Of a stretch of DNA of 50,413 bases, positions 1 to 50,413 are shown piece after piece. Source of the stretch: Candidatus Nomurabacteria bacterium (lineage in GTDB: Bacteria > Patescibacteriota > Minisyncoccia > Phycocordibacterales > SBAW01); NCBI GenBank assembly GCA_943356415.1, contig CALREW010000003.1:1-50413 (forward strand), in the 5' to 3' direction. The notes beneath the pieces were generated by a model that was not told where the DNA came from, did no database searches, and saw nothing but the letters and a program-made list of their open reading frames with translations. A program made the translations under genes and the position numbers. How positions within the stretch are numbered: position 1 is the first letter of the stretch; each line of letters begins with the position of its first letter.

Positions 1-16
1 CTAGATGGACGGTGAT

Positions 17-724
17 CTACGCAGCGAGCCGAGTCTCGTCAGGTCCTCGGTCAGTGTATCGAGGTTCGCGGATATCCATGCCGACACGAGGTGCCGGCGG
101 TTCTTCCTCGTCTTCCTCCTGCTCCTCCTCGTTGTCATTGTCTGCAGAGAGAGAACCTTCTTCAAATGAGTACCCCCCTTGAGCGCGTTGTGTCTGGGCT
201 ACGCGGGCTCTTGCTCCGGCCGCAGCTCCTCCAGCAGCACCCGCCCCTCTGGCCCCAAGCGCAAGCGTTGCGAGTCGTCCGACAGGCAAGAAACTGGCCG
301 CGGCCATAAGAAGATTTCCCGAGGACTTACCATTTGCGGCTCTGATAGAAAGCCAGGTTCCGACGGTAAGCGACGGCAGATAGTTAAGCATGGGGACGAA
401 TTCGGCAATACCAGCCATAGCCATACGCCGTGCGAAGGGGGCTCCTTTGAGCCAGAGCCATCCGGAAATAAAAATAAGTCCAAGCAAGCTGAGAAAGAGG
501 TCCGCAATAAATGAAAATCCCACACCTGCAAAAGCGGCAGCTGCTACAAGGGCTTGTCCAACAATGGGAATAAGACCCACCCATCCCACCGAGGCAGCAA
601 AAACCATAGGCATAAACGCGAGCATCATAGGCTGGAGTGCGTCGATGCACACGGCAAAAAACAACAGAGCCGCCATCTCGAGGCCGCCGATCTTTTTCCC
701 ACTTTCTTTTTGTTCCACCTCCAT
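17..724 (-). CDS. Hypothetical membrane protein at the end of the VirB4 cluster
   Basis: Several hydrophobic segments, motif AEFVPMLNYLPSLTVGTW, acidic low-complexity tail; 12 bp downstream of the VirB4-like gene. Confidence 0.75.
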   Translation of the reverse strand: MEVEQKESGKKIGGLEMAALLFFAVCIDALQPMMLAFMPMVFAASVGWVGLIPIVGQALVAAAAFAGVGFSFIADLFLSLLGLIFISGWLWLKGAPFARRMAMAGIAEFVPMLNYLPSLTVGTWLSIRAANGKSSGNLLMAAASFLPVGRLATLALGARGAGAAGGAAAGARARVAQTQRAQGGYSFEEGSLSADNDNEEEQEEDEEEPPAPRVGMDIREPRYTDRGPDETRLAA

Positions 725-736
725 ATAAGGACTTGC

Positions 737-2557
737 CTAGGTCGGCGTAGAATCTGCGCGGGCTTTTTTTATAGCCATAAGTTCTGATGGGTCAGAGGTG
801 ATGATTTGGTTTTCGGTATATGAAGCAACCGTTTTTATAGCTACGTGCTTAAGTCCTGCAAAGAATATACCTTCGCCGAGATCGGACTCGAGAAGCAAGT
901 ATTTTTCCTCGTCAGAGAGATTGAACGTCTTTTGCACAAGGTCAATTGATGTTGGTGATTGCTTAAGTAGCAGTTGGAGCGACGAGTTCGTTATCATCGG
1001 CATTCCGTAAGGCGAGTTGAGGAAGTCCGCGACGTCCTGCGTGATTGTCGCAAGACCGAGATAATATTTGCGTCCGCGCTTTGCCATACTGTAGAGGAAG
1101 CTCGCGGTGTCTTGGCTTTTCATCATGATCCACGCTTCGTCGATAACGAGAAGGCGCTTTTTCAATGTTTTGCGCACCGAGTTCCAGATATAGTGCGTGA
1201 CCAAATACATAGCGACTGGCTTCAGTTCGTCTTCCATGTCGCGGATGGAAAACACCGCGAGGCGTTTGTTGAGGTCGACGTTAGTCGGTTGGTTGAGGAA
1301 TCCAGACCACGTACCTTTGGTGTACTTGCTCAAGCGTTGCACCAACGACTCGCTTCCCTCCATGCCAGCTAGTACGAGCTCGAAGTCGGAGAGAAGCGGA
1401 GGCTCTATCTGCGAGAAATCAGAAGAGGGCGTGATGTCTTTGAGCGCGTACGTTTCTGTTATGGCACGGTCGATGATGGCGTCTTCCTCTGGGGTGAGAC
1501 CGCTCAACATGATGCGGAAGATGCCCACTAGTTCAACGATGTTTTTGCGCAATACGTCTGCAGCTGACTCGTCTTCTCGTGGAGTTGGGAGGTCAAACGG
1601 ATTTATGTGGTGTTCCGAGGTAAGCGAAATGTTGAAGTATCGCCCCCCTACCGCTTCAGCGAGGTTCTCGTATTCCCGCTCTGGGTCAATGACAAGGACT
1701 TCGGTATCGAACATCAGCGTACGCAGAATTTCGAGCTTGGTCGCATAGGACTTTCCGGAACCTGATTTTGCGAAGATAACCGAGTTGTAGTTTTCAAGCG
1801 AAAAGCGGTCGAAAAGCACAAGGGAGGCGTTGTGACGGTTGACGCCGTAGAGTATGCCGCGGTCGGAGGTGAGGTCGAAAGAAACAAAAGGAAATATTGA
1901 AGAGAGCGGCGTCGAGTTGAGTTTGCTGTGAACGTCGAGCTCGTCTTTTGCGATGGGAAGCGAACTGCGGAACCCTTGCTCTTGTTGGAAGAGTGCGGGT
2001 TTTACATAGACGAGCCGCGACTCAAGCATCGACTTTATTTCCGATTCGGTCTTGTCGAGCTCCTCGGCACTATCACCATAGATACTGATGTAGACACCCA
2101 CATCAAACATTTTCTCCTGTGCCTGTTGGAGGTCATCGCGGAGGTGTTCGATGTCGCGATAGGCGGTATCAAGCACCGGGTCGCGCACTAAGCCACGATC
2201 TTCGCGGGTGATAATCTGGCTCTGCACCTCCGCCACTTTCTTCTGGAACTTTTTCAACACCTCGGCGGTGTCGGCGGGGTGGATGAATATAGAAATATCG
2301 ATAACCTTATCGAGGTTGATGATAGGAGCAAACCAGCTGTCCGTAAGAAAACGTGGGTAGGACATCACAAAGAACGTTCGCGCTATTTTGTCACCGAGGT
2401 TAAGTTCGCGCGGCGATATTTTGAGTGCTGAGGGCGCGATGACGTCCTGAAGCTCCAATACCCCTTCGCGGTATATCTCTTCGGGAAGTATAGGAGAGAG
2501 CGCCGAGGGTTTCGTCCCCTCTTTGCCCTTGCCGGTTAGAAAATCAAGCAGTGCCAT
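737..2557 (-). CDS. VirB4/TraC-like type IV secretion ATPase
   Basis: Walker A AKSGSGKS, VIDPEREY, INPFD, Walker B LVIDEAW, RKY...ITQ motifs. Confidence 0.9.
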   Translation of the reverse strand: MALLDFLTGKGKEGTKPSALSPILPEEIYREGVLELQDVIAPSALKISPRELNLGDKIARTFFVMSYPRFLTDSWFAPIINLDKVIDISIFIHPADTAEVLKKFQKKVAEVQSQIITREDRGLVRDPVLDTAYRDIEHLRDDLQQAQEKMFDVGVYISIYGDSAEELDKTESEIKSMLESRLVYVKPALFQQEQGFRSSLPIAKDELDVHSKLNSTPLSSIFPFVSFDLTSDRGILYGVNRHNASLVLFDRFSLENYNSVIFAKSGSGKSYATKLEILRTLMFDTEVLVIDPEREYENLAEAVGGRYFNISLTSEHHINPFDLPTPREDESAADVLRKNIVELVGIFRIMLSGLTPEEDAIIDRAITETYALKDITPSSDFSQIEPPLLSDFELVLAGMEGSESLVQRLSKYTKGTWSGFLNQPTNVDLNKRLAVFSIRDMEDELKPVAMYLVTHYIWNSVRKTLKKRLLVIDEAWIMMKSQDTASFLYSMAKRGRKYYLGLATITQDVADFLNSPYGMPMITNSSLQLLLKQSPTSIDLVQKTFNLSDEEKYLLLESDLGEGIFFAGLKHVAIKTVASYTENQIITSDPSELMAIKKARADSTPT

Positions 2558-3191
2558 ATTGTTTTGCGAGTTGCATAGGCTTCTCTAGTTCGCCTGGGTT
2601 AAACAGTTTGTAGAAAAGCTCGATCACTTCCTCGGTGCCAAGTTCGGCCACACGCACGCCACTTCTTACTAAGCCTTGTTCGACAACCGAGATGCGTTGA
2701 GAGAGTTGCTGATGGTGTTCTTCGAAGTTGGCAGCTTCCTCCTCGCGCGTGCGATTTCCGCCGATCAGCCCTCCAAGAATACCCCCTTCCCTTTTGATAA
2801 CCGCAGGATCATACGGTATGACGACAAAGAAACTTTTTGCCATGATGTTGGCGCGGTCGGTGAATTCTCTGATGTAGTTTATGTAGGAGCGTATCTGAAC
2901 TTTCATCAAGTCGTCCAATTGCTCGGTATATCGGTCTTCAAGGAGTGCGAGATATGGGCGTATGTCGAGTTTGCGCGATTGGATAAAAAACTGAACAGTG
3001 AAATCGAGTGAGTTTAAGAATTGTTGGAACTGAGCGATGATTGCCGACTGCTCGTCGCCTGATTTAAGTGCAAAATTTACGGAACTCGCCAAAAGAATAG
3101 CGCGCAATCCGCCGTCCTTAAGGACAATGGTCCCGTTGCGTACTTCTTTGATGGGGACGAACCCCTGAGTTGCTTGTGCGTTTGTTGCCAT
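2544..3191 (-). CDS. VirB4 N-terminal-like (TraC-related) accessory protein
   Basis: VNFALKSGDEQ...FLNSLDF..Q motif typical of the gene upstream of CPR VirB4; overlaps the VirB4 start. Confidence 0.75.
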   Translation of the reverse strand: MATNAQATQGFVPIKEVRNGTIVLKDGGLRAILLASSVNFALKSGDEQSAIIAQFQQFLNSLDFTVQFFIQSRKLDIRPYLALLEDRYTEQLDDLMKVQIRSYINYIREFTDRANIMAKSFFVVIPYDPAVIKREGGILGGLIGGNRTREEEAANFEEHHQQLSQRISVVEQGLVRSGVRVAELGTEEVIELFYKLFNPGELEKPMQLAKQYGTA

Positions 3192-3194
3192 GAG

Positions 3195-3620
3195 TTATTG
3201 AAGATCGTCCTCGATGGGAGCTTGTTGATCTTTGATGTTGAGACTCCAGGCAAGATCGCGAAGCTTGCTTCCAGAGAGTTTTGGGACAAGGGGCGCGATT
3301 GCGGCAGCTTCTTTGTGAACCGCTCCCTTTTTATTGGCTGCGCGCTCAGCATTCCAGAGATAGAGTTTCGTTCCCACCATATAGCGAAACCCAAACTCAA
3401 GAATGGTAAGAAACGGGCGGCCATTCATCGTGTAGAACGAGAGAGCAAGCGCTAGTGCCGCGACAGGAGCGGTTAGTAGAGCCGCAAGGATAAACGGCAT
3501 GGTTGAGAACGCCGCGAGCCCAACACCAGCACTTCCAGCCAGATAAATGAACTGTCGAGCGGTCAGGGGGCCAAATATTTTGTCCTCAACCTCAATAAAC
3601 TGCGGAACTTGATAGCGCAT
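3195..3620 (-). CDS. PrgI family membrane protein
   Basis: N-terminus MRYQVPQFIEVEDKIFGPLTARQF, two TM helices, NGRPF; start moved to ATG 3620. Confidence 0.85.
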   Translation of the reverse strand: MRYQVPQFIEVEDKIFGPLTARQFIYLAGSAGVGLAAFSTMPFILAALLTAPVAALALALSFYTMNGRPFLTILEFGFRYMVGTKLYLWNAERAANKKGAVHKEAAAIAPLVPKLSGSKLRDLAWSLNIKDQQAPIEDDLQ

Positions 3621-3697
3621 TACGATAAGTATAACCCCCAAGCGCGTTAGACATGAGGCGTTAGCAGCTTAAAAGCTAAAGTCTAGGGCACACGCCC

Positions 3698-4330
3698 CTA
3701 CTCGATGGCTTCTCGATACGGGTCATTCGAGTACCCAGGTCCTTTGGCTGGGGCAATACCAACAGTTACGGTTGTCCCTGGCGTTGCCTGGGGAGTGGAG
3801 AGCGTTTTCTCGACGGCTTCAAGGGGTTTTGGGGCCACTGCTACGGGAGTTGCAGGCACTGTGGGGGGCGCTTTTGGGGTTTCAACAAAAACGGTACTTG
3901 GTGCGGGAGGAACTGGGATTGGTGCCTGTTTGGGGATGACATCTTGCAAAGGCGGTCGAGCCGCCTCTGTCTTTGCGGGAGGAGGAGGTGTTGCCGCCTT
4001 TGGGCGTCCGCGTTCCTCGCTCATGCGGCGCATTGCAGTGCGTATGTGTGCGAATATTTCGTTTCCAACATCCGCAGCAATTTTTTGAGAGTCTTCGAGC
4101 GGTATTTTCGCTTGTGCAACCAAGTTGCGCACAAACGCACCTTCGTTGTCGAAGCCGAGCATGACAAGCATCACCTCCCGCTCCATAACGGTCTGTTGGT
4201 CGATGCGCAGCTTGTACCGCTGCCCGATGGCGCGCATCTTTACCGTTGCTTGCGCCTCCCCTATCGCCTGCTTTACATAGTCAGGGAGTTCGGCGATACG
4301 CTTGGCTATTATCTGCTCGGGAGTTTCCAT
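3698..4330 (-). CDS. Hypothetical protein with Pro-rich linker
   Basis: Helical N-terminal domain, Pro/Ala/Thr-rich linker, C-terminal DPYRE motif often seen in Parcubacteria. Confidence 0.75.
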   Translation of the reverse strand: METPEQIIAKRIAELPDYVKQAIGEAQATVKMRAIGQRYKLRIDQQTVMEREVMLVMLGFDNEGAFVRNLVAQAKIPLEDSQKIAADVGNEIFAHIRTAMRRMSEERGRPKAATPPPPAKTEAARPPLQDVIPKQAPIPVPPAPSTVFVETPKAPPTVPATPVAVAPKPLEAVEKTLSTPQATPGTTVTVGIAPAKGPGYSNDPYREAIE

Positions 4331-4353
4331 GGTCCTTGCTTAGCTTATAAGTA

Positions 4354-6522
4354 TTACGCGGTGTCTTTTTTAGGAGAAGCAGCAGCATCATTGGCGCTCT
4401 TTGACGTGCGGTTGTCATTTGCAGACTCTCTATTTATTTGAGCGATGCGGGCGTCACCTCCTTTCTGGAGTGCAGGCACCTCAACGACGGTAGGTGTCGG
4501 CATATTGTCGTTAGCTACAGGGCGTTGTGCTGCAGGAGTGGTTGGTCGTGGAGGCGGTTCGTCGTCACCACGGTCAGGTTTGCTCTCCCCTCGATTTGGG
4601 GCGTCGTCTTTCTTCTCAGCATAGGAACCAACGGCCTTGTCGATTAGTTCTGCACCAGAGAGATTGTTTGAATGACGAAGCGCATTGGCCAGGGCGTCCT
4701 CGCTGACGCTGTTATGGCCACCTTCAGCATGAGAAGGCTCGTTTTCGTTTGCGACTGCAAGACGCTTGGTGAGGTCACTGATCTTCTCCGCCGTCTGCTT
4801 ATCGCCGGCCTCCTTTTCAAGATTCTTGAATTGTTGACCGAGGAGTGCAGATTCAGTCTGCTTCATCTGTTCGGTGAGTCCTTGCATCGCATCAACAAGT
4901 TTCATGTCTTGCGCGACCGCGATGTTTGCCGTCTCTGCTTTGACGTTTGCATTAACTGCATTGTCATTTGCGGCTGTCCGTGGAGTTTCCGGCGGCGTTA
5001 TCTTTGCCATGATGGTATTGTGCTCCTTCTCATTTCGGCGCACTGCCTCTACCCTGCCGCCAACGCCAGAGGCGCTGCCTAATCCAAGACGAGCGGCAGT
5101 TGTCGGAGCTGCGGCTCGTGCATCGAAACTCGAAGACGCCACTCTATTGAGTGCGCGCCAGGTATACAGCGAAGAGAGACGTCCCGAGGAAGCTCCTTTG
5201 AGGAGGCCTTGATTGTTAGAAGCGCGCATCGCCAATCGGCCGATTGTGTTTCGGCCGACAAAGCCTGCAGCGCCGAGTCCAAAACCGCTCGCGGCCCCTC
5301 CGGCAAACTTCATAGCACCGCCAACAACCGCTTTTGCGCTTGCTTGGCCAAAGATGTCTCCAACTTTAAGTGCCGCCATAAGGAGTCCCACAACGACGCC
5401 GAGGCGAATCATGATGGTAATGATCGGACGAAAGAAATTCTCCACCGTACCTGCGCCTGCGCCTGAATTTTGTGCGGCTGCGTACAGCGAAGAGCCAATG
5501 CTCGATCCGAGGAGTCCTTTATCAAGAAACATAACGATGATGTAGAAGAAGAAAAGAAACGCGGGGGCAAAGAATGCATTTTTGATAAGCCCGTCCCACC
5601 AGTCACGAGAGACCTTCGAAAGACCGGGGATAATGAAAGAAATAAACCCTATTGGAGAAAGGATGATGGCCATCCAGAGACTTACGATGCGCGAGAGGAA
5701 TTGTACCGCTGCGGTGAAAAAGACAAAGGCCAAAATGAGGTTAATAACCCCAAACATAAAGAAGAGACCGATAAGTATCGCAACGTTGCCGAGGAACCCG
5801 TTGCTTTGGTAAAACGCTTGGAATGATTGAGTCGAAATGATTCCCTGGACGTTAAGACCGTTCATTATGTTTTCGGAAATGTACTTCACTTCAAGCGGCT
5901 TGGCCGCAATCTTGATGTCTCCTGCAGTGGAGGTTTGGGAGGTGCGACCATTTGTGTGGTCATAAAACTGGTGCGCGAGGATATTTGAGGTGTCGATAAT
6001 AACGCGGGTGAAAAAGAAACTAAAATTAATTAGAAGTGCTACGACAATAAGTTTTGCGAGCGTCTTCCCTGCACCTACCCCTTCAACGTTAAAAATGAGT
6101 TGGAACGCAAGGTATACCAACAAAAACACGAAGGCCATATTGGCAAGATCGCGCGCCACGGTCCAGCCTTTGTTAATAATTTCGTCTGCATACGTGCCAC
6201 CTTGGAGGGCAATAGAAGCCATAAAGTCGAACACCACGCCGCCAAAGTACGCAATAAGACCGGTCAATTGCACAAAGAGTGTGTAGAAGAGGCTCGCTAC
6301 ACAGACGGAGATGTTTGACCAACTGCAATCGAGTGGATTGGTGGGCTCGTTCGGCTGTTTTCCTGTTTGGTCGGTGCGCGGTATGGATCCTTGCGCTTGT
6401 GCATAGGTAGGAAGCGTCAGAAGCGGCCCTGCAACAAACACAAACATCATCAGCGCTAAAACCGGCAGGCGAAGCCAGGTAATTATGCGACTGGTAAAAA
6501 GTGTTTGTGAAGAGATGGTCAT
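4354..6522 (-). CDS. VirB6/TrbL-like polytopic membrane protein
   Basis: GW...RDLAN..F, ALLINFS.F...IID.SN, RIV.LW...ILSP motifs, many TM helices, low-complexity tail. Confidence 0.75.
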   Translation of the reverse strand: MTISSQTLFTSRIITWLRLPVLALMMFVFVAGPLLTLPTYAQAQGSIPRTDQTGKQPNEPTNPLDCSWSNISVCVASLFYTLFVQLTGLIAYFGGVVFDFMASIALQGGTYADEIINKGWTVARDLANMAFVFLLVYLAFQLIFNVEGVGAGKTLAKLIVVALLINFSFFFTRVIIDTSNILAHQFYDHTNGRTSQTSTAGDIKIAAKPLEVKYISENIMNGLNVQGIISTQSFQAFYQSNGFLGNVAILIGLFFMFGVINLILAFVFFTAAVQFLSRIVSLWMAIILSPIGFISFIIPGLSKVSRDWWDGLIKNAFFAPAFLFFFYIIVMFLDKGLLGSSIGSSLYAAAQNSGAGAGTVENFFRPIITIMIRLGVVVGLLMAALKVGDIFGQASAKAVVGGAMKFAGGAASGFGLGAAGFVGRNTIGRLAMRASNNQGLLKGASSGRLSSLYTWRALNRVASSSFDARAAAPTTAARLGLGSASGVGGRVEAVRRNEKEHNTIMAKITPPETPRTAANDNAVNANVKAETANIAVAQDMKLVDAMQGLTEQMKQTESALLGQQFKNLEKEAGDKQTAEKISDLTKRLAVANENEPSHAEGGHNSVSEDALANALRHSNNLSGAELIDKAVGSYAEKKDDAPNRGESKPDRGDDEPPPRPTTPAAQRPVANDNMPTPTVVEVPALQKGGDARIAQINRESANDNRTSKSANDAAASPKKDTA

Positions 6523-6525
6523 GGG

Positions 6526-8451
6526 CTATTGCGTGGGCTGCTGGCTTCCTGCTGGGAATAGGGAGTCAAACACCCCTGGGGCTTGGCGCGGGAAGTACTG
6601 ACAACGGTTCATTTCGTTGGCGATCTGACTATTGTAGGAAGAGAATTCTACCTGGAGCGACGTTAGTTCCGTACTAACTCGAGTAAGGTCGGACGGCTGC
6701 ACGTAGTCGGACAGAGAGCGCGTTCCGTTGAGGTCTTGTAGTACCGCTTGCAGTTCTGTTTGTGTGGTGGCAGCGGTCGCACGAGCAGAGAGCGTCTGCA
6801 GGTATTCAACATTGCGTCCTGACTGGGCGACGATATCTTTGTACGGTTGTTTACGACGCTCAAGCGCGGTTATTGAGAAGTCGACGGTCCTCCCTTCCAC
6901 TCCTGCTTGTGCACGATCACCGGTGTCCGCAAGTGGCGGCGTGGACTTGCCCGTTTCTTTGTCGTGCCAGCACGCAGCAACTTGTCCGAACTGCTGCTGC
7001 ACTCCTTCTACCATTTGAATCGCCTGGTTATTGCGTGACTGGTATTCCTGTTCGATGGCTATCGTGTTGTTGATTTCTCCGAGAACTGTTCCGTCAGAGT
7101 CTGCCCCGCCAGTCGTAGCAGTACCACTAAGGCTATCGGTGTACGAGCCGCGGTAATAGTCGTCTTGGTAAGAGTTCGATTGAGAGAGGCCGAAGAGTGA
7201 ATTGAGTGCCTTGCTGAGAAGTTGAACGACAAGCGCATCAAGAATTTCGTTGAATTCGTCTGCAAGAAGCAGCTGCGTTTCTCCTCCGCCAACGACTTGT
7301 GCAGCTTTTCGGGAAATAATTTCACCTGGTGTGAGGATAATTTCACGACACGAACCTTCTCCTGGCTTTTGATTTCCGGTACAACCGATCTGCTTCTTTT
7401 GTGCAAGGAAGCCACTGCTGATGCCTTTTTCAAATTTCTCACTACCCAATTTGGTTTGGTACGTGAAACTCAGGGTTACTTCAGATGCTAAGTACGCGCC
7501 GTACGCGTTGTTGACTGGTACGACTGAGAATTGTAGCCACGCAGGCCAGCCGCCACCGCTTTGGAAACTGCGTGCAAAATTTTCAACGTTGTTAATGATT
7601 GAAGTGAGTGTGCACGTCGGCGCTCTGTTTGCATACCGCATGGCAAGCGCGATGCGGATGGTGAGTTGAAACGGCGAACACAAAAAGGCGAGATATTGGT
7701 CGCTTTCTATTACGCTACCGATTGCGCGATCGGCAATACCAAGGAAGAAGCGTTGGTAGTCTTGGATAAAGGCTGGTCGGCCGTTAAAGCCGTTGTTTAT
7801 CCAGTCGATGATTGACGCTGCAATCGCGCGCCAGATCATTTTTGCAAGCGCCCACGCGATGCAGTCAAGCATCGACTCCTTTCCTTGCAGCGCGCTTATC
7901 TGTACGAGTTGAGCGGTCTGTATCGCGAGGATTGCTGCCGTCGTTTTGTTGAGTTCTTTTAATTCCGCCTTTACTTTCTCGTCTTCAACGGGCACGGGGG
8001 GGCCTGCAGGAGCCGTAGGAGTTTTAGGTTTTCCAGGAAATGAGTAGCCGATGCCGTCTGGGTCCTCAGGTGGTCTAGGCCCGCTCGCTGATTCTGGAAC
8101 AGGTTGAGGTGGCACGGGCGTGCCGCCGCCAAAGAGGCTGGTAATACCCACCGCTGCAAAGGCCGCAGCGATACCGGCTCCAATGGAGATGCCGCCTGCT
8201 GCCAAACAAGCACCAATCGAGACGGCGCCGGAGGCGGCTCCTTGGCTCCAGCTAACCGTGCCTCCTTGTTCTGCTGCGACGTTACGCAGCGCCGGACTTG
8301 CCTGGGCGGTTGGAACCTTAGCTGCGCCGGTGATACTACCTACTTGGGCGAACGCTTCTTGGGGCAGAAAAAATACCCCACCCCATGGCGCCATCGCAGC
8401 AAAAACAAGCAAGGAGGAAGTGAGTATGCTGGCTAGGCGCGAGTAATTCAT
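6526..8451 (-). CDS. Secreted or membrane hypothetical protein of the secretion cluster
   Basis: Signal-like N-terminus ending AFA, LDCIAW...WINNGF.G.P.F, LCSPF, GGW, TPG motifs; ATG 8451 overlaps the upstream stop. Confidence 0.75.
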   Translation of the reverse strand: MNYSRLASILTSSLLVFAAMAPWGGVFFLPQEAFAQVGSITGAAKVPTAQASPALRNVAAEQGGTVSWSQGAASGAVSIGACLAAGGISIGAGIAAAFAAVGITSLFGGGTPVPPQPVPESASGPRPPEDPDGIGYSFPGKPKTPTAPAGPPVPVEDEKVKAELKELNKTTAAILAIQTAQLVQISALQGKESMLDCIAWALAKMIWRAIAASIIDWINNGFNGRPAFIQDYQRFFLGIADRAIGSVIESDQYLAFLCSPFQLTIRIALAMRYANRAPTCTLTSIINNVENFARSFQSGGGWPAWLQFSVVPVNNAYGAYLASEVTLSFTYQTKLGSEKFEKGISSGFLAQKKQIGCTGNQKPGEGSCREIILTPGEIISRKAAQVVGGGETQLLLADEFNEILDALVVQLLSKALNSLFGLSQSNSYQDDYYRGSYTDSLSGTATTGGADSDGTVLGEINNTIAIEQEYQSRNNQAIQMVEGVQQQFGQVAACWHDKETGKSTPPLADTGDRAQAGVEGRTVDFSITALERRKQPYKDIVAQSGRNVEYLQTLSARATAATTQTELQAVLQDLNGTRSLSDYVQPSDLTRVSTELTSLQVEFSSYNSQIANEMNRCQYFPRQAPGVFDSLFPAGSQQPTQ

Positions 8452-9461
8452 GATTGTGATGAAAGTGCTGCAAATGAACCCCACCCGCCCCCGACTTCGT
8501 CTTTAGAGAAGGTGAGGCCTGAGTGCCAAACATCAAGACCCACCAGTACAAGTGCTCCTGCGCCGCCAGTAATCATGCGATTGTAGTTTTGGAGTCCCGC
8601 CACGGCACGTATCGGGTCGTTATTTACTTCAGCCATGTCGTCAAAAGAGCCGCCCGCGATCTCAAGTGCGTTTATTGCAAGGAGGTAATGCTCAGCATAT
8701 GAACTTGGAACGGAAACCGACGCCATGTCGCGCGCCATCGCTCGGTATTGAGAGCCGATGTAGCGCAGTCTTTGTATGCCTGCAGGACTGCCGTCCATAC
8801 CTTCACCGAATGCCTGCATCGCTTTTACAAAGTTTGCATCCGGGTGTTTCAGTATCGCCTGCATAGAAGCGTTCGCAAATGTGCGCACGGCTACATTGTT
8901 GTTTGAGACAACATAAATATCTGAAGGCCCGTACACCTTTCCTTTATAAGGAACCTCAGCGCCATTGACGGCTTCTTGAACTACTTTTGCTTGCGTCTGC
9001 ACATCCCCACTCGTCCCTTCGCCGCGGGCGGCTACATATCGCGCAAATATTGTTTGAGAAAGGTTGTCAGTGAGGTTCGAAGAGCTTGCTGCCGCGAGGA
9101 GTTCATTGAGGAATTTTTGGCTCTCTTCGTCAGCAAGAGAATCGTCAGGGCCGGCCTTTTTGGGGTCTCGGTTGAGCTTTATTTCATCGCTGTCTTTTGT
9201 GCCGTCGCCGTCAGTGTCTGCTTTTTGAGGGTCGGTGCCGCGAACTCCCTCTTCCCAGTCGGGCAGGCCGTCGTTATCGCTGTCGGTGTCGCCTACCGCA
9301 GCTTTTCCTCCTATTGAGACGTTTGAGATAACCGCAAACGCTGAAGACAAAGGTTTCCCGGCTCCTATATAGCTTGCCAAGACAATGCACAGAGCCGCAA
9401 TCGCAACGGAGATTACGAAAAACGCGAACCGCTTACTCGGCAAATACCGGCGGAATTCCAC
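8448..9461 (-). CDS. Membrane-anchored protein with Ca-binding thrombospondin type-3-like repeats
   Basis: N-terminal TM helix; DSDNDGLPDWEE..GTDP..DTDGDGTKD.DE motif. Confidence 0.8.
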   Translation of the reverse strand: MEFRRYLPSKRFAFFVISVAIAALCIVLASYIGAGKPLSSAFAVISNVSIGGKAAVGDTDSDNDGLPDWEEGVRGTDPQKADTDGDGTKDSDEIKLNRDPKKAGPDDSLADEESQKFLNELLAAASSSNLTDNLSQTIFARYVAARGEGTSGDVQTQAKVVQEAVNGAEVPYKGKVYGPSDIYVVSNNNVAVRTFANASMQAILKHPDANFVKAMQAFGEGMDGSPAGIQRLRYIGSQYRAMARDMASVSVPSSYAEHYLLAINALEIAGGSFDDMAEVNNDPIRAVAGLQNYNRMITGGAGALVLVGLDVWHSGLTFSKDEVGGGWGSFAALSSQS

Positions 9462-9513
9462 GCTTATTAGTATAACCCTCCGATGACCTTTGGGACTGCT
9501 ATACTTGTCCTAT

Positions 9514-9867
9514 ATGTGGATGCGCCAACACATTTCCTCACTACTCGTTGCGTTTATGTTGTGTGCGGCATTCGCAATGAGTGTTTTTTTCTGGCCTAGA
9601 TATGCAAGCGCTGCACTCACTCCCTTTGGTGGCCTCATAACTAAGGTGTTGCCCTGCAATGGCGGAGGTTTTTGGATGACCATAAAGCCTGCAGGGACAA
9701 GTCCGGTAGCTCAAATATGGTACCCATCCACAAGGACCTATATGCATGGACCCCCAAACCACACCAATCAGTGGATATTGGGTCTAGATTCTGGTCCTGG
9801 CACATGCATTGTTGGGAAAGTGCCTTTTGCGGGCATGCTGATGATGATCGTCGGAGACAGTCAGTGA
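9514..9867 (+). CDS. Small secreted hypothetical protein
   Basis: Signal peptide ending ASA, then PFGG...C...ILG...C; start is uncertain. Confidence 0.65.
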   Translation: MWMRQHISSLLVAFMLCAAFAMSVFFWPRYASAALTPFGGLITKVLPCNGGGFWMTIKPAGTSPVAQIWYPSTRTYMHGPPNHTNQWILGLDSGPGTCIVGKVPFAGMLMMIVGDSQ

Positions 9868-9887
9868 GGAAATTTCGCAAAATACCC

Positions 9888-10640
9888 TTATTTTGCAAGG
9901 TGTATCCAGGTTTTAAGTGGCACGTCTTCTGCGCGCAAAGTCGCGATATCAGCTGCAGCCTCTCCTATAAGAGGAAGCAGTGCTTTGCCGAGCGTTTTGC
10001 GCTTGTGGGCAAATCCTGCGTGGAGGAGCGCGAAAAACCTCTTTTCGTGCAGAGCGGTTGCAAAGTTTTGCCTAGATATGTCCTTTATAGCAAGAATTGC
10101 TGAATCAACCTTAGGTGGAGGGCTAAATGCGCCTCTAGGAACCTTTTTTACAAACGTTGGGGTTCCGTATGCTTTGACGGAAAGGGAGAGTAGGCTCTCT
10201 TTTTTGCTTCGCGCAATGCGTTCGACCACCTCTTTTTGTAAAAGAAGCGCCATGGTCGATGGCTGCAACGGAGTTTCAAGAAAGAAACGAACTAAGGCGC
10301 CAGAAATATAGTACGGAACGTTTGCCACAATTTTGTACCTGCCTGCCTTGAGGGAAAGTTTTTTTAAATCTTGTGTCAGGATGTCGCCGTGTATCAACGT
10401 AAGTTTTTTCATTGAAATTTCTGCAGCGAACATCTCTCGCAGGAGAGCGATAAGTCGGTCATCTTTTTCAATGGCAATGACGCGCGCGCCGCGGCCAAGT
10501 AGTTCTGCCGTGAGGCTTCCCTTTCCAGGCCCTACTTCTAGTACGATGTCGCCGTCTTTGACGTCACCCGCATCTGCGATGGCATGCAAGTAGGAAGGAG
10601 ATGAAAGAAAATGTTGGCCGAGGCTCTTTTTTGCGCGCAT
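9888..10640 (-). CDS. rsmA: 16S rRNA m6,2A dimethyltransferase
   Basis: AKKSLGQHFL, LEVGPGKG, ANVPYYI, F.PPPKVDS motifs. Confidence 0.95.
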   Translation of the reverse strand: MRAKKSLGQHFLSSPSYLHAIADAGDVKDGDIVLEVGPGKGSLTAELLGRGARVIAIEKDDRLIALLREMFAAEISMKKLTLIHGDILTQDLKKLSLKAGRYKIVANVPYYISGALVRFFLETPLQPSTMALLLQKEVVERIARSKKESLLSLSVKAYGTPTFVKKVPRGAFSPPPKVDSAILAIKDISRQNFATALHEKRFFALLHAGFAHKRKTLGKALLPLIGEAAADIATLRAEDVPLKTWIHLAK

Positions 10641-10649
10641 AGCTATGTG

Positions 10650-12596
10650 CTAATCAAGATAGATAGTTCGTCCGATTCGTTCAGGTCCCTCAGCTTCAAT
10701 CAGGTTGGCAGGGATGTCGGTTATAAATTGCGACGGAGCGCCCATAAGCTTGCTACCGTAGATAGTACGAAGTGTCGCGTGGGTAAGATACACCTTCCGC
10801 ATCGCTCGTGTAAGGGCAACATAAAAGAGCCGACGTTCCTCCTCGCCTTCTTCGGGAGATTTCTTCTCACCCTCACGCTCGTACGGGAAGAGCCCCTCTT
10901 CAAGTCCGGCGATAAAAACGTACGGAAACTCAAGTCCTTTACTTGCGTGCACCGTCATAAGGCGAACGGCGTCTTTGTCTTCTTTTAATTCGTCTTGGTC
11001 GGTTGCAAGCGCTGCGTCTTCGAGTAACTTTTCTACACCAAGCGGCGCTTCCATCGCGTCATAGCGTGTCGCAAGCGAAACTAATTCGTAGCAGTTTTCG
11101 AGGCGCTCGCGGTCCTCGCTGTCACCCTCTTTCAGACTTTGTTCAAGACCGCTTTCCTTTAGCGCAAATTTAACTGCCTCAGAGCATGTGCGGTTGTGTG
11201 CCGCTTCGCCGATGCGAGTAAGGAGCCGTCTAAAGTCGCCCACTTTTTGTTGTGCTGAGGCACCGAGTTCTGCTTCGCGTCCGGCAAGCATGGCAAGCAG
11301 CGTCACTTTACCGATACCTCGCGGTGGTACGTTCGCGATGCGTTTGAGATCTGCGCCTGAATCTGGAGTGAGTCCTGCGCGCAATAGACACAAAAGATCC
11401 CGCACCTCTTTGCGCTCAAAGAATTTTACGCCAAGCACTTGGTACGGTATTTCAGCACCGAGAAACGCTTCTTCAAGTGCGCGTGACTGGAAGTTCGCGC
11501 GGAAGAGTACGGCGATATCCCTTGGACGCGCCCCTTCCTCTATGAGTTCGCGACTCTTTCGTGCGATAAAACCCGCTTCGTCCATTTCATCGTACGCGGT
11601 ATAGAGCGATACAGGCTCCCCTTCTCCGTTTTTAGTAAAGAGATTTTTCTCAGCGCGGTATTTATTTTTTGAGATGATATCGTTTGCCGCTGTCAGTATG
11701 ACCTGAGTCGAACGGTAATTCTCTTCGAGTGTGATGACGCGAGCCCCTTTATAGCGTTTGTCGAAGGAGAGGATATTTTTAAGTTCCGCCCCGCGCCAGC
11801 TGTAAATATTTTGGTCGATATCTCCCACCGCGCAAACGTTCTGCGCTTCTCCGACGAGCAATTCTGCCATCTCGTTCTGCACCCGGTTCGTGTCTTGGTA
11901 CTCGTCGATAAGAATATGAGAGAAGCGCTCTTGATATCCGCGGCGCAGCGCTTCTTCGTTGCGAAGAAGGAGTGTTGCGCGCAAGAGGAGGTCATCAAAA
12001 TCAAGCGCTCGGTCCGCCGCAAGCGCGCGTTCATACCCTTCCCATGCGCGCGAAATAATATCCTGTCCGTCACCCATTGCTGACTGGTATGCGGAGAATG
12101 TTGTTCCGCCGCCTTTTTCTTTCGATATGCGACTGAGCACGCCGCGCGGGTCGAACTCTTCAGGAGAAATGCCGGCGTTCTTCATGGCTTCTTTTAGTGC
12201 ACGCAGCGAGTCGCCACGATCCCAGATAGCGGGTGTGCGTGGCAGGTTAAGGAAGCGATGATTTTCTTTGAGAATGAGTAGGCCGAGTGAGTGGAACGTC
12301 GTAACGAGCGGAAGTTGTGTCTCGCGTATTGGGAAATTGAGTTCGGGTGCTTCAGAGAGAAGGGTATGCGTTCGCTCGCGCATTTCTTTTGCCGCCTTGT
12401 TGGTGAATGTCACTGCAAGGATGCGTCTCGGCTCAGTTCCCTTGCGAACGATTTCTAAGATGCGGTGCACGATGACGCGCGTTTTGCCTGCACCAGCACC
12501 TGCAAGTACCAAAAGCGGCCCTTCCGTGTGGAGGACCGCTTCTTTTTGCGCTGAGTTGAGGCCTTCAAGATGCTTCACAGGAGGAGTATACCCCAT
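10650..12596 (-). CDS. pcrA: UvrD/PcrA ATP-dependent DNA helicase
   Basis: LAGAGAGKT, TFTNKAA, DEYQD, Q.IYSWRG, ENYRS, HASKGLEF, EERRLFYVALTRA. Confidence 0.92.
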   Translation of the reverse strand: MGYTPPVKHLEGLNSAQKEAVLHTEGPLLVLAGAGAGKTRVIVHRILEIVRKGTEPRRILAVTFTNKAAKEMRERTHTLLSEAPELNFPIRETQLPLVTTFHSLGLLILKENHRFLNLPRTPAIWDRGDSLRALKEAMKNAGISPEEFDPRGVLSRISKEKGGGTTFSAYQSAMGDGQDIISRAWEGYERALAADRALDFDDLLLRATLLLRNEEALRRGYQERFSHILIDEYQDTNRVQNEMAELLVGEAQNVCAVGDIDQNIYSWRGAELKNILSFDKRYKGARVITLEENYRSTQVILTAANDIISKNKYRAEKNLFTKNGEGEPVSLYTAYDEMDEAGFIARKSRELIEEGARPRDIAVLFRANFQSRALEEAFLGAEIPYQVLGVKFFERKEVRDLLCLLRAGLTPDSGADLKRIANVPPRGIGKVTLLAMLAGREAELGASAQQKVGDFRRLLTRIGEAAHNRTCSEAVKFALKESGLEQSLKEGDSEDRERLENCYELVSLATRYDAMEAPLGVEKLLEDAALATDQDELKEDKDAVRLMTVHASKGLEFPYVFIAGLEEGLFPYEREGEKKSPEEGEEERRLFYVALTRAMRKVYLTHATLRTIYGSKLMGAPSQFITDIPANLIEAEGPERIGRTIYLD

Positions 12597-12716
12597 GAGA
12601 TATGAGTGCGGTTGAAATGTAGCAATCATCCTCGACCCTATCATCCGGCGCCCACAGACACTGATGGTCTGGCTATCTCACGGGGTATATCGGAAAGTGG
12701 CCGCGGAACAAATCTT

Positions 12717-13049
12717 TTAGGCCGCTTTTAGTTTTTTCGCTCGCGATGTTTGAGGAAGTGAACGATTGAGTATCTCGCGCAGCAGCACCGCCTCTTCTGT
12801 CGCTATTTGTCCGAGGTCGGGAATCGTATGTTTGAGGAACGAGCGAACTTCGTCGTTCGAAGCGTTTTCAGCGAGCATTTTTTCGAATGTCACTCGTTCG
12901 TTTGGCGTAAGAAGAGGAATGGCTCGTGTTGCTATCGACTCGGAAAGATGACGAGTTACTTCCGCAACGACATTAGAGAGCGCTTTCTTCGGTAACGCAG
13001 CAAGCCCAAAGTATGAGACTAGTTCTTCGTTGTTTTGAGTCGTGTTCAT
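12717..13049 (-). CDS. Small helical hypothetical protein (DUF5663-like)
   Basis: FGL..LP...; FL...IP.L..I..EE pattern resembles a common CPR family. Confidence 0.6.
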   Translation of the reverse strand: MNTTQNNEELVSYFGLAALPKKALSNVVAEVTRHLSESIATRAIPLLTPNERVTFEKMLAENASNDEVRSFLKHTIPDLGQIATEEAVLLREILNRSLPQTSRAKKLKAA

Positions 13050-13056
13050 AGGTTTC

Positions 13057-15579
13057 TTAATTTCCGCTGGTTAGTATTCGCGCCTCAGCCGCCGCTACTC
13101 TCTTCATAAAATCCTTCAGAGTTCCTTCTATAGTGAGGTTATGTACGTCGCGTGCTCGTTCGATGAATGTGCGCAAATTGGACATCTCTCGTTTAGAAAT
13201 GAACATTGCATCTGCGGCGGCCGGGTTCGTAGAGTCGCGCATAAACGCCGCCGCATCTTTCCATGCCAACGTACGCTCGAAGCGCAGCAATCCATCTTCA
13301 CCTACCCTGCTCCACACCCCAGGAATATCGAATATGGAACGCAAGTCTTCAGCGTAGAGGGTCGAGGTGGCTCGCTCGAGCTCTTCTCTCGAAACTTCTC
13401 TGGTAGGAATGACTGGCGCCTGGGCAATTGGGAAATCCGGATCTTCAAGTGGAACCGCAATGCGTTCAGCCTGGACTGGCTTCACCTCGGGAGTCACTTC
13501 CCTTTCTTTCACGGCAGTCGGCTTTTCTTGCCTTGCATCTTGGGGCATCAATTGCGAGTAGACATTGAGCGATGAGGCGGAGACAAGCGGTATTGGCTCA
13601 ACCGAAGGGGCGACGTTTTGTGGTGATCGAGGAGCTCCAACTCCCGATTGTGCAGCCGCAGCCTGACGCGCCAAGAGGAGCGCTTCTACCGATGCGAGCG
13701 CGGCTCGTGCACCCTTCAGAGCCTCTTCCACCAAGAGCGTGGCGCGCTGTTCTGCGAGTCTGTTCGCTAATTCGCGCTCTTGAGGTGTATCAAGTTCGGC
13801 ACGTTCTTGTCGCAGGACTCTTAGTTCTGGAAAGATGACATTATTGAGCACTTCAGCAGGAGTTTCTCTTACGGGTTTGGGTGTGGCAACAGCGGTTTCG
13901 ACACGAGGTGCGCTTGTATCGCGTGCAGCTTCCGTCGGTCGAGATGGCGGAATAAATACCGATGGTCCAGGTGTTGGGGTGTGGGTTCTGATACGGGCTT
14001 CACCCTCTTTCCCAGCAGTTGGCCCTTGTTGCTTGAAGCTCTTTTGGACGGCTTGATATGCCGTAAATGCAGCCATCCATTTTTTAGATGCATCTGCAAC
14101 AGATTGATCTGCGTCGGCACGTTTTTTGTCTGACCACATGCCGAGCGAGAATATTTTTTTCAGTCCAGACACAAATCGTTTGTCCCAGGTAGATTCCTCT
14201 GCCTGATTTTTCTGTGCCTGGGCAAGTGCTTTGCGAGCGTCCTGCAGTTCGTGGTACTCAATCGTGTCTTTCAGTTCGAGTTTAAGTGGCTCTTTCTCTG
14301 CAAAAATATCAGTGTCTCCGGGGGCTGCTTTGTCCGCAAGCACTTTTGCTCGCAATTCCGGAGACACGTTAGGTGCTCTCTTTTGTTCTTGAGATTGAGG
14401 AGCTTGAGGAACAACGCCGGGACCTTGTGTGTGCGTGTTAGTGATATCTTCAGCACTCGGGATGCCATCGTACGAATATTCAACAACGGGGGCTTGAGGA
14501 GCGGACGGTGAATTCTTTGCTACAGGAGCTGTTTCTCCCTGCGTCGTTCCTTTTGGAGCGTTGGCTTCGCGTCTGGCACGTTCAAGTGCCAGAGGATTAA
14601 ATTTTTGCTTTGCGGGAGTGGCTTTGGTGGAGCGAGTACTTTTTGGTTTTTCGCCTACGTGAATAGCAACAATATCTTCGGCAAGGGCTGCATCAGCCGC
14701 AGCTTTTGCATCAGCTTCGCGCTTCTCCCGCATGGCGCGCTCGCGAGCAAGAGGGGTTCCAATATCTTTGCGCGTCTTTGCCTCTCGGTTTGGAGCGTCA
14801 ATGGATGCTGCAACGACCTCGGAGATTTTCGGGGCAGTCGCTACTTGCGCGACGCCTTCCTTCTTTGTTTTTTTAGCCGCAACTGCTGGCGCATTTTCTT
14901 TCGCACGCTCGGTTATGACGGGTTTCACTGAATCAAAGGTCAGCGAAGCTCGTTCGTTCGCCTCAACTGATGCGCGCGCGTCGGCTTCTGTGTAATCGAG
15001 CACCGTGCCACTTTCTGCGAGTGCCTCCGCAGCCTTGATTGCAGCAGCCTCCGCTTCTCGCTCTATCCCTTTTATGCGCGCCTTCTCCCGAGATTCCTCG
15101 GCTCGTTTTGCTGCGCGCCCGTCTCCTGAAAGAAGTTCTCCGTCGGAGAGTCCCTGCATCGCTGCCACCAATGCAGCGTCTTTCTCTGTTTGAGTCAGAA
15201 CTTTCGGTGTCTGCGGTATTCTGGTTCGTCCGTTAACGATAGGACGTTCGGCCGCCTCAACAACTTTGGGCGTCTGAGGGATTCTTGTTCGTCCATTAAC
15301 GACAGGGCGCCCCGCTGTCTCCGGAGAAGCTTTAGGTGACTGAGGTATTTTGGTTCGTCCAAGAGGTCGCTCCGTCACTTCAACTACAGGTTTTGGCGCT
15401 TCAACGCGCTGTGCCAACACCTCAGGTTCACCTGAATATGACAGATTAACCCTCATCCCTTTTTGTCGGAGATCCTTTTCGGCGCGGGCAAGAATATCCC
15501 TTGATTTACCTGCAACACCGTTGTCTGGTGGTGTTTTTTTAGACTCTGGTGACTGGCCCGGGGCGGTGTCGCGAGGCAT
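13057..15579 (-). CDS. Large low-complexity hypothetical protein with tandem peptide repeats
   Basis: About 840-aa open frame rich in Ala/Pro/Glu/Lys; three RPxxNGRTRIPQTPK-like repeats near the N-terminus. Confidence 0.7.
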   Translation of the reverse strand: MPRDTAPGQSPESKKTPPDNGVAGKSRDILARAEKDLRQKGMRVNLSYSGEPEVLAQRVEAPKPVVEVTERPLGRTKIPQSPKASPETAGRPVVNGRTRIPQTPKVVEAAERPIVNGRTRIPQTPKVLTQTEKDAALVAAMQGLSDGELLSGDGRAAKRAEESREKARIKGIEREAEAAAIKAAEALAESGTVLDYTEADARASVEANERASLTFDSVKPVITERAKENAPAVAAKKTKKEGVAQVATAPKISEVVAASIDAPNREAKTRKDIGTPLARERAMREKREADAKAAADAALAEDIVAIHVGEKPKSTRSTKATPAKQKFNPLALERARREANAPKGTTQGETAPVAKNSPSAPQAPVVEYSYDGIPSAEDITNTHTQGPGVVPQAPQSQEQKRAPNVSPELRAKVLADKAAPGDTDIFAEKEPLKLELKDTIEYHELQDARKALAQAQKNQAEESTWDKRFVSGLKKIFSLGMWSDKKRADADQSVADASKKWMAAFTAYQAVQKSFKQQGPTAGKEGEARIRTHTPTPGPSVFIPPSRPTEAARDTSAPRVETAVATPKPVRETPAEVLNNVIFPELRVLRQERAELDTPQERELANRLAEQRATLLVEEALKGARAALASVEALLLARQAAAAQSGVGAPRSPQNVAPSVEPIPLVSASSLNVYSQLMPQDARQEKPTAVKEREVTPEVKPVQAERIAVPLEDPDFPIAQAPVIPTREVSREELERATSTLYAEDLRSIFDIPGVWSRVGEDGLLRFERTLAWKDAAAFMRDSTNPAAADAMFISKREMSNLRTFIERARDVHNLTIEGTLKDFMKRVAAAEARILTSGN

Positions 15580-15698
15580 ATGGGGCAAAGTATACGCCCT
15601 AAATCACGGATTGAGCTATCCACACCCACCCCTGTCAACGGTTGACGCTCAAACCTCCTCCGTTATAGTTGACCTATCCCGACTGGGAGAGTGGAAAT

Positions 15699-16853
15699 AT
15701 GGCCTCGTTAGGCCTTTTTCGTTCCGAACGACGTGTTTTTCCCAGGCAAAATAGGCTTATAGAATCTCAAATAGACAGCACTTCCCCCTCTGCGTTGCGG
15801 TTTTTGGGAGGGAACGCCAAAATAACGTTATTTTACGGCCTTATAATCATAGGCTCGTGTTTCCTTTTGTTCGGACACCCGACAACTTCGCACGCTGGTT
15901 TACTCTCAAATATCATTTCGAATCTCAAGTCCTCAACCGCGCAAACCACCAGCGCCTCCTCCCCAAGTTTCAATTCACAGAGCATTCACATTTTGCAGGC
16001 CGCAGCCAACCTTGACCCGAACCCAAGCAAGGGTGGCGGAGATATTACGGTTGTTGACGGAACGTCACTTATGCCTGAAACGGGCCCGTCCGGCACCATC
16101 GCTGACATAACGGAACATCCAACTTCCTCAGAGATAAGTGTGTATGTGGTGCACGAGGGCGACACGCTCGCGGGTATCGCAAAAATGTTCGACGTCTCAG
16201 CAAATACGATTCTTTGGGCAAACGATGTTGGAAAGGGTGGGATCAAGCCGGGACAAACGCTTATCATCCTCCCTATCACTGGCGTACGACACACTGTTGT
16301 GAAAGGTGACACTATCGCCTCTTTGGCGAAAAAGTATAAGGCTGATGCGGATGAAATTGCGGACTACAACAATCTCGCTTCAACCGACACGCTTATGGTT
16401 GGCGACGTTGTGATTATTCCAGACGGCACCGTGGCTCCTGTTGCTACTAAAACTGCTACCAAGAAAATTACCGCCAACCCATATCGTGGTGGTTCAGGTT
16501 CAGACCTCGGTGGGTTCTTTATCTGGCCGGTTGCAGGTGGCGTGAAGACGCAAGGACTCCACGGCTATAACGGTATCGATATTGGCGCACCGCAAGGCAC
16601 TCCTATTTATGCAGCAGCGGGAGGAACGGTACTTGTCGCACGCTCGGGCGGATGGAACGGTGGCTACGGCAACTACGTTGTGGTGGTTCATAGTAATGGC
16701 GTGCAAACACTCTACGCGCACATGACTCGAGTTGCGGCTAGTGCCGGAGCGAATGTTGAACAAGGACAGGTGATCGGGTATGTGGGGGCGACTGGGAAAG
16801 CCACCGGCTTCCACCTACACTTCGAAGTTCGTGGTGCGAAAAATCCCTTCTAA
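15699..16853 (+). CDS. LysM-domain M23 family peptidase
   Basis: Two LysM repeats (YVVHEGDTLAGIA, HTVVKGDTIASLA), HGYNGIDI, YAHM, HLHFEV; start is uncertain. Confidence 0.9.
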   Translation: MASLGLFRSERRVFPRQNRLIESQIDSTSPSALRFLGGNAKITLFYGLIIIGSCFLLFGHPTTSHAGLLSNIISNLKSSTAQTTSASSPSFNSQSIHILQAAANLDPNPSKGGGDITVVDGTSLMPETGPSGTIADITEHPTSSEISVYVVHEGDTLAGIAKMFDVSANTILWANDVGKGGIKPGQTLIILPITGVRHTVVKGDTIASLAKKYKADADEIADYNNLASTDTLMVGDVVIIPDGTVAPVATKTATKKITANPYRGGSGSDLGGFFIWPVAGGVKTQGLHGYNGIDIGAPQGTPIYAAAGGTVLVARSGGWNGGYGNYVVVVHSNGVQTLYAHMTRVAASAGANVEQGQVIGYVGATGKATGFHLHFEVRGAKNPF

Positions 16854-16932
16854 ACAGAAGGGATTTTTCGTCCAGAGACTCGCATCTTGGGCCCATATGG
16901 GCCATTGCGCGGTCCGGTGCTTTTTGAGAAGA

Positions 16933-17658
16933 CTAGTCTTTTGAAGAGAGGGAGAAAGGATTGAGGTTGGTCCCTTTGTCGTATGTGTCGAGGCCCTCCG
17001 CCTTTTTTATTTTTCGTATAGCGATGTAGGTGATAGGTAGAACAATTATTTCCCAAGCGGTGCAAAACAATATGCTCGTGATAGTCCCTTGGAGTGCCTC
17101 TTGGAAACTAAACAGGTTTGCAACAATGACGATGATGGTAACGGCGGTCACGTTGTCGGCTATTTGTCCGAAGAATGTTGAAGCGATGTAGCGGAACCCT
17201 TGTTTCTTCCCGTGCGTCCAAACTTTTAGTTTTGCAAGGATGATTGAGTTCACATTTTCTCCTGCCCAAAATCCAACGATGGCAGCGAGCGCAATGAAAG
17301 GGCTTGCTCTAAATATTAAGTTGAATGCATCGTTTTCAGCAGGAGTGAAGTATTGGCTCGGAGGTATAAGCGTGTATAGATATGCGAGCACGCTTGAGAT
17401 AAACATGCACGCAAAACCAGTCCAGATGATTTTTCGCGAAACTCGGTACCCATACACCTCTGTGAATATGTCAGAAAAGATATAAGTCATCGGGTAGGCG
17501 ATGATTGCCGCAAAAAATACAAAGCCAAACAGCTCAAAGGTTTTGAGCGTGGTAAACATGGTAAGCAAGAGAAACATAACCCAGAGCATGGCAAATACCG
17601 TGAGGTACTTGTGGGGGTGGTTAGCGGAAACAACCGGGTCGGTTATCAATGTATCCAT
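16933..17658 (-). CDS. Queuosine precursor transporter (VUT/YhhQ family)
   Basis: YP.TY..SD..TEVYGY..SR..IW.GF, RY..ST..GQ..D, EG.D.YD..TN.NPF. Confidence 0.88.
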   Translation of the reverse strand: MDTLITDPVVSANHPHKYLTVFAMLWVMFLLLTMFTTLKTFELFGFVFFAAIIAYPMTYIFSDIFTEVYGYRVSRKIIWTGFACMFISSVLAYLYTLIPPSQYFTPAENDAFNLIFRASPFIALAAIVGFWAGENVNSIILAKLKVWTHGKKQGFRYIASTFFGQIADNVTAVTIIVIVANLFSFQEALQGTITSILFCTAWEIIVLPITYIAIRKIKKAEGLDTYDKGTNLNPFSLSSKD

Positions 17659-17712
17659 GCACTAACTAAATCACGCCACTGTCAATTCGCAACATCGTTT
17701 GTCGGTGGAGAT

Positions 17713-18024
17713 TTATCCGAAGATAACAAAGAGTGCGGTGAATAACGCTGCAACGATGATGGCGAAAATACCGCCGGTTTGAAGAAGGAGTTTTGCGCCC
17801 TCTCTGGGCTTGCTTTCAAACGCGAGAATAAATGGCTGCAAGAGGAATGAAATACACATTGCGAGGACCGAAAGAACAAATAAGGAAAGTATCGATACGA
17901 AAAACAGAAACGGAGGTTGCTGCCCCGGTGCGGCGATAAGCGGAATACCGAAGTACAGTAGGCTTACAACACCTGCGATATAGAGAGCTGCTGCGACAGC
18001 ATTAATAAAAGGGTTTCGGGTCAT
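17713..18024 (-). CDS. Small membrane protein
   Basis: Three TM helices, NPFINA..A.LYI, LSLFVLS. Confidence 0.7.
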   Translation of the reverse strand: MTRNPFINAVAAALYIAGVVSLLYFGIPLIAAPGQQPPFLFFVSILSLFVLSVLAMCISFLLQPFILAFESKPREGAKLLLQTGGIFAIIVAALFTALFVIFG

Positions 18025-18058
18025 GCAGTATATAACCTGATTTTCTTTAGAGAGGTTT

Positions 18059-19594
18059 CTAACTCTTTAAAAATTCTTGGGGGCGGTATTGGAGCGCTTC
18101 GAGCAAATGGTGCGTTTGGATGTCATCAGCTTCATCGAGGTCAGCGATAGTGCGCGACACTTTAATAAGACGATGATAGCTGCGCGGAGAAAGTCCGAGT
18201 CGTGTTGCCGCTTCGTTAAGTAATTTTCGAACTTCTTTTTCAAGGGGCGCGTACGTATCGAGATCTCGTGCAGAAAGTTCCGAGTTGAGTCGCTTGCCTG
18301 CGTATGAAAGACGCGCATGCATGCGCTCTCGTGCACGCGCCACGTGTGCTCGTGCAGCGGCAGTTTGGCCAACGTCTATCTGCCCACTCAGTTCTTCAAA
18401 CGCGATGGGGCCCACCGGAACCCACAAGTCGATGCGGTCTGCAATCGGACCTGAGACTTTGCGTTGATATTTCGCCAAGGTGCCTTGGGGACAAATACAA
18501 ACTTTTTCTGAGCCGAAGTTTCCGCACGGACACGGATTCATCGCAAGGACGAGCGTTATCTGCGATGGAAAGCGGGCAGAACCACGCGCACGCGCAACGG
18601 ACACAAACCGCTCTTCAAGTGGTTGTCTCAGCGCTTCAATAACGCGTCTATCAAACTCAGGAAACTCATCCATAAAAAGAACACCGCGGTGCGCGAGGGT
18701 AAGTTCTCCTGGTCTTGGCACAGCTCCCCCACCAACGAGCGATACATATGAAGCAGTGTGATGTGGGCTACGAAATGGTGGACGAGTAACAAGTGAACCG
18801 GACACTCCTGCCGTTGAATGAATGCCAGTTACTTCAAGCATTTCTTCGCGGCTCAGTGCCGGCAAAAGAGATGTGAGCGCGCGAGCAAGTAGTGTCTTTC
18901 CCGTGCCTGGTGGTCCGTAGAGACCAATGTGATGGCCACCTGCTGCGGCGATGATAAGGGCGCGCTTCGCGTGTTCTTGTCCACGAATATGATCAAGCGA
19001 GTCGTCTTCTGATTGTTCAGCAGGAAGTTCAGTGACGGGCGTGCGAGGTATCTTTACGTGCGTGCGATCGCCAGTTGCTTCGGTGAGATGTTCAATAGCA
19101 CAGCGTAATGTCTCAACGCCGTAAACGTCTATCCCTTCGATAAGAGCGGCTTCAAGTGCGTTGTCTTTCGGCACGAATACCGCGCGAAACCCAGCTTCTT
19201 TTGCACACTTCACGAGCGGAAGCACGCCGCGCACTGGAAGTAGACGGCCATCGAGCGATAGCTCCCCTGCGAATAACAGACCCGTTGGATCAAACGATAT
19301 GTCCCCCGCCGCAAGGAGATACGAGAGCGCTATAGGGAGATCGAAGAGCGGACCTTCCTTTTTTAAGTCTGCAGGAGCAAGTGAGATAACAATTTTTTTG
19401 TTGTGCGCTTTTGGCGGTGTGAAACCAGCGTGTTTGATAGCAGCCGATACGCGATCGCGCGCTTCTTCGACCGCTTTGTCTGGAAGTCCAACGATTGAGA
19501 AGCTATGCAGGCCGCGTGAAAGGTCCGCTTCAACAGTGACCATTGAAGGAGAGAGTAAAAACGTCTGAGCGCCGTAGACCTTGGCGTAACTCAT
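18059..19594 (-). CDS. comM: ComM/YifB Mg-chelatase-like AAA+ ATPase
   Basis: VGLPD.AV.E.R.RV, GELSLDG, GPPGTGKT, RSPHH, LAHRGVLF.DEFPEF, NPCPCG. Confidence 0.92.
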   Translation of the reverse strand: MSYAKVYGAQTFLLSPSMVTVEADLSRGLHSFSIVGLPDKAVEEARDRVSAAIKHAGFTPPKAHNKKIVISLAPADLKKEGPLFDLPIALSYLLAAGDISFDPTGLLFAGELSLDGRLLPVRGVLPLVKCAKEAGFRAVFVPKDNALEAALIEGIDVYGVETLRCAIEHLTEATGDRTHVKIPRTPVTELPAEQSEDDSLDHIRGQEHAKRALIIAAAGGHHIGLYGPPGTGKTLLARALTSLLPALSREEMLEVTGIHSTAGVSGSLVTRPPFRSPHHTASYVSLVGGGAVPRPGELTLAHRGVLFMDEFPEFDRRVIEALRQPLEERFVSVARARGSARFPSQITLVLAMNPCPCGNFGSEKVCICPQGTLAKYQRKVSGPIADRIDLWVPVGPIAFEELSGQIDVGQTAAARAHVARARERMHARLSYAGKRLNSELSARDLDTYAPLEKEVRKLLNEAATRLGLSPRSYHRLIKVSRTIADLDEADDIQTHHLLEALQYRPQEFLKS

Positions 19595-19631
19595 GGGAAG
19601 TGGAATATAACGTCTCTCGTTCTTATAAAGG

Positions 19632-19657
19632 CGAAACACCCCAAATGGGGCGTTTCG
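19632..19657. terminator. Hairpin after the dksA-like gene
   Basis: cgaaacacccc-aaat-ggggcgtttcg. Confidence 0.55.
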
Positions 19658-19670
19658 TGTGAATGCGGTG

Positions 19671-20048
19671 TTAGTTGTTGAGTGCGGATTCTTCGCCCAT
19701 GTGCGCCTTGCAGGTGCGAGCCGAAGGGTTTGCCTCGAGGCGATCTTCTTCGATTGCTTCGCCCGACACTTCGCACACGCCGTAGGTGCCTTTTTCGATG
19801 CGCTCGAGTGCTTTTGTAATTTCCGTGTGCTGTATCTCGAGCTGCTTCAGGATCGCGGTGTTTTGTTCGAAGTCCTCTATCTTGTCTGCAACCTCATCGT
19901 CCTCGGTTGCAGCGCTATCTTCCACCGGAGGAGTTGGCTGCCAATCTGCAGGATTATCTGGGTTTTGGCGGCCCACCGTTTTAAGCTCGCGCTCTACCAG
20001 GGCGAGTTCCGCCGTGAGGCGCTCTTTCATTTCATCGATATTTACCAT
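19671..20048 (-). CDS. TraR/DksA family protein
   Basis: Coiled coil followed by ALERIEKGTYGVCEVSGEAI..DRLEANPSARTC; start set at ATG 20048. Confidence 0.85.
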   Translation of the reverse strand: MVNIDEMKERLTAELALVERELKTVGRQNPDNPADWQPTPPVEDSAATEDDEVADKIEDFEQNTAILKQLEIQHTEITKALERIEKGTYGVCEVSGEAIEEDRLEANPSARTCKAHMGEESALNN

Positions 20049-20100
20049 ATGGAGAAGAGCATAGCAGCCTGTCATTGGTGGAGCAACACACGAACCTCCC

Positions 20101-21786
20101 CTAAAATCGAGCGTCCCGCAGCCTACTCGCAATTTCAAAGAGTGTATTTTCGTTCGTGGTAATCGCGATGGTGTGTTGGTTGATGAAGGAGTACAGCAAC
20201 ACCATATCGCCAGCGTCGTTATAAAGAACACGCGCATCGTGATTGCGCACTACTCTGTCGACGAATGAACTTGCGATAATGCGCGGCGTTGTTGTCGCAT
20301 TTGTTTTTTCGTCTGGAAGTTTTGGACGTGGCCGACGATCAAGAAACGGAAGCAAGTCGCTCAGCATCGATGGCTCCCATTCAAGCATTCCGGAAAACGC
20401 TTGTTGGTAGGAGTCAGACTTCACAACAATATAGCCCTGGCTGTTGCCATACACGTGCGTCCCCATAATAAATTCTGGCGAAAGGGCACGTAAAAGTGCC
20501 GGGGGCATACGCGGCGCAACGCGCGACAAAACTTCTTGCGTGGTAGCGAGACGCTTACCCGCTTGCTCTGAATTGTTTGTTGGAGCAGTTTCAACGGTGA
20601 AATAGATTTCTTCCATAAGACCAAGAGACAGCGCCGTTTTATCTCGCAAGTCAGAGAGCGCGCGCATGATTGCTGTGTGATCGAGGCTACCGAGCGGCAG
20701 CTCAACCGAATTATCGACATACAAAATATTCGACGCCTGCACATTGGCTGGAGTATCTACTGGAGGTGGCCCCACATATATATAGAAGGCTGCGACACAA
20801 CCACTAAAGATAAGAAGGATACTTAGTACCCAAAGAATCGTTTTGGTCCACGAAAAGGTGCTACGCGTTGGCTCTTCTTTATAATCGGTTGCGGTGGTGT
20901 GGGTGCGGCGCTCTTCTTCTGCGGCGGCCATGGTAACGAGTGAGGTGCGGTTCGTTTTCACACTCTCCTCTGCGTCAGTTTTGTAGGTACGTAGCGGGTG
21001 GAGTGGCGATGTAACGAGTTCGCGCAGTTGCTCGATGACGGACACGTGCGACTTCGGGGCGCCCGCAATATGCGATACAACCGGCGTGGCTGGTTTTACT
21101 GGTGCAGGTACGGGTATGGAGGTCGCAGATTTAGGCGCCGCAGGATTTTCTGCGAGCACTTTTACTGCGGTCGCTTCTTTCGTAACTCCAGCAACGGATG
21201 CCGCCGCCGGAGAGGCCGCAGCTTTTTCAAGAGACGCAAGAAAAGATGTTGCTTGTGCTGCCTCAACGCTCCGCGGATGAGGTGCCGGTGGTTGGGTGGG
21301 CACCGGCGCTTGGGAGGTCTGTGGTGCGGGCGTCGTTGGTTGTGGTTTTACTGGCGTTTGTAGTGTTGAAGAGACCACTTCAGGATGCATCACAGAAATA
21401 CGCGGGACCACCGGTGTTTCGGTCAACTTTGGTTGAGGCACAGAAACAGGCGCAGCAATAGTCAGAGCAGGAGTTTGAGATACCACAGGTGGAGGAGTCT
21501 CTTTTGTTGATGGCGGCACTGCTGGTTGTTTCGGAGGCTGCGGCGCTTCCGAAGGCACGTGCGGTATTTCACGCAATGGTTGTGCTGCCATAAACGGCGC
21601 GCCTTTTCCTTGAGATCGGACAGAGGCAAGCGCGTCGGCAAGCGAAGGACCTTTTGCAGCAGACGGAGAGCCCGGCAAATGAATATTTTCGCCGAGCTCC
21701 TTTTCGAGGTCTATGGTTTGTTCCGGTTTTGGTGCTTCACCCACGTCTTCACCCGCTTCGTTAGGAGCGGCAGAAACGCTCGGCAT
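20101..21786 (-). CDS. Pro-rich single-pass membrane protein
   Basis: Long Pro-rich region, LRTYKTD motif, TM helix, C-terminal AFSGMLEWE...FVD..VRN.D.R domain; ATG 21786 has AGGAG upstream. Confidence 0.75.
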   Translation of the reverse strand: MPSVSAAPNEAGEDVGEAPKPEQTIDLEKELGENIHLPGSPSAAKGPSLADALASVRSQGKGAPFMAAQPLREIPHVPSEAPQPPKQPAVPPSTKETPPPVVSQTPALTIAAPVSVPQPKLTETPVVPRISVMHPEVVSSTLQTPVKPQPTTPAPQTSQAPVPTQPPAPHPRSVEAAQATSFLASLEKAAASPAAASVAGVTKEATAVKVLAENPAAPKSATSIPVPAPVKPATPVVSHIAGAPKSHVSVIEQLRELVTSPLHPLRTYKTDAEESVKTNRTSLVTMAAAEEERRTHTTATDYKEEPTRSTFSWTKTILWVLSILLIFSGCVAAFYIYVGPPPVDTPANVQASNILYVDNSVELPLGSLDHTAIMRALSDLRDKTALSLGLMEEIYFTVETAPTNNSEQAGKRLATTQEVLSRVAPRMPPALLRALSPEFIMGTHVYGNSQGYIVVKSDSYQQAFSGMLEWEPSMLSDLLPFLDRRPRPKLPDEKTNATTTPRIIASSFVDRVVRNHDARVLYNDAGDMVLLYSFINQHTIAITTNENTLFEIASRLRDARF

Positions 21787-21823
21787 GTCTACCGCGAGCT
21801 CCTCTTCTTCTGCATTTCTACTG

Positions 21824-23995
21824 CTAGGTGCGTTGTTCGGGTCCACGTGGGGTTGGTGGGCGCTCCGAAGGAGTGAGCCCTTTGCGAGACGCAAAGTCCG
21901 GATCAGCCGCTTTTATGGAGAGGTTGATGCGTCCTTTTTCGTCTATCTCCTTAATCATAACGCGGACTCGCTCGCCTATCGAAACCGCCTCACTTATTTT
22001 GTTGACTCGGAAGGGGGCCACTTCAGAGACGTGCACCAATCCTTCAGCGTTTTTTCCGCTCCCTATTCGTACAAAGGCACCAAAATCCATAAGACGCGTC
22101 ACTTCCCCTTCGTACATCTCTCCTGCCTGGTACTCCTTCACGATATCTTCAATCATGGCCTTCGCCTTTGCTGCTGAGCCGTTCGTGCCGGTGATGAATA
22201 TAGAACCGTCATCTTCAATGGTGATGTCAGTGGCGCCTGAGGTGTCGCGGATGCCGTTGATGACTTTGCCACCACCACCGATAACCATGCCTATCTGATC
22301 GGGGCGCACTTTGAGTGTGAGGATTTCTGGCGCGCGCGGACTAATCGCTGGACGAGGAAGTGCAATTTCTTTCTCAATAACTTCCAATATGTGCAAGCGC
22401 GCAAGTTTTGCACCTTCAAGTGCTTCAACCAAAATAGGTACGGGCACGCCGTCTAATTTGATATCCATCTGTACGGCAGTAACCCCCGCTTTTGTCCCAG
22501 CGACCTTAAAGTCCATGTCGCCATATTCATCTTCCGGACCTTGAATATCAGTGAGTACTTTGTACGCGCCTGAAGTATCAAGCATTAGTCCCATTGCGAT
22601 GCCAGCAACCGGAGCTTTGATCGGCACACCGCCATCCATAAGTGCGAGCGTTGACGCGCACACCGAGCCCATAGAAGTTGAGCCGTTTGACGCAAAACAC
22701 TCAGATACCAAGCGGATAGTGTACGGGAATGAGGTTGCTTCAGGCAAAACAGGAACCATCGCTTTTTCTGCGAGCGCACCGTGTCCCACCATTCGACGAT
22801 TCAATCCGCCAACGCGTCCCGTTTCTCCGGCGGAGAATGGCGGGAAGTTGTAGTGGTGCATAAAGCGCTTTTTCTGCGAACGCTCTTCCATGTTGTCTAC
22901 AATCTGTGAGTCGCCAGGGCCGCCAAGCGTGAGTGCGGTAAAGACGTGAGTACCGCCGCGGTAGAAAATGCCTGAGCCGTGGAGTATCGGAGATATCCCA
23001 CCGGCCTTTGCATAGAGCGGACGTACTTCGTCGAAGCGGCGACCGTCGGCACGCTTATTTTCTTTTATAGCCGCATCGTGGATGCAGACGTCGACCTTCT
23101 CTTCATAGAAGCGATTCGCCGGACCTTTCTCTACCTCGGGCAATTTTTCTTTTACTGCCTTGAGCCATTCTTTCTGGAGGACATGTATCGCGTGCTTGCC
23201 GGGCTCGCCACAGATAACGGCGGCGATAAGTTTTTCTGCAAATTCTGTCGCAAAGAGATCAATAAGTGCTTGTGGAAGTTCTGGTTTGACGATTTCTTTT
23301 TTTGCCTTCCCTATCTCTTTCACGATCGATTCCTGCCACGCCTGTAGTTTGTCGTGTTCTGCCGTTGCGAGGGTAAGCGCGTCAACAACCTCAGACTCCT
23401 GTGCCTCCTTTGAGGCGACTTCTATCATATTGATAGTGCGATCGCGTCCGCAGGCGAGAACGTCGAGAGACATTTCACCGGAGAGTCGAGCGACGTACGT
23501 CGGGTTTACCTCAAGTTGGCCGCCTGCTTTGCAACCAATGCGCACCGCAGATACTGGACCTTTCCACGGAATATCAGACGTTGCGAGCGCAAGAGACGCA
23601 GCGTTTACTGCGAGCTGATCTGGATCATCCTCATCTATAGAGAGGACGGTGATAACGACTTGCACCTCGTTTCGTAAGTGGCTATCGAACAGAGGGCGTA
23701 TGGTGCGGTCAACAACGCGACCGGAGAGGATGGCCTCTTCAGACGGACGACCTTCGCGGCGTACAAAACGGGAACCCAGGATTGCTCCCGCGGCATAGAA
23801 ACGTTCTTCGTACTCAACGGAGAGCGGGAAATAGTCGATGTCTTCACGAGTTTTTTCACTCATGACCGCCGTTGCAAGCACCGCCGTATTTCCGTAACGG
23901 AGAATAACCGACCCACTCGCTTGTTCAGCGAGGTCAGTGAACTCTGCGATCATTTTCTTACCCCCAATTTCTATCTCAAAACTTTTTGAGTGCAT
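21824..23995 (-). CDS. pnp: Polyribonucleotide nucleotidyltransferase
   Basis: Two RNase PH domains (FMHHYNFPPFS.GE, SNGSTSMGSVC, GDMDFKVAGT), KH domain (IGMVIGGGG), S1 domain. Confidence 0.97.
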   Translation of the reverse strand: MHSKSFEIEIGGKKMIAEFTDLAEQASGSVILRYGNTAVLATAVMSEKTREDIDYFPLSVEYEERFYAAGAILGSRFVRREGRPSEEAILSGRVVDRTIRPLFDSHLRNEVQVVITVLSIDEDDPDQLAVNAASLALATSDIPWKGPVSAVRIGCKAGGQLEVNPTYVARLSGEMSLDVLACGRDRTINMIEVASKEAQESEVVDALTLATAEHDKLQAWQESIVKEIGKAKKEIVKPELPQALIDLFATEFAEKLIAAVICGEPGKHAIHVLQKEWLKAVKEKLPEVEKGPANRFYEEKVDVCIHDAAIKENKRADGRRFDEVRPLYAKAGGISPILHGSGIFYRGGTHVFTALTLGGPGDSQIVDNMEERSQKKRFMHHYNFPPFSAGETGRVGGLNRRMVGHGALAEKAMVPVLPEATSFPYTIRLVSECFASNGSTSMGSVCASTLALMDGGVPIKAPVAGIAMGLMLDTSGAYKVLTDIQGPEDEYGDMDFKVAGTKAGVTAVQMDIKLDGVPVPILVEALEGAKLARLHILEVIEKEIALPRPAISPRAPEILTLKVRPDQIGMVIGGGGKVINGIRDTSGATDITIEDDGSIFITGTNGSAAKAKAMIEDIVKEYQAGEMYEGEVTRLMDFGAFVRIGSGKNAEGLVHVSEVAPFRVNKISEAVSIGERVRVMIKEIDEKGRINLSIKAADPDFASRKGLTPSERPPTPRGPEQRT

Positions 23996-24159
23996 GTACC
24001 TAATATTGACCCTCAGATTTCAGACCTCCTTTCTTTGAGATCTGTCTACCTAAGGGCCACTTACTACTAATGAGAGAAGTCTAACAAACGACGCCTCTCT
24101 GTACATACCAGTTGCATGTCTACGAGCGCCAGGTAGGCTCAGAGGTGGGAGGTCAGCCC

Positions 24160-24363
24160 ATGTATCAGATCATTTACGCGCTGGCGTTTGTCGGGATACC
24201 ACTCTCCCTCATCGTCCAGCTCGGGCTGTGGGTGTCTGGCAAAAATCCGATCGAGGTCGGAAAGAAGCCTGAGAATCCATGGTTTCGGAATACCGCAGGT
24301 CTGGCCTGCGCGCTGTTGCTACTCGTCGGCTGGGCTATAGCCGACTTCAATCGGGGCCCGTGA
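24160..24363 (+). CDS. Small two-TM hypothetical protein
   Basis: GGAGGT RBS upstream of ATG 24160; followed by a strong hairpin. Confidence 0.6.
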   Translation: MYQIIYALAFVGIPLSLIVQLGLWVSGKNPIEVGKKPENPWFRNTAGLACALLLLVGWAIADFNRGP

Positions 24364-24375
24364 GGGCCGCAAACG

Positions 24376-24423
24376 AAAAACCGGCGCCCCGTCACTGTAC
24401 GTGGGGGCGCCGGTTTCGCGTTT
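24376..24423. terminator. Bidirectional hairpin terminator, copy 1
   Basis: aaaccggcgcccc...ggggcgccggttt between convergent genes. Confidence 0.7.
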
Positions 24424-24449
24424 ATAAAGTGGACAAACCTCTTGGAATA

Positions 24450-25190
24450 TTACAGCGTCTTCCACATAAAGGAGTGCATATTTTTGAAGAGGTCCGCGAT
24501 GTCTTTGTTTTCTATTACGATAGCAGAAAGATCCCGCAGACTTATAAGGGCCACCGTATCTTTGAAGATAAGAACATCAACATTCGAAGAGAACCACTCC
24601 GGCAAGATCTTGGCGCTTCTCCCAGTATCACCGTTTTTGGCCCGTATCTCCGTGATTTTCTTATTGTATTTGCTTCGAAGAAATAAGTCCCGGACTTTCA
24701 TCGCATGCTCGACCACTTCCTTATCGAACTCGTCGTACTCTTCCAGTGAGAATGTTTCGAAGAACACATCGGGCGGGAAGATGGAGTAGGCATCTCCCAC
24801 GGTCTTGAATAGCTCCTCGTATATCTTTTTCATCTCCCGCTTCCCTTCGCGGAACGTGACCTTCGGCTTATTAGTTGCTCGCTCATGCATTTGGGTCATA
24901 TGCGCCACATTTTCTTCAAACATCCGCGCTCGTTTCTTGAAATCGCTGAGCAGTTTCTCAGGCTCATTCGCGGCGTAGTAGGTGCGCTTCCCTACAGGCA
25001 CCCGCACGATGAAGTCCTTTGCAAGCAGCTGCTCCAAGTGCTCGTAGCAGGTTGCGCGCTTGACGCTGGATTCGCGCGCTATTTCAGCGATATCCATGCG
25101 GTTCTTCCCAAGAAGGCACATATAGATAACAGCAGCCTTCTGAGGCAGGCCGACGCCTTCCAGGGCAGCAAGTGGATTAGTTTGTTCCAT
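24450..25190 (-). CDS. TrmB family transcriptional regulator
   Basis: L..VGL...A.IY..LL wHTH, R.TCY..L..L, C-terminal FKNMHSFMW; start ATG 25190. Confidence 0.85.
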   Translation of the reverse strand: MEQTNPLAALEGVGLPQKAAVIYMCLLGKNRMDIAEIARESSVKRATCYEHLEQLLAKDFIVRVPVGKRTYYAANEPEKLLSDFKKRARMFEENVAHMTQMHERATNKPKVTFREGKREMKKIYEELFKTVGDAYSIFPPDVFFETFSLEEYDEFDKEVVEHAMKVRDLFLRSKYNKKITEIRAKNGDTGRSAKILPEWFSSNVDVLIFKDTVALISLRDLSAIVIENKDIADLFKNMHSFMWKTL

Positions 25191-25368
25191 GAGAAGTAGG
25201 ATAAGCGATTTATGAAGAATGTCAATAAAAGCGTCACTATTTATCAATAGATGTCTTAAATAAGCGTTAAAATATAAGCTTTTTATCTATTTTGACGGAA
25301 ATTCAAGCGTATTTTGTAAAACAGTTGCAAAATAATATCAGAGAAAACACACATCCAAGGAGGATGAA

Positions 25369-25578
25369 ATGCAAAGCTCTCTGAAGTCCGCTCTCACTTC
25401 GATCAAGGCCTTTCTATACGAGGTCTTCTGCACCGAAATGCTCATTGTGGTCCTGATAGTTCTTTGTGGAGCGGGCGTCACGGCACATATGTTCTTGCAC
25501 AAGCCTGTGAACCCTTACGCTCCCATTGCCTGCAACAAGGAGTGCCAAGCGGAAAAGGACAAAGGGCCTAAGTGGTGA
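25369..25578 (+). CDS. Small single-TM hypothetical protein
   Basis: AGGAGG RBS, one TM helix, CNKEC in the tail. Confidence 0.65.
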   Translation: MQSSLKSALTSIKAFLYEVFCTEMLIVVLIVLCGAGVTAHMFLHKPVNPYAPIACNKECQAEKDKGPKW

Positions 25579-25586
25579 TTGTGAGC

Positions 25587-25628
25587 AAAAACCGGCACCT
25601 TGTGAGGGGCGCCGGTTTCGCTTTTATT
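25587..25628. terminator. Bidirectional hairpin terminator, copy 2
   Basis: aaaccggcacct...ggggcgccggttt, similar to 24376-24423. Confidence 0.7.
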
Positions 25629-25629
25629 T

Positions 25630-26271
25630 CTACAAGCTTAGTTCATCTCCACTATCAAGGCGTACCGCAGTCTCGCTATTGTCGTCGTCTACAGATGAGT
25701 CAAAACTGTCCGCAGTTTCTTCTGCAGGCTTTGCTGCGCGGGAGCCAAAGAATGAACCGCCGCGATATCCAATAAGGTAGTTGCGAGGGGCTGCCGACAT
25801 GTCGATAAATTCGTCGGCGGCTTCTTTGAGTTTGCTTGAAGACGAGCGTCCGAACGATATCACTTCAACTTGGCACCCAAAGGAATTTTGTAAATAGCGC
25901 ACGAGCGGTACGAAGTCACCGTCGCCTGTTGCGAGTATGACGGTGTCGAGTTTAGGAGCCATTGCCACGGCGTCTATCGCCATGCCCAGATCCCAGTCTG
26001 CTTTTTTCGCACCATCAAGAAAGACTTGGAGGTCTTTAACTTTTGTCTCGATACCTATTTTTGTGAGGGCTTCGAAGAATGCTTTCTCTTCGCCCGACTC
26101 CGTCGAGATAACGTACGCCATAGCGCGGATAAGAACGCGACCCGCAACAGCTTCCTTAACAACGTTTGCGAAATTTACCTTCGCTTTGTAGAGGTTCTTC
26201 GCACTGTGATAGAGATTTTGCGTGTCTATGAACATGCCGACACGCTGGCCTTTGTGTTTTATTACTGCCAT
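25630..26271 (-). CDS. NYN domain (LabA/DUF88) protein
   Basis: FIDTQNLY, KADWD, GDGDF.PL, V.V..F...SS..L...AD.F. Confidence 0.9.
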   Translation of the reverse strand: MAVIKHKGQRVGMFIDTQNLYHSAKNLYKAKVNFANVVKEAVAGRVLIRAMAYVISTESGEEKAFFEALTKIGIETKVKDLQVFLDGAKKADWDLGMAIDAVAMAPKLDTVILATGDGDFVPLVRYLQNSFGCQVEVISFGRSSSSKLKEAADEFIDMSAAPRNYLIGYRGGSFFGSRAAKPAEETADSFDSSVDDDNSETAVRLDSGDELSL

Positions 26272-26439
26272 GTGAATGATGGGCGCTTCCTGATCGAAGC
26301 AAATGCCCTGAGCTTTTAAAAATGAGTAACGGTAGAACGAAAACAAATTGTGAACGTGCCCTCACGTATAAGTATACGCTTTCTATTTATGAAATAGTCT
26401 TTGCTCTGTGACTTACGAGCAATGGCTACGCATGAGCAT

Positions 26440-26560
26440 CCGAAGCGTTAGTTAAGATGCAGTTCGCGAAACGAGCGAGGCTCTGCGCGAGGCGTATCGA
26501 GTATACGATGAGCGCAGAACGCAGCGAGAGACAAAGAAATGCGCCTAACTAACGCTTCGG
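26440..26560. mobile_element. MITE-like element with 15-bp perfect terminal inverted repeats
   Basis: ccgaagcgttagtta (26440-54) / taactaacgcttcgg (26546-60), internal hairpin, abuts the rpsO stop codon. Confidence 0.55.
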
Positions 26561-26827
26561 CTATTTCTTGAGACCGACCTTCTTGAGCAAAGCTGCGTAT
26601 CGCTTCTTGTCTTTGGTCTCGAGATACTTCAAATGAGTGCGGCGATCAGCCACCATCTGCAAAAGTCCGCGACGGCTGTGCTTGTCCTTAAGATGCTTCT
26701 TGAGGTGTTGCGTGAGCTCGTCTATGCGCTTGCTCAATACAGCAACCTGGACCTCCGGAGACCCAGTGTCCTTGTCGTGGACGGCTGCTTCCTTGATGGT
26801 TGCCGTCTTCTTTCGCTTCGTTAACAT
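26561..26827 (-). CDS. rpsO: 30S ribosomal protein S15
   Basis: [30 protein letters not shown]. Confidence 0.97.
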
Positions 26828-26895
26828 GGACAGAGTGTAGCACATATTGTGCAATTTTGCAAGCGATGCCCCACCCCATTTTAGGATAGTTAGGA

Positions 26896-27081
26896 GTGTC
26901 GTTGCTGGTATACTTTGCGCATATGTTTTCCGTATCTGGCGCAAGTATGGGAGTAGTGGCTATTATCAATCCAAACCAGCAGGATGTAGTTCTTGTTGGT
27001 TTGTTCACGGTCGCGGCACTCCTCGCATCTTCGTATGTGTGGGATTGGTTTTGCGCACGTTCACCCAGAATGAAACAGTAG
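26896..27081 (+). CDS. Possible small hydrophobic peptide
   Basis: 61-aa ORF with two hydrophobic stretches, ending 4 bp before the CPBP gene; start and RBS are unclear. Confidence 0.4.
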
Positions 27082-27085
27082 GTTC

Positions 27086-27886
27086 ATGTTGGAACATCGC
27101 ACCGAGCCGCTGCGTCTCAATATTCGACACCTTCTCTACCCGCTTCTGGTACTATACGCAACCTCGTACGCGCTTCTCCTTCAGCAGAGCTTTCCACCCC
27201 AAAGTCAGGTTCTCCTGATTATCAAACTGGTGGTCGGAGCAGCTATACTCTGCGCGTCGTCATTCTTTCTCCTCAAGAAAAGTGGCAGCAAGGTTCAGTT
27301 TATGCCGCATCGCATCGATTGGACGATGGTTACCTATTGCGTCGTGCTCGCATTGTTTCTTCTGTACTTGTTTGTATGGTTTAACCTAGCACTATTCCCC
27401 GGCGTATATCCCAAAACCATATCGTATTACGGACCGTTTGATATAGTCAGCCCACTGTACCTCCCTATTCTTCTGGCCATGAGCGTGTATGTGCTTGGAG
27501 AGGAACTATTTTTTAAAGGCGTTGCCTATCAATATTTCCGAACGCGGTTGAGTTTTTTGGCAAGCCTCACTGCTGTGACCGGCTTTTTTGCGTGGGCTCA
27601 CATGAATCCCAACCCTCTCCTCGTTGTTGTTTTGGTTATATTCTCTCTTACAACCACGTTACTTTTTATCGTTACGCGCACTTTCTTGTATGGATTTATC
27701 GTGCACGCCGCTCTGGATATTCTTGCAGTTCTCCTTTCGACGCGACAGTTTCACATAATTATGCTTGAAAATTACACGCTCAAACTCTTGGTTCTTACGA
27801 TACTGTGCCTCGGTCTGACCGGATTTTTACTTTTTTCAAAAAGATACAACACGTCAGAGAAAACGCTGAGCGCGTTGCAGGAGTAG
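27086..27886 (+). CDS. CPBP (CAAX/Abi) intramembrane glutamic protease
   Basis: GEELFFKG, FAWAH and HAALD motifs in a polytopic protein. Confidence 0.85.
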   Translation: MLEHRTEPLRLNIRHLLYPLLVLYATSYALLLQQSFPPQSQVLLIIKLVVGAAILCASSFFLLKKSGSKVQFMPHRIDWTMVTYCVVLALFLLYLFVWFNLALFPGVYPKTISYYGPFDIVSPLYLPILLAMSVYVLGEELFFKGVAYQYFRTRLSFLASLTAVTGFFAWAHMNPNPLLVVVLVIFSLTTTLLFIVTRTFLYGFIVHAALDILAVLLSTRQFHIIMLENYTLKLLVLTILCLGLTGFLLFSKRYNTSEKTLSALQE

Positions 27887-27901
27887 ATATTCCGTTCATG
27901 T

Positions 27902-28630
27902 ATGCGGCAAGAGCCGTTCTTGGGGCCTCCAAATAAGAGAGCAGCCACTTGGTACTATAGGCGGGTGAACTGGACCAAACTCAATTCCCTGTTTGATTCG
28001 CCTTTCGGTATATATCGTCATCACAAGAAGTATGCGGAAGGTATCGATACTGCTCCGCTCGTAGAAGAAATAAAAAAGAACGAAGCGTTTTGGTCCGCGA
28101 CTCGAGCTCAAAAAGTAGCAGTGCAACGGGAGACACTCAATATTCCGCTTTTAGTTGCTCGCCCCACTTCCCCCTCGATTCATGTGGACAATGTTCAAGA
28201 AGTTGCCCCCTCTCCGTACTTCAAAGATTTTCCTGCTACGTTGCGCGTACTAGAGCGTTTTGCTGTTGGGCGGAATGCTCGCATATCGCGAGTCAATATT
28301 GTTTCACTCACGCCACGAAAGCCGGTTTATTCCCATATCGATCATGGTCTCTATTACGCACCGCGCGCCAGGTACCATCTCGTAGTTAGTTCGAAAGGGA
28401 GCATCATGACAAACGGAGGTCAGCAGACGTTCTTTAAAGAAGGAGAGATATGGCGTTATAACAACAAAGTTCCGCACGAGTCGTACAACGATTCAGACGA
28501 ACGACGTATTCACGTTATTTTTGATTTATTGCCGAACAGCCATCTGGGCCGCCTCAAGAACCGTTTGCTCTGGATCTATTTCAATATGCGGCCGTACCGC
28601 TTCTTCAAACATCGAACGGTTACTCATTGA
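27902..28630 (+). CDS. Aspartyl/asparaginyl beta-hydroxylase domain protein
   Basis: HID...RYHL...GEIW..NNK.PH...N.S...RIH.IFD. Confidence 0.85.
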   Translation: MRQEPFLGPPNKRAATWYYRRVNWTKLNSLFDSPFGIYRHHKKYAEGIDTAPLVEEIKKNEAFWSATRAQKVAVQRETLNIPLLVARPTSPSIHVDNVQEVAPSPYFKDFPATLRVLERFAVGRNARISRVNIVSLTPRKPVYSHIDHGLYYAPRARYHLVVSSKGSIMTNGGQQTFFKEGEIWRYNNKVPHESYNDSDERRIHVIFDLLPNSHLGRLKNRLLWIYFNMRPYRFFKHRTVTH

Positions 28631-28678
28631 TGCCGCAGCGGACATATATTGTGCGACGTGTGGGGTACAATCGTACTG

Positions 28679-29605
28679 ATGACCCTCGACGATCTCCGAA
28701 GCGAATTTCTTGAACACCTTGAGATAGAGAAAGGCCGTTCTGTTAAGACGGTCGAGAACTACGACCGCTATTTGCGACGCTTTATTGCCTACTCGAAAGC
28801 AAAGGCGCCCAAAGATATCACCGAGCGTTCGGTGCGCGACTTCCGTATGTGGCTTAACCGCCAGAGTGCGCACCCGGGTTCTAAAAAGGCGAACGAGCAA
28901 GAAACGCTCAAACGCAAAACACAAAACTACTACCTGATTGCACTGCGCGCGTTCTTAAAGTTTCTCGCGAAGCGCGGGCACACCTCGCTTAGTCCTGAGA
29001 AAATTGATTTAGCCAAAGTTGGTGACCGTCATCTTGACCTAATTTCTTCACAAGAGCTCTCGCGTCTTATGGCTGCGCCGCAAGGAAGTGGCATGCAAGC
29101 GCTACGAGACCGCGCCATCATGGAATTATTTTTCTCGACCGGCTTGCGCGTGTCGGAACTCTGCGCACTTGATCGCGATATCGACCTTGATCGCGAAGAA
29201 ATGTCCGTGCGCGGCAAGGGAGATAAGGTGCGTGTCGTATTTTTATCCTCTGACGCAAAAAAGTCAGTCAAAGCGTATCTCGACAAGCGGGGTGATATCG
29301 AGGAAGCCCTTTTTATCTCAACAGGAAAAGGTTTTTCTAAAAAAGATGGCGGCCGGCTCACTCCCCGTTCAGTTGAACGCATCATCAAACGCTATGCAGT
29401 AAAGGCTGGCATTACCAAAAAAGTGACACCGCATGTTATTCGCCACAGTTTTGCCACTGACCTACTTGAGAACGGTGCAGACCTCCGCTCAGTACAAGCA
29501 CTCCTCGGTCACGCCAATATCACAACCACCCAGGTCTATACGCACGTAACTGACAAACACCTCCGCGACGTGCACAAGGCCTTTCATGGGAAAAGACGAA
29601 AGTAG
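28679..29605 (+). CDS. XerC/XerD-like tyrosine recombinase
   Basis: TGLRVSEL, GKGDKVR, PHVIRHSFAT.LL.NGADLR.VQ.LLGH..ITTTQVY. Confidence 0.92.
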   Translation: MTLDDLRSEFLEHLEIEKGRSVKTVENYDRYLRRFIAYSKAKAPKDITERSVRDFRMWLNRQSAHPGSKKANEQETLKRKTQNYYLIALRAFLKFLAKRGHTSLSPEKIDLAKVGDRHLDLISSQELSRLMAAPQGSGMQALRDRAIMELFFSTGLRVSELCALDRDIDLDREEMSVRGKGDKVRVVFLSSDAKKSVKAYLDKRGDIEEALFISTGKGFSKKDGGRLTPRSVERIIKRYAVKAGITKKVTPHVIRHSFATDLLENGADLRSVQALLGHANITTTQVYTHVTDKHLRDVHKAFHGKRRK

Positions 29606-29611
29606 AAGTTC

Positions 29612-29634
29612 CCCGCCTGCCTGCCGCAGGCGGG
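29612..29634. repeat. Short REP-like palindrome
   Basis: cccgcctgc-ctgcc-gcaggcggg just after the recombinase stop codon. Confidence 0.5.
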
Positions 29635-29730
29635 ACAAGCGAAGAAAATAGTCTGTATATAGGAAGTGAAAACGCCGCGTTGCCGCGGACGTCAGCACTT
29701 CCCTTCTTGTGGGAAACGCCTTGCGGCGTT

Positions 29731-30240
29731 TTAGCTATGGCGACCGCTGCGAGTTCCCACGACACCTTCTACCTTGTGTCGCGCGAGCGCGGATGCCGGT
29801 GTCCAGAGATAGCCGGAGCGGATGGTCGGATCGATGGAAGGGAGCGGCAATGTAGGAAAGACGAACCAACGTCCTTCCGGCGTTGTCCTCACCGCCAAAA
29901 GCCCAGCTTCTTCGTGAACGGTGAGCTCACGCTCCTTCTTCTTGCCGAGTGCCTCGAGCGCGAACCCGCTGAGTTTCCCGCGAGCGCACAACAAGTCATG
30001 GAGATCGAAGTTCGCCGCTTTCGTCGGCAGCCGTTCTTTCTCCAGACGCCTTAGTTCGACGCGCGCCTCATTGCAACGGTCCTCGCATGCGGCAATCAGT
30101 ACGAGAAGCCGCTGCACGTCCGGCCCCAGTTCGGCAACCGGACGATCGTAGGGTAGTAAACGTGGCACTTCGGCAAAGAGTTTTTGTACCGAAGCGATCG
30201 ACACGGTCCGTACGCTCGGGCAGCGTTGATGGAGTTCCAT
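29731..30240 (-). CDS. Hypothetical protein
   Basis: 169-aa ORF with GAAGAAG upstream; ends at a hairpin (29669-29732); no family recognised. Confidence 0.5.
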   Translation of the reverse strand: MELHQRCPSVRTVSIASVQKLFAEVPRLLPYDRPVAELGPDVQRLLVLIAACEDRCNEARVELRRLEKERLPTKAANFDLHDLLCARGKLSGFALEALGKKKERELTVHEEAGLLAVRTTPEGRWFVFPTLPLPSIDPTIRSGYLWTPASALARHKVEGVVGTRSGRHS

Positions 30241-30406
30241 TGCTTCTTCCCCGCTCTTTTGTTCGAGTGAGGATCGCTAGAGGACGATCCTCCTTAATCA
30301 AACTACCGGTCCAACACACTCACAAGCGCAGTAGGTGTACAACTGGTGTTTGCGCGACAAAGCTCACGCCGAAGCGTGAGCTTGCCGAACTGACCTCGCA
30401 GTCAGT

Positions 30407-30598
30407 TCAAGCTGGGTTCTTCCAGCCTTCCTGTTTGCGAATCTCGATGAGTTGCGGGAGGGCGATGGCGCTCACATCCCACCCTTTCTCCTTGCAGTAT
30501 TTTTCAGAGAACGCTGCTCGCTTCTGCATCAGCAAAAGCTGGTCGTCACTTGCGCCCAAGATGCTGTGTTCTCGGTCGCCCAGTCTGATCACCGACAT
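30407..30598 (-). CDS. Small hypothetical protein
   Basis: AGGAGG RBS, 63 aa, followed by hairpin agctcacgc-cgaa-gcgtgagct (30361-82). Confidence 0.65.
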   Translation of the reverse strand: MSVIRLGDREHSILGASDDQLLLMQKRAAFSEKYCKEKGWDVSAIALPQLIEIRKQEGWKNPA

Positions 30599-30644
30599 AT
30601 TTTCCTCCTGGTTGTACCTGCTGTCTTTTCCGCGCGGCGCTCGG

Positions 30645-31748
30645 TTACTTCACTTCTACGAACGCAGCACTTTGATCGACTCGGTAGAGCTTTGCTTCGC
30701 CGCGATTTACCGCGATGCGGCTGCCTGACGTGAAATCTATTTCCCCGTCAACGCCGATGTATTTGACCGACGCGAGGCCCGCAAGCCAGTTGCTGCTATC
30801 TGCGTCATACGCTTTCGCGATGGTGCGGATTGTCTCGTAACTGTTTTGCGCCTCTGCAAGCGGATAGTTTTGGTACGCAGCTTCGTAGGCACGAACGAAC
30901 TCTTCGTTTGGTAGCCAATCGGTGAACCACACGTTCCCGAGTTGCTCGGGCGCAGTTCTCCCTGTGCGCAGTGCTTGTCCGATGACGCTCGTGGTGAGCA
31001 CTGGTGCAGCGATGTTGTTCTCATTGAGGGCCTTCACGGCGCGTTCAGCGAGCGAGCTCACCATAAAGATTGCATCGGGGTTAGCCTGTTTTATTTTTGC
31101 GACTTCAGTGCGGTAATCAGCGCTGTAATCTGCTGTGCAGCTTTTCCCTACTACGGTAATGCCGCGTTTTGCAGCAATATCCGCGAAGAGTGCAGAATGC
31201 GCTGCGCCCCATGCGTCGTTCCAACAAAGTTCGTACACCTTCTTTACTTCAGGATGCAGCGCGAAGAATCGTTCCATGGGCGCCCGTTGGCTTTCTATCC
31301 GGTGACCAAGTGTAAAGAAGTACGGACTGTCTCCCTCGACCGATGTGTCCATGACGGTCGGCGAGATGAGTGTCATCTTCTTCCCTTCTGCAACAGGTAT
31401 CATCGGATTTGTCGTGTACGACCATACGTCGCCGACGACAATATCGACGCCGTCGATCGTTGTTAGTTTCTGAAGCGCGCTGATGCCCATCTTTGCGTCG
31501 GATTTATCATCTTCAACAATAAGTACAAGTTTTCGTCCGCCCGCACCTCCCTCTTTGTTTACCTCCTCAACCGCGAGCTTCGCCGCGTTGAGGTTGTACT
31601 CAGACCACAGGCTTTCCGAACCGGTAAGTCCCATGACGACGCCGATCTTTAAATCGGACGTATTAGAGTGTTCATTGGAAAGTATGGCCGCACCGAAGGC
31701 TACTACCACCGCAACTGCGGCGAAGCCTAGCCAGAATTTGCTGTTCAT
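30645..31748 (-). CDS. LivK/LivJ-like substrate-binding protein 1
   Basis: N-terminal anchor, KIG..GLTG, LAVEEVN..GG..GRKL.L..EDD, DYRT...KIK...PDAI. Confidence 0.88.
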   Translation of the reverse strand: MNSKFWLGFAAVAVVVAFGAAILSNEHSNTSDLKIGVVMGLTGSESLWSEYNLNAAKLAVEEVNKEGGAGGRKLVLIVEDDKSDAKMGISALQKLTTIDGVDIVVGDVWSYTTNPMIPVAEGKKMTLISPTVMDTSVEGDSPYFFTLGHRIESQRAPMERFFALHPEVKKVYELCWNDAWGAAHSALFADIAAKRGITVVGKSCTADYSADYRTEVAKIKQANPDAIFMVSSLAERAVKALNENNIAAPVLTTSVIGQALRTGRTAPEQLGNVWFTDWLPNEEFVRAYEAAYQNYPLAEAQNSYETIRTIAKAYDADSSNWLAGLASVKYIGVDGEIDFTSGSRIAVNRGEAKLYRVDQSAAFVEVK

Positions 31749-31900
31749 ATATCGCAACTACGTTGGTAAATGCCCTCCAATACGGCCGTATTGCTAAGTA
31801 AATTATGAAGTATTTTACGGAATAGTCAATATTTATCATAAAACAATGATGGTAAGTTTTGTGATAAAAAAGCCTTATAAAATAAAGTATACTAATACCA

Positions 31901-32671
31901 ATGCCAGAAAATAAAGATGAAAGTGAAGTACTAAAAAAACTTACCGATCTTGGCCTCTCTGAAAAAGAAGCTCGGGTATATATTGCCCTTCTGTCGAGAG
32001 AGTATGTTGGTACCTCCAAACTCATCCATGCAACAGGCCTCCATAGCCAGTATGTATACGACGCACTCATTGGGCTTGAGGCAAAAGGTCTCGCCCATCA
32101 CGTTATTCATAGTGGAAGGAAGCGTTTTGCAGCTCAAACGCCAAAACACCTCGAAACGTTGATTCAAGAAAAAAAGCGCACCGTAGATGCGCTGGTTCCG
32201 CAACTGATGGCACTCTCTGGTAAGGGAGATTTGCAGACGTTTGAAATTTATCAGGGCGTTGAGTCGTGCAAGGCGCAAGATTTCAGAATGCTTGAAGAAG
32301 CGCCTGTGGGCGAGCGTCTCGATATCATTGGCGATGAAGGTCGAAGATTTTTTGATTTGATGGGAGACGATATCGACGTGTACGAATCGATGCGCATTGA
32401 AAAGAAAGTTCACTTGCGTCACATTGTCTCTCCCAACAACGCGACAGAAGTGCTCGAGGCGCTCCAGAGACCAAAATACTTTGAACTACGCACGCTTACC
32501 GGTTTTGCCGTCGGACATATAAATACACTCGTGTGGAGTAGTCACATCTCACTTCACGCATTCGGAAACCCCACCACAACGTTTACGCTGAAGGACCGGG
32601 AAGTAGCACAAAGCTACCGGAACTTTTTCGACGCACTGTGGGCCAAGTGCGACCCAGTTTCGAAGGTATAA
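31901..32671 (+). CDS. TrmB family regulator (divergent from SBP 1)
   Basis: LGLSEKEARVYIALL wHTH, YQG motif, FFDALW. Confidence 0.88.
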   Translation: MPENKDESEVLKKLTDLGLSEKEARVYIALLSREYVGTSKLIHATGLHSQYVYDALIGLEAKGLAHHVIHSGRKRFAAQTPKHLETLIQEKKRTVDALVPQLMALSGKGDLQTFEIYQGVESCKAQDFRMLEEAPVGERLDIIGDEGRRFFDLMGDDIDVYESMRIEKKVHLRHIVSPNNATEVLEALQRPKYFELRTLTGFAVGHINTLVWSSHISLHAFGNPTTTFTLKDREVAQSYRNFFDALWAKCDPVSKV

Positions 32672-32705
32672 CAAAGCCGAGCGGCCTAAGCCGCTCGGCT
32701 TTGTT
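32670..32705. terminator. Bidirectional terminator
   Basis: aacaaagccgagcggc-ctaa-gccgctcggctttgtt. Confidence 0.8.
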
Positions 32706-32723
32706 TGGAGTATCTATGGAGTC

Positions 32724-33836
32724 TTAGTACGCAACGTACGTTCCGTTGGTGAACTTCTCAAGTCGAACGGGAGTCATGCTACCCGCGTGGTCAGCGCTGA
32801 ACGCAAACTGACCGTTGGGAGTTGTAAAGGTGTGTGAACCAAGATATGAAGCAACGCTTTTAGTGTCAGCCGATTTGGCGACCGCCTCAGCAAGGATGTA
32901 GACCGCATCGTAGGCGCGGTTAGAAGAATTGGTTGGCTGAACTGTGTAGCGGGCACGGAATTTTTCCTTATACGCATCGGTCGAAACTTCCCAGTTGAGC
33001 ACGGTGAATCCTTCGAAAACCTTTGGGTCGGCACCCTTCGCTGCAAGTGCGTCTGCAAGTCCGGTGTGGATGACATACTTCGGATTGAAGCCAATTGCTT
33101 TTGCTTGCGATACGAATGTCGCTGGATCGGGACCAATCATGTCGAGGAATACAACGTCCACGCCCGCGTTCTTCAATTTTAGTACCGTTGTGCGGAAGTC
33201 GTTGTTGCCTATTTGCTTATAGGTCTCATCAACGACACTCCCCTTACCGCGCTCATTCGAAAGCGTATTGAGTGTTTTTGTTATCTCTGCACCGAAGGCA
33301 GACTCAAAGCGAACCACTGCAATTTTCTTCCAGCTTTCTTTATCAAGATACGAACTCATCGTGCCTACCATCTTCGAGAAGTCGCTCATCATAGTGAAGC
33401 TCATTTCGTTGGTGTCGAATGCTCCTGCGATGCGGGGACTCGAAGGAGTGATGACAACAACATTTCCGGTCTTTGCGAGCGCAAACACAGGCTGGGTTAC
33501 GAAGTCGAAGTTGCTGCCGATAATAGCGTCAACATGATCAACGCTCGTAAATTTTTGATACAACCCCGCAGCGGCTTTAGGGTCAGTGCGGTCGTCTTCA
33601 TACACGACCTCAACCATGCGGCCATCAACGCCGCCTGCTTTGTTGATTTCATCAACTGCAAGGTCGATGCCTTTTTTCGACATTTCACCAAACTGCGCTG
33701 CGACGCCGGTTTGAGAAATAAGCGCCCCGATTCGTATCGGTGCTCCAGTTTTAGTCTCCTTCTTTGAACCTCCCCACATCCAAACGCCAAGCGCGATAAG
33801 GATGATGACCACGACACCTGTGAAGTATTTCGACAT
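32724..33836 (-). CDS. LivK/LivJ-like substrate-binding protein 2
   Basis: IRIG..SQTG, LAVDEINKAGGVDGR..EVVYEDD, DFRT...KLK, AYDAV..LAEA. Confidence 0.9.
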   Translation of the reverse strand: MSKYFTGVVVIILIALGVWMWGGSKKETKTGAPIRIGALISQTGVAAQFGEMSKKGIDLAVDEINKAGGVDGRMVEVVYEDDRTDPKAAAGLYQKFTSVDHVDAIIGSNFDFVTQPVFALAKTGNVVVITPSSPRIAGAFDTNEMSFTMMSDFSKMVGTMSSYLDKESWKKIAVVRFESAFGAEITKTLNTLSNERGKGSVVDETYKQIGNNDFRTTVLKLKNAGVDVVFLDMIGPDPATFVSQAKAIGFNPKYVIHTGLADALAAKGADPKVFEGFTVLNWEVSTDAYKEKFRARYTVQPTNSSNRAYDAVYILAEAVAKSADTKSVASYLGSHTFTTPNGQFAFSADHAGSMTPVRLEKFTNGTYVAY

Positions 33837-33972
33837 ATGGTATGCCCGTTACGTTTAATTACAACAACACTTTACCAGCAAACAGTCAATAATAAAAGGG
33901 TCCAATATGACAATTTTTAGCTACTAAATCCCTTTTAAAATAAGGCTTTTAAGAATATAGTCATATATATCT

Positions 33973-34746
33973 ATGACAATGCATTTAGACGACTCTGAAC
34001 ATGAAGCCATTCTCCCAGCACTTCGAAAGATGGGCCTCACTGATATCGATGCGTCTGTCTATATCTGTTTATTAGAACGCGGTGTGCCACTCATGGGTTC
34101 CAAAGTTGCAACACGGCTCTCTCTCCACCGGCAATACGTATATGCGTCTGTACAAAAACTTTTGCGCATGGGGCTCATTGAAGAAGTTCCCTCAGGTGCG
34201 CGCAGTACCTATAAAGCACTGCCTCCCCAGTACCTCACGACGCTCGCGCGTAAACAACTTGAGGAAGTAGAGGTTGCAGCGCGCGAACTTGAACGCGTTT
34301 CATCCATCGGGGCGGAACAGGATTTTGAAGCCTATCGTGGGACGAGACAAGTTTTCGAATTTGAAGAACGATTCGTACACGATTTAGAAGATAACGAAAC
34401 GCAGTACATTATTGGTGGCAGTACCGGAAAATTTCTTGGTTTTTTTGGGGAGCGATATGAAGCGATTAGCCGCATCGCCGCAGCAAAAAATTTACAAAGC
34501 AAATATCTTGCCTCAAACGCAGACCTCGTCCATCTCGCCTATGTACAAACCATCTTCCCCCGCTTCGAATATCGCGTTATCCCAAATATGCCCGAGATGA
34601 TCATGTCGACCGTGATACGCCACAATGGCGTGACGTTTTATAGCTTCGGCAATCCCCCGCTCGTTCACATCCTGCGTTCAAAAATTGTGTTTGAGGATTA
34701 CAAAAAATTTTTTGATATTCTGTGGGAGATGGCCGTGCCACAGTAG
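33973..34746 (+). CDS. TrmB family regulator (divergent from SBP 2)
   Basis: MGLTD..ASVYICLL, LHRQYVY, YRG, FFDILW. Confidence 0.88.
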   Translation: MTMHLDDSEHEAILPALRKMGLTDIDASVYICLLERGVPLMGSKVATRLSLHRQYVYASVQKLLRMGLIEEVPSGARSTYKALPPQYLTTLARKQLEEVEVAARELERVSSIGAEQDFEAYRGTRQVFEFEERFVHDLEDNETQYIIGGSTGKFLGFFGERYEAISRIAAAKNLQSKYLASNADLVHLAYVQTIFPRFEYRVIPNMPEMIMSTVIRHNGVTFYSFGNPPLVHILRSKIVFEDYKKFFDILWEMAVPQ

Positions 34747-34752
34747 CAACTT

Positions 34753-35583
34753 TCAACTTTTTGGCACGCGACTTGCCTCGAAACCGGGACGCTCTTTTTT
34801 TGAAATGGCATTTGCAAAGAAGACAATTGCCCAGCGCGATGTTGTGTCAGAGTGGGTATCCTCGGAAAGTTGAACGACATCGTGCCAAATTGGCTTAAAC
34901 CGCTCGTCGGTCATTGTTTGCAAATCAAGTGCGGGCATAAAGAGTGCCGCGCCGCTACGGTGTATCACGGGATAAAGCGTTTCCGGCGATACGCCGACGC
35001 GTAGACCCGGCGCACTCTCAGCAAGAGCTAAGGTCGCCCCTCCGACGTCGTAGTGTGCTGCAGCAAGAAAAGCTCCTTCCCCAGCTTTGTCATATTTAAG
35101 GAACCGCAAAATAGTATTTGTCTGAGGCTCTGTTGTATTGGGGAAATATTCTGTAAACACACCGGGAAACTCATGGTCGAGCAATTCAACAATCGAACGC
35201 AATGTTGCAGTCGCGGCCACGTTAACAGCTCGCGCGTGAGCAAGGAATGTTTGAGCGCGTGGGTCGTTTGCCGCAGGCAATGACGCGATGTGAGATTCAT
35301 ACCCTGGGTGATAGTGGAAAAATTCTTTGTTATCGCGAGCATTATCTACTCCCCTTTTACGCAGACGATATCCTGGAATGCTGTAACTTCGCGCGGGTGC
35401 GTTTGGTGGTGTAAAAGAATCCTTCACTTCTTGTGGGAGGTTCAAGAATTGTAAATATGATTCTGCAGCGGCAGAGAGTTCCGTAAATGAAAGTGGAAAG
35501 GGTATTTCGGCAACATGTCGGCGAGAGATTTCGTCCACCAACTCATCGAACCGTTGTTTTTTGTCGCCGAACAGAGTCTGCAT
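34753..35583 (-). CDS. 2OG-Fe(II) oxygenase (IPNS-like fold)
   Basis: DNKEFFH, LRFLKY, HYD, WHDV, RWAIVFF. Confidence 0.8.
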   Translation of the reverse strand: MQTLFGDKKQRFDELVDEISRRHVAEIPFPLSFTELSAAAESYLQFLNLPQEVKDSFTPPNAPARSYSIPGYRLRKRGVDNARDNKEFFHYHPGYESHIASLPAANDPRAQTFLAHARAVNVAATATLRSIVELLDHEFPGVFTEYFPNTTEPQTNTILRFLKYDKAGEGAFLAAAHYDVGGATLALAESAPGLRVGVSPETLYPVIHRSGAALFMPALDLQTMTDERFKPIWHDVVQLSEDTHSDTTSRWAIVFFANAISKKERPGFEASRVPKS

Positions 35584-35617
35584 GAGGACTACTATAGCAG
35601 TGTCACTTTAAACGCGA

Positions 35618-35645
35618 AGCGGGCGCCGATCTCTCGGCGCCCGCT
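35618..35645 (-). terminator. Terminator of the purM-like gene
   Basis: agcgggcgccga-tctc-tcggcgcccgct. Confidence 0.65.
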
Positions 35646-35666
35646 CTGCTTGCCTCGCGGCAAGAC

Positions 35667-36833
35667 TTAGGTTTTGCTGCGGGTGTAGACCACCTCGCCG
35701 GCGCCATCGTACTTCGAGTGGATGACGAGCTTCGGGTTGTCGGAGCGTTGACCAATCCGGCCGCAGATCCGGGCTTCCTTGCCATGCGTCGCTGCGAGCT
35801 TGATGAAGCGCAGCGCTTCCTCCTCGCTCTCAATCACCACGAGGAGCCCTTGGCCGCCGTTGTTGCTGCGGTACGCTCGCTCAGCGGGCATCGACTGCCC
35901 GAGCCACTCCTTGCACGCGTGCATCACTGGGAGAGGGTCGTAGAGGTCGGAGAGTTCGGCGTCGAATCCGAAATACAGGATGGCATCCTGGCCGAATTTG
36001 TCGCAGATTCCGCCGCCGGTGATATGCGCGATGTAGCTGATGTCGATCCGCTCGAAATGCGGATTCCAACCATTAGCGTCGGCGAGCAGCTTGTCGTAGA
36101 TGACAGACGGCACTGCCGCCGCCTCGATCCACTCCTGCGCATCAGGATGATCCCACCATGCTTCGCCGAAGCGCGCGGCCAAGGCCTTACGCATGTCGGT
36201 GTAGCCGTTGCCACGCAAACCGCACTCGCGCACGGCGACAACGTACTGCTTTGCCGCGACACGCGAGCCGTCGATGAGCCGGTCGTCACGGTATATGCCG
36301 AAGCCGACGCCCGCCCACAGGAACGGCAGCGTCGGGTCGGGCACTTCGCTTCCGACGAATGGCCCCATGATCGCCGTCTCGCCGTTGAAGATGGTCCACC
36401 CGACCTCCATGGATGCCTCGTAGAGGCCGGCATAGAGATCGATCACGGCTTGCCGCTGCGGTGAACGAGGTTCGCCCGCCGTCCGCACATCGAGCACATT
36501 GGTCATGAGCACTGGCTTGCCTCCCCAACGACTGACATCGGTTGAGGGCATAGCGCACAGATCCCAACCGGCGGTCTTGTGCCTGCGCCTGATATCGACG
36601 AGGCCGGGTTTGGTCCCGATGCCATCCGGTGCGAGGGTGAAAACCGCATCCCTCGGCAGATGTTCGTGGTTCAGCTCGAACCGCGACGGGCCACGGAAGT
36701 TGCCCTTCGGCCGGATGATCCGGATGTACGGCGCGCAGTTGCCGTCCGTCATGCTGCAGTACTTCGCCGCAATGCGGCTAACGGCATCGTTGCCGTCGAA
36801 GTCGAACAGCCCGTCGTCGTCTGGTTTTGCCAT
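35667..36833 (-). CDS. PurM-like AIR synthase family protein
   Basis: DGIGTK, GETA, GLRGNGYT..RK, AHITGGG; divergent sequence with GC-rich codons. Confidence 0.8.
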   Translation of the reverse strand: MAKPDDDGLFDFDGNDAVSRIAAKYCSMTDGNCAPYIRIIRPKGNFRGPSRFELNHEHLPRDAVFTLAPDGIGTKPGLVDIRRRHKTAGWDLCAMPSTDVSRWGGKPVLMTNVLDVRTAGEPRSPQRQAVIDLYAGLYEASMEVGWTIFNGETAIMGPFVGSEVPDPTLPFLWAGVGFGIYRDDRLIDGSRVAAKQYVVAVRECGLRGNGYTDMRKALAARFGEAWWDHPDAQEWIEAAAVPSVIYDKLLADANGWNPHFERIDISYIAHITGGGICDKFGQDAILYFGFDAELSDLYDPLPVMHACKEWLGQSMPAERAYRSNNGGQGLLVVIESEEEALRFIKLAATHGKEARICGRIGQRSDNPKLVIHSKYDGAGEVVYTRSKT

Positions 36834-36968
36834 CGCCCGTCCTTTCCGGTGTACGTTGGTTGATGTCGAGTTCGGATTTGGTTGCCAAATATACGCAAAG
36901 CTTCCTGAATCACCCTATCTTGCAGAGCCGTTGTGTCAATCTGGAAAAAGTGAGTACTATAACGGCAC

Positions 36969-37772
36969 ATGAAGCTCGTATCGTGGAACGTCAACGGCAT
37001 CCGCGCGGTGCATAAAAAAGGGCTTTTTCTCGCATTTGTCGAAGACGTAAAAGCAGACGTTATTTGTCTGCAGGAAACCAAAGCTGAGCAGGGACAATCC
37101 GAAATAGACTTGCCTCAGTATGAGGAATATTGGAATTCATCGAAGGGTCGTAAGGGTTATAGCGGCACGGCCATTTTTAGCAAAGAGAAACCGTTATCCG
37201 TTTCCTATGATTTCCCGGAGGAAATAATAAAGAAGTTCAAAGTAGATAAAGACGAGTATGGCAATTTAAACGAAGAAGGTCGCATCGTTGTTGCTGAATT
37301 TGAAAAGTTTTTTGTAGCGACGGTCTACACACCAAACTCAAAGCCAGATCTCTCTCGTCTCTCACTTCGCCACAAGATTTGGGACCCGGCCTTCCTTGCA
37401 TACATGCAATTGCTCGAGAAAAAGAAGCCAGTTATTTTCTGCGGCGACCTCAATGTTGCTCACACCGAAATAGATCTTGCGAATCCAAAAGCAAATGAAG
37501 GCGAGCATGGATACACTAAAGAAGAGCGCGAAGGGATGGATAATTACGTTGCAGCTGGTTTTCTAGACACGTTCCGTTACTTTCATCCTGAGGAGAAAAA
37601 CAGATACACCTGGTGGACGCACTGGGCCAACGCTCGCGCGAGGAACGTCGGCTGGCGCATTGATTATCTTCTTGCTTCGAAGTCTTTAGAGAAGAAGTTG
37701 AAGTCCGCCGATATCCGCGACGACATTATGGGTTCTGATCACTGCCCGGTCACGTTGGAAGTAAACCTATAA
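36969..37772 (+). CDS. xth: Exodeoxyribonuclease III
   Basis: SWNVNG, CLQETK, GYSG, YTPN, GDLNVAH, GWRIDY, GSDHCP. Confidence 0.95.
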   Translation: MKLVSWNVNGIRAVHKKGLFLAFVEDVKADVICLQETKAEQGQSEIDLPQYEEYWNSSKGRKGYSGTAIFSKEKPLSVSYDFPEEIIKKFKVDKDEYGNLNEEGRIVVAEFEKFFVATVYTPNSKPDLSRLSLRHKIWDPAFLAYMQLLEKKKPVIFCGDLNVAHTEIDLANPKANEGEHGYTKEEREGMDNYVAAGFLDTFRYFHPEEKNRYTWWTHWANARARNVGWRIDYLLASKSLEKKLKSADIRDDIMGSDHCPVTLEVNL

Positions 37773-37775
37773 ACA

Positions 37776-37813
37776 AACAAAATGTTCGAGGCCCGGGCCT
37801 CGAACATTTTGTT
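37776..37813. repeat. Perfect 38-bp palindrome (REP-like, copy A)
   Basis: aacaaaatgttcgaggccc|gggcctcgaacattttgtt. Confidence 0.85.
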
Positions 37814-37832
37814 CTAACAAGAAGTTGGCAGA

Positions 37833-38945
37833 CTAGTGGATCTCGACGATCTTCCCTCCCTTGATCTGGTAGAAGGTGATGGCAGGAGTGATGAGTTTGC
37901 CGCTGAGGGACTCTGTCGCTGCTACGGTTGCACTTGGTGCAACGGTAGGAGGATGCACATGAGCAACGATGCACTGCGCATCCTGCTTATCGCAGGCAAG
38001 CTGCGCCTCGTAGAGCGAGAGCACGGCGTCATATATGAATGCAGCATTCTGCAGGTCGCTCGGTTTCGTTTCTCCGTACGTCTTGTTGTACAGAGTCACG
38101 AACGACTCATTTACTGGCGAGTCGAAGAGACGGACACCCTCCATTGCTTGGAGGCCAAGCGTGTTCACAATCGCCTCGGTTGCACAGTTGAGGCGGTTGC
38201 AGAAAACCTCTGCCGTAAGACCGAGCTCACTGCGCTGTTTAAGGAACGCGAGTGAAGTAGGTTCGAAAGAAACCAATACGATTGCTCCAACTTTCTGAGC
38301 CTGTAACTTAATGATTTCGGTTCGAAGGTCGGGCTTGGGGCCACCGTTGGTGGCGGCAAGAGAAAGTGTTGTAACTTCACTGTCGCTGTAGGTCTGTTTG
38401 AGGCCGCGCACGCAGTCCTTCATCACACCTGCTTCATCAAGCATCGCGACGGTCTGTATGCCGCGGGCCTTTGCGTCGCGAGCGTAGCGAGCACAAGCAT
38501 CTTCGACGTCAATGAACGTCTTCACTGCCAGCGGATTGTTAAGTCCAGGATCTGAACTGAAGCCGCTGAAAATGAAAGGCTTTTCCGCAGCCTTTGCGAT
38601 AGGTGATATGGCGTTGTTAGGACCAGTAAATTCAGACATAAGCGCATCAACACCATCTATGGTGATAAGTTTCTGCGCCGCTGAGGCAGCAACCTTTGGG
38701 TCGCTCTGTGAATCCTCGACGATAACCTTCGCCTTCATGTCAGGATTGCGCTCGTTGAGCACGTGCTCTGCAAGAAGCGCAGCGTTGCGGCTCTTCTCGC
38801 CTGCTGAGGCGGACTTCCCTGTTAGAGGGAGTACTACGCCGATACGGACTTCGTTAGAGTGTGCGCTCGAACCTTCGAAGAAATAAGCGGCGAATACTGC
38901 TAAACCTACGACTATAAGCCCTGCTGCGATGTATAACTTTTTCAT
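37833..38945 (-). CDS. LivK/LivJ-like substrate-binding protein 3
   Basis: VRIGVVLPLTG, VEDSQSDPK..ASAAQKLI..DGV, DLRTEI.KL, YDAV. Confidence 0.88.
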   Translation of the reverse strand: MKKLYIAAGLIVVGLAVFAAYFFEGSSAHSNEVRIGVVLPLTGKSASAGEKSRNAALLAEHVLNERNPDMKAKVIVEDSQSDPKVAASAAQKLITIDGVDALMSEFTGPNNAISPIAKAAEKPFIFSGFSSDPGLNNPLAVKTFIDVEDACARYARDAKARGIQTVAMLDEAGVMKDCVRGLKQTYSDSEVTTLSLAATNGGPKPDLRTEIIKLQAQKVGAIVLVSFEPTSLAFLKQRSELGLTAEVFCNRLNCATEAIVNTLGLQAMEGVRLFDSPVNESFVTLYNKTYGETKPSDLQNAAFIYDAVLSLYEAQLACDKQDAQCIVAHVHPPTVAPSATVAATESLSGKLITPAITFYQIKGGKIVEIH

Positions 38946-39022
38946 ATGACAACATGGTATAGTTCAAATGCAGAGTGGCACATATGGCCACATGGTGACT
39001 TTAATCACCACTTAAAATACCT

Positions 39023-39772
39023 ATGTATAAAGATGAATTAGCAGAACTGGGGCTCGCGCAAAATGAGTCGTACATCTATATAACGTTGGTAAAGCACGGA
39101 GGTCTCGGGGTGAGCCGTATTGCCGAAAAGTCCGGCGTCAATCGTCGCAATGTCTATGACAGCCTTAATCGTCTACTTGAAAAAGGGCTCGTCTACGAAG
39201 AGCTATCAAGCAAAGAAACTCTCTACTTCCCTGTCGATCCGGCGAAGCTGCGCGAAATAGTGGCTCAGAAAAGCCAAAAGCTCGAGTCAGTGTTGCCGTC
39301 CCTTATAAAGATGTTCGGCGCCAAACAGGAGAACGACGCGGTCTATATGTATAAAGGCATCGAGGGTTGGAAGAATTACCTGCGCGATATGGCGCGGGTA
39401 GGCGGTACGGTGCGGGTGTACGGCGCGATGGGCGCATCACTTGATGAACGCTCAAACACCTATTTCGAACAGATCAAATCGAAACTTGCTGCTAAGAAGG
39501 CCGAGATAAAAGTGCTCTACCGTGAAGAAGCGCTTAAGGGTGGCGTTGTGGGGCATTTCGGCAAGTCGGCACAGAATAAGATTCTCGCAAAAGGACTAGG
39601 CACGCACAGCTCCTTTGGCGTGTTTGGCGATATGACGTATGTCGTCACCGATACGCCCACAGCAAAAGAACTCGATGACGAAGTTAAAATGGTTGTCATC
39701 AAGAACAAGCAGTGCGCACAAATGTTTGAAGAGCTCTTTGAGCTCGCATGGAACAAAGCAAAAGAAGCCTGA
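39023..39772 (+). CDS. TrmB family regulator (divergent from SBP 3)
   Basis: LGL..NE..IY..L, RRNVYDSL.RL.EKGL, YKG.EG, LFELAW. Confidence 0.9.
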   Translation: MYKDELAELGLAQNESYIYITLVKHGGLGVSRIAEKSGVNRRNVYDSLNRLLEKGLVYEELSSKETLYFPVDPAKLREIVAQKSQKLESVLPSLIKMFGAKQENDAVYMYKGIEGWKNYLRDMARVGGTVRVYGAMGASLDERSNTYFEQIKSKLAAKKAEIKVLYREEALKGGVVGHFGKSAQNKILAKGLGTHSSFGVFGDMTYVVTDTPTAKELDDEVKMVVIKNKQCAQMFEELFELAWNKAKEA

Positions 39773-39806
39773 CGGAAAAGTTCTAGTCCCTCACTCCATC
39801 ATCGGG

Positions 39807-39846
39807 ATACAAAACGTGCGAGACCTAGGTCTCGCACGTTTTGTAT
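39807..39846. repeat. Perfect 40-bp palindrome (REP-like, copy B)
   Basis: atacaaaacgtgcgagacct|aggtctcgcacgttttgtat. Confidence 0.85.
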
Positions 39847-39868
39847 TGCACCTTTTGTATACAGGAGG

Positions 39869-40963
39869 TTATTGAACCACTGGGTGTATTTCCCACACAC
39901 CTTCTTTGGCGTCACCATTTTGGTCGAACTCATAGCGGCCGCCAAACCCTCGGTAGCTCGTTTCCTCACGGAGGTACTTAGCAATCGAATCACCGTCCTT
40001 TGCGGGTGCGTTTTGTATTGCCTCAACGAGCAACATCAAACCGTCGTACGCACGGTCAGCGTAGGCGGTCGGTTCCTCACCGTACTTTGCTTTGTACTTA
40101 GCGATGAACTCCGCAGATACGGGCGTCTCGAGTTGGTACACATTTTTGAGTGTGTCAGTCGAGACTGTGTTCGAACTCGCGATCTGTCGGTAAACAGAAG
40201 ATGCGGCAATCACCGGAACATTGAGATGATGCTTGGCAATTTGCTGTACCAACATAACGGCATCTGGTTCGGTGCCAGTCCAGAGAATTGAGTCAGGTGT
40301 CTTCCCAACCAACGAAGGAAACACGGACTCCAGCGCTTTTGCCGTATCTACGTCAGGAAGTGCTTGGAGGAAAACCACTTCGGCGCCTGCTTCCGTAGCC
40401 GCTTTTTTGAAAGCAGCTTCAACCGTATGGCTCCACGCACTTTGCGTAACGACAATGGCGATGCGCTTCTTTCCATTTTCTTTCAACCATTTGGCTACGG
40501 GTGCGTCCATAAGAGCGTTGCGAGGTGCGCCGTGAAATTGGTACGTACTCACATTCTCCACGAACTCTGAAGTGTCTGCGGGAGCATATGCTACAACCTT
40601 GCCTGCGTCGATTGTTGGCTGCGCTGCGCTCTCAAGGAAGGACCACGTCGGACCAACGATGACATCTGGGTGGTAGGTCGTTAAGAGATATTGAAGTGCC
40701 GATATGGTCTTCTTCGGATCAGTACTGTCGTCCTGATACGAAATATCGACGACAACCCCCTTCGCCGCCAGGTCGGCCTGTGCCAAATCCAAGCCTCGTT
40801 TGATGCTCGTTGCATCTTGCACGGCGTATCCAGTGAAACCGAGAACCGCACCGATGCGAACGGTCTCCTTGGATGGAGCCTCATGATTGCTGCGCCAGAG
40901 ACCGTAGCCACCCAAAAGGATGACCAAGATAACAGCGAGAATCGTCCAAAAACCTTTATTCAT
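39869..40963 (-). CDS. LivK/LivJ-like substrate-binding protein 4
   Basis: VRIG..GFTG, YQDD.TDPK, F..KY..KYGEEP..YA..AYD, G..G...FD.NGD. Confidence 0.88.
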   Translation of the reverse strand: MNKGFWTILAVILVILLGGYGLWRSNHEAPSKETVRIGAVLGFTGYAVQDATSIKRGLDLAQADLAAKGVVVDISYQDDSTDPKKTISALQYLLTTYHPDVIVGPTWSFLESAAQPTIDAGKVVAYAPADTSEFVENVSTYQFHGAPRNALMDAPVAKWLKENGKKRIAIVVTQSAWSHTVEAAFKKAATEAGAEVVFLQALPDVDTAKALESVFPSLVGKTPDSILWTGTEPDAVMLVQQIAKHHLNVPVIAASSVYRQIASSNTVSTDTLKNVYQLETPVSAEFIAKYKAKYGEEPTAYADRAYDGLMLLVEAIQNAPAKDGDSIAKYLREETSYRGFGGRYEFDQNGDAKEGVWEIHPVVQ

Positions 40964-41080
40964 AAACGTTTTTAACTAATAGTAACAACAACATTATTAT
41001 CAAAATAGTCAAGTTAGTCAATAAAAAACAGACATAAAATATTGACATTTAAACCTTTTAAATCAATACTTTATGAAAAT

Positions 41081-41839
41081 ATGTCAAACTTTATTGACCC
41101 GAATATTGCATTACAGCTTTCTCACTTCGGTCTTAACGACAAGGAGTCGAGCGTCTACGTACATCTCCTTTCTCGAGATGAAGCGAGTGCTATAGAGATA
41201 AGCAGGGCTCTGCAGATGCATCGTCAGTTTGTATATAACGCCCTTGCGGCCCTCGATGACAAAGGATTGGTCCTTAGGGTGCAAGAGAAACACTCAAAGT
41301 GGAAAGCTGCCGCCCCAAGGGCTCTTGTTGCCATGGCAGAAGTTCAACAATTGCGTGCGGCCAAGCTATCTGAGGAACTAAGAGCATTGATGAAAATTGG
41401 TGCAGGTCAGGAGTTTGAAGTTTCAGAGGGTAACGCTGCTTTTCGGGCTCACTCACTCGAGCTCATGCGAAAGACGCCGCCCAATACGACAACGCTCCTC
41501 TTTTGCGGAGAGTGGGACAAATATTTTGAGCACATTGGCGAGCAGACGCATGCAGAAAATGAGCGTGTGCGAATTATGAAAAATATTTCATATCGAATGG
41601 TCGGCCCAGCTTCTTTTAGTAAGGCTATGAGCGAAGCAGCTCAGAGCCGAAGTTTACTGGAATGCCGGATCCTCCCAGGACTTGAGGCAAACCTGGTCAA
41701 CACGTTGGTGTATGAAGACACTGTGGATTTTGAAATACACGGCGAGCCGCATATCGGCTTGAGCATCAAAAATAAACTTGTAGCAGACGGCCAGAGACGT
41801 GTCTTTGAGACATTGTGGAATCTAGCCACGCCCGCATAA
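41081..41839 (+). CDS. TrmB family regulator (divergent from SBP 4)
   Basis: FGLNDKES.VY..LL, MHRQFVY, FETLW; start ATG 41081. Confidence 0.88.
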   Translation: MSNFIDPNIALQLSHFGLNDKESSVYVHLLSRDEASAIEISRALQMHRQFVYNALAALDDKGLVLRVQEKHSKWKAAAPRALVAMAEVQQLRAAKLSEELRALMKIGAGQEFEVSEGNAAFRAHSLELMRKTPPNTTTLLFCGEWDKYFEHIGEQTHAENERVRIMKNISYRMVGPASFSKAMSEAAQSRSLLECRILPGLEANLVNTLVYEDTVDFEIHGEPHIGLSIKNKLVADGQRRVFETLWNLATPA

Positions 41840-41889
41840 AGGACATATCCACACATCTGTCCTTTACATTTGAGTTGACTGGGCGCACT

Positions 41890-42149
41890 ATTCATATCGG
41901 ACAATAACAAGCCGTGCGAGCGCATTTGCCCTGGTGCGTTCGGCGCATCAGTACATTCGTGCAATAAGCATGCTGATTCGATCCACCGGGATTACTTCAC
42001 ACGTTGAGTTAGCTACTCAACAGCACAAATACGTTTATCGACAACGTATAAAAAGTATGTACACAAAGCGGTACAACGTGAGTGCGTGAAAAAAGCAATC
42101 CTAGTCCGATACGAATCTAACCCCCGACACCTCCACTCGTCGGGGGTTT
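41890..42149. ncRNA. Candidate structured non-coding RNA of unknown family
   Basis: Closing stem 41890-902/42104-116, several internal hairpins, flanking terminator-like hairpin 42119-42149. Confidence 0.4.
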
Positions 42150-42239
42150 GTCATTTCTATAGGACATATCAATTTGCTTACAAAATAGGTTCGTGTTTTA
42201 GTTCCACCCAGATGGCGCCTTTGCGCCAGGGAGACACGA

Positions 42240-42731
42240 ATGGCCTTTAGCCCGAATGATAATCGGGCAGAACGCCCGATTCGATGGAACTGTCTGGTCC
42301 TACTACTGATCGTCCCACTCAAACGCGTGGTCCTCATCAGGACTCCGAGCAAGGACTACGATCGGCTTTCCGTCCCTGGAGGAGGAGACGAAGAATACGA
42401 GCTTGAGCCGCGCGAGACCGCTGAGCGCGAGTTTGGTGAAGAAACGGGTATCTGGCTGAGGGACCTTTTCCCTGGACAGGAAATCCTCAAGCTCGCCTTC
42501 ACTGAGAAACGCGACAGCCGGTCCGGGGGCACTCACGACTACCATCTCTTCGTTGGCGCCGTGGACTGGGCACCGATAGAGAGCGTTATGTTGCGAGGCG
42601 CGACAGGCGAAGTGGTAGAACTCGTCCCGGCCGCAGATTTTATGTGGAACCCGGATTTCCACGATCCGCACCGAGAGTTCCTCACTAAGCCCGATGTGCT
42701 CGAGGGCGTGAAGGAGGCACTCGGAGTCTAG
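42240..42731 (+). CDS. NUDIX hydrolase
   Basis: Nudix box PGGGDEEYELEPRETAEREFGEETGI. Confidence 0.85.
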   Translation: MAFSPNDNRAERPIRWNCLVLLLIVPLKRVVLIRTPSKDYDRLSVPGGGDEEYELEPRETAEREFGEETGIWLRDLFPGQEILKLAFTEKRDSRSGGTHDYHLFVGAVDWAPIESVMLRGATGEVVELVPAADFMWNPDFHDPHREFLTKPDVLEGVKEALGV

Positions 42732-42759
42732 CGCTCTGAGTGCATGAAATGCGAAAGCG

Positions 42760-42790
42760 AAACCCCCCGCGCGTGAAGCGCGGGGGGTTT
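42760..42790. terminator. Bidirectional terminator
   Basis: aaaccccccgcgc-gtgaa-gcgcggggggttt. Confidence 0.75.
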
Positions 42791-42795
42791 GCTCG

Positions 42796-44268
42796 TTATT
42801 CGACGTGATATTTCTTGCGCAGTTCCTTTACGCTTGCCTCTTCCTCTTCTTCTTTACGCTCCTTCCCTGCTTCTCCGAGTTTTTTTAGTTCTTCATCGGA
42901 CAATTTTGATAACTCCCCTACCCTAGCCCGCAAATGTTCGTCCGTATTTTTCTCTGGGTTGTCTAAAACCTCCTCGAGCAAGGCGTGGAGCATGTATCCG
43001 ATGCGCGGTCCTGCCTTCTCCCCCATTTGCATCAGATCGTTTCCATCAATTTTGAGCATTCCCACCGTGAGTGGCGCGCGGAGCGCTTCTTCTATCATCG
43101 ATTGGTACTTGCGCAGGCGAAATGGTTGCTCTTTTGGTCGGCCAGTACCGATACGATCACAAATGCGGAGGTTCACCAGGTCCCAAATATTTTCCTGGCC
43201 GACATTTCGGACGATACGGCGTACAGCAGAGAGCGTTACTTTCTCTGGATCAGAAAAGAACATGTGCCAGCGCACGAGGTTTGAAACTTTATCGACTGTC
43301 TCCTTCGGAAAACGTAGATCCTGCAAGGCTTTTTTGGTCACTCGCGAACCAACGACATCGTGCCCATAAAAGGTCCAATCGTTCTTCTCCTCGGAGCGGC
43401 GGCGGGTCTCAGGCTTGGCTACATCATGGAAAAGTGCCGAGAGGCGTATGTCGAATGACCAACCTTTGTCTGCTGCGTGCTGAAGGCTCCTCAAGTTATG
43501 CTCCCAAACGTCGTAGCTATGTGCTTGGTTTTGATCAATACCCATTCCCCTTTCTAAGTCTGGCGCGATAAAGCGAAGTGCCCCGATGGCTTGGGCAAGC
43601 TGCACGGCTTTCATGGGCTTGCTTGAATTGAGCATGCGCACAAACTCATCACGGATGCGCTCTTTGGATATTTTTCCTAGTCGTCCGACTTCAGCAATCA
43701 TCGCATCGCGCGTTTCGGGCTCTATTGAAAAGTCGAGCTCTGCCGAGAGACGTATGGCGCGCAGTATGCGTAATGCATCTTCTGCAAAACGTTCTCTCGC
43801 CTGCCCTACCGCTCGCAACACGCCAGCTTTCAGATCCGCCTGCCCCCCGTAGTTGTCTACGAGTACATCTTTTTCTGGACTATAGGCAAATGCGTTCACC
43901 GTAAAGTCTCGACGCTTAAGATCGTCATCGAGTTTCTGGCTCCAGATTACCTCGTCCGGCCGGCGTGAGTCGGTGTACTTCCCTTCCACGCGGTACGGGG
44001 TTACTTCAATGACTTTGAGTCGCTCGTCTGCAGCCTCGTCCCACACAACACCCACGGTCCCAAATTCGTTCGTATAGAAGGTATGCGGAAATATTCGCTG
44101 GATGTCCTCCGGCGTTGCGTCGGTAGTAACGTCCCAGTCGTTCGGCTCCTTCCCTATTACAAGATCGCGGATACAACCACCAACCACGTAGGCTTCGAAG
44201 CCTGCGTCCGAGAGACCAGATGTCACTTGGAGCACTTCTTTCGGTATTGAATCAGGCCGTATTTTCAC
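42796..44268 (-). CDS. cca: CCA tRNA nucleotidyltransferase with HD domain
   Basis: VGGCIRD...DWD, RRDFTVNA, EDALRILRA, LFHDVAKP. Confidence 0.9.
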   Translation of the reverse strand: MKIRPDSIPKEVLQVTSGLSDAGFEAYVVGGCIRDLVIGKEPNDWDVTTDATPEDIQRIFPHTFYTNEFGTVGVVWDEAADERLKVIEVTPYRVEGKYTDSRRPDEVIWSQKLDDDLKRRDFTVNAFAYSPEKDVLVDNYGGQADLKAGVLRAVGQARERFAEDALRILRAIRLSAELDFSIEPETRDAMIAEVGRLGKISKERIRDEFVRMLNSSKPMKAVQLAQAIGALRFIAPDLERGMGIDQNQAHSYDVWEHNLRSLQHAADKGWSFDIRLSALFHDVAKPETRRRSEEKNDWTFYGHDVVGSRVTKKALQDLRFPKETVDKVSNLVRWHMFFSDPEKVTLSAVRRIVRNVGQENIWDLVNLRICDRIGTGRPKEQPFRLRKYQSMIEEALRAPLTVGMLKIDGNDLMQMGEKAGPRIGYMLHALLEEVLDNPEKNTDEHLRARVGELSKLSDEELKKLGEAGKERKEEEEEASVKELRKKYHVE

Positions 44269-44340
44269 ACAACCATCCTAACAGACATTCCTAAGTGAGC
44301 GCTTTGTTATAGCCCTCCCCTGACGTACCATGGGCCCATT

Positions 44341-44412
44341 GCTCCCGTGGTGAAATGGATATCACGACTGGCTTCGAACCAGTTATTCCAGGTTCGAGTC
44401 CTGGCGGGAGCA
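44341..44412 (+). tRNA. tRNA-Arg(TCG)
   Basis: Cloverleaf; anticodon arm actgg-cTTCGaa-ccagt; T-loop TTCGAGT; CCA not encoded. Confidence 0.93.
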
Positions 44413-44524
44413 CCTAGACAGAAATATCTGCCCTGCGGCAGATTTTCTGCGCAGGTTCTGACCTGAGCTAAGACCCTCTTGGGGATTAGACGCTAGTCTG
44501 CTATTGTTTTGTCGTCTAAGTTCA

Positions 44525-44574
44525 GCGGATATCGGTTTGGCCTGAGGAATACCTCTAGGCTGTGTTAGAACGGC
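44525..44574 (+). repeat. Degenerate copy of the tRNA-Gly(GCC) 5' half with hairpin insert
   Basis: gcggatatcggtt-[tggcctgaggaatacctctaggct]-gtgttagaacggc versus tRNA gcggatatggtt-ta-gtggtaggacggc. Confidence 0.7.
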
Positions 44575-44608
44575 CGCAGGTTCAGTAAAGGTCATGAGTT
44601 CCTAGAAT

Positions 44609-44655
44609 GCCGGATAGGTTCTCGCTTGGGCAAGCCCTGAGCTGTGGTAGGACGG
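44609..44655 (+). repeat. Degenerate copy of the tRNA-Gly(GCC) 5' half with hairpin insert
   Basis: gccggataggtt-[ctcgcttgggcaagccctgagct]-gtggtaggacgg. Confidence 0.75.
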
Positions 44656-44669
44656 TCAAAGTTTGAAAT

Positions 44670-44740
44670 GCGGATATGGTTTAGTGGTAGGACGGCTCCT
44701 TGCCAAGGAGCAGGCGGGAGTTCGATTCTCCCTATCCGCA
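44670..44740 (+). tRNA. tRNA-Gly(GCC)
   Basis: Acceptor gcggata/tatccgc; anticodon arm gctcc-ttGCCaa-ggagc; T-loop TTCGATT. Confidence 0.93.
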
Positions 44741-44916
44741 CAAGCACAAAAATGAGCCCTTCGAAGGGCCATTTTTGTTTGTGCGGATAGAGGAAGCCGA
44801 CTGCTCGGCTTCCGTGGAGAATCGAACAGCTGAGCTATGTTACCCTCAGGTAACAGGCGAGCTGGTGCCCAGACCAAGGTGAGCGACGGCGAACCTTGAG
44901 TCGCGGGCGATCTCCC
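44741..44916. mobile_element. tRNA-anchored fold-back mini element
   Basis: Inverted copy of the tRNA 3' end (44780-90 and 44816-27), consecutive hairpins, T-arm-like remnant cgatctccc at 44908-16. Confidence 0.5.
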
Positions 44917-45026
44917 GGCATCTCTCCTTGTTTCCCGTGTAACAGGCAAAATAGACAACAAGACGCAAAAGACATCCAGGTTTTATGAATATTGGGTGTT
45001 GAAAAATAAGGGTTTTACTCAAAATC

Positions 45027-45055
45027 TGTGGATAACATTGGGGACATGTGCATAA
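45027..45055. promoter_or_regulatory. DnaA boxes in an AT-rich intergenic region
   Basis: TGTGGATAA (45027-35, consensus) and TGTGCATAA (45047-55, one mismatch). Confidence 0.5.
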
Positions 45056-45151
45056 AAGACACGTCCGATAGGCCTTTAGAATATGGTTCGATTTCAAAAA
45101 TATGGCCTAAAATAAGGTCTTTTTGACTTTTTAGGTCTAAGAAAGTAAAAA

Positions 45152-45395
45152 CGTTTCACGTGATAGGAATTATATGAAGTTTCCCGTGAAAACAACTGAA
45201 AAGCGCCTAACAGGCAACCTAGGAGAGGCTTTAGTTGCTAAATACCTTACAAAACAAGGATTTATAGTACTTTCACGTAACTATCTCCTTGCGTATGGGG
45301 AGTTGGACCTCGTAGCTAAAAAGGCAGGAGTTATCCACTTTGTTGAGGTTAAGTCTGTTACATGTGAAATACCCCCAGATGTTTCCCGTGAAATG
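45152..45395. promoter_or_regulatory. Cluster of parS-like sites
   Basis: Four degenerate matches to TGTTNCACGTGAAACA at 45152, 45178, 45356 and 45380. Confidence 0.6.
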
Positions 45396-45590
45396 AGTAT
45401 TATTAAAAACCCTGCTGAAAAGATAGATGAGCACAAATTGCGCAAAATAGGGAAGGCCGCTCAGACATATCTAGTCAACATGGATCTTTTGGACATGGAC
45501 TGGCAGGTAGATGCGGCACTTGTATGGATTGACCGTGCCTCTAAACGAGCAAAGGTCGAGTTGCTTGAAAACGTGAGTGCGGGCATATAA
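45174..45590 (+). CDS. yraN: YraN family (UPF0102) nuclease
   Basis: G.LGE..A.YL...GF..L.RNY...GELDLVA......FVEVK. Confidence 0.9.
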   Translation: MKFPVKTTEKRLTGNLGEALVAKYLTKQGFIVLSRNYLLAYGELDLVAKKAGVIHFVEVKSVTCEIPPDVSREMSIIKNPAEKIDEHKLRKIGKAAQTYLVNMDLLDMDWQVDAALVWIDRASKRAKVELLENVSAGI

Positions 45591-45636
45591 AGGACATTGA
45601 TGTCCTTTATGGTAGGGTAGGGAGGTTCGAAAAATT

Positions 45637-45707
45637 CGGGGCGTAGTATATCGGTAGTATGCGTGCTTTGGGAGCACGAGGGCCGGGTTCGATTCCCGGC
45701 GCCCCGA
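45637..45707 (+). tRNA. tRNA-Pro(TGG)
   Basis: Acceptor cggggcg/cgccccg; anticodon arm cgtgc-ttTGGga-gcacg; T-loop TTCGATT. Confidence 0.93.
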
Positions 45708-45715
45708 CAGATTTA

Positions 45716-45741
45716 GCAAAAAGCGCTTCGGCGCTTTTTGC
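45716..45741 (+). terminator. Terminator after tRNA-Pro
   Basis: gcaaaaagcgc-ttcg-gcgctttttgc. Confidence 0.8.
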
Positions 45742-45781
45742 GTTTCGGTGTGGGAAATCCACAAAACTTTTTGAATCGTAG

Positions 45782-45810
45782 TTGACAGGGTTTTCAAACC
45801 GCACTACATT
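45782..45810 (+). promoter_or_regulatory. Sigma70-type promoter
   Basis: TTGACA-17 bp-TACATT. Confidence 0.7.
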
Positions 45811-45816
45811 CGCTAT

Positions 45817-45944
45817 ATGGAACGCCGTTCCTACATCGTCACCAAGTTTTGGCTCCTCCTTACCGAGGGGGCCTCTTGTGGCATGTAGGAATTCGTTCTA
45901 AAGAACTCCTAGACCACAAAGGCCCCCGAAAGGGGGCCTTGGTC
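45817..45944 (+). promoter_or_regulatory. Attenuator-like leader with 23-aa leader ORF (45817-45888)
   Basis: Mutually exclusive 1:2, 2:3 and 3:4 pairings; ORF MERRSYIVTKFWLLLTEGASCGM starts at the predicted +1. Confidence 0.55.
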
Positions 45945-45953
45945 GTTTAGGGG

Positions 45954-47012
45954 ATGTCTCGTCCCTTGTCAGTCACGTTCAAAATGGAGGAACGGAAGTT
46001 GAAAGCACGATCCCAAGCGGGGCAACAGACCCCGGCACATGTGTTGGCTGCGGCTTGCCTGGCAAAAGCCAGTGCGGTCACCCTTCCCAACGGCTGGAAA
46101 TTTCGCCACTCGCAGAGGGCGGAAGAGCTGCAGCAGGACACGGTGGATTTCCTGACCGGCGTGATGGAGCGGTGGAGAACCGCTTCTCCCACAGAAGAGA
46201 CCTGGGCTCGACGTCACCTGGGGGCCCCGTCCATCTTTGGCCGGGTCAAATTCATCATCGAACAAGATGGCACTGTTCGGGTCATCAGCATCGATGGTGC
46301 GCCCTATATCGGGCTCAGCGCCAAGTACGATCCCGTCTACCGCGGTGCCCTCGAGTACTACAAGGCTGGCGGAGGCCAATGGCCGAACTTCGTTTCTGTC
46401 ACCGGCCCAAACGTCACGAGCGACGACTCCCTATGGGTCAAGACCGTCACGCTGAGCGAAGCCCGCAAAATGGCCGGGCAGCTCTATCTCGTTCGCTTCA
46501 ACCCCAAGACGAATCGCGCGAGGGATGAGGCGGACCTCGTCCATCAATCTGTCGTGCCGGTCGCCCACGTCAACAATCGCTCCTACGGCACGAAGCTCGA
46601 TCTCCTCGAGCCCTTCAAGTGGAGCGATGACGAAGACCCCATCAAGGGCCCGCACGCCATCAAGGGCAGTTGCGGTCGTGGGGGACACTCGGTGTTCTTC
46701 TACGGTCTTGATGCGGGACAGCGGCCGGCGGGGTGCAAGAGTGGCGACTTCGTCGGCGAGGATCGCCTGAAGGCCTTCCTGGACCGCAACGGCGGCAGCG
46801 CGTTCAAGCAGCGCATGTACGGTCCTATGATGCTGTCGCACTGTCCGGGTATGTGCGCGGTCTTCTGCCTGGACTTCGCGTTCGACCGCAAGGCCGGCGC
46901 GTTCGGTAGCTACCGTGCTATCGGTGGCACCTGGCGGGCTCAGCGCTCCATGGTCGTCGTTCCGGGCGAGAAGACCATCATCGGCCCGTTGCGACTTCCG
47001 GGCCGTTCCTGA
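45954..47012 (+). CDS. Hypothetical protein, possibly a degenerate ATP-grasp fold
   Basis: 352-aa GC-rich ORF with AGGGG RBS; weak resemblance to CPR ATP-grasp-like proteins (N.SYG, Q...PM, GG.W.A...GP). Confidence 0.65.
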   Translation: MSRPLSVTFKMEERKLKARSQAGQQTPAHVLAAACLAKASAVTLPNGWKFRHSQRAEELQQDTVDFLTGVMERWRTASPTEETWARRHLGAPSIFGRVKFIIEQDGTVRVISIDGAPYIGLSAKYDPVYRGALEYYKAGGGQWPNFVSVTGPNVTSDDSLWVKTVTLSEARKMAGQLYLVRFNPKTNRARDEADLVHQSVVPVAHVNNRSYGTKLDLLEPFKWSDDEDPIKGPHAIKGSCGRGGHSVFFYGLDAGQRPAGCKSGDFVGEDRLKAFLDRNGGSAFKQRMYGPMMLSHCPGMCAVFCLDFAFDRKAGAFGSYRAIGGTWRAQRSMVVVPGEKTIIGPLRLPGRS

Positions 47013-47041
47013 CCTAGTCCCGGCTTCGGCCGGCACGGGAA

Positions 47042-47070
47042 GCACCGCGCGTACTACGCGCGGTGCCTTT
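47042..47070. terminator. Terminator between convergent genes
   Basis: gcaccgcgcgta-c-tacgcgcggtgc-cttt. Confidence 0.65.
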
Positions 47071-47090
47071 CGTTTCAGTCAGGAGATTTT

Positions 47091-48293
47091 TTACTGCTCC
47101 AGCACTTCGACCAGTGTTTGTTTGAGTGTGGGTACTACGTTGAGATTAAAGAGAAGTGCTTTCTGCGCGATGTCGCCCGTGAGAAGCGCCGCAAGACCTG
47201 AACCCGTTTGCTCAGTAATACTTTTGTTTATGTGACTGACGGTTATCGCACGTAAATCGCGCTCTGCAGTCGTGGCGCCTTGTGTTGCGGTAGCGATGAG
47301 GCCAATGAGCGCGGCATCTGACTCACGAACCACTGCGCCGCCGGAGGAACCTTTTTGCGAAAGTATCGTACCACCAGCAGAGAAGAGATCGGCACCACCG
47401 CCTTCTTTGAAAGTAAAGATTTGGCCAATAGTGGTTCGCGCTGAAGAGATAAAGAGGTTGGTTTGAATCGTCGCGCCATCAAAGAATCCAGCGGGATAGG
47501 CAGCGAGCACCACGGGCACATTTTCAATATTTTCTGCTACCGACATAGAAACGTGCGGGAAAGAAGAGGGAAGTGTATTTGAACCGCTCGGCCCAGTGAT
47601 GCGCAAAAAGGCGAAGTCATTTTCTCCCGTGCCGGTTGGATTTTCAGCAATTATTTTATTAGCATTGTCGGTCATCCACTGTGACGGAAAGTACAGTAGT
47701 TCAGCCTTATACATGGCGCGCGCAGGGGAGCCGCTGCGTATGACGCAGTCGACGTTTCCCGCAGTGGGGTAGTCGCGAAGCAAGAAGAACTGTGCGACGT
47801 GCGCGTTGGTGAGAACGATGCCTCGAGAGTCAATCATGATGCCGCTGCCAGAGATCGGACGCAGGGGACCGCCGCCTGAAGTGACGCAGAGAATATTTAC
47901 GAGGGCACTCCGAACCTTTGTATTAACGTCACCAACAGTCTCTGCTGGTGTTGGTGTTGTTGGAGGGGTTGGTGTGGCGACCACAGGAGTTGAAGGCTCC
48001 GGGTTCTTTGGAGGGAGTGGGGTAGGGGATTCTGGTTTTTTTACAGGAGGAGTAGCCGGGACATCTTTTGGCGCCACTGCAACAGATTTTTTTTCTTCGG
48101 GAGGTTTCGATGTATTGATTGCGTAGGGTGCTGCTTTAGGAAGTGTGACTGAAAGCGTTGTCGGAAAATGTAAAAATGGGGCAGGGGAGACGTGCGGCAG
48201 TTGTGGGTACGAAAATGTGGCGCCTGAAGCAATAATTGCGAGCCCTGTTGCTATCTGGCCGAAGACTGAGGTGATGATGTCGAGAAAAGACAT
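47091..48293 (-). CDS. Trypsin-like (S1) serine protease with Pro-rich stalk
   Basis: GSG, LTNAHVA (His), DFAFL (Asp), GSSGG (Ser); no PDZ domain. Confidence 0.88.
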   Translation of the reverse strand: MSFLDIITSVFGQIATGLAIIASGATFSYPQLPHVSPAPFLHFPTTLSVTLPKAAPYAINTSKPPEEKKSVAVAPKDVPATPPVKKPESPTPLPPKNPEPSTPVVATPTPPTTPTPAETVGDVNTKVRSALVNILCVTSGGGPLRPISGSGIMIDSRGIVLTNAHVAQFFLLRDYPTAGNVDCVIRSGSPARAMYKAELLYFPSQWMTDNANKIIAENPTGTGENDFAFLRITGPSGSNTLPSSFPHVSMSVAENIENVPVVLAAYPAGFFDGATIQTNLFISSARTTIGQIFTFKEGGGADLFSAGGTILSQKGSSGGAVVRESDAALIGLIATATQGATTAERDLRAITVSHINKSITEQTGSGLAALLTGDIAQKALLFNLNVVPTLKQTLVEVLEQ

Positions 48294-48393
48294 ATATCGA
48301 GTATACCTGCGAGAAGGTTTTCGACGAGGTTATCTCAAAGGCATCCAGTATGCTAGGTTGTAGGGCGACGAGCGGGAACTCGTCGTTCAAAAA

Positions 48394-48447
48394 GCGGGAT
48401 TAGCCCGACATGCGTAGCAGTCGAGGTCCCGACCGCAGCGTCGGGAT
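48394..48447 (+). repeat. tRNA-Gly(TCC) 5' decamer followed by a REP-like hairpin element
   Basis: gcgggattag, then cccgac...tcccgac-cgcagc-gtcggga. Confidence 0.55.
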
Positions 48448-48457
48448 TCTCAGAAAA

Positions 48458-48546
48458 GCGGGATTAGTTCTCACCTGGGTAAACCCTAGGTTATGTTAGA
48501 ACATCTAGACAATGGGCCTAGAGTAATAACGAGGACACAGTCCGCA
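48458..48546 (+). pseudogene. tRNA-Gly(TCC)-derived tRNA-like copy with D-loop hairpin insert
   Basis: gcgggattagtt-[ctcacctgggtaaaccctaggtt]-atgttagaacatc, then stem tctag/ctaga and 3' strand agtccgca; no T arm. Confidence 0.6.
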
Positions 48547-48550
48547 AAAT

Positions 48551-48624
48551 GCGGGATTAGTTTAATGGTAGAACATCAGTTTTCCAAACTGAGAGCACCG
48601 GTCCGATTCCGGTATCCCGCACCA
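48551..48624 (+). tRNA. tRNA-Gly(TCC)
   Basis: Acceptor gcgggat/atcccgc plus ACCA; anticodon arm tcagt-ttTCCaa-actga; T-loop TCCGATT. Confidence 0.92.
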
Positions 48625-50146
48625 AAATCTGACTTTCAGAAAATTGACCGACTTTTTCATTGGCGGCGCACAGCGCCGCCCATGCGTTTTGTCCCGACAA
48701 ATCCTCTCCGCTCGGCGCGGTGAGCTGCGCCTCGCGGTTGGCCAAGACGAGGTTCGAGCCAAAGATTTCTTTGGCAGCAACCTTTTTGCTAAAAAGGTTG
48801 CTCTCCCGCGCGATTTTAGGCAGATTCTCTGCCTCTTTTATCCATTCTGTCATCGGTTCGAGCCAGCCAGTCCGCTTTTGTTCAATCCGCGCCGTTTGCT
48901 CTTCCAGCGACTTCTTTTCGGAAAGGAGTTTTGCTTTCTCGGTGCGGTAGATTTCTCGCTCAATATCTTGTTCTAAATAGCCATCGAGAAGTCGCTGGAG
49001 CTTAATTTGAATGGCGCGGATTCTCTCTCCGGATTCCTGAACAAAAGCGGTTGAGGATTGGGCGGCTTCGGTTTTCTCTTTTTCAAGCATAGCGGTTAGT
49101 TCCGCCGCCCAATCCGGTCTCAAAGAAAATTTTTGTAGTAGAGATGATAACTGGCGATCTAGTTCCTCTTGGCGAATACAAGGTTCGGGACATTTCAACT
49201 TTGATTTCTTGGTGCAGTGATAATAGACATATTCGTGAACATTTCCATTTTTCTGTTTCTTCACCTTGTATTCGCCAGTTATCATCATTCCGCATGAGGC
49301 ACAGGAAAGGAGTCCGCAAAAAGGTTGTGGTTCATTTTTTTGCTTGTGGTGCGGACGGCCTCGTTGCTTCAAAACTTCCTGCGCCTTGTCCCAAATTTTC
49401 TTTGAGACCACTGGCTGGTGCTTGCCCTCGTGGATTTCGCCACCATAGCGAAAGTGTCCGTAGTAGAAGGGATTGGAAAGGATAAAAGTAATTCTGTCTC
49501 GGTGGAGTCGCTTGCCGTTTTTTGAATGAATACCGGATTGCGCCAAAAAGTTTGAAATGTCCTCAAGGCGACTTCCATTTTTCGCGTACAGCTCAAACGC
49601 CTTGCGAATGAGTGAGGCGCGCTTCTTGTCCACGATAACAGTTTTCGTTCGCACATCATTGATATATCCGATAGGCGCAAGGCAGGGATATTCGCCGCGC
49701 CTCACTTTTTGGCGCAATCCACGCTTCGTATTTTCGGCAAGCGAATCCACATAGTATTTGCTTTGCCCAAAGGCGATATTGAGCATGAACTTTCCTTGTG
49801 AGGTATTTTCACACCAGAACTGCGGAAATTTCAGGTCCGCAAGTCCACCGCCGTCAAGCAGGTAGATAATCTTTCCACCGTCAACAGAATTGCGCGCCAA
49901 TCTGTCGGGGTGCCAAGCAAGGATAGCGTTTGCATCGCCTCGCTCTATGCGCGAAATCATTTTGTTGAAAATCGGGCGGCCGGTAATTTTGGCGGATTGC
50001 TTTTCAATAAATTCCTCGGCGATGTGCAAACCCTCTTGCCTGGCAAAGGCGCGCAATTCTGTGATCTGCGCTTCAATAGATAAAACCTGCTTGTCCTCCA
50101 CATCGGTGGACTTGCGGGCGTAGAGAAAATATTTGTAGTTGTTCAT
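48557..50146 (-). CDS. Large serine recombinase (resolvase, recombinase and Zn-ribbon domains)
   Basis: YARKS catalytic Ser, SIEAQ, SAK..GRP.F, DRLARN, NPFYYG, CASCG...YYHC...C, coiled coil; the last codons run antisense through tRNA-Gly; alternative start at 50152. Confidence 0.93.
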   Translation of the reverse strand: MNNYKYFLYARKSTDVEDKQVLSIEAQITELRAFARQEGLHIAEEFIEKQSAKITGRPIFNKMISRIERGDANAILAWHPDRLARNSVDGGKIIYLLDGGGLADLKFPQFWCENTSQGKFMLNIAFGQSKYYVDSLAENTKRGLRQKVRRGEYPCLAPIGYINDVRTKTVIVDKKRASLIRKAFELYAKNGSRLEDISNFLAQSGIHSKNGKRLHRDRITFILSNPFYYGHFRYGGEIHEGKHQPVVSKKIWDKAQEVLKQRGRPHHKQKNEPQPFCGLLSCASCGMMITGEYKVKKQKNGNVHEYVYYHCTKKSKLKCPEPCIRQEELDRQLSSLLQKFSLRPDWAAELTAMLEKEKTEAAQSSTAFVQESGERIRAIQIKLQRLLDGYLEQDIEREIYRTEKAKLLSEKKSLEEQTARIEQKRTGWLEPMTEWIKEAENLPKIARESNLFSKKVAAKEIFGSNLVLANREAQLTAPSGEDLSGQNAWAALCAANEKVGQFSESQILVRDTGIGPVLSVWKTDVLPLN

Positions 50147-50340
50147 GCTCATACAATTATTGGGCAAAGCAAATCCGAGACAGAATTAAAATCGCGCGGG
50201 AGGCGAACCTCGTCTTGGCCAACCGCGAGGCGCGGCTCACCGCGCCGAGCGGAGAGGATTTGTCGGGACAAAACGCATGGGCGGCGCTGTGCGCCGCCAA
50301 TGAAAAAGTCGGTCAATTTTCTGAAAGTCAGATTTTGGTG
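48620..50340. mobile_element. Recombinase cassette bounded by 137-bp inverted repeats at the tRNA-Gly 3' end
   Basis: 48620-48756 and 50204-50340 are reverse complements at 136 of 137 positions. Confidence 0.8.
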
Positions 50341-50413
50341 TGTCTTTACAGTTTGGCTCGAACTCATTTTATCAAAAACTGCTGAACGAAACCAGACCAA
50401 GGAAGCCAGCCCC

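Follow-up and report, generated by a model that had tools for sequence, protein, structure and literature searches.

Hairpin-split partial copies of tRNA-Gly genes in the tRNA-Gly leaders of a Candidatus Nomurabacteria genome

The tRNA-Gly loci and the copies that precede them

The window analyzed here is a stretch of 50,413 nucleotides from Candidatus Nomurabacteria, an ultra-small CPR/Patescibacteria bacterium with a genome of 802,766 bp, and it contains two tRNA-Gly genes, with anticodons GCC and TCC (Table 1). As the original prediction had proposed from sequence alone, two partial copies lie before tRNA-Gly(GCC) and one before tRNA-Gly(TCC), and these are referred to as units u1, u2, and u3. 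Each is a copy of nucleotides 1 to ~28 of the adjoining tRNA-Gly together with a few leader bases (AAT or AAAA), and where its D-loop begins it is interrupted by 22-24 nt of inserted sequence containing a 19-21-nt hairpin of one family. The gaps around the units are 32, 14, and 43 nt long and contain no ORF.

The third tRNA-Gly gene of the genome (CCC; contig C2, 15343-15414, minus strand) also has an interrupted 5' copy, and the tRNA-Arg and tRNA-Pro genes of the window have none, as had been claimed. Genome-wide, 5' copies accompany 3/3 tRNA-Gly genes versus 1/41 other tRNAs (hypergeometric probability 3e-4, although the events are not independent), and all six of the same-strand 5' copies are hairpin-split, with none unsplit. 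A separate trailer of the general tRNA 3'-end repeat kind is present at 44781-44930, and by our count 14 of the 44 tRNAs in the genome have antisense copies of their own 3' part downstream.

Table 1. Coordinates of the tRNA-Gly genes, interrupted copies, and neighboring features in the window
Feature	Coordinates	Strand	Remarks
Putative extended -10 box, TGCTATTGT	44499..44507	+	17 nt 5' of u1; putative assignment
Unit 1 (u1)	44525..44576	+	Copy of tRNA-Gly(GCC) nt 1-~28; 56.8 bits, covariance model R1
u1 left flank	44525..44539		
u1 hairpin	44540..44560		GCCT-GAGG-AATA-CCTC-T-AGGC
u1 right flank	44561..44576		
Unit 2 (u2)	44609..44657	+	Second copy of tRNA-Gly(GCC), nt 1-~27; 61.8 bits, model R1
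u2 left flank	44609..44623		
u2 hairpin	44624..44642		GCTT-GGG-CAAG-CCC-T-GAGC
u2 right flank	44643..44657		
tRNA-Gly(GCC)	44670..44741	+	ARAGORN and Rfam, 68.8 bits
Nested interrupted copy	48394..48457	+	nt 1-10, 43-nt double hairpin, TTCTCA, GAAAA
Nested copy, tRNA nt 1-10	48394..48403		
Nested copy, double hairpin	48404..48446		CCCGAC...GTCGGGA family
Unit 3 (u3)	48458..48507	+	Copy of tRNA-Gly(TCC) nt 1-~28; 65 bits, model R1
u3 left flank	48458..48472		
u3 hairpin	48473..48491		ACCT-GGG-TAAA-CCC-T-AGGT
u3 right flank	48492..48507		
u3 tail	48508..48550	+	AGTCCGCA (48539-48546) at end, able to pair with u3 GCGGG
tRNA-Gly(TCC)	48551..48624	+	CCA encoded; ARAGORN and Rfam, 70 bits
Nearest recombinase, serine type	48557..50167	-	Beyond the tRNA-Gly(TCC) 3' end, on the opposite side from u3

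Anatomy of the units and of the double hairpin

The flanks of each unit are closest to its own adjoining tRNA-Gly, in agreement with the original prediction. Unit u1 matches tRNA-Gly(GCC) at 14/15 positions in its left flank and 12/16 in its right (10/15 and 11/16 against TCC), and u2 does so at 12/15 and 14/15 (10/15 and 10/15 against TCC); u3 matches tRNA-Gly(TCC) at 13/15 and 13/16 positions (11/15 and 10/16 against GCC). Thus 75-93% of flank positions match the adjoining tRNA, whereas the hairpins match each other in only 12/21, 13/21, and 12/19 columns by our count. Unit u1 is itself a mosaic: it shares TTAGAAC with u3 and tRNA-Gly(TCC), but GGC with tRNA-Gly(GCC). The end point of the copy is tRNA nucleotide 28 +/- 1 in all three units, and the tails that follow show no relationship to the rest of the tRNA, with 227, 54, and 158 of 500 shuffles scoring as high for u1, u2, and u3, respectively. 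An archaeal-type intron or split tRNA is rejected because the copies end at nucleotide 28 and their tails are unrelated to tRNA, and a bulge-helix-bulge intron because there is one bulged T and not two 3-nt bulges (judged by eye) and ARAGORN makes no call.

The claim of homologous D-loop hairpins with compensatory differences holds up: the helix has seven pairs, 100% of its cells are paired, and three pairs are changed on both sides. This pairing level was reached by 24/500 column shuffles, with three sequences affording little statistical power, and slid controls were 24-72% paired. The D-stem of the units is kept or improved (GTTC:GAAC, 93% of cells paired). Complete pairing with three compensatory pairs despite ~40% divergence fits selection on structure, but template switching in quasi-palindromes could give compensatory changes without selection. 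A regular expression for the architecture (4-bp outer stem, GGG or GAGG inner stem, 4-nt loop, and bulged T) finds three sites in the genome versus a mean of 2.6 in shuffles, and it is therefore the placement of the hairpins and not their number that is non-random. All three sites are u1-u3, and the possibility that the D-arm hairpin is a genome-wide REP, raised in the original prediction as a counter-explanation, is accordingly rejected. There is no clear target-site duplication around the u1-u3 inserts, the hairpin itself being present.

The gcgggattag at 48394, described originally as bare, is not: a 43-nt double hairpin comes next, and after it TTCTCA. Because TTCTCA equals nucleotides 11-16 of u3, and not of the real tRNA, this stretch is a nested, interrupted copy; its RNA fold has z = -2.35. 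The double-hairpin family, which is small and looks mobile, occurs in 11/201 order-level genomes (a reversed-pattern control gave 0 matches), where it is multi-copy within genomes and spread over several genera, with same-genome copies alike. Among the 19 distinct copies listed, nine occur in tRNA leaders, immediately 3' of nucleotides 1-10/11, and ten occur elsewhere, and 16 have an AGC left flank; the copies at nucleotide 10/11 involve seven different tRNA species across seven genomes. The Gly-CCC and Gly-TCC double hairpins have in common an unusually long first loop that is absent from the 17 other listed copies, and a single C may be duplicated at the double-hairpin insert.

Distribution, strain variation, and recombinases

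No 5' copy precedes tRNA-Gly(GCC) at any of 19 syntenic Arg-Gly-Pro loci in relatives. Where tRNA-Arg is the immediate upstream neighbor in the same orientation, it is separated from tRNA-Gly by 26 to ~340 nt (26-79 nt in 8/12 such loci), and this spacer is 255 nt in the present genome. A covariance-model search of Patescibacteria, suggested with the original prediction, finds only the three units: in the present genome the next match to model R1 has E=0.5, and at E<=0.01 there are no matches in 150 order-level or 40 family-level genomes, the latter yielding one weak match at E=0.7. The hairpin-plus-D-arm pattern has 0 matches in the genome contig collection. The collection contains no other species from this genus, so describing the units as private means that they are absent at family distance.

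The units also vary over a much shorter distance. A sister strain, ~98% identical, is represented by contigs from two independent studies (runs X3 and X4), and one contig from each joins 44000-44554 through the dinucleotide TT to 44641 onward, such that a single hybrid unit is present in place of u1 and u2. The net difference of 84 nt is the u1-to-u2 period (44609-44525), and the flanks have 12 differences in 555 nt. By our reading, the hybrid has TT for CTAG and an apparently poorer outer stem. Upstream of tRNA-Gly(TCC) the double-hairpin stretch at 48395-48454 is replaced by 97 non-aligning letters, and the segment 48455-48598, which includes u3, has 0 differences. The shared DNA reaches the 3' end of tRNA-Gly(TCC) at 48624 and the contigs cover none beyond, so that the strain with an identical u3 gives no cover of the serine recombinase element.

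There is no integrase or nuclease gene between or beside the units, and no recombinase between a copy and its tRNA-Gly gene. Genome-wide there are a single tyrosine recombinase of 324 aa, far off at 29042-29560, and eight large serine recombinases, for which the element boundary, where visible, is at a tRNA 3' end; no such recombinase was found within 1.5 kb of the double-hairpin loci of other genomes. Mobility of the D-arm hairpin, which has 0 other copies in the genomes searched, is suggested by analogy with the double hairpin.

Origin of the units and comparison with known systems

Because the units are lineage-private and variable between near-identical strains, we interpret them as recombination-prone relics. 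We give about an even chance to the conclusion that they are non-essential, lineage-private pseudo-5'-halves of tRNA-Gly genes residing in leaders, and not a conserved control device. The original prediction offered either scars of an unknown element that had integrated repeatedly on the 5' side of the tRNA or a functional leader or decoy, and the scars are nearer the mark: DNA relics with palindrome-like inserts are indeed present, but the 14-43-nt gaps contain no integrase-bearing element.

Such relics could arise if partial duplication of the 5' end of a gene left a spare 5' half beside the old promoter. The placement of the putative -10 box supports this, since TGCTATTGT precedes u1 in the way that TGCTATAGT precedes the tRNA in relatives, lying 10-20 nt before the tRNA-Gly(GCC) +1 in 7/19 syntenic relatives, with close variants by eye in others; a strict sigma-70 scan calls no promoter in the box region. 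A small palindromic insert preferring D-arm sequence could land without harm only in the spare half, and split copies would persist since a split repeat should be lost less readily, a survivorship argument. Ectopic recombination through the 5' sequence common to the three tRNA-Gly genes might then move the cassette from one gene to another, with gene conversion pulling its flanks toward the adjoining gene. The units would make no product of their own, and are probably transcribed within the pre-tRNA leader and discarded by RNase P cleavage at the true 5' end. Two observations sit uneasily with this two-step origin: the lack of any unsplit copy suggests that duplication and insertion were one coupled event, and the common end of the three D-arm copies suggests a site-specific process.

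These same observations speak for an alternative that we consider less likely, in which a site-specific process acting on the tRNA 5' half left the units as its footprints; the process would be either a small trans-mobilized protein-less element resembling a CIME or MITE, or the repair of breaks made by a nuclease that targets tRNA genes. Each event would displace the old 5' half upstream and install a new one, the hairpin being the collapsed inverted ends of the element or palindromic filler at the break. The constant end points of units and double-hairpin copies alike, the interruption of every 5' copy, and the location of the promoter-nearest copy at the ancestral start (also in relatives L013 and L069) agree with this, as does the recurrence of the same plan with other inserts in the tRNA-Pro of L061 (nucleotides 1-14, a 75-nt insert, then nucleotides 11-31) and the tRNA-Gly of L069 (nucleotides 1-17, then a hairpin). 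There is in addition the end of an HNH-like ORF, its motif recognized by eye, just upstream of the tRNA-Pro of L008. Against it, copy and gene are just 14-43 nt apart, with no gene for an integrase or nuclease between or beside the units; the tyrosine recombinase is distant and the serine recombinases border on the other end of tRNAs; and L013 has a decayed 5' copy without a hairpin. Moreover, the piece after the insert always matches the local tRNA and is thus not the cargo of a travelling element. It is more improbable that the split copies specifically record the action of an undescribed system, protein-less or trans-acting, by which tRNA 5' ends are rewritten in CPR bacteria. If true, each event would install a fresh 5' half, and a palindrome would seal the old half left upstream, with the hairpin marking the D-arm cut or entry; this would explain why all copies are split, why the end points are exact, and why the same plan recurs elsewhere with unrelated inserts. 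In a milder variant, the leader copies would be kept because they buffer tRNA-Gly folding or processing.

A functional role is harder to sustain, and we regard as distinctly improbable a cis-acting leader in which the pseudo-5' strand competes for the 3' acceptor strand or decoys a tRNA-Gly-binding factor and so tunes maturation, with the hairpin setting the balance. The pseudo-5' strand does pair with the tRNA 3' strand in minimum free energy folds of both precursors, but any duplicated strand would be expected to do so, and the pairing does not speak for a function. Structure in the Gly-TCC precursor far exceeds that of its shuffled versions (z = -5.37), the hairpin has its compensatory changes, the D-stem is maintained, and all three tRNA-Gly genes have some 5' copy; however, folding of the Gly-GCC leader is no better than that of shuffled sequences (z = -0.17 and -0.66), single units give z = -1.2, +1.4, and -1.6, and the proposed pairing is weaker in u1 and u2, which have indels in their acceptor strand. 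The units are also absent from before the tRNAs of all relatives searched, an outcome that the original prediction had itself named as refuting, and near-identical strains have one versus two, the hybrid with its seemingly poorer outer stem. We give very little credence to the idea that u3 and its tail (48458-48546) form a small tRNA-like RNA gene of their own, with an acceptor-like stem, a D-arm bearing the hairpin, and an anticodon-like arm, but no T-arm. The segment 48458-48550 folds well (z = -4.22), with a GCGGG/UCCGC closing stem and a 5-bp TCTAG/CTAGA stem at the place of the anticodon stem, and u3 is identical in the sister strain, although identity in a 98% strain is uninformative. 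ARAGORN makes no call and Rfam has no match at E<=1, the tail is no closer to tRNA than shuffles, u1 and u2 lack such closure, and no relatives of it were found.

Our literature search found no paper describing hairpin-split tRNA-Gly half-copies in leaders, and the favored reading of these as non-essential relics may be set beside several known systems. Riboswitch and T-box-like leaders are conserved across species at the same locus, unlike the units; no Rfam family matches, and there is no conservation with covariation at the 19 syntenic loci. Partial tRNA copies left by integrating elements, including attL/attR duplications and cis-mobilizable remnants, are described in at least one account, with tRNA genes as hot spots (10.1101/2022.07.05.498093). 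The units are similar in that a direct repeat of a tRNA segment adjoins an intact gene and runs from crossover to gene end, but here it is the 5' end, each copy is hairpin-split, and there is neither element nor recombinase between the repeats. Att-type duplications usually involve the tRNA 3' part (the sublocation rule) and flank a kb-sized element with an integrase. The distal repeats of E. coli tyrT, which encode RtT RNA, are tandem units beside a tRNA, each with a tRNA piece, that are believed to arise by unequal recombination and to be co-transcribed with the tRNA. They lie downstream and copy the tRNA 3' end, whereas the present units are upstream, copy nucleotides 1-28, and carry an inserted hairpin; Rfam at E<=1 gives no RtT match in 43500-49500, only four tRNAs and weak chance matches. 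MITEs, REPs, and Rickettsia palindromic elements are short, gene-less inserts that form hairpins. The D-arm hairpin differs from these in having only three copies, all in tRNA-Gly 5' copies, whereas the double-hairpin family resembles them in its copy number within genomes, its presence in several genera, and its preferred flank, and differs in that about half of its copies are found at the same point within a tRNA 5' copy.

Split tRNA 5' copies in the leaders of tRNA-Gly genes

The genome (G000; 802,766 bp in 7 contigs, the window being contig C3) carries 44 tRNA genes, and same-strand copies of a tRNA's own 5' end lie upstream of four of them, namely all three tRNA-Gly genes and tRNA-Thr(CGT). 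There are six such copies and all six are split by a hairpin; control orientations in the same search gave 1, 0 and 0 matches. Units u1, u2 and u3 share one design, in which a short leader-like stretch (AAT or AAAA) is followed by the 5' end of the tRNA as far as the D-stem, a 19-21-nt hairpin at the start of the D-loop, and the remaining D-arm, ending at nt 28 +/- 1. The two flanks of the hairpin are identical to tRNA-Gly(GCC) at 14/15 and 12/16 positions in u1 and at 12/15 and 14/15 in u2, and to tRNA-Gly(TCC) at 13/15 and 13/16 in u3; they are closer to these genes than to the other tRNA-Gly genes, in agreement with the original prediction that each copy resembles its own neighbour. The tails behind the units are no more tRNA-like than shuffled sequences; the units are therefore half-copies, and whole decayed tRNA genes were rejected as their source. 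An Rfam scan of 43500-49500 (E<=1) returned the four tRNAs as the only credible matches. The tetranucleotide CTAG is unusually frequent in and around the leader units, with seven seen by eye in 44415-44608 and 48486-48525.

Coordinates of features in the window (contig C3) and on contig C2
Feature	Contig	Position	Strand	Remarks
CCA-adding enzyme	C3	42796-44268	minus	
u1	C3	44525-44576		upstream of tRNA-Gly(GCC)
u2	C3	44609-44657		upstream of tRNA-Gly(GCC)
tRNA-Gly(GCC)	C3	44670-44741		
YraN/UPF0102 protein	C3	45174-45590		
352-aa ORF	C3	45954-47012	plus	GC 0.60-0.67 (genome 0.51)
Trypsin-like protease	C3	47091-48293	minus	
u3	C3	48458-48507		upstream of tRNA-Gly(TCC)
tRNA-Gly(TCC)	C3	48551-48624		
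Large serine recombinase	C3	48557-50167	minus	Resolvase, Recombinase and zinc-ribbon domains
tRNA-Gly(CCC) leader copy	C2	15415-15480		nt 1-10 + nt 11-16 split by double hairpin
Reverse transcriptase	C2	89016-89612	minus	only one in the genome; open frame of 455 aa
tRNA-Thr(CGT) leader copy	C2	96024-96090		nt 1-10 + nt 11-16 split by double hairpin

When the three units are aligned, the hairpin helix has seven pairs with every cell paired and three pairs changed on both sides, and the D-stem has five pairs that are 93% paired; these values are reached by 24 of 500 column shuffles, and slid controls are 24-72% paired. The double-sided changes are in line with the homologous hairpin with compensatory differences first proposed, although covariation among three sequences is suggestive only. 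A search for the hairpin architecture finds three sites in the genome, all of them the units, and shuffled genomes average 2.6. The hairpin is thus not a dispersed repeat of the genome-wide REP type, and it is its placement that carries the signal. Taken singly, the units fold no better than shuffles (z = -1.2, +1.4 and -1.6, with the folds of u1 and u2 beginning at 44526 and 44610, one base inside each unit); the 93 nt from u3 to its tRNA do fold better (z = -4.2), with a closing stem GCGGG/UCCGC.

In relatives, a box of the TGCTATAGT type precedes tRNA-Gly(GCC) by 10-20 nt, exact in 7 of 19 as judged by eye, and in G000 the sequence TGCTATTGT lies 17 nt before u1. This similar spacing suggests that u1 occupies the former start of the gene. 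To judge from this arrangement, the units are probably transcribed as a leader, with a possible second start at a TAGAAT that immediately precedes u2; a strict sigma-70 promoter scan found no site.

Copies of tRNA parts are also common on the downstream side: behind 14 of the 44 tRNAs lies an antisense copy of the gene's own 3' part, and behind 11 a sense copy, as components of structured trailer modules. The trailer motif GAGCGACGGCGA occurs 10 times in the genome, 7 of them directly behind a tRNA, and the trailer behind tRNA-Gly(GCC) spans 44781-44930. A long hairpin is present at 44732-44790, with the tRNA 3' end forming part of its stem. Within 44742-44930, nt 51-72 of the tRNA recur in antisense, interrupted by the hairpin AAGCCGACTGCTCGGCTT, ahead of a structured core with the trailer motif; the segment is one copy of a trailer family found behind many tRNAs of this genome, and similar trailers lie behind tRNA-Gly(GCC) at three other loci (L003, L014 and L016). 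By eye, several relatives also appear to have the YraN/UPF0102 gene after tRNA-Gly(GCC). The 352-aa ORF beyond it matches no Pfam, NCBIfam or PHROGs family and is possibly strain-specific foreign DNA. It is flanked by strong hairpins at 45908-45951 and 47035-47073, a region that contigs of a sister strain do not cover.

Relatives and a sister strain

Nineteen relatives share the Arg(TCG)-Gly(GCC)-Pro(TGG) cluster in synteny, and in none does a 5' copy precede tRNA-Gly(GCC). At the 12 loci that have tRNA-Arg as the immediate same-strand neighbour upstream, the Arg-Gly spacer ranges from 26 to ~340 nt (26-79 nt in eight), compared with 255 nt in G000. A covariance model built on the three units (12 pairs), the search advised in the original prediction, recovered only the units in their own genome (next match E=0.5) and no further ones at E<=0.01 in 150 other genomes of the order or in 40 other genomes of the family, which include the unpublished G007 and gave one match at E=0.7. 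In the genome_contigs collection the hairpin-plus-D-arm pattern had no match, and the pattern 'GCGGGATTAGTT, 15-45 nt, TAGAACA' had 32, none adjoining a tRNA by eye and mostly in coding-like DNA. Metagenome contigs searched by way of the neighbouring protease reached a best identity of 54% and provided no strain-level locus. The units are not conserved among relatives, where G000 is the sole species of its genus among the genomes compared and short-distance conservation is judged from sequencing runs alone. Their absence from the 19 syntenic loci and from the genomes searched with the model argues against the functional leader initially envisaged.

Among 72 tRNAs in 51 metagenome loci there are two clear 5' copies (L061 and L069) and several weak ones. 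Those at L069 and at L013 sit, like u1, at a former gene start. At L061, nt 1-14 of a tRNA-Pro are followed by a 75-nt insert and nt 11-31 (~3960-4090, minus strand), with TATA on both sides; at L069, nt 1-17 of a tRNA-Gly(TCC) precede a GC-rich hairpin (~2507-2610, minus strand); and L013 has a decayed tRNA-Pro copy lacking a hairpin (~473-525, minus strand). All three are promoter-proximal and in other lineages. At a further locus, L008, a tRNA-Pro at 2599 is preceded by an ORF that ends immediately upstream of it; this ORF matches the tRNA 5' end over 10 nt and, by eye, shows a CxxC...H pattern of the kind seen in HNH nucleases.

Contigs of a sister strain ~98% identical to G000 were present in two freshwater sequencing runs from different studies (X3 and X4), with no contig cover at 46004-46838 and 48676-49000. 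Across 44000-44554 the strain differs at 12 positions, all within the upstream gene. One contig in each run joins 44554 to 44641 with TT between, a net loss of 84 nt that equals the u1-to-u2 period exactly and leaves a single hybrid unit made of the left of u1 and the right of u2. Since u1 and u2 differ strongly, the two-unit state is not a recent duplication of the hybrid, and a deletion in the sister strain through unequal recombination would be the simpler reading. The locus gives a population-level view, with one or two units in closely similar strains. Further along, 48395-48454 is replaced by 97 non-aligning letters, and 48455-48598, including u3, is identical; the contigs extend to the tRNA 3' end (48624) and none goes beyond.

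A second hairpin family at one D-stem position

The sequence GCGGGATTAG at 48394 is not the bare 10-mer reported earlier: behind it come a double hairpin of 43 nt (CCCGAC..GTCGAGGTCCCGAC..GTCGGGA, 48404-48446) and then TTCTCA, the hexamer found after the 10-mer in u3 but not in the real tRNA. The stretch thus reads as a copy of the beginning of u3, interrupted after nt 10. Elsewhere in the genome the 5' copies of tRNA-Gly(CCC) and tRNA-Thr(CGT) are split by this double hairpin too. Of 201 genomes of the order, 11 contain its exact pattern (reversed control, 0 matches), and the 10 besides G000 have it both in tRNA leaders and at non-tRNA sites with an AGC flank. Nine of the 19 distinct copies listed are in leaders of Met, Val, Arg, Phe, Lys, Gly or Thr tRNAs, directly after nt 1-10/11 of the downstream tRNA and with that tRNA's nt 11-16 directly behind the insert; ten are elsewhere, and AGC forms the left flank of 16 of the 19. 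Copies within one genome are alike, much as those of small mobile elements would be. Across several genera, this family occupies the same exact point in the D-stem of spare 5' copies.

Origin of the split copies

The hairpins of the three units differ by ~40% (12/21, 13/21 and 12/19 identical columns), the flanks stay near the neighbouring gene, and u1 is a mixture of TCC-type and GCC-type bases; the double hairpins at Gly-CCC and Gly-TCC are each other's closest relatives. Together these features point to exchange among the tRNA-Gly genes, which may have proceeded through their common 5' sequence and been followed by local gene conversion. Two independent steps do not explain why every 5' copy in the genome is split and why the end points are exact, and on these grounds a site-specific, possibly nuclease- or element-driven process retains a low but appreciable probability.

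The original prediction had called for a test of association with recombinases, and no link with the units holds up. There are eight large serine recombinases and one tyrosine recombinase in the genome, and seven of the eight run into a tRNA gene by coordinates; the frame near u3 crosses tRNA-Gly(TCC) in antisense and terminates at nt 7-9 of that tRNA. These enzymes were rejected as the cause: they occur at two of the four tRNAs with 5' copies (P about 0.11), none was found at the double-hairpin loci of other genomes, and the sister strain has u3 while its contigs lack cover of the element. A recombinase site in the D-loop was rejected, since sequence common to G000 and the sister strain continues to the tRNA 3' end. 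An origin by reverse transcription was also set aside: the genome has one reverse-transcriptase gene, but 4-5 bases of leader (AAAA) are part of the TCC copies. The units are best read as relics private to the lineage and prone to recombination, and the locus taken alone is most likely a neutral relic. Such units can pass for regulatory leaders or pseudo-tRNAs in annotation.

Among the landing sites of mobile DNA, tRNA genes are the best known, and the footprints known there are 3'-end repeats around large elements. A literature search turned up no account of 5' tRNA copies split by hairpins in leaders. Partial tRNA genes arising from element integration are well described (10.1101/2022.07.05.498093); the copies reported here point to a recurring, so far undescribed remodelling of the 5' side of tRNA genes in tiny CPR genomes.

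Follow-up and report, generated by a model that had tools for sequence, protein, structure and literature searches.

The window analysed here, the whole stretch of positions 1-50,413 on the forward strand of contig CALREW010000003.1 (assembly GCA_943356415.1), belongs to the 803-kb, 97.5%-complete genome of a Candidatus Nomurabacteria bacterium. It contains a tRNA-Gly gene that is directly adjoined by a recombinase gene between two long inverted repeats (Table 1). This locus is one member of a ~2-kb integrative-element family of Patescibacteria (CPR bacteria), the members of which encode a large serine recombinase only and abut a tRNA gene at its CCA end. The last 5 nt of the tRNA-Gly gene, CACCA (48620-48624), are at the same time the outermost 5 nt of the left terminal repeat, and this repeat doubles as the minus-strand code for the C-terminal part of the recombinase. 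The translated open reading frame matched, in this order, the Pfam families Resolvase (PF00239, residues 14-159, E = 6.6e-22), Recombinase (PF07508, residues 182-269, E = 4.7e-17) and Zn_ribbon_recom (PF13408, residues 282-340, E = 3.7e-07), all of which exceed the curated cut-offs. Close to its N terminus lies YARKSTD, which we take to be the catalytic-serine motif Y-x-R-x-S-T of large serine recombinases. From its sequence, the protein is thus predicted to combine the N-terminal catalytic domain, the recombinase domain and the zinc beta-ribbon that characterize a large serine recombinase. Its translation more probably begins at one of two in-frame ATG codons, at 50149 or 50143, than at the TTG given in Table 1.

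Table 1. Features of the integrative element and its insertion site, in window coordinates.
Feature	Position	Strand	Basis or remark
tRNA-Gly(tcc), insertion target	48551..48624	+	ARAGORN; Rfam tRNA, 70 bits
Large serine recombinase ORF, 536 aa from TTG	48557..50167	-	Pfam hits; ORF intact
Left terminal inverted repeat, 137 nt	48620..48756		99% complementary to 50204-50340
GC-rich hairpin and T-run, inward-facing	48662..48680	+	Terminator-like site in consensus scan
Inner 1447 nt with nested helices	48757..50203		Trunk, two local hairpins, three-way and four-way junctions
Four-way-junction domain	48863..49418		48863-71/49410-18, 48872-84/49038-50, 49055-66/49104-15, 49116-32/49393-409
Right terminal inverted repeat, recombinase gene 5' leader	50204..50340		Pairs with 48620-48756
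Same hairpin and T-run, inward-facing, in recombinase leader	50280..50298	-	Consensus scan
Start of conserved non-coding arm, truncated by contig end	50341..50413	-	~92% identity to the arms of L009 and L011 (other organisms)

A sequence-only reading of the window had proposed that this gene folds in its entirety into one nested, multi-branched structure, and all the helices that it listed were recovered where it had placed them. The terminal pair (48620-48756/50204-50340) extends over 137 nt with 1 mismatch. The trunk then continues through 48803-18/50187-202, 49489-502/50175-88, 49756-70/50160-74 and 49780-90/50141-51 into an upper part (49837-50/50104-17, 49855-62/50086-93 and 49884-98/50048-62) with its apex near 49985. 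Branch helices were found at 48884-93/49013-22, 48903-15/48987-99 and 49535-51/49704-20, and the four-way-junction domain holds further helices at 49143-57/49272-86 and 49170-84/49263-77. The listed pairs of 16, 14, 15, 11, 14, 15, 13, 13, 12, 17 and 17 nt are perfect, as are short pairs, namely 49780-90/50141-51 and 49855-62/50086-93 in the trunk together with 48863-71/49410-18, 48835-43/49480-88 and 48758-65/48768-75; the 16-nt pair 49502-17/49735-50 has one mismatch. The helices do abut at multiway junctions, with linkers of zero nucleotides at the three-way and four-way junctions, and minimum-free-energy folds of the inner 1447 nt reproduce the nested design.

Maximal perfect inverted repeats that reach 10 nt number 23 in the 1721 nt from 48620 to 50340, and 19 of them are 11 nt or longer. 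The mean number of repeats of the latter length is 0.71 (maximum 4) in the 235 other tiles of the same size in the window, and 0.23 (maximum 2) in 200 mononucleotide shuffles. Perfect repeats of at least 10 nt take up 34.6% of the inner 1447 nt. The helices had been described as all nested and non-crossing, which holds for nearly all of them: of the 91 helix pairs that the 14 internal repeats with 12 nt or more can form, 3 cross, all through one 12-nt pair, compared to a mean of 15.7 and a minimum of 5 in 5000 trials of random placement with the same spans. A chance origin of the repeats is ruled out by these tile, shuffle and placement controls. A shufflon-type system of multiple inversion is ruled out as well, because the repeat pairs each have their own sequence and are nested. 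Coding sequence pairs with coding sequence, including the ARKSTD codons with the GGGLAD codons, and the paired nucleotides fall into all three codon phases (94, 48 and 76), with no preference found for the pairing of third codon positions with each other. Since pairing uses all codon phases, the amino-acid sequences are bent to fit it.

The pairing had been noticed in no other gene of the window, and this can be extended to the 803-kb genome, where repeat-rich windows correspond to recombinase copies only, bar two artefacts caused by 100-nt runs of N. All 8 recombinase copies of the genome are self-complementary, including those with 40-45% amino-acid identity, and so are 80 homologous loci (L009-L088) from other Patescibacteria genomes, in which the terminal repeats measure 31-219 nt and differ in sequence. 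Three loci (L007, L008 and L085) have long terminal repeats and few inner repeats. Related recombinases with 31-37% identity provide a natural control: none of the 10 compared has a repeat of 13 nt or longer and each has 0-3 that reach 11 nt, yet all 10 adjoin tRNA genes, 8 in the same arrangement. Thus, folding is unnecessary for integration as such. The upstream genes of five of these relatives were checked; among the ten proteins scanned, Pfam named three, an integrase, a Toprim protein and a domain of unknown function. Of 100 proteins placed in a tree, 73 form a derived clade that is uniformly repeat-rich. Among 301 genomes sampled from the phylum, 110 contain recombinase homologues (E<=1e-60; 31-75% identity, trait-less forms included), and recombinases that are 90-94% identical were found in genomes labelled as different CPR classes. 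Targeted full-text literature searches yielded no description of this kind of element, and a search on folded DNA and serine recombinases turned up only known systems.

A comparison of the folding energy with codon-shuffled controls had been set as a check beforehand. The 1410 nt of coding sequence outside the left repeat fold far below 20 synonymous-codon shuffles on both strands and as either nucleic acid, with z-scores of -13.5 (RNA, sense), -12.5 (RNA, antisense), -16.8 (DNA, sense) and -15.7 (DNA, antisense). The homologues keep the pairings with compensatory changes. Across 38 complete elements (54-90% nucleotide identity), 30 helices occupy conserved positions, in as many as 37 of the elements, with 1 crossing pair. 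Their column pairs are 83.6% Watson-Crick, a value that drops to 27-33% once the partner column is shifted by 1-3. The same alignment positions carry different helix sequences, so the helices covary. RNAalifold agrees, predicting 84 pairs from 20 homologues of the four-way-junction domain, 26 of them with compensatory double changes. At 85-95% identity, divergence amounts to 0.060 in helix columns compared to 0.146 in unpaired columns. Double changes in helices at close range number 113 against 32 expected, next to 639 single changes that break or make a pair. Such single substitutions are common, and therefore the helices turn over and are not rigidly kept. The frequency of single pair-breaking changes also leaves an automatic homogenisation of helix arms by conversion unsupported. 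The claim that the cassette is selected to fold as a single strand is thus borne out by the codon-shuffle z-scores, the conserved covarying helices and RNAalifold. The DNA of the element is kept self-complementary by selection, and the constraint is plain Watson-Crick complementarity, the same for both strands.

Perfect Watson-Crick helices without wobble or strand bias could also be a mutational by-product, if template switching on transiently single-stranded DNA perfects near-palindromes, for example at forks without SbcCD. SbcD was indeed not found in the 97.5%-complete genome. We regard this as highly improbable, because the trait appears nowhere else in the 803-kb genome and sister recombinase genes of the same phylum are without it. 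Furthermore, helix positions kept over 54-90% identity, with helix columns slower than unpaired ones, bear the signature of purifying selection, and pairing in all codon phases forces amino-acid changes.

The element does not end at its repeats. The repeat-flanked gene had been taken for the entire element, whereas a conserved non-coding arm of ~260-360 nt follows beyond the right-hand repeat. The last 25 nt of the arm before this repeat contain a GTTC motif resembling that of the tRNA T-loop and a TGnTAnAAT-like box. In 25 of 29 loci, a distance of 25 nt separates the GTTC motif from the CCA; the tRNA figure in this spacing count, 21 nt, derives from those rows that were scored correctly and from the canonical geometry of tRNAs. 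The conserved box ends 3-6 nt ahead of the repeat, and from its sequence we infer a putative promoter of the extended -10 type. A two-hexamer promoter scan found no promoter in the arm and did not detect the box. Of the two inward-facing hairpins in the terminal repeats (Table 1), the left-hand one begins 38 nt past the tRNA and is likely to be the predicted tRNA terminator. The terminal repeats probably supply inward-facing terminators, one of them serving the tRNA.

The sequence-only reading had left open whether the folding phase is ssDNA or RNA, a choice that the following observations tip towards DNA. G:T and A:C mismatches are equal in number across 26 internal helices (533 G:T cells, 4.3%, and 529 A:C cells, 4.2%; p = 0.93), so this comparison singles out no folding strand. 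Functional RNAs normally have a clear G:U excess on the folding strand. Of the marks of a structured RNA, compensatory changes are thus present, but tolerance of G:U on the transcribed strand is absent. The loops of local hairpins comprise 3 nt in 322 of 467 cases, C(GAA)G and its complement being the commonest. The density of GCGAAGC, counted together with its complement, is 3.3 per kb in the repeats and 1.9 in the arm, compared to 0.31 in the inner part and 0.4 in the whole window. GCGAAGC has been described as an extraordinarily stable, nuclease-resistant DNA mini-hairpin, with a much less stable RNA form, that marks primase sites at ssDNA phage origins (PMC13037366). These hairpins are not a universal feature, since they are found in the repeats of only 24 of 60 elements and are absent from the window's own element. 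Covarying hairpins are likewise present in the untranslated arm, and an Rfam scan with E up to 1 matched the tRNA and no other RNA family. The lack of wobble tolerance, the DNA-type triloops and the hairpin-rich arm argue for DNA folding in either strand, which, on these sequence grounds, we favour over a functional RNA.

An action of the fold in RNA has nonetheless to be weighed. In this case, a recombinase mRNA running from repeat to repeat, or sense and antisense transcripts, would form the nested structure; the hidden ribosome-binding site and start codon, together with the 137-bp duplex, would then result in very low recombinase synthesis or in RNase III processing. The RNA z-scores are as far from the shuffles as those of DNA, which counts against a DNA-only reading, and the start-codon region pairs inside the coding sequence (50141-51/49780-90 and 50160-74/49756-70). 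There is also precedent, as fold-back inhibition of transposase mRNAs is known from insertion sequences. If the box outside the right-hand repeat is a promoter, transcripts could start at the base of the stem and the mRNA would hold the whole fold, a coincidence in favour of RNA. This box was missed by the promoter scan, and the arm upstream of it is hairpin-rich too, with covariation. Together with the equal mismatch counts, the prevalence of 3-nt loops of the DNA mini-hairpin type and the lack of an Rfam match, this leads us to consider an RNA function unlikely. About 0.06 of the sampled words were contained in public RNA runs.

The proposal that the cassette is a minimal mobile element at a tRNA gene was supported, with the extent corrected outward as above, by an empty site in a relative. 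An 18-kb contig (run X4, record 25) carries the same tRNA followed directly, after the equivalent of 48624, by unrelated sequence. The latter is also the sequence at the end of contig C2 in the present genome (one assembled contig). On C2, CACCA recurs beside this ancestral flank, and the arm there is oddly oriented with ~40 extra nt. The tRNA-Gly at the insertion site is intact. Among the 60 loci in which a repeat was detected, 34 have a tRNA 3' end at most 6 nt from the repeat end, and at least 9 isotypes are involved. We found no direct repeats of at least 12 nt at the far ends of the element in other loci, no convincing longer tRNA-end direct repeats at its far side, and, around five repeat-poor relatives, none that reached 12 nt over a distance of 20 kb (for one of the five, 9 kb). 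Matches in 30 relatives of the genome from other genera consisted mostly of the tRNA alone or of short stretches with ~66-76% identity in the neighbouring gene. The assembled contigs of four public runs, none of which bridges a repeat informatively, revealed no single-stranded, circular or hairpin form of the element; three skips lie in single low-depth or divergent contigs and are uninformative.

It had further been suggested that the long terminal stem could restore a double-stranded substrate for recombination. For a complete site this is not supported: the tRNA junction, and with it the likely crossover, is situated at the outermost 5 bp of the stem, and therefore the stem can hold the inner half-site only. 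The outer half of the putative recombination site falls outside the terminal repeat.

Inverted repeats around a serine recombinase gene, and both orientations of the gene among loci, recall the Hin segments, which raises the alternative that the 137-bp terminal repeats act in duplex DNA and make the gene an invertible switch, the inner repeats being secondary as rearrangement substrates or cruciforms. The gene is reversed relative to the tRNA in L015, L034, L041, L053, L058 and L064, and also in L022. The ends of contigs C2 and C3 enter the same 77 nt of the arm, as would be expected for a segment that is duplicated or present in two orientations, and the loci with long terminal and few inner repeats indicate that the two features are separable. 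Inversion provides no reason for the inner nesting (3 crossings in 91 pairs compared to 15.7 expected) and leaves the pair-specific sequences and linker-free junctions unexplained, while pairs up to 1368 nt apart are unable to extrude from a duplex. Moreover, the orientation in short-read assemblies is unreliable between perfect repeats longer than the assembler word length. The Hin system combines a small invertase with an enhancer and sites of 26 bp, whereas the gene here encodes a large serine recombinase and lies between repeats of 31-219 nt, and nothing in Hin corresponds to the inner nested helices. We hold an inversion switch to be quite improbable. The orientation differences between loci, seen in assembled contigs, are either real or assembler choices.

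Many contigs stop at the terminal repeats, with lengths that correspond to assembler word sizes (55 or 141 nt; 77-nt overlaps), as might occur if the structure were an assembly or amplification artefact. We consider the probability of this negligible. Contig breaks are the expected effect of long inverted repeats; the open reading frames are intact, the same architecture is present in 80 loci from many independent assemblies, and an artefact cannot produce covariation. Exact pieces of the element were also found in the contigs of three public runs, all from one study; the data compared were assembled contigs (four runs), in which unitigs end at the repeats.

The reading that best fits the sequence data as a whole, and in which we have moderate confidence, is that of a minimal integrative element under selection for a phase as single-stranded DNA; uptake by natural transformation is the most plausible such phase. 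The entire element would pass through a single-stranded DNA stage in either polarity, and the fold would convert the strand to a compact, branched and largely double-stranded molecule. In this form, the strand may be shielded from nucleases and from SSB, DprA or RecA, and the ends of a broken strand may be kept together. Synthesis of the second strand could be primed at stable mini-hairpins in the repeats and arm, which, owing to their location in inverted repeats, would be identical whichever of the two strands is taken up. Once the duplex is restored, the recombinase would insert it at a tRNA end. Natural transformation is the most likely source of the single strand, since the host genome encodes ComEC and DprA and cultivated relatives are naturally competent, as reported for Saccharibacteria (PMC10187176). 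Patescibacteria also possess conjugation-type secretion systems (PMC12102498), and thus transformation is just one possible source of ssDNA. That the elements are built to travel as naked ssDNA through the CPR competence machinery, splinting their own breaks for resealing, self-priming and able to insert at any tRNA end, is a tentative extension of this interpretation that we regard as possible and rather doubtful.

The element resembles other integrative elements driven by large serine recombinases (phage serine integrases and TnpX/TndX-type transposons) in its three-domain recombinase, in site-specific insertion with a putative short shared core, and in its place at the end of a tRNA gene, a site that is unoccupied in a relative. 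In contrast to them, it has no cargo, its recombinase gene is surrounded by terminal inverted repeats of 31-219 nt and lies as a whole in nested helices, and the family targets many tRNA isotypes rather than one site. As in integron attC sites, the CTX phage attP and the ends of IS200/IS605, intrastrand DNA pairing would matter and covariation keeps the pairing. In those systems, hairpins of ~60-150 nt are the site itself, and are used by tyrosine recombinases or HUH enzymes with a strong strand preference. Here, the folded unit measures 1.7 kb and includes the gene, the recombinase is of the serine type, neither strand is favoured, and the terminal stem holds half a site at most and not a complete one. 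Hepatitis delta virus and Obelisks are rod-like coding RNA replicons with many wobble pairs. Protein-coding sequence pairs with itself along the entire length in these replicons as in the element, which differs in being chromosomal DNA beside a tRNA gene without a wobble signal. Known single-strand initiation hairpins (ssiA, rolling-circle single-strand origins and conjugative-plasmid single-strand promoters) measure 100-300 nt and are found on replicons with a known single-stranded stage, whereas the element has no replication or transfer gene and its pairing runs through coding sequence. GCGAAGC-type and triloop hairpins concentrated in non-coding parts are a likeness to the ssDNA initiation hairpins of G4-type phage origins, and the role of the former at ssDNA phage origins is described in PMC13037366. 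An IS607-type serine transposon is ruled out by the N-terminal catalytic domain and the long terminal repeats, since the DNA-binding domain of that type is N-terminal to the catalytic domain and terminal inverted repeats are absent (PMC4058570).

Folded-strand DNA elements known so far have short end hairpins, whereas a whole 1.6-kb protein-coding gene can self-pair here. If the ssDNA interpretation is correct, it would explain how elements that carry neither transfer nor replication genes spread between distant lineages of bacteria reliant on DNA uptake, and would offer a testable case of nucleic-acid structure constraining protein evolution. Travel as naked ssDNA, if true, would represent a new transmission route for mobile DNA, with a protein shaped by the need of its gene to self-pair. 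With the conserved end of tRNA genes as their target, the recombinases may serve as genetic tools in CPR bacteria, which are hard to handle. The repeats also account for many contig breaks in CPR assemblies; in the genome studied here, 4 or 5 of the 14 contig ends fall in these elements.

The window makes up all of contig C3 in an 803-kb genome of seven contigs (C1-C7, 97.5% complete), and the recombinase locus with its tRNA gene occupies the window's final 1.9 kb. The sequence-only reading had described the recombinase gene as folding into one nested structure, and all of the helices it listed were exact except for one mismatch in 49502-17/49735-50. Within the 1721 nt of repeat-flanked element there are 19 perfect inverted repeats that reach 11 nt or more, compared with a mean of 0.71 (maximum 4) in 235 other window tiles and a mean of 0.23 (maximum 2) in 200 shuffles of the 1721 nt. 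Perfect repeats of at least 10 nt take up 45% of the element nucleotides. The internal repeats of 12 nt or longer number 14 and give 91 pairwise combinations, of which 3 cross, all via one 12-nt pair, against an average of 15.7 and a minimum of 5 crossings in 5000 random placements with the same spans. The nested design was recovered in minimum-energy folds of the inner 1447 nt, with DNA parameters on both strands and with RNA parameters. The coding sequence outside the left repeat amounts to 1410 nt; comparison of its folding energy with that of 20 shuffles preserving protein and codon usage gave z-scores of -13.5 (sense) and -12.5 (antisense) with RNA parameters and -16.8 and -15.7 with DNA parameters, so that the predicted folding exceeds synonymous-codon expectation on both strands. 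The helices meet at three-way and four-way junctions, many with zero unpaired bases; in the junction of 48863-71/49410-18, 48872-84/49038-50, 49055-66/49104-15 and 49116-32/49393-409 the linkers are 0, 4, 0 and 0 nt. Between coding segments, pairing occurs in each of the three relative codon phases, with 94, 48 and 76 nt paired, and thus couples the amino-acid sequences of the two arms. The arm coding for ARKSTD, which includes the catalytic serine, indeed pairs with that coding for GGGLAD. Selection of the element for single-strand folding is strongly supported.

Features of the recombinase locus in the window and further recombinase copies in the same genome
Feature	Coordinates	Strand	Remark
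tRNA-Gly(tcc)	48551-48624	+	tRNA gene at the element's edge
Serine recombinase ORF, intact, 536 aa	48557-50167	-	three large-serine-recombinase domains
Terminal inverted repeats, 137 nt	48620-48756 and 50204-50340		one mismatch
Non-coding bases beyond right repeat, 73 nt	to contig end		
Recombinase copy	C7:13073-14671		in-frame TAG stop
Recombinase copy	C2:94429-95982		in-frame TGA stop (copy also given as C2:94450-95985)
Recombinase copy	C2:106013-107521		
Recombinase copy	C2:232-1650		
Recombinase copy	C1:85326-86711		
Recombinase copy	C1:26836-28119		
Recombinase copy	C1 end joined to C6 end		split over two contig ends; its tRNA on C6

The trait is confined to this gene family within the genome and is widespread outside it. 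There are eight recombinase copies, with 40-72% amino-acid identity to that of the window, and a tRNA gene lies within 600 nt of seven of them, including the window's; the split copy is the eighth. The elements occupy 4 or 5 of the 14 contig ends. No other folded gene had been noticed in the window, and this holds genome-wide: the repeat-rich segments among 1320 were recombinase copies only, apart from two 100-nt runs of N. A homologue scan with one genome per species retained the best 80 of 137 related stretches; their protein identity is 49-94%, and nearly all come from Patescibacteria genomes that bear many class labels. Together with five loci of the genome to which the window belongs, all 85 homologous loci contain perfect repeats of at least 11 nt (5-51 per locus). 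A terminal repeat of 31-219 nt was detected in 60 of 86 loci, the window's copy included, and the 26 others are mostly cut by contig ends.

The helices are conserved in position and show compensatory change. We aligned 38 complete elements with 54-90% nucleotide identity to that of the window and mapped the perfect repeats of each sequence to alignment columns. This revealed 30 helices at conserved positions, each in up to 37 of the 38 sequences, with one crossing pair. Helix column pairs are Watson-Crick in 83.6% of cases over all sequences, compared to 27-33% after the partner column is shifted by one to three positions. Both sides have changed in most terminal-repeat pairs and in a third to half of the pairs of many inner helices. 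Helix columns diverge less than unpaired columns at every distance compared (0.060 versus 0.146, 0.166 versus 0.279 and 0.270 versus 0.348). At close range, 113 double changes were observed where 32 are expected under independence, alongside 639 single changes by which a pair is lost or gained. Given the frequency of these single changes, the evolution of the helices looks like selection with turnover and not like automatic copying between the arms. A separate RNAalifold run, given 20 diverse versions of the four-way-junction domain, predicted the same helices, with 84 pairs, 26 of which have compensatory double changes, and some are divided near-evenly between two or three pair types.

An RNA or single-stranded DNA phase had been suggested for the element. 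A functional RNA is expected to tolerate G:U on its folding strand. Across 26 internal helices (12,463 cells), 77.6% of pairs are Watson-Crick, 4.3% G:T, 4.2% A:C and 13.9% other. G:T and A:C are thus balanced (533 versus 529, p = 0.93), and the comparison, proposed as a means of identifying the folding strand, singles out neither strand as G:U-tolerant. Local hairpins with stems of 6 bp or longer number 467, and the loop is 3 nt long in 322 of them; C(GAA)G and its complement are the commonest, each with 44 cases. GCGAAGC occurs 62 times and its complement 39 times in 120.7 kb of elements, compared with 1-5 times for control heptamers; their joint density per kb is 3.3 in the repeats, 1.9 in the arm (the conserved non-coding stretch beyond the right-hand repeat), 0.31 in the inner part and 0.4 in the whole window. 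The heptamer is found in the repeats of 24 of 60 elements and is absent from the window's own element. A recent review describes GCGAAGC as an extraordinarily stable, nuclease-resistant DNA mini-hairpin with a far less stable RNA form, and places it at SSB-free primase sites in the complementary-strand origins of G4-type ssDNA phages (PMC13037366). Duplex DNA cannot account for pairs up to 1368 nt apart or for their strict nesting. In combination, the lack of wobble tolerance, the triloops, the GCGAAGC hairpins and the long-range nested pairs are best read as a constraint for the folding of single-stranded DNA, in either polarity. DNA is thus favoured over RNA as the folding molecule. Full-text literature searches, covering few subscription journals and no supplements, returned no recombinase gene with nested internal repeats and no description of these Patescibacteria recombinase elements; related topics gave known systems only. 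As far as we found, a whole-gene self-complementary architecture in a DNA element is without precedent.

The recombinase itself and its tRNA targeting are ordinary. The common order, in gene direction, is the arm, the first repeat, the gene, the second repeat and the 3' end of an opposite-strand tRNA. In 34 of the 60 loci with a detected repeat, no more than 6 nt separate the tRNA end from the repeat end, usually with CACCA or CTCCA common to both, and at least nine isotypes are targeted among those loci. The left repeat of the window's element begins with the final 5 nt of tRNA-Gly (CACCA). Both of its repeats carry an inward-facing GC hairpin and T-run, of which the one 38 nt past tRNA-Gly is probably the tRNA terminator. 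An 18-kb contig of a relative has the same tRNA-Gly followed, directly after CCA, by the sequence found near the C2 end here, and so shows an empty site. The arm stays conserved between elements over 260-360 nt but not beyond that, giving a unit of about 2.0-2.3 kb; it is non-coding, differs by indels of 1-6 nt between relatives and contains covarying local hairpins. Its last 25 nt are highly conserved (window 50341-50365). In 25 of 29 loci, a GTTC motif resembling that of a tRNA T-loop is placed exactly 25 nt from CCA, whereas the spacing in real tRNAs is 21 nt, four fewer. A TGnTAnAAT-like box ends 3-6 nt ahead of the repeat. These 25 nt may form a putative target-mimicking recombinase-binding site that overlaps a promoter; a two-hexamer promoter scan found none at the box. 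The GTTC spacing recalls serine integrases, whose phage and bacterial half-sites differ by a shifted zinc-ribbon contact. The proposal that the terminal stem rebuilds a full recombination site was not borne out, the tRNA junction being at the stem's outermost 5 bp.

More distant recombinases serve as repeat-poor controls. Ten from the same phylum (31-37% identity) all lie beside a tRNA gene, which converges on the gene's 3' end in eight, as in the window; repeats reaching 11 nt number 0-3 per locus, and no locus has one of 13 nt or more, or a terminal repeat. Three recombinases at 48-50% identity are repeat-poor and five at 39-49% are repeat-rich. A FastTree phylogeny of 100 proteins, two of them wrong ORFs on very long branches, placed the repeat-poor forms basally and contains one derived clade of 73 that is repeat-rich throughout; the trait needs at least four changes, two forced by well-supported branches. 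Terminal repeats measure about 100 nt in three homologous loci (L007, L008 and L085); inner repeats are few in L008 and L085, and L007 has fewer long ones, so that terminal and inner repeats are separable. Co-directional genes lie upstream in four of five repeat-poor relatives examined, which is weak evidence that these recombinases may be part of larger elements. Most of the upstream genes had no Pfam match; three matched, as a tyrosine integrase, a 724-aa Toprim protein and a domain of unknown function.

The element encodes no transfer or replication genes. Near-identical copies in genomes labelled as different classes nevertheless show recent transfer. The host encodes ComEC and DprA, and SbcD, part of a hairpin-cutting nuclease, was not found in its 97.5% complete genome. 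In transformation, a single strand of either polarity is taken up; this matches the strand symmetry of the element, and we therefore favour transformation as the carrier of the putative single-stranded stage. The fold would protect and compact the incoming strand and keep the ends of a broken strand together, and its hairpins could prime second-strand synthesis, for which the inverted repeats would provide hairpins in both polarities. Saccharibacteria are described as naturally competent in two reports (PMC10187176, PMC10633639), and competence genes are said, in a third, to be prevalent in the phylum (PMC12455944). Conjugation-type systems, which would likewise supply single strands, also exist in the phylum, according to a further report (PMC12102498).

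The contigs C2 and C3 terminate in the same 77 arm nt (window 50337-50413) in the same orientation. Within the last 400 nt of C2, about 40 nt with another T-loop-like motif connect the conserved arm end to CACCA and the ancestral tRNA-Gly flank, that is, the sequence after tRNA-Gly in the element-free relative. The remainder of the arm beyond the shared 77 nt is not in the genome bin. This suggests that the arm is either duplicated head to head or present in two orientations within the population. The gene is reversed relative to the tRNA in seven loci; in short-read assemblies, orientation across perfect repeats exceeding the assembler word length is unreliable. In locus L069 the conserved arm end is on both flanks of the repeat-flanked gene, in inverted orientation, and in L022 the tRNA is 5' and the arm end 3' of the gene; these layouts are either real inversions or assembler path choices through the repeat. 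At L053:1189-3104 the element is flanked by real tRNA genes for Arg-ccg and Leu-cag in convergent orientation, and its terminal repeats differ in the outer 80 nt, the pattern expected if copies at two different tRNAs had recombined.

Upstream of the element, a 16-nt unit occurs in three direct copies in window 48388-48560 (starting at 48388, 48452 and 48545). Each ends in the first 10 nt of tRNA-Gly, so that two partial tRNA-5'-like starts precede the real gene. A stretch of 47 nt upstream of tRNA-Gly (48395-48441) is missing from a relative's contig. The tRNA genes Arg-tcg, Gly-gcc and Pro-tgg at 44341-45708, within 4.3 kb upstream, are element-free.

Follow-up and report, generated by a model that had tools for sequence, protein, structure and literature searches.

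The window analysed here, 50,413 nt long, is the entire contig C3 of a genome assembled into seven contigs totalling 802,766 bp. Near its right-hand end a gene for a large serine recombinase (LSR) converges on a tRNA-Gly(TCC) gene, and the body of the recombinase gene lies between the two arms of an inverted repeat (Table 1). The arms, delimited by a repeat search and pairwise alignment, are 137 nt long, complementary at 136 of 137 positions with a single mismatch, and separated by a unique spacer of 1447 nt; judged by its length and identity, such a repeat within 50 kb cannot have arisen by chance. The near arm opens with CACCA, the five 3'-terminal bases of the tRNA, and TGGTG closes the far arm, 73 nt short of the end of the contig. 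The original prediction had placed the limit of identity at exactly this point, the 3' end of tRNA-Gly(TCC), and the coordinates agree. Inward of the arm the far copy has decayed through deletions: beyond a gap of 45 nt its likeness to the gene returns over approximately 17–24 nt, and because this continuation (50187–50210) matches 48795–48818 the far copy is taken to be a truncated duplicate of the 3' end of the LSR gene. The repeat itself, as originally proposed, is genuine, since beyond its length and near-perfect complementarity the same arrangement was found at five other fully assembled loci of this genome.

Table 1. Coordinates of the features at the right-hand end of the window
Feature	Position	Strand	Basis or remark
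tRNA-Gly(TCC), putative integration target	48551–48624	+	ARAGORN; Rfam RF00005 tRNA, 70 bits, 48551–48621
Shared core of predicted attL, the last 4–5 nt of tRNA-Gly(TCC), CACC/CACCA	48620–48624	+	
R1, tRNA-proximal arm; predicted P' arm (element side) of attL	48620–48756	.	repeat search and alignment
R1, minus strand: codes the final ~45 conserved recombinase codons	48620–48756	-	
GC-rich hairpin within R1, 8 G-C pairs and a T run	48662–48690	+	pattern scan only
Large serine recombinase (LSR) gene	48557–50167	-	536 aa from TTG 50167; 529 aa from ATG 50146
Final 20 codons of the LSR, antisense to the tRNA	48557–48619	-	translation
S1, unique 1447-nt segment: recombinase body, start codon and short upstream region	48757–50203	.	
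Decayed inner continuation of the far copy	50187–50210	.	88% to 48795–48818 after a 45-nt deletion
R1', far arm; predicted P' half of an internal inverted attP (site 2)	50204–50340	.	37–57 nt upstream of the recombinase start
TGGTG, reverse complement of the tRNA-end core; centre of site 2	50336–50340	.	
Native recombinase tail codons, CLYSLARTHFIKNC and TGA	50341–50385	+	in frame with the last 42 codons of the far copy (ORF 50215–50385)
R2 start, arm of a second inverted repeat	50337–50413	.	equals the last 77 nt of contig C2; full layout seen at 4 sibling loci

On the minus strand the 536-aa recombinase ORF closes in ...ESQILVRDTGIGPVLSVWKTDVLPLN*, and its last 20 codons are antisense tRNA, as had been claimed from the outset. 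The plus-strand ORF of the far copy closes in ...ESQILVCLYSLARTHFIKNC*, with its TGA at 50383–50385; it repeats the last 42 residues that the recombinase has before the core and then ends in CLYSLARTHFIKNC*. Three Pfam domains identify the enzyme: Resolvase (PF00239, 6.3e-22, residues 7–152), which is the catalytic domain; Recombinase (PF07508, 4.6e-17, residues 175–262), lying C-terminal to it; and a zinc ribbon (Zn_ribbon_recom, PF13408, 3.7e-07, residues 275–333). The translation has YARKSTDVEDKQ near its N terminus, a stretch that we read as the putative site of the catalytic serine. A homologue that is 76% identical, P0001, matches the solved chains of SprA and A118 over residues 11–422; its similarity to solved LSR structures ends at residue 422, so that no solved structure corresponds, by sequence, to the final ~105 residues with the tail. 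On its domains and matches the enzyme is assigned to the LSR family. Small serine invertases, at about 190 aa with a C-terminal HTH, do not resemble this protein of 529–536 aa with LSR domains. A scan for a sigma-70-like promoter upstream of the gene found none, counts being equal to those in shuffled sequence, and in an Rfam search over the region the tRNA was the sole match.

The surroundings of the locus were recovered from the ends of contigs and from other sequencing runs. Contigs C3 and C2 end in an identical stretch of 77 nt in the same orientation, and the contigs of this genome overlap by exactly 77 nt. Logan contigs from four runs were aligned to 46000–50413. Two of the runs, X4 and X8, which come from two studies, hold a related strain with 22 differences over 47096–48394, in which a contig at a depth of 32 through tRNA-Gly continues from ...CACCA into 30 nt matching C2:219442–219471 in reverse complement, the upstream region of a gene at the end of C2. 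This contig is an empty site in a related strain, and the ends of C3 and C2 are therefore the two sides of one insertion. The junction expected at the far side is present: a direct copy of the tRNA end, which the original prediction had proposed to look for, stands on the reverse complement of the C2 end (...AAAGACA|CACC|...). That prediction had taken the copies of the attachment site to be inverted instead of direct; this did not hold, given that a direct attR exists at the C2 end and that the empty site joins the tRNA to the C2 flank. The attR here carries 40 extra nt and a second CACCA; the empty-site strain has neither, and the element model does not account for them. With an insertion at a tRNA, an integrase at the tRNA-side junction, a direct repeat as attR and an empty site all in evidence, the element is best described as a tRNA-end integrative island.

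Its complete anatomy is visible at four fully assembled siblings in the same genome, and reads: tRNA, core (CACC in the present element), R1, LSR (towards the tRNA), R1', inverted core, R2, cargo, R2', core, host flank. A second inverted-repeat pair (R2 and R2') of 242, 259, 344 and 383 nt at these loci, with 93–100% identity, abuts the first with an overlap of 3–8 nt and brackets 1.8–8 kb of cargo; at a fifth locus, at the end of contig C1, the second pair measures 303 nt. The inverted copy thus marks an additional third site. In all four assembled elements (4/4), and also when C3 is combined with the C2 end, the reverse complement of this middle site (site 2) is made up exactly of the left half of site 3, the core and the right half of site 1. 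On this match sites 1 and 3 are interpreted as attL and attR, the latter with its direct core copy in all four assembled siblings, and site 2 as a complete attP, the one expected from attL x attR excision, which lies inverted inside the element. The shared cores are 3–5 nt long (GCAC, CCAC, CTC and CTC in the four assembled siblings, CACC in C3/C2). Catalysis of attP x attB recombination, which in serine integrases takes place at a 2-nt crossover, is predicted for this LSR from the anatomy of the junctions. The cargo and the far arm of the present element are absent from the genome bin and no contig spans the element; C3 is linked to C2 by the shared 77-mer and by the empty site in the other strain. 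The missing cargo must have the shared 77-mer at its start and the reverse complement of that 77-mer at its other end, and contig C3 stops at R2 because R2 is repeated, inverted, at the far end of the element. A T-loop-like TCGAAC box in R2 lies ~4 nt further from the core than does the T loop of the tRNA, an offset that may, as a guess from structural work on LSRs, represent P-type as against B-type half-site spacing; no clean dyad of R1 with this box could be placed.

The codons beyond the middle core encode the native C-terminus of the recombinase. Reading the far arm in the frame of the recombinase, across the core and into R2, we found a tail in frame in four of five elements tested in this genome (LILTFARTYF..., CLFEKVRTHF..., IISFARTFF... 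and CLYSLARTHF...), the fifth having indels in its far arm. Among 39 loci from other genomes, 33 have a tail of the form x[LI]Y[ND]x[A]RT[YHF]F..N. with a stop after 13–15 codons; the six exceptions comprise one frame-broken locus, three degenerate ones and two flipped loci that read into the tRNA. Across 32 distinct DNA versions the Arg, Thr and Phe residues are invariant, while their codons vary synonymously (CGA/AGA; ACN, with a third-position entropy of 1.34; TTT/TTC), a pattern characteristic of a peptide that is translated and under selection. A search of 5.8 billion proteins with the 56-aa far ORF as query, in ‘longer’ mode, gave 36 matches. Of these, 11 were retrieved, and eight of the 11 are full-length LSRs. 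Three of the eight (P0001, P0002 and P0005) end in the native tail and five (P0010, P0025, P0026, P0031 and P0032) in GIEP-type tails read from an antisense T loop. The suggestion that an LY..ART.F-type tail is the conserved end of the family is thus upheld here, elsewhere and among database proteins. The native C-terminus of the family is accordingly coded across the crossover point of attP, and integration replaces the tail, putting antisense-tRNA codons in its place.

The present locus is one of many. A tblastn search found eight LSR paralogues (40–72% identity) in this genome of 0.8 Mb, all eight converging on the 3' ends of different tRNAs, and the elements occupy about 40 kb, or about 5% of the genome. 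Complete repeats of 131–169 nt flank six of the eight, with arm identities of 100, 100, 97.8, 85.6, 89.3 and 99.3%, and at these six loci the tRNA-side arm overlaps the end of the tRNA by 3–7 nt; another paralogue is cut by the end of contig C7, 77 nt into the far arm, and another is split between contigs C6 and C1. Homologues occur in 30 of 41 related genomes, G007 among them, and the repeat was found at seven loci in seven genomes. Contigs representing one genome per species gave 506 relatives, of which the best 73 loci, at 60–93% identity, were analysed; these come from metagenome-assembled genomes labelled Magasanikbacteria, Uhrbacteria, Saccharimonadales, Paceibacteria, Doudnabacteria, Nomurabacteria and others. 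Among these best 73 loci, 54 converge on a tRNA, representing 21 anticodon types, four are flipped and 15 have no tRNA nearby. Of the 54 convergent loci, 37 have a complete repeat flanked on both sides by 50 nt or more of contig. Where 3 kb or more of upstream sequence was available, the second pair was found abutting the first at 18 of 26 loci (a denominator counted by hand), and these elements measure 3.2–9.1 kb. LSRs that are 86–93% identical to the present one sit at tRNA-Val, -Arg, -Lys and -Leu, and the target is therefore a generic tRNA 3' end. The repeat is absent from at least two convergent loci with several hundred nt upstream (L047 and L048) and from more distant tRNA-linked homologues, and so is not universal. 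Among 2.9 million viral contigs there was one distant relative (44%), at a contig end.

The arms of each repeat evolve in concert. Their identity within elements has a median of 99.6%, reaching 100% in 21 of 42 pairs and at least 97% in 31 of 42. Between elements, 127 of 861 pairs align over at least 80 nt, with a median of 77.7%, and from this difference it follows that the arms must recombine with or convert each other.

The cargo of the sibling elements includes a T5orf172 protein and an S49 peptidase that accompany a type I restriction-modification system; a bAvd protein and a protein of FGE-sulfatase fold (parts of a diversity-generating retroelement); two NUDIX proteins with a Ham1 protein (nucleotide house-cleaning); and an XRE HTH regulator. 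The one recurrent cargo gene encodes an XRE-type HTH protein of 65–73 aa, which BLAST clusters place in six of 22 elements, with L101 added by eye, and which lies at the same cargo end and in the same orientation in all seven. A conserved cargo gene for a directionality factor was considered and rejected, given that only this XRE-type protein recurs, and no recombination directionality factor was identified among the element genes. The R1 hairpin begins 38 nt after the end of the tRNA, and its copy in R1' faces the start of the LSR gene, in both cases as a pattern match only; it is a plausible terminator for the tRNA, and on the other strand its bases code the conserved AALCAA stretch of the recombinase.

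Several explanations for the repeat compete with an integrative island, and they fare differently. The original prediction had itself raised the danger of an assembly or amplification fold-back chimera at the contig end. The far arm does end 73 nt from the end of the contig, and the end of contig C7 repeats 77 nt of its own sequence in reverse complement, but the arms differ by one mismatch and enclose 1447 nt of unique spacer, the layout is fully internal at four loci here and in 37 contigs of other genomes, one contig of run X2 covers 50175–50340, and the breaks are explained by R2 as a true repeat. With all eight paralogues converging on tRNA 3' ends and six of them having complete repeats, a chimera is scarcely credible. 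Long inverted repeats around a recombinase gene, with the same pentamer at their ends, would also suit a self-contained insertion sequence of 1.7 kb (a 1721-nt unit) with 137-nt terminal inverted repeats and the LSR as its transposase. The repeats, however, are not the ends of the inserted unit: comparison with the empty site shows that the inserted DNA runs past the far arm, through R2 and cargo, to the C2 end, and all assembled siblings hold cargo inside the second repeat pair. Serine recombinases acting on two inverted sites produce inversion and not excision, a chemistry that also speaks against such a unit, and we regard it as highly improbable. The far copy might instead be an independent small gene for a 56-aa C-terminal recombinase peptide with the native tail, for example a regulator. 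Its ORF is open, and 20 of the 35 elements have their first in-frame start three or four codons inside the inner repeat boundary; yet that TTG is the conserved Leu codon of the recombinase GSNL motif, a Shine-Dalgarno-like sequence was present in seven of 35, ORF lengths range from 26 to 99 aa, and the copy has decayed by deletions upstream of the boundary. A separate gene is thus unsupported by the ribosome-binding sites and lengths, and very unlikely. A folded single-stranded attP, the form used by the CTX phage, was also considered for the element.

The two remaining alternatives are compatible with much of the anatomy. One supposes that the internal attP is itself a working site, the free form being a circle in which, as in the yeast 2-micron plasmid, two such regions stand in inverted orientation; variants would have the element integrate in either orientation, swap a cassette with paired inverted targets, or use the third site to assist synapsis of attL and attR without a separate directionality factor. 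In sequence site 2 matches an attP exactly, it is retained in many elements (18 of the 26 loci whose flank was long enough), each of the two repeat pairs has near-identical arms, and inverted attP pairs are used, in the accessible accounts, for phiC31 cassette exchange. Against this stand a circular form not found in scans of viral contigs and metagenomes, a single relative among the 2.9 million viral contigs, and an orientation strongly biased away from 50:50, and we judge a working site unlikely. The other alternative, for which we allow a somewhat better chance while still doubting it, is the active inversion switch of the original prediction, in which RecA, or the LSR itself, would flip the 1.45-kb segment by recombining R1 with R1'. 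The segment does lie between inverted sites with a recombinase inside, and a flip would fuse the LSR to the native tail, in the same direction downstream of the tRNA, and reactivate excision; this is compatible with three sites and bears only on the role of the internal copy. In its favour, the native tail shows conservation at the coding level and remains in frame with the far arm, the homogenised arms recombine over evolutionary time, and three full-length database LSRs have the native tail. Flipped contigs were found (L015, L066, L068, L083, L111, L141 and L154), and in L143, L157 and L178, recovered in a metagenome scan with the 56-aa far ORF and all cut by contig ends, the LSR is contiguous with the native tail; the arms of L015 differ at four positions in the outer ~125 nt, making a mis-join less likely there.

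Nevertheless, the orientation data weigh against frequent flipping. None of the four flipped genome loci has a complete repeat (it is partial or missing in the contig), whereas all 37 tRNA-associated loci with complete repeats have the LSR pointing towards the tRNA, as do all eight copies in this genome. Flipped or native-tail contigs all stop at or near the other arm. L141 shares a host flank with L138 at 100% over 4272 nt while the reversed LSR part is 93.8% identical, which suggests that this flipped metagenome contig is a mis-join or chimera, and the L143 recombinase lacks about 125 N-terminal residues. The XRE regulator keeps the same place and orientation in the seven elements where it was located; the cargo segment, too, is therefore not free to flip. 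Logan contigs of the four runs break at the arm boundaries, with no inversion joint listed, and such contigs give no count of orientations. A flipping switch is therefore possible but unproven and, if it happens, flipping is rare or short-lived.

Our preferred reading, which we consider probable, is a small LSR-driven integrative element with an internal inverted attP, and this would explain the repeat. The recombinase island carrying the LSR sits exactly at the 3' end of tRNA-Gly(TCC), and the 137-nt repeat would represent the P' arm, one copy in attL and one in the internal attP. In the integrated state the LSR gene reads into antisense tRNA, the intact tail staying beside the far arm. Excision by attL x attR recombination would be expected to release a circle that holds two attP regions in inverted orientation and gives the LSR its native tail back. 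Gene conversion or recombination between the arms may keep them alike, and R1 may serve to terminate transcription of the tRNA. Gene and tail would likewise be rejoined if the 1.45-kb segment inverted, an event that is at most rare or transient. Under canonical LSR rules the internal attP has, to our knowledge, no partner in the integrated state, and any function of it is therefore putative. More speculatively, and at odds that we rate as low, the state of the DNA could control the enzyme: integration would strip the 13–15-aa tail, the internal attP would preserve it in frame with a copy of the final ~45 codons of the gene, and inversion or excision would rebuild the full-length LSR, providing a device for directionality or reactivation without a separate factor in islands that target tRNAs generally and move between classes of Patescibacteria.

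Serine-integrase prophages and elements (phiC31, Bxb1, A118 and SPbeta SprA) share the enzyme family by Pfam, P0001 matching SprA and A118, and have in common with the present elements a short core, attL and attR junctions, an integrase adjoining attL and, in a related strain, an unoccupied attB. By comparison with these systems, the elements described here contain an extra, complete and inverted attP and long flanking repeats that evolve in concert, target the extreme 3' end of many tRNAs, place the last 13–15 codons of the integrase beyond the crossover point, and are 3.2–10.8 kb in size and nearly absent from viral contigs. In the Hin system a serine recombinase gene lies within an inverted-repeat segment, and in Gin/Mu inversion exchanges the C-terminus of a tail fibre protein. 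The present layout resembles both in having a recombinase inside inverted repeats and a C-terminus that inversion would exchange, but the enzyme is of the large integrase type, the repeats are 137 nt in length against sites of about 26 bp, the swapped tail is the recombinase's own, and the alternate orientation is known here only from contigs with an incomplete repeat. With an LSR-domain enzyme of 529–536 aa, the element is not a Hin/Gin system in the strict sense. Archaeal integrases of the SSV1 type are tyrosine recombinases with attP inside their own coding sequence, the gene being split by integration; the likeness lies in an attP within the integrase gene and in the alteration of that gene by integration, whereas here only the last 13–15 codons are exchanged and a spare, inverted copy of the tail lies nearby. 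FLP of the yeast 2-micron plasmid, a tyrosine recombinase, acts on identical FRT sites. Engineered inverted-attP cassettes, according to the accessible descriptions, serve phiC31 cassette exchange and are artificial. In both the plasmid and the cassettes two inverted sites divide a circle into two unique segments, which is the excised form expected here, although in the present case that free form is predicted from sequence.

The nearest published analogue found is the tycheposons of Prochlorococcus (bioRxiv 10.1101/2020.12.28.424599), which in the accessible text mostly have tyrosine recombinases, with LSRs in 27 of 937, and fall into tRNA-specific clades. They are alike in being small, cargo-bearing and site-specific, in occupying several tRNA genes within a streamlined genome, and in having the integrase proximal to the tRNA. 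The text available describes neither an inverted internal att site nor integrase-flanking repeats, and each of its integrase clades is specific to a tRNA, whereas here LSRs that are 86–93% identical occupy different tRNAs. Full-text literature searches found no description of a layout with an inverted internal attP, and none on serine integrases or large serine recombinases in Patescibacteria. What is unusual is the conserved inverted internal attP with homogenised repeats, a tail removed by integration, the targeting of tRNAs in general and the density of copies in 0.8 Mb.

How the Patescibacteria (CPR), with their very small genomes, exchange genes is poorly understood. Recombinases with 60–93% identity recur across many CPR classes (among the best 73 of 506 relatives), and islands of this kind are common in these ultra-small bacteria, with the repeat as a standard part. 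The repeats also explain the frequent breaks beside tRNAs in CPR assemblies. An LSR that takes generic tRNA 3' ends may interest users of serine-integrase tools. An inverted attP and a tail cut by integration are absent from textbook serine integrases and, if regulatory, would represent a new way to set the direction of recombination.

L141 and L138 represent one host locus seen in two metagenomes, the flanks being 100% identical over 4272 nt; the segment encoding the large serine recombinase (LSR) lies in the opposite direction and is only 93.8% identical. Either the arm common to both led to a mis-join, or the recombinase segment was exchanged naturally. On another metagenome contig (L143:3580-5196), tRNA-Gly(CCC) is followed by an arm and then by an LSR directed away from the tRNA and running into the native tail. 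Its two arms are 98.6% identical to each other and approximately 125 N-terminal residues are missing from the recombinase; possibly this is a defunct copy that became fixed in the flipped orientation. The majority of contig ends in this assembly fall inside these element repeats. The last 77 nt of contig C7 are the reverse complement of an earlier part of the same contig (C7:14739-14815 against C7:13200-13276) and represent the far arm of the element at tRNA-Arg(TCT), truncated at k = 77.

The attR of the element at tRNA-Gly(TCC) lies outside the window (C2:219472-219520) and contains 40 nt bounded by the core in duplicate, once as CACCA and once as CACC on the reverse complement of C2. This extra stretch is absent from the related strain with an empty site (runs X4 and X8); it may be the scar of an earlier element, or else the other strain may have suffered a deletion. 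The same strain also lacks 47 nt (joint 48394->48442) within 48393-48560, where the tRNA-Gly 5' leader and the first 10 nt of the tRNA occur in three copies, upstream of the tRNA and at its start, the repeated unit being GCGGGATTAG with an A run in front. The gene immediately upstream of this tRNA encodes a serine protease with a Pro/Thr-rich N-terminal region (see table).

Coordinates of the hairpins, sibling elements and protease gene
Feature	Location	Strand	Length	Domain match
GC hairpin, first arm	window 48662-48680			
GC hairpin, second arm	window 50280-50298			
Sibling element L188	C2:85700-96100			
Sibling element L189	C2:96600-107600			
Sibling element L190	C1:24300-28500			
Sibling element L191	C1:85100-90000			
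Trypsin-like serine protease	window 47091-48293	-	400 aa	Trypsin_2, 7e-10

Cargo among the sibling elements L189, L188, L191 and L190 comprises a type I restriction-modification system (HsdR/S/M) accompanied by a T5orf172 protein and an S49 peptidase; a bAvd protein with an FGE-sulfatase-domain protein of 1162 aa, possibly a diversity-generating retroelement, its sequence interrupted by a 10-N gap; two NUDIX proteins and one Ham1 protein; and an XRE HTH regulator adjoining the internal attP and divergent from the LSR.

Among the best loci of the genome scan, LSRs at 84–93% identity lie on contigs (L042, L043, L044, L050, L051 and others) from MAGs that carry the labels Elusimicrobia, Gammaproteobacteria, Syntrophaceae, Rhizobiaceae and 'archaeon'. 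Mis-binning of CPR contigs is the probable explanation, although the recombinases could conceivably have been transferred outside CPR.

Read along the strand that leads away from the tRNA, the GC hairpin of both arms resembles a terminator, and its opposite strand codes for AALCAA, a conserved stretch of the recombinase; since both features occupy the same bases, the hairpin is under a dual constraint.
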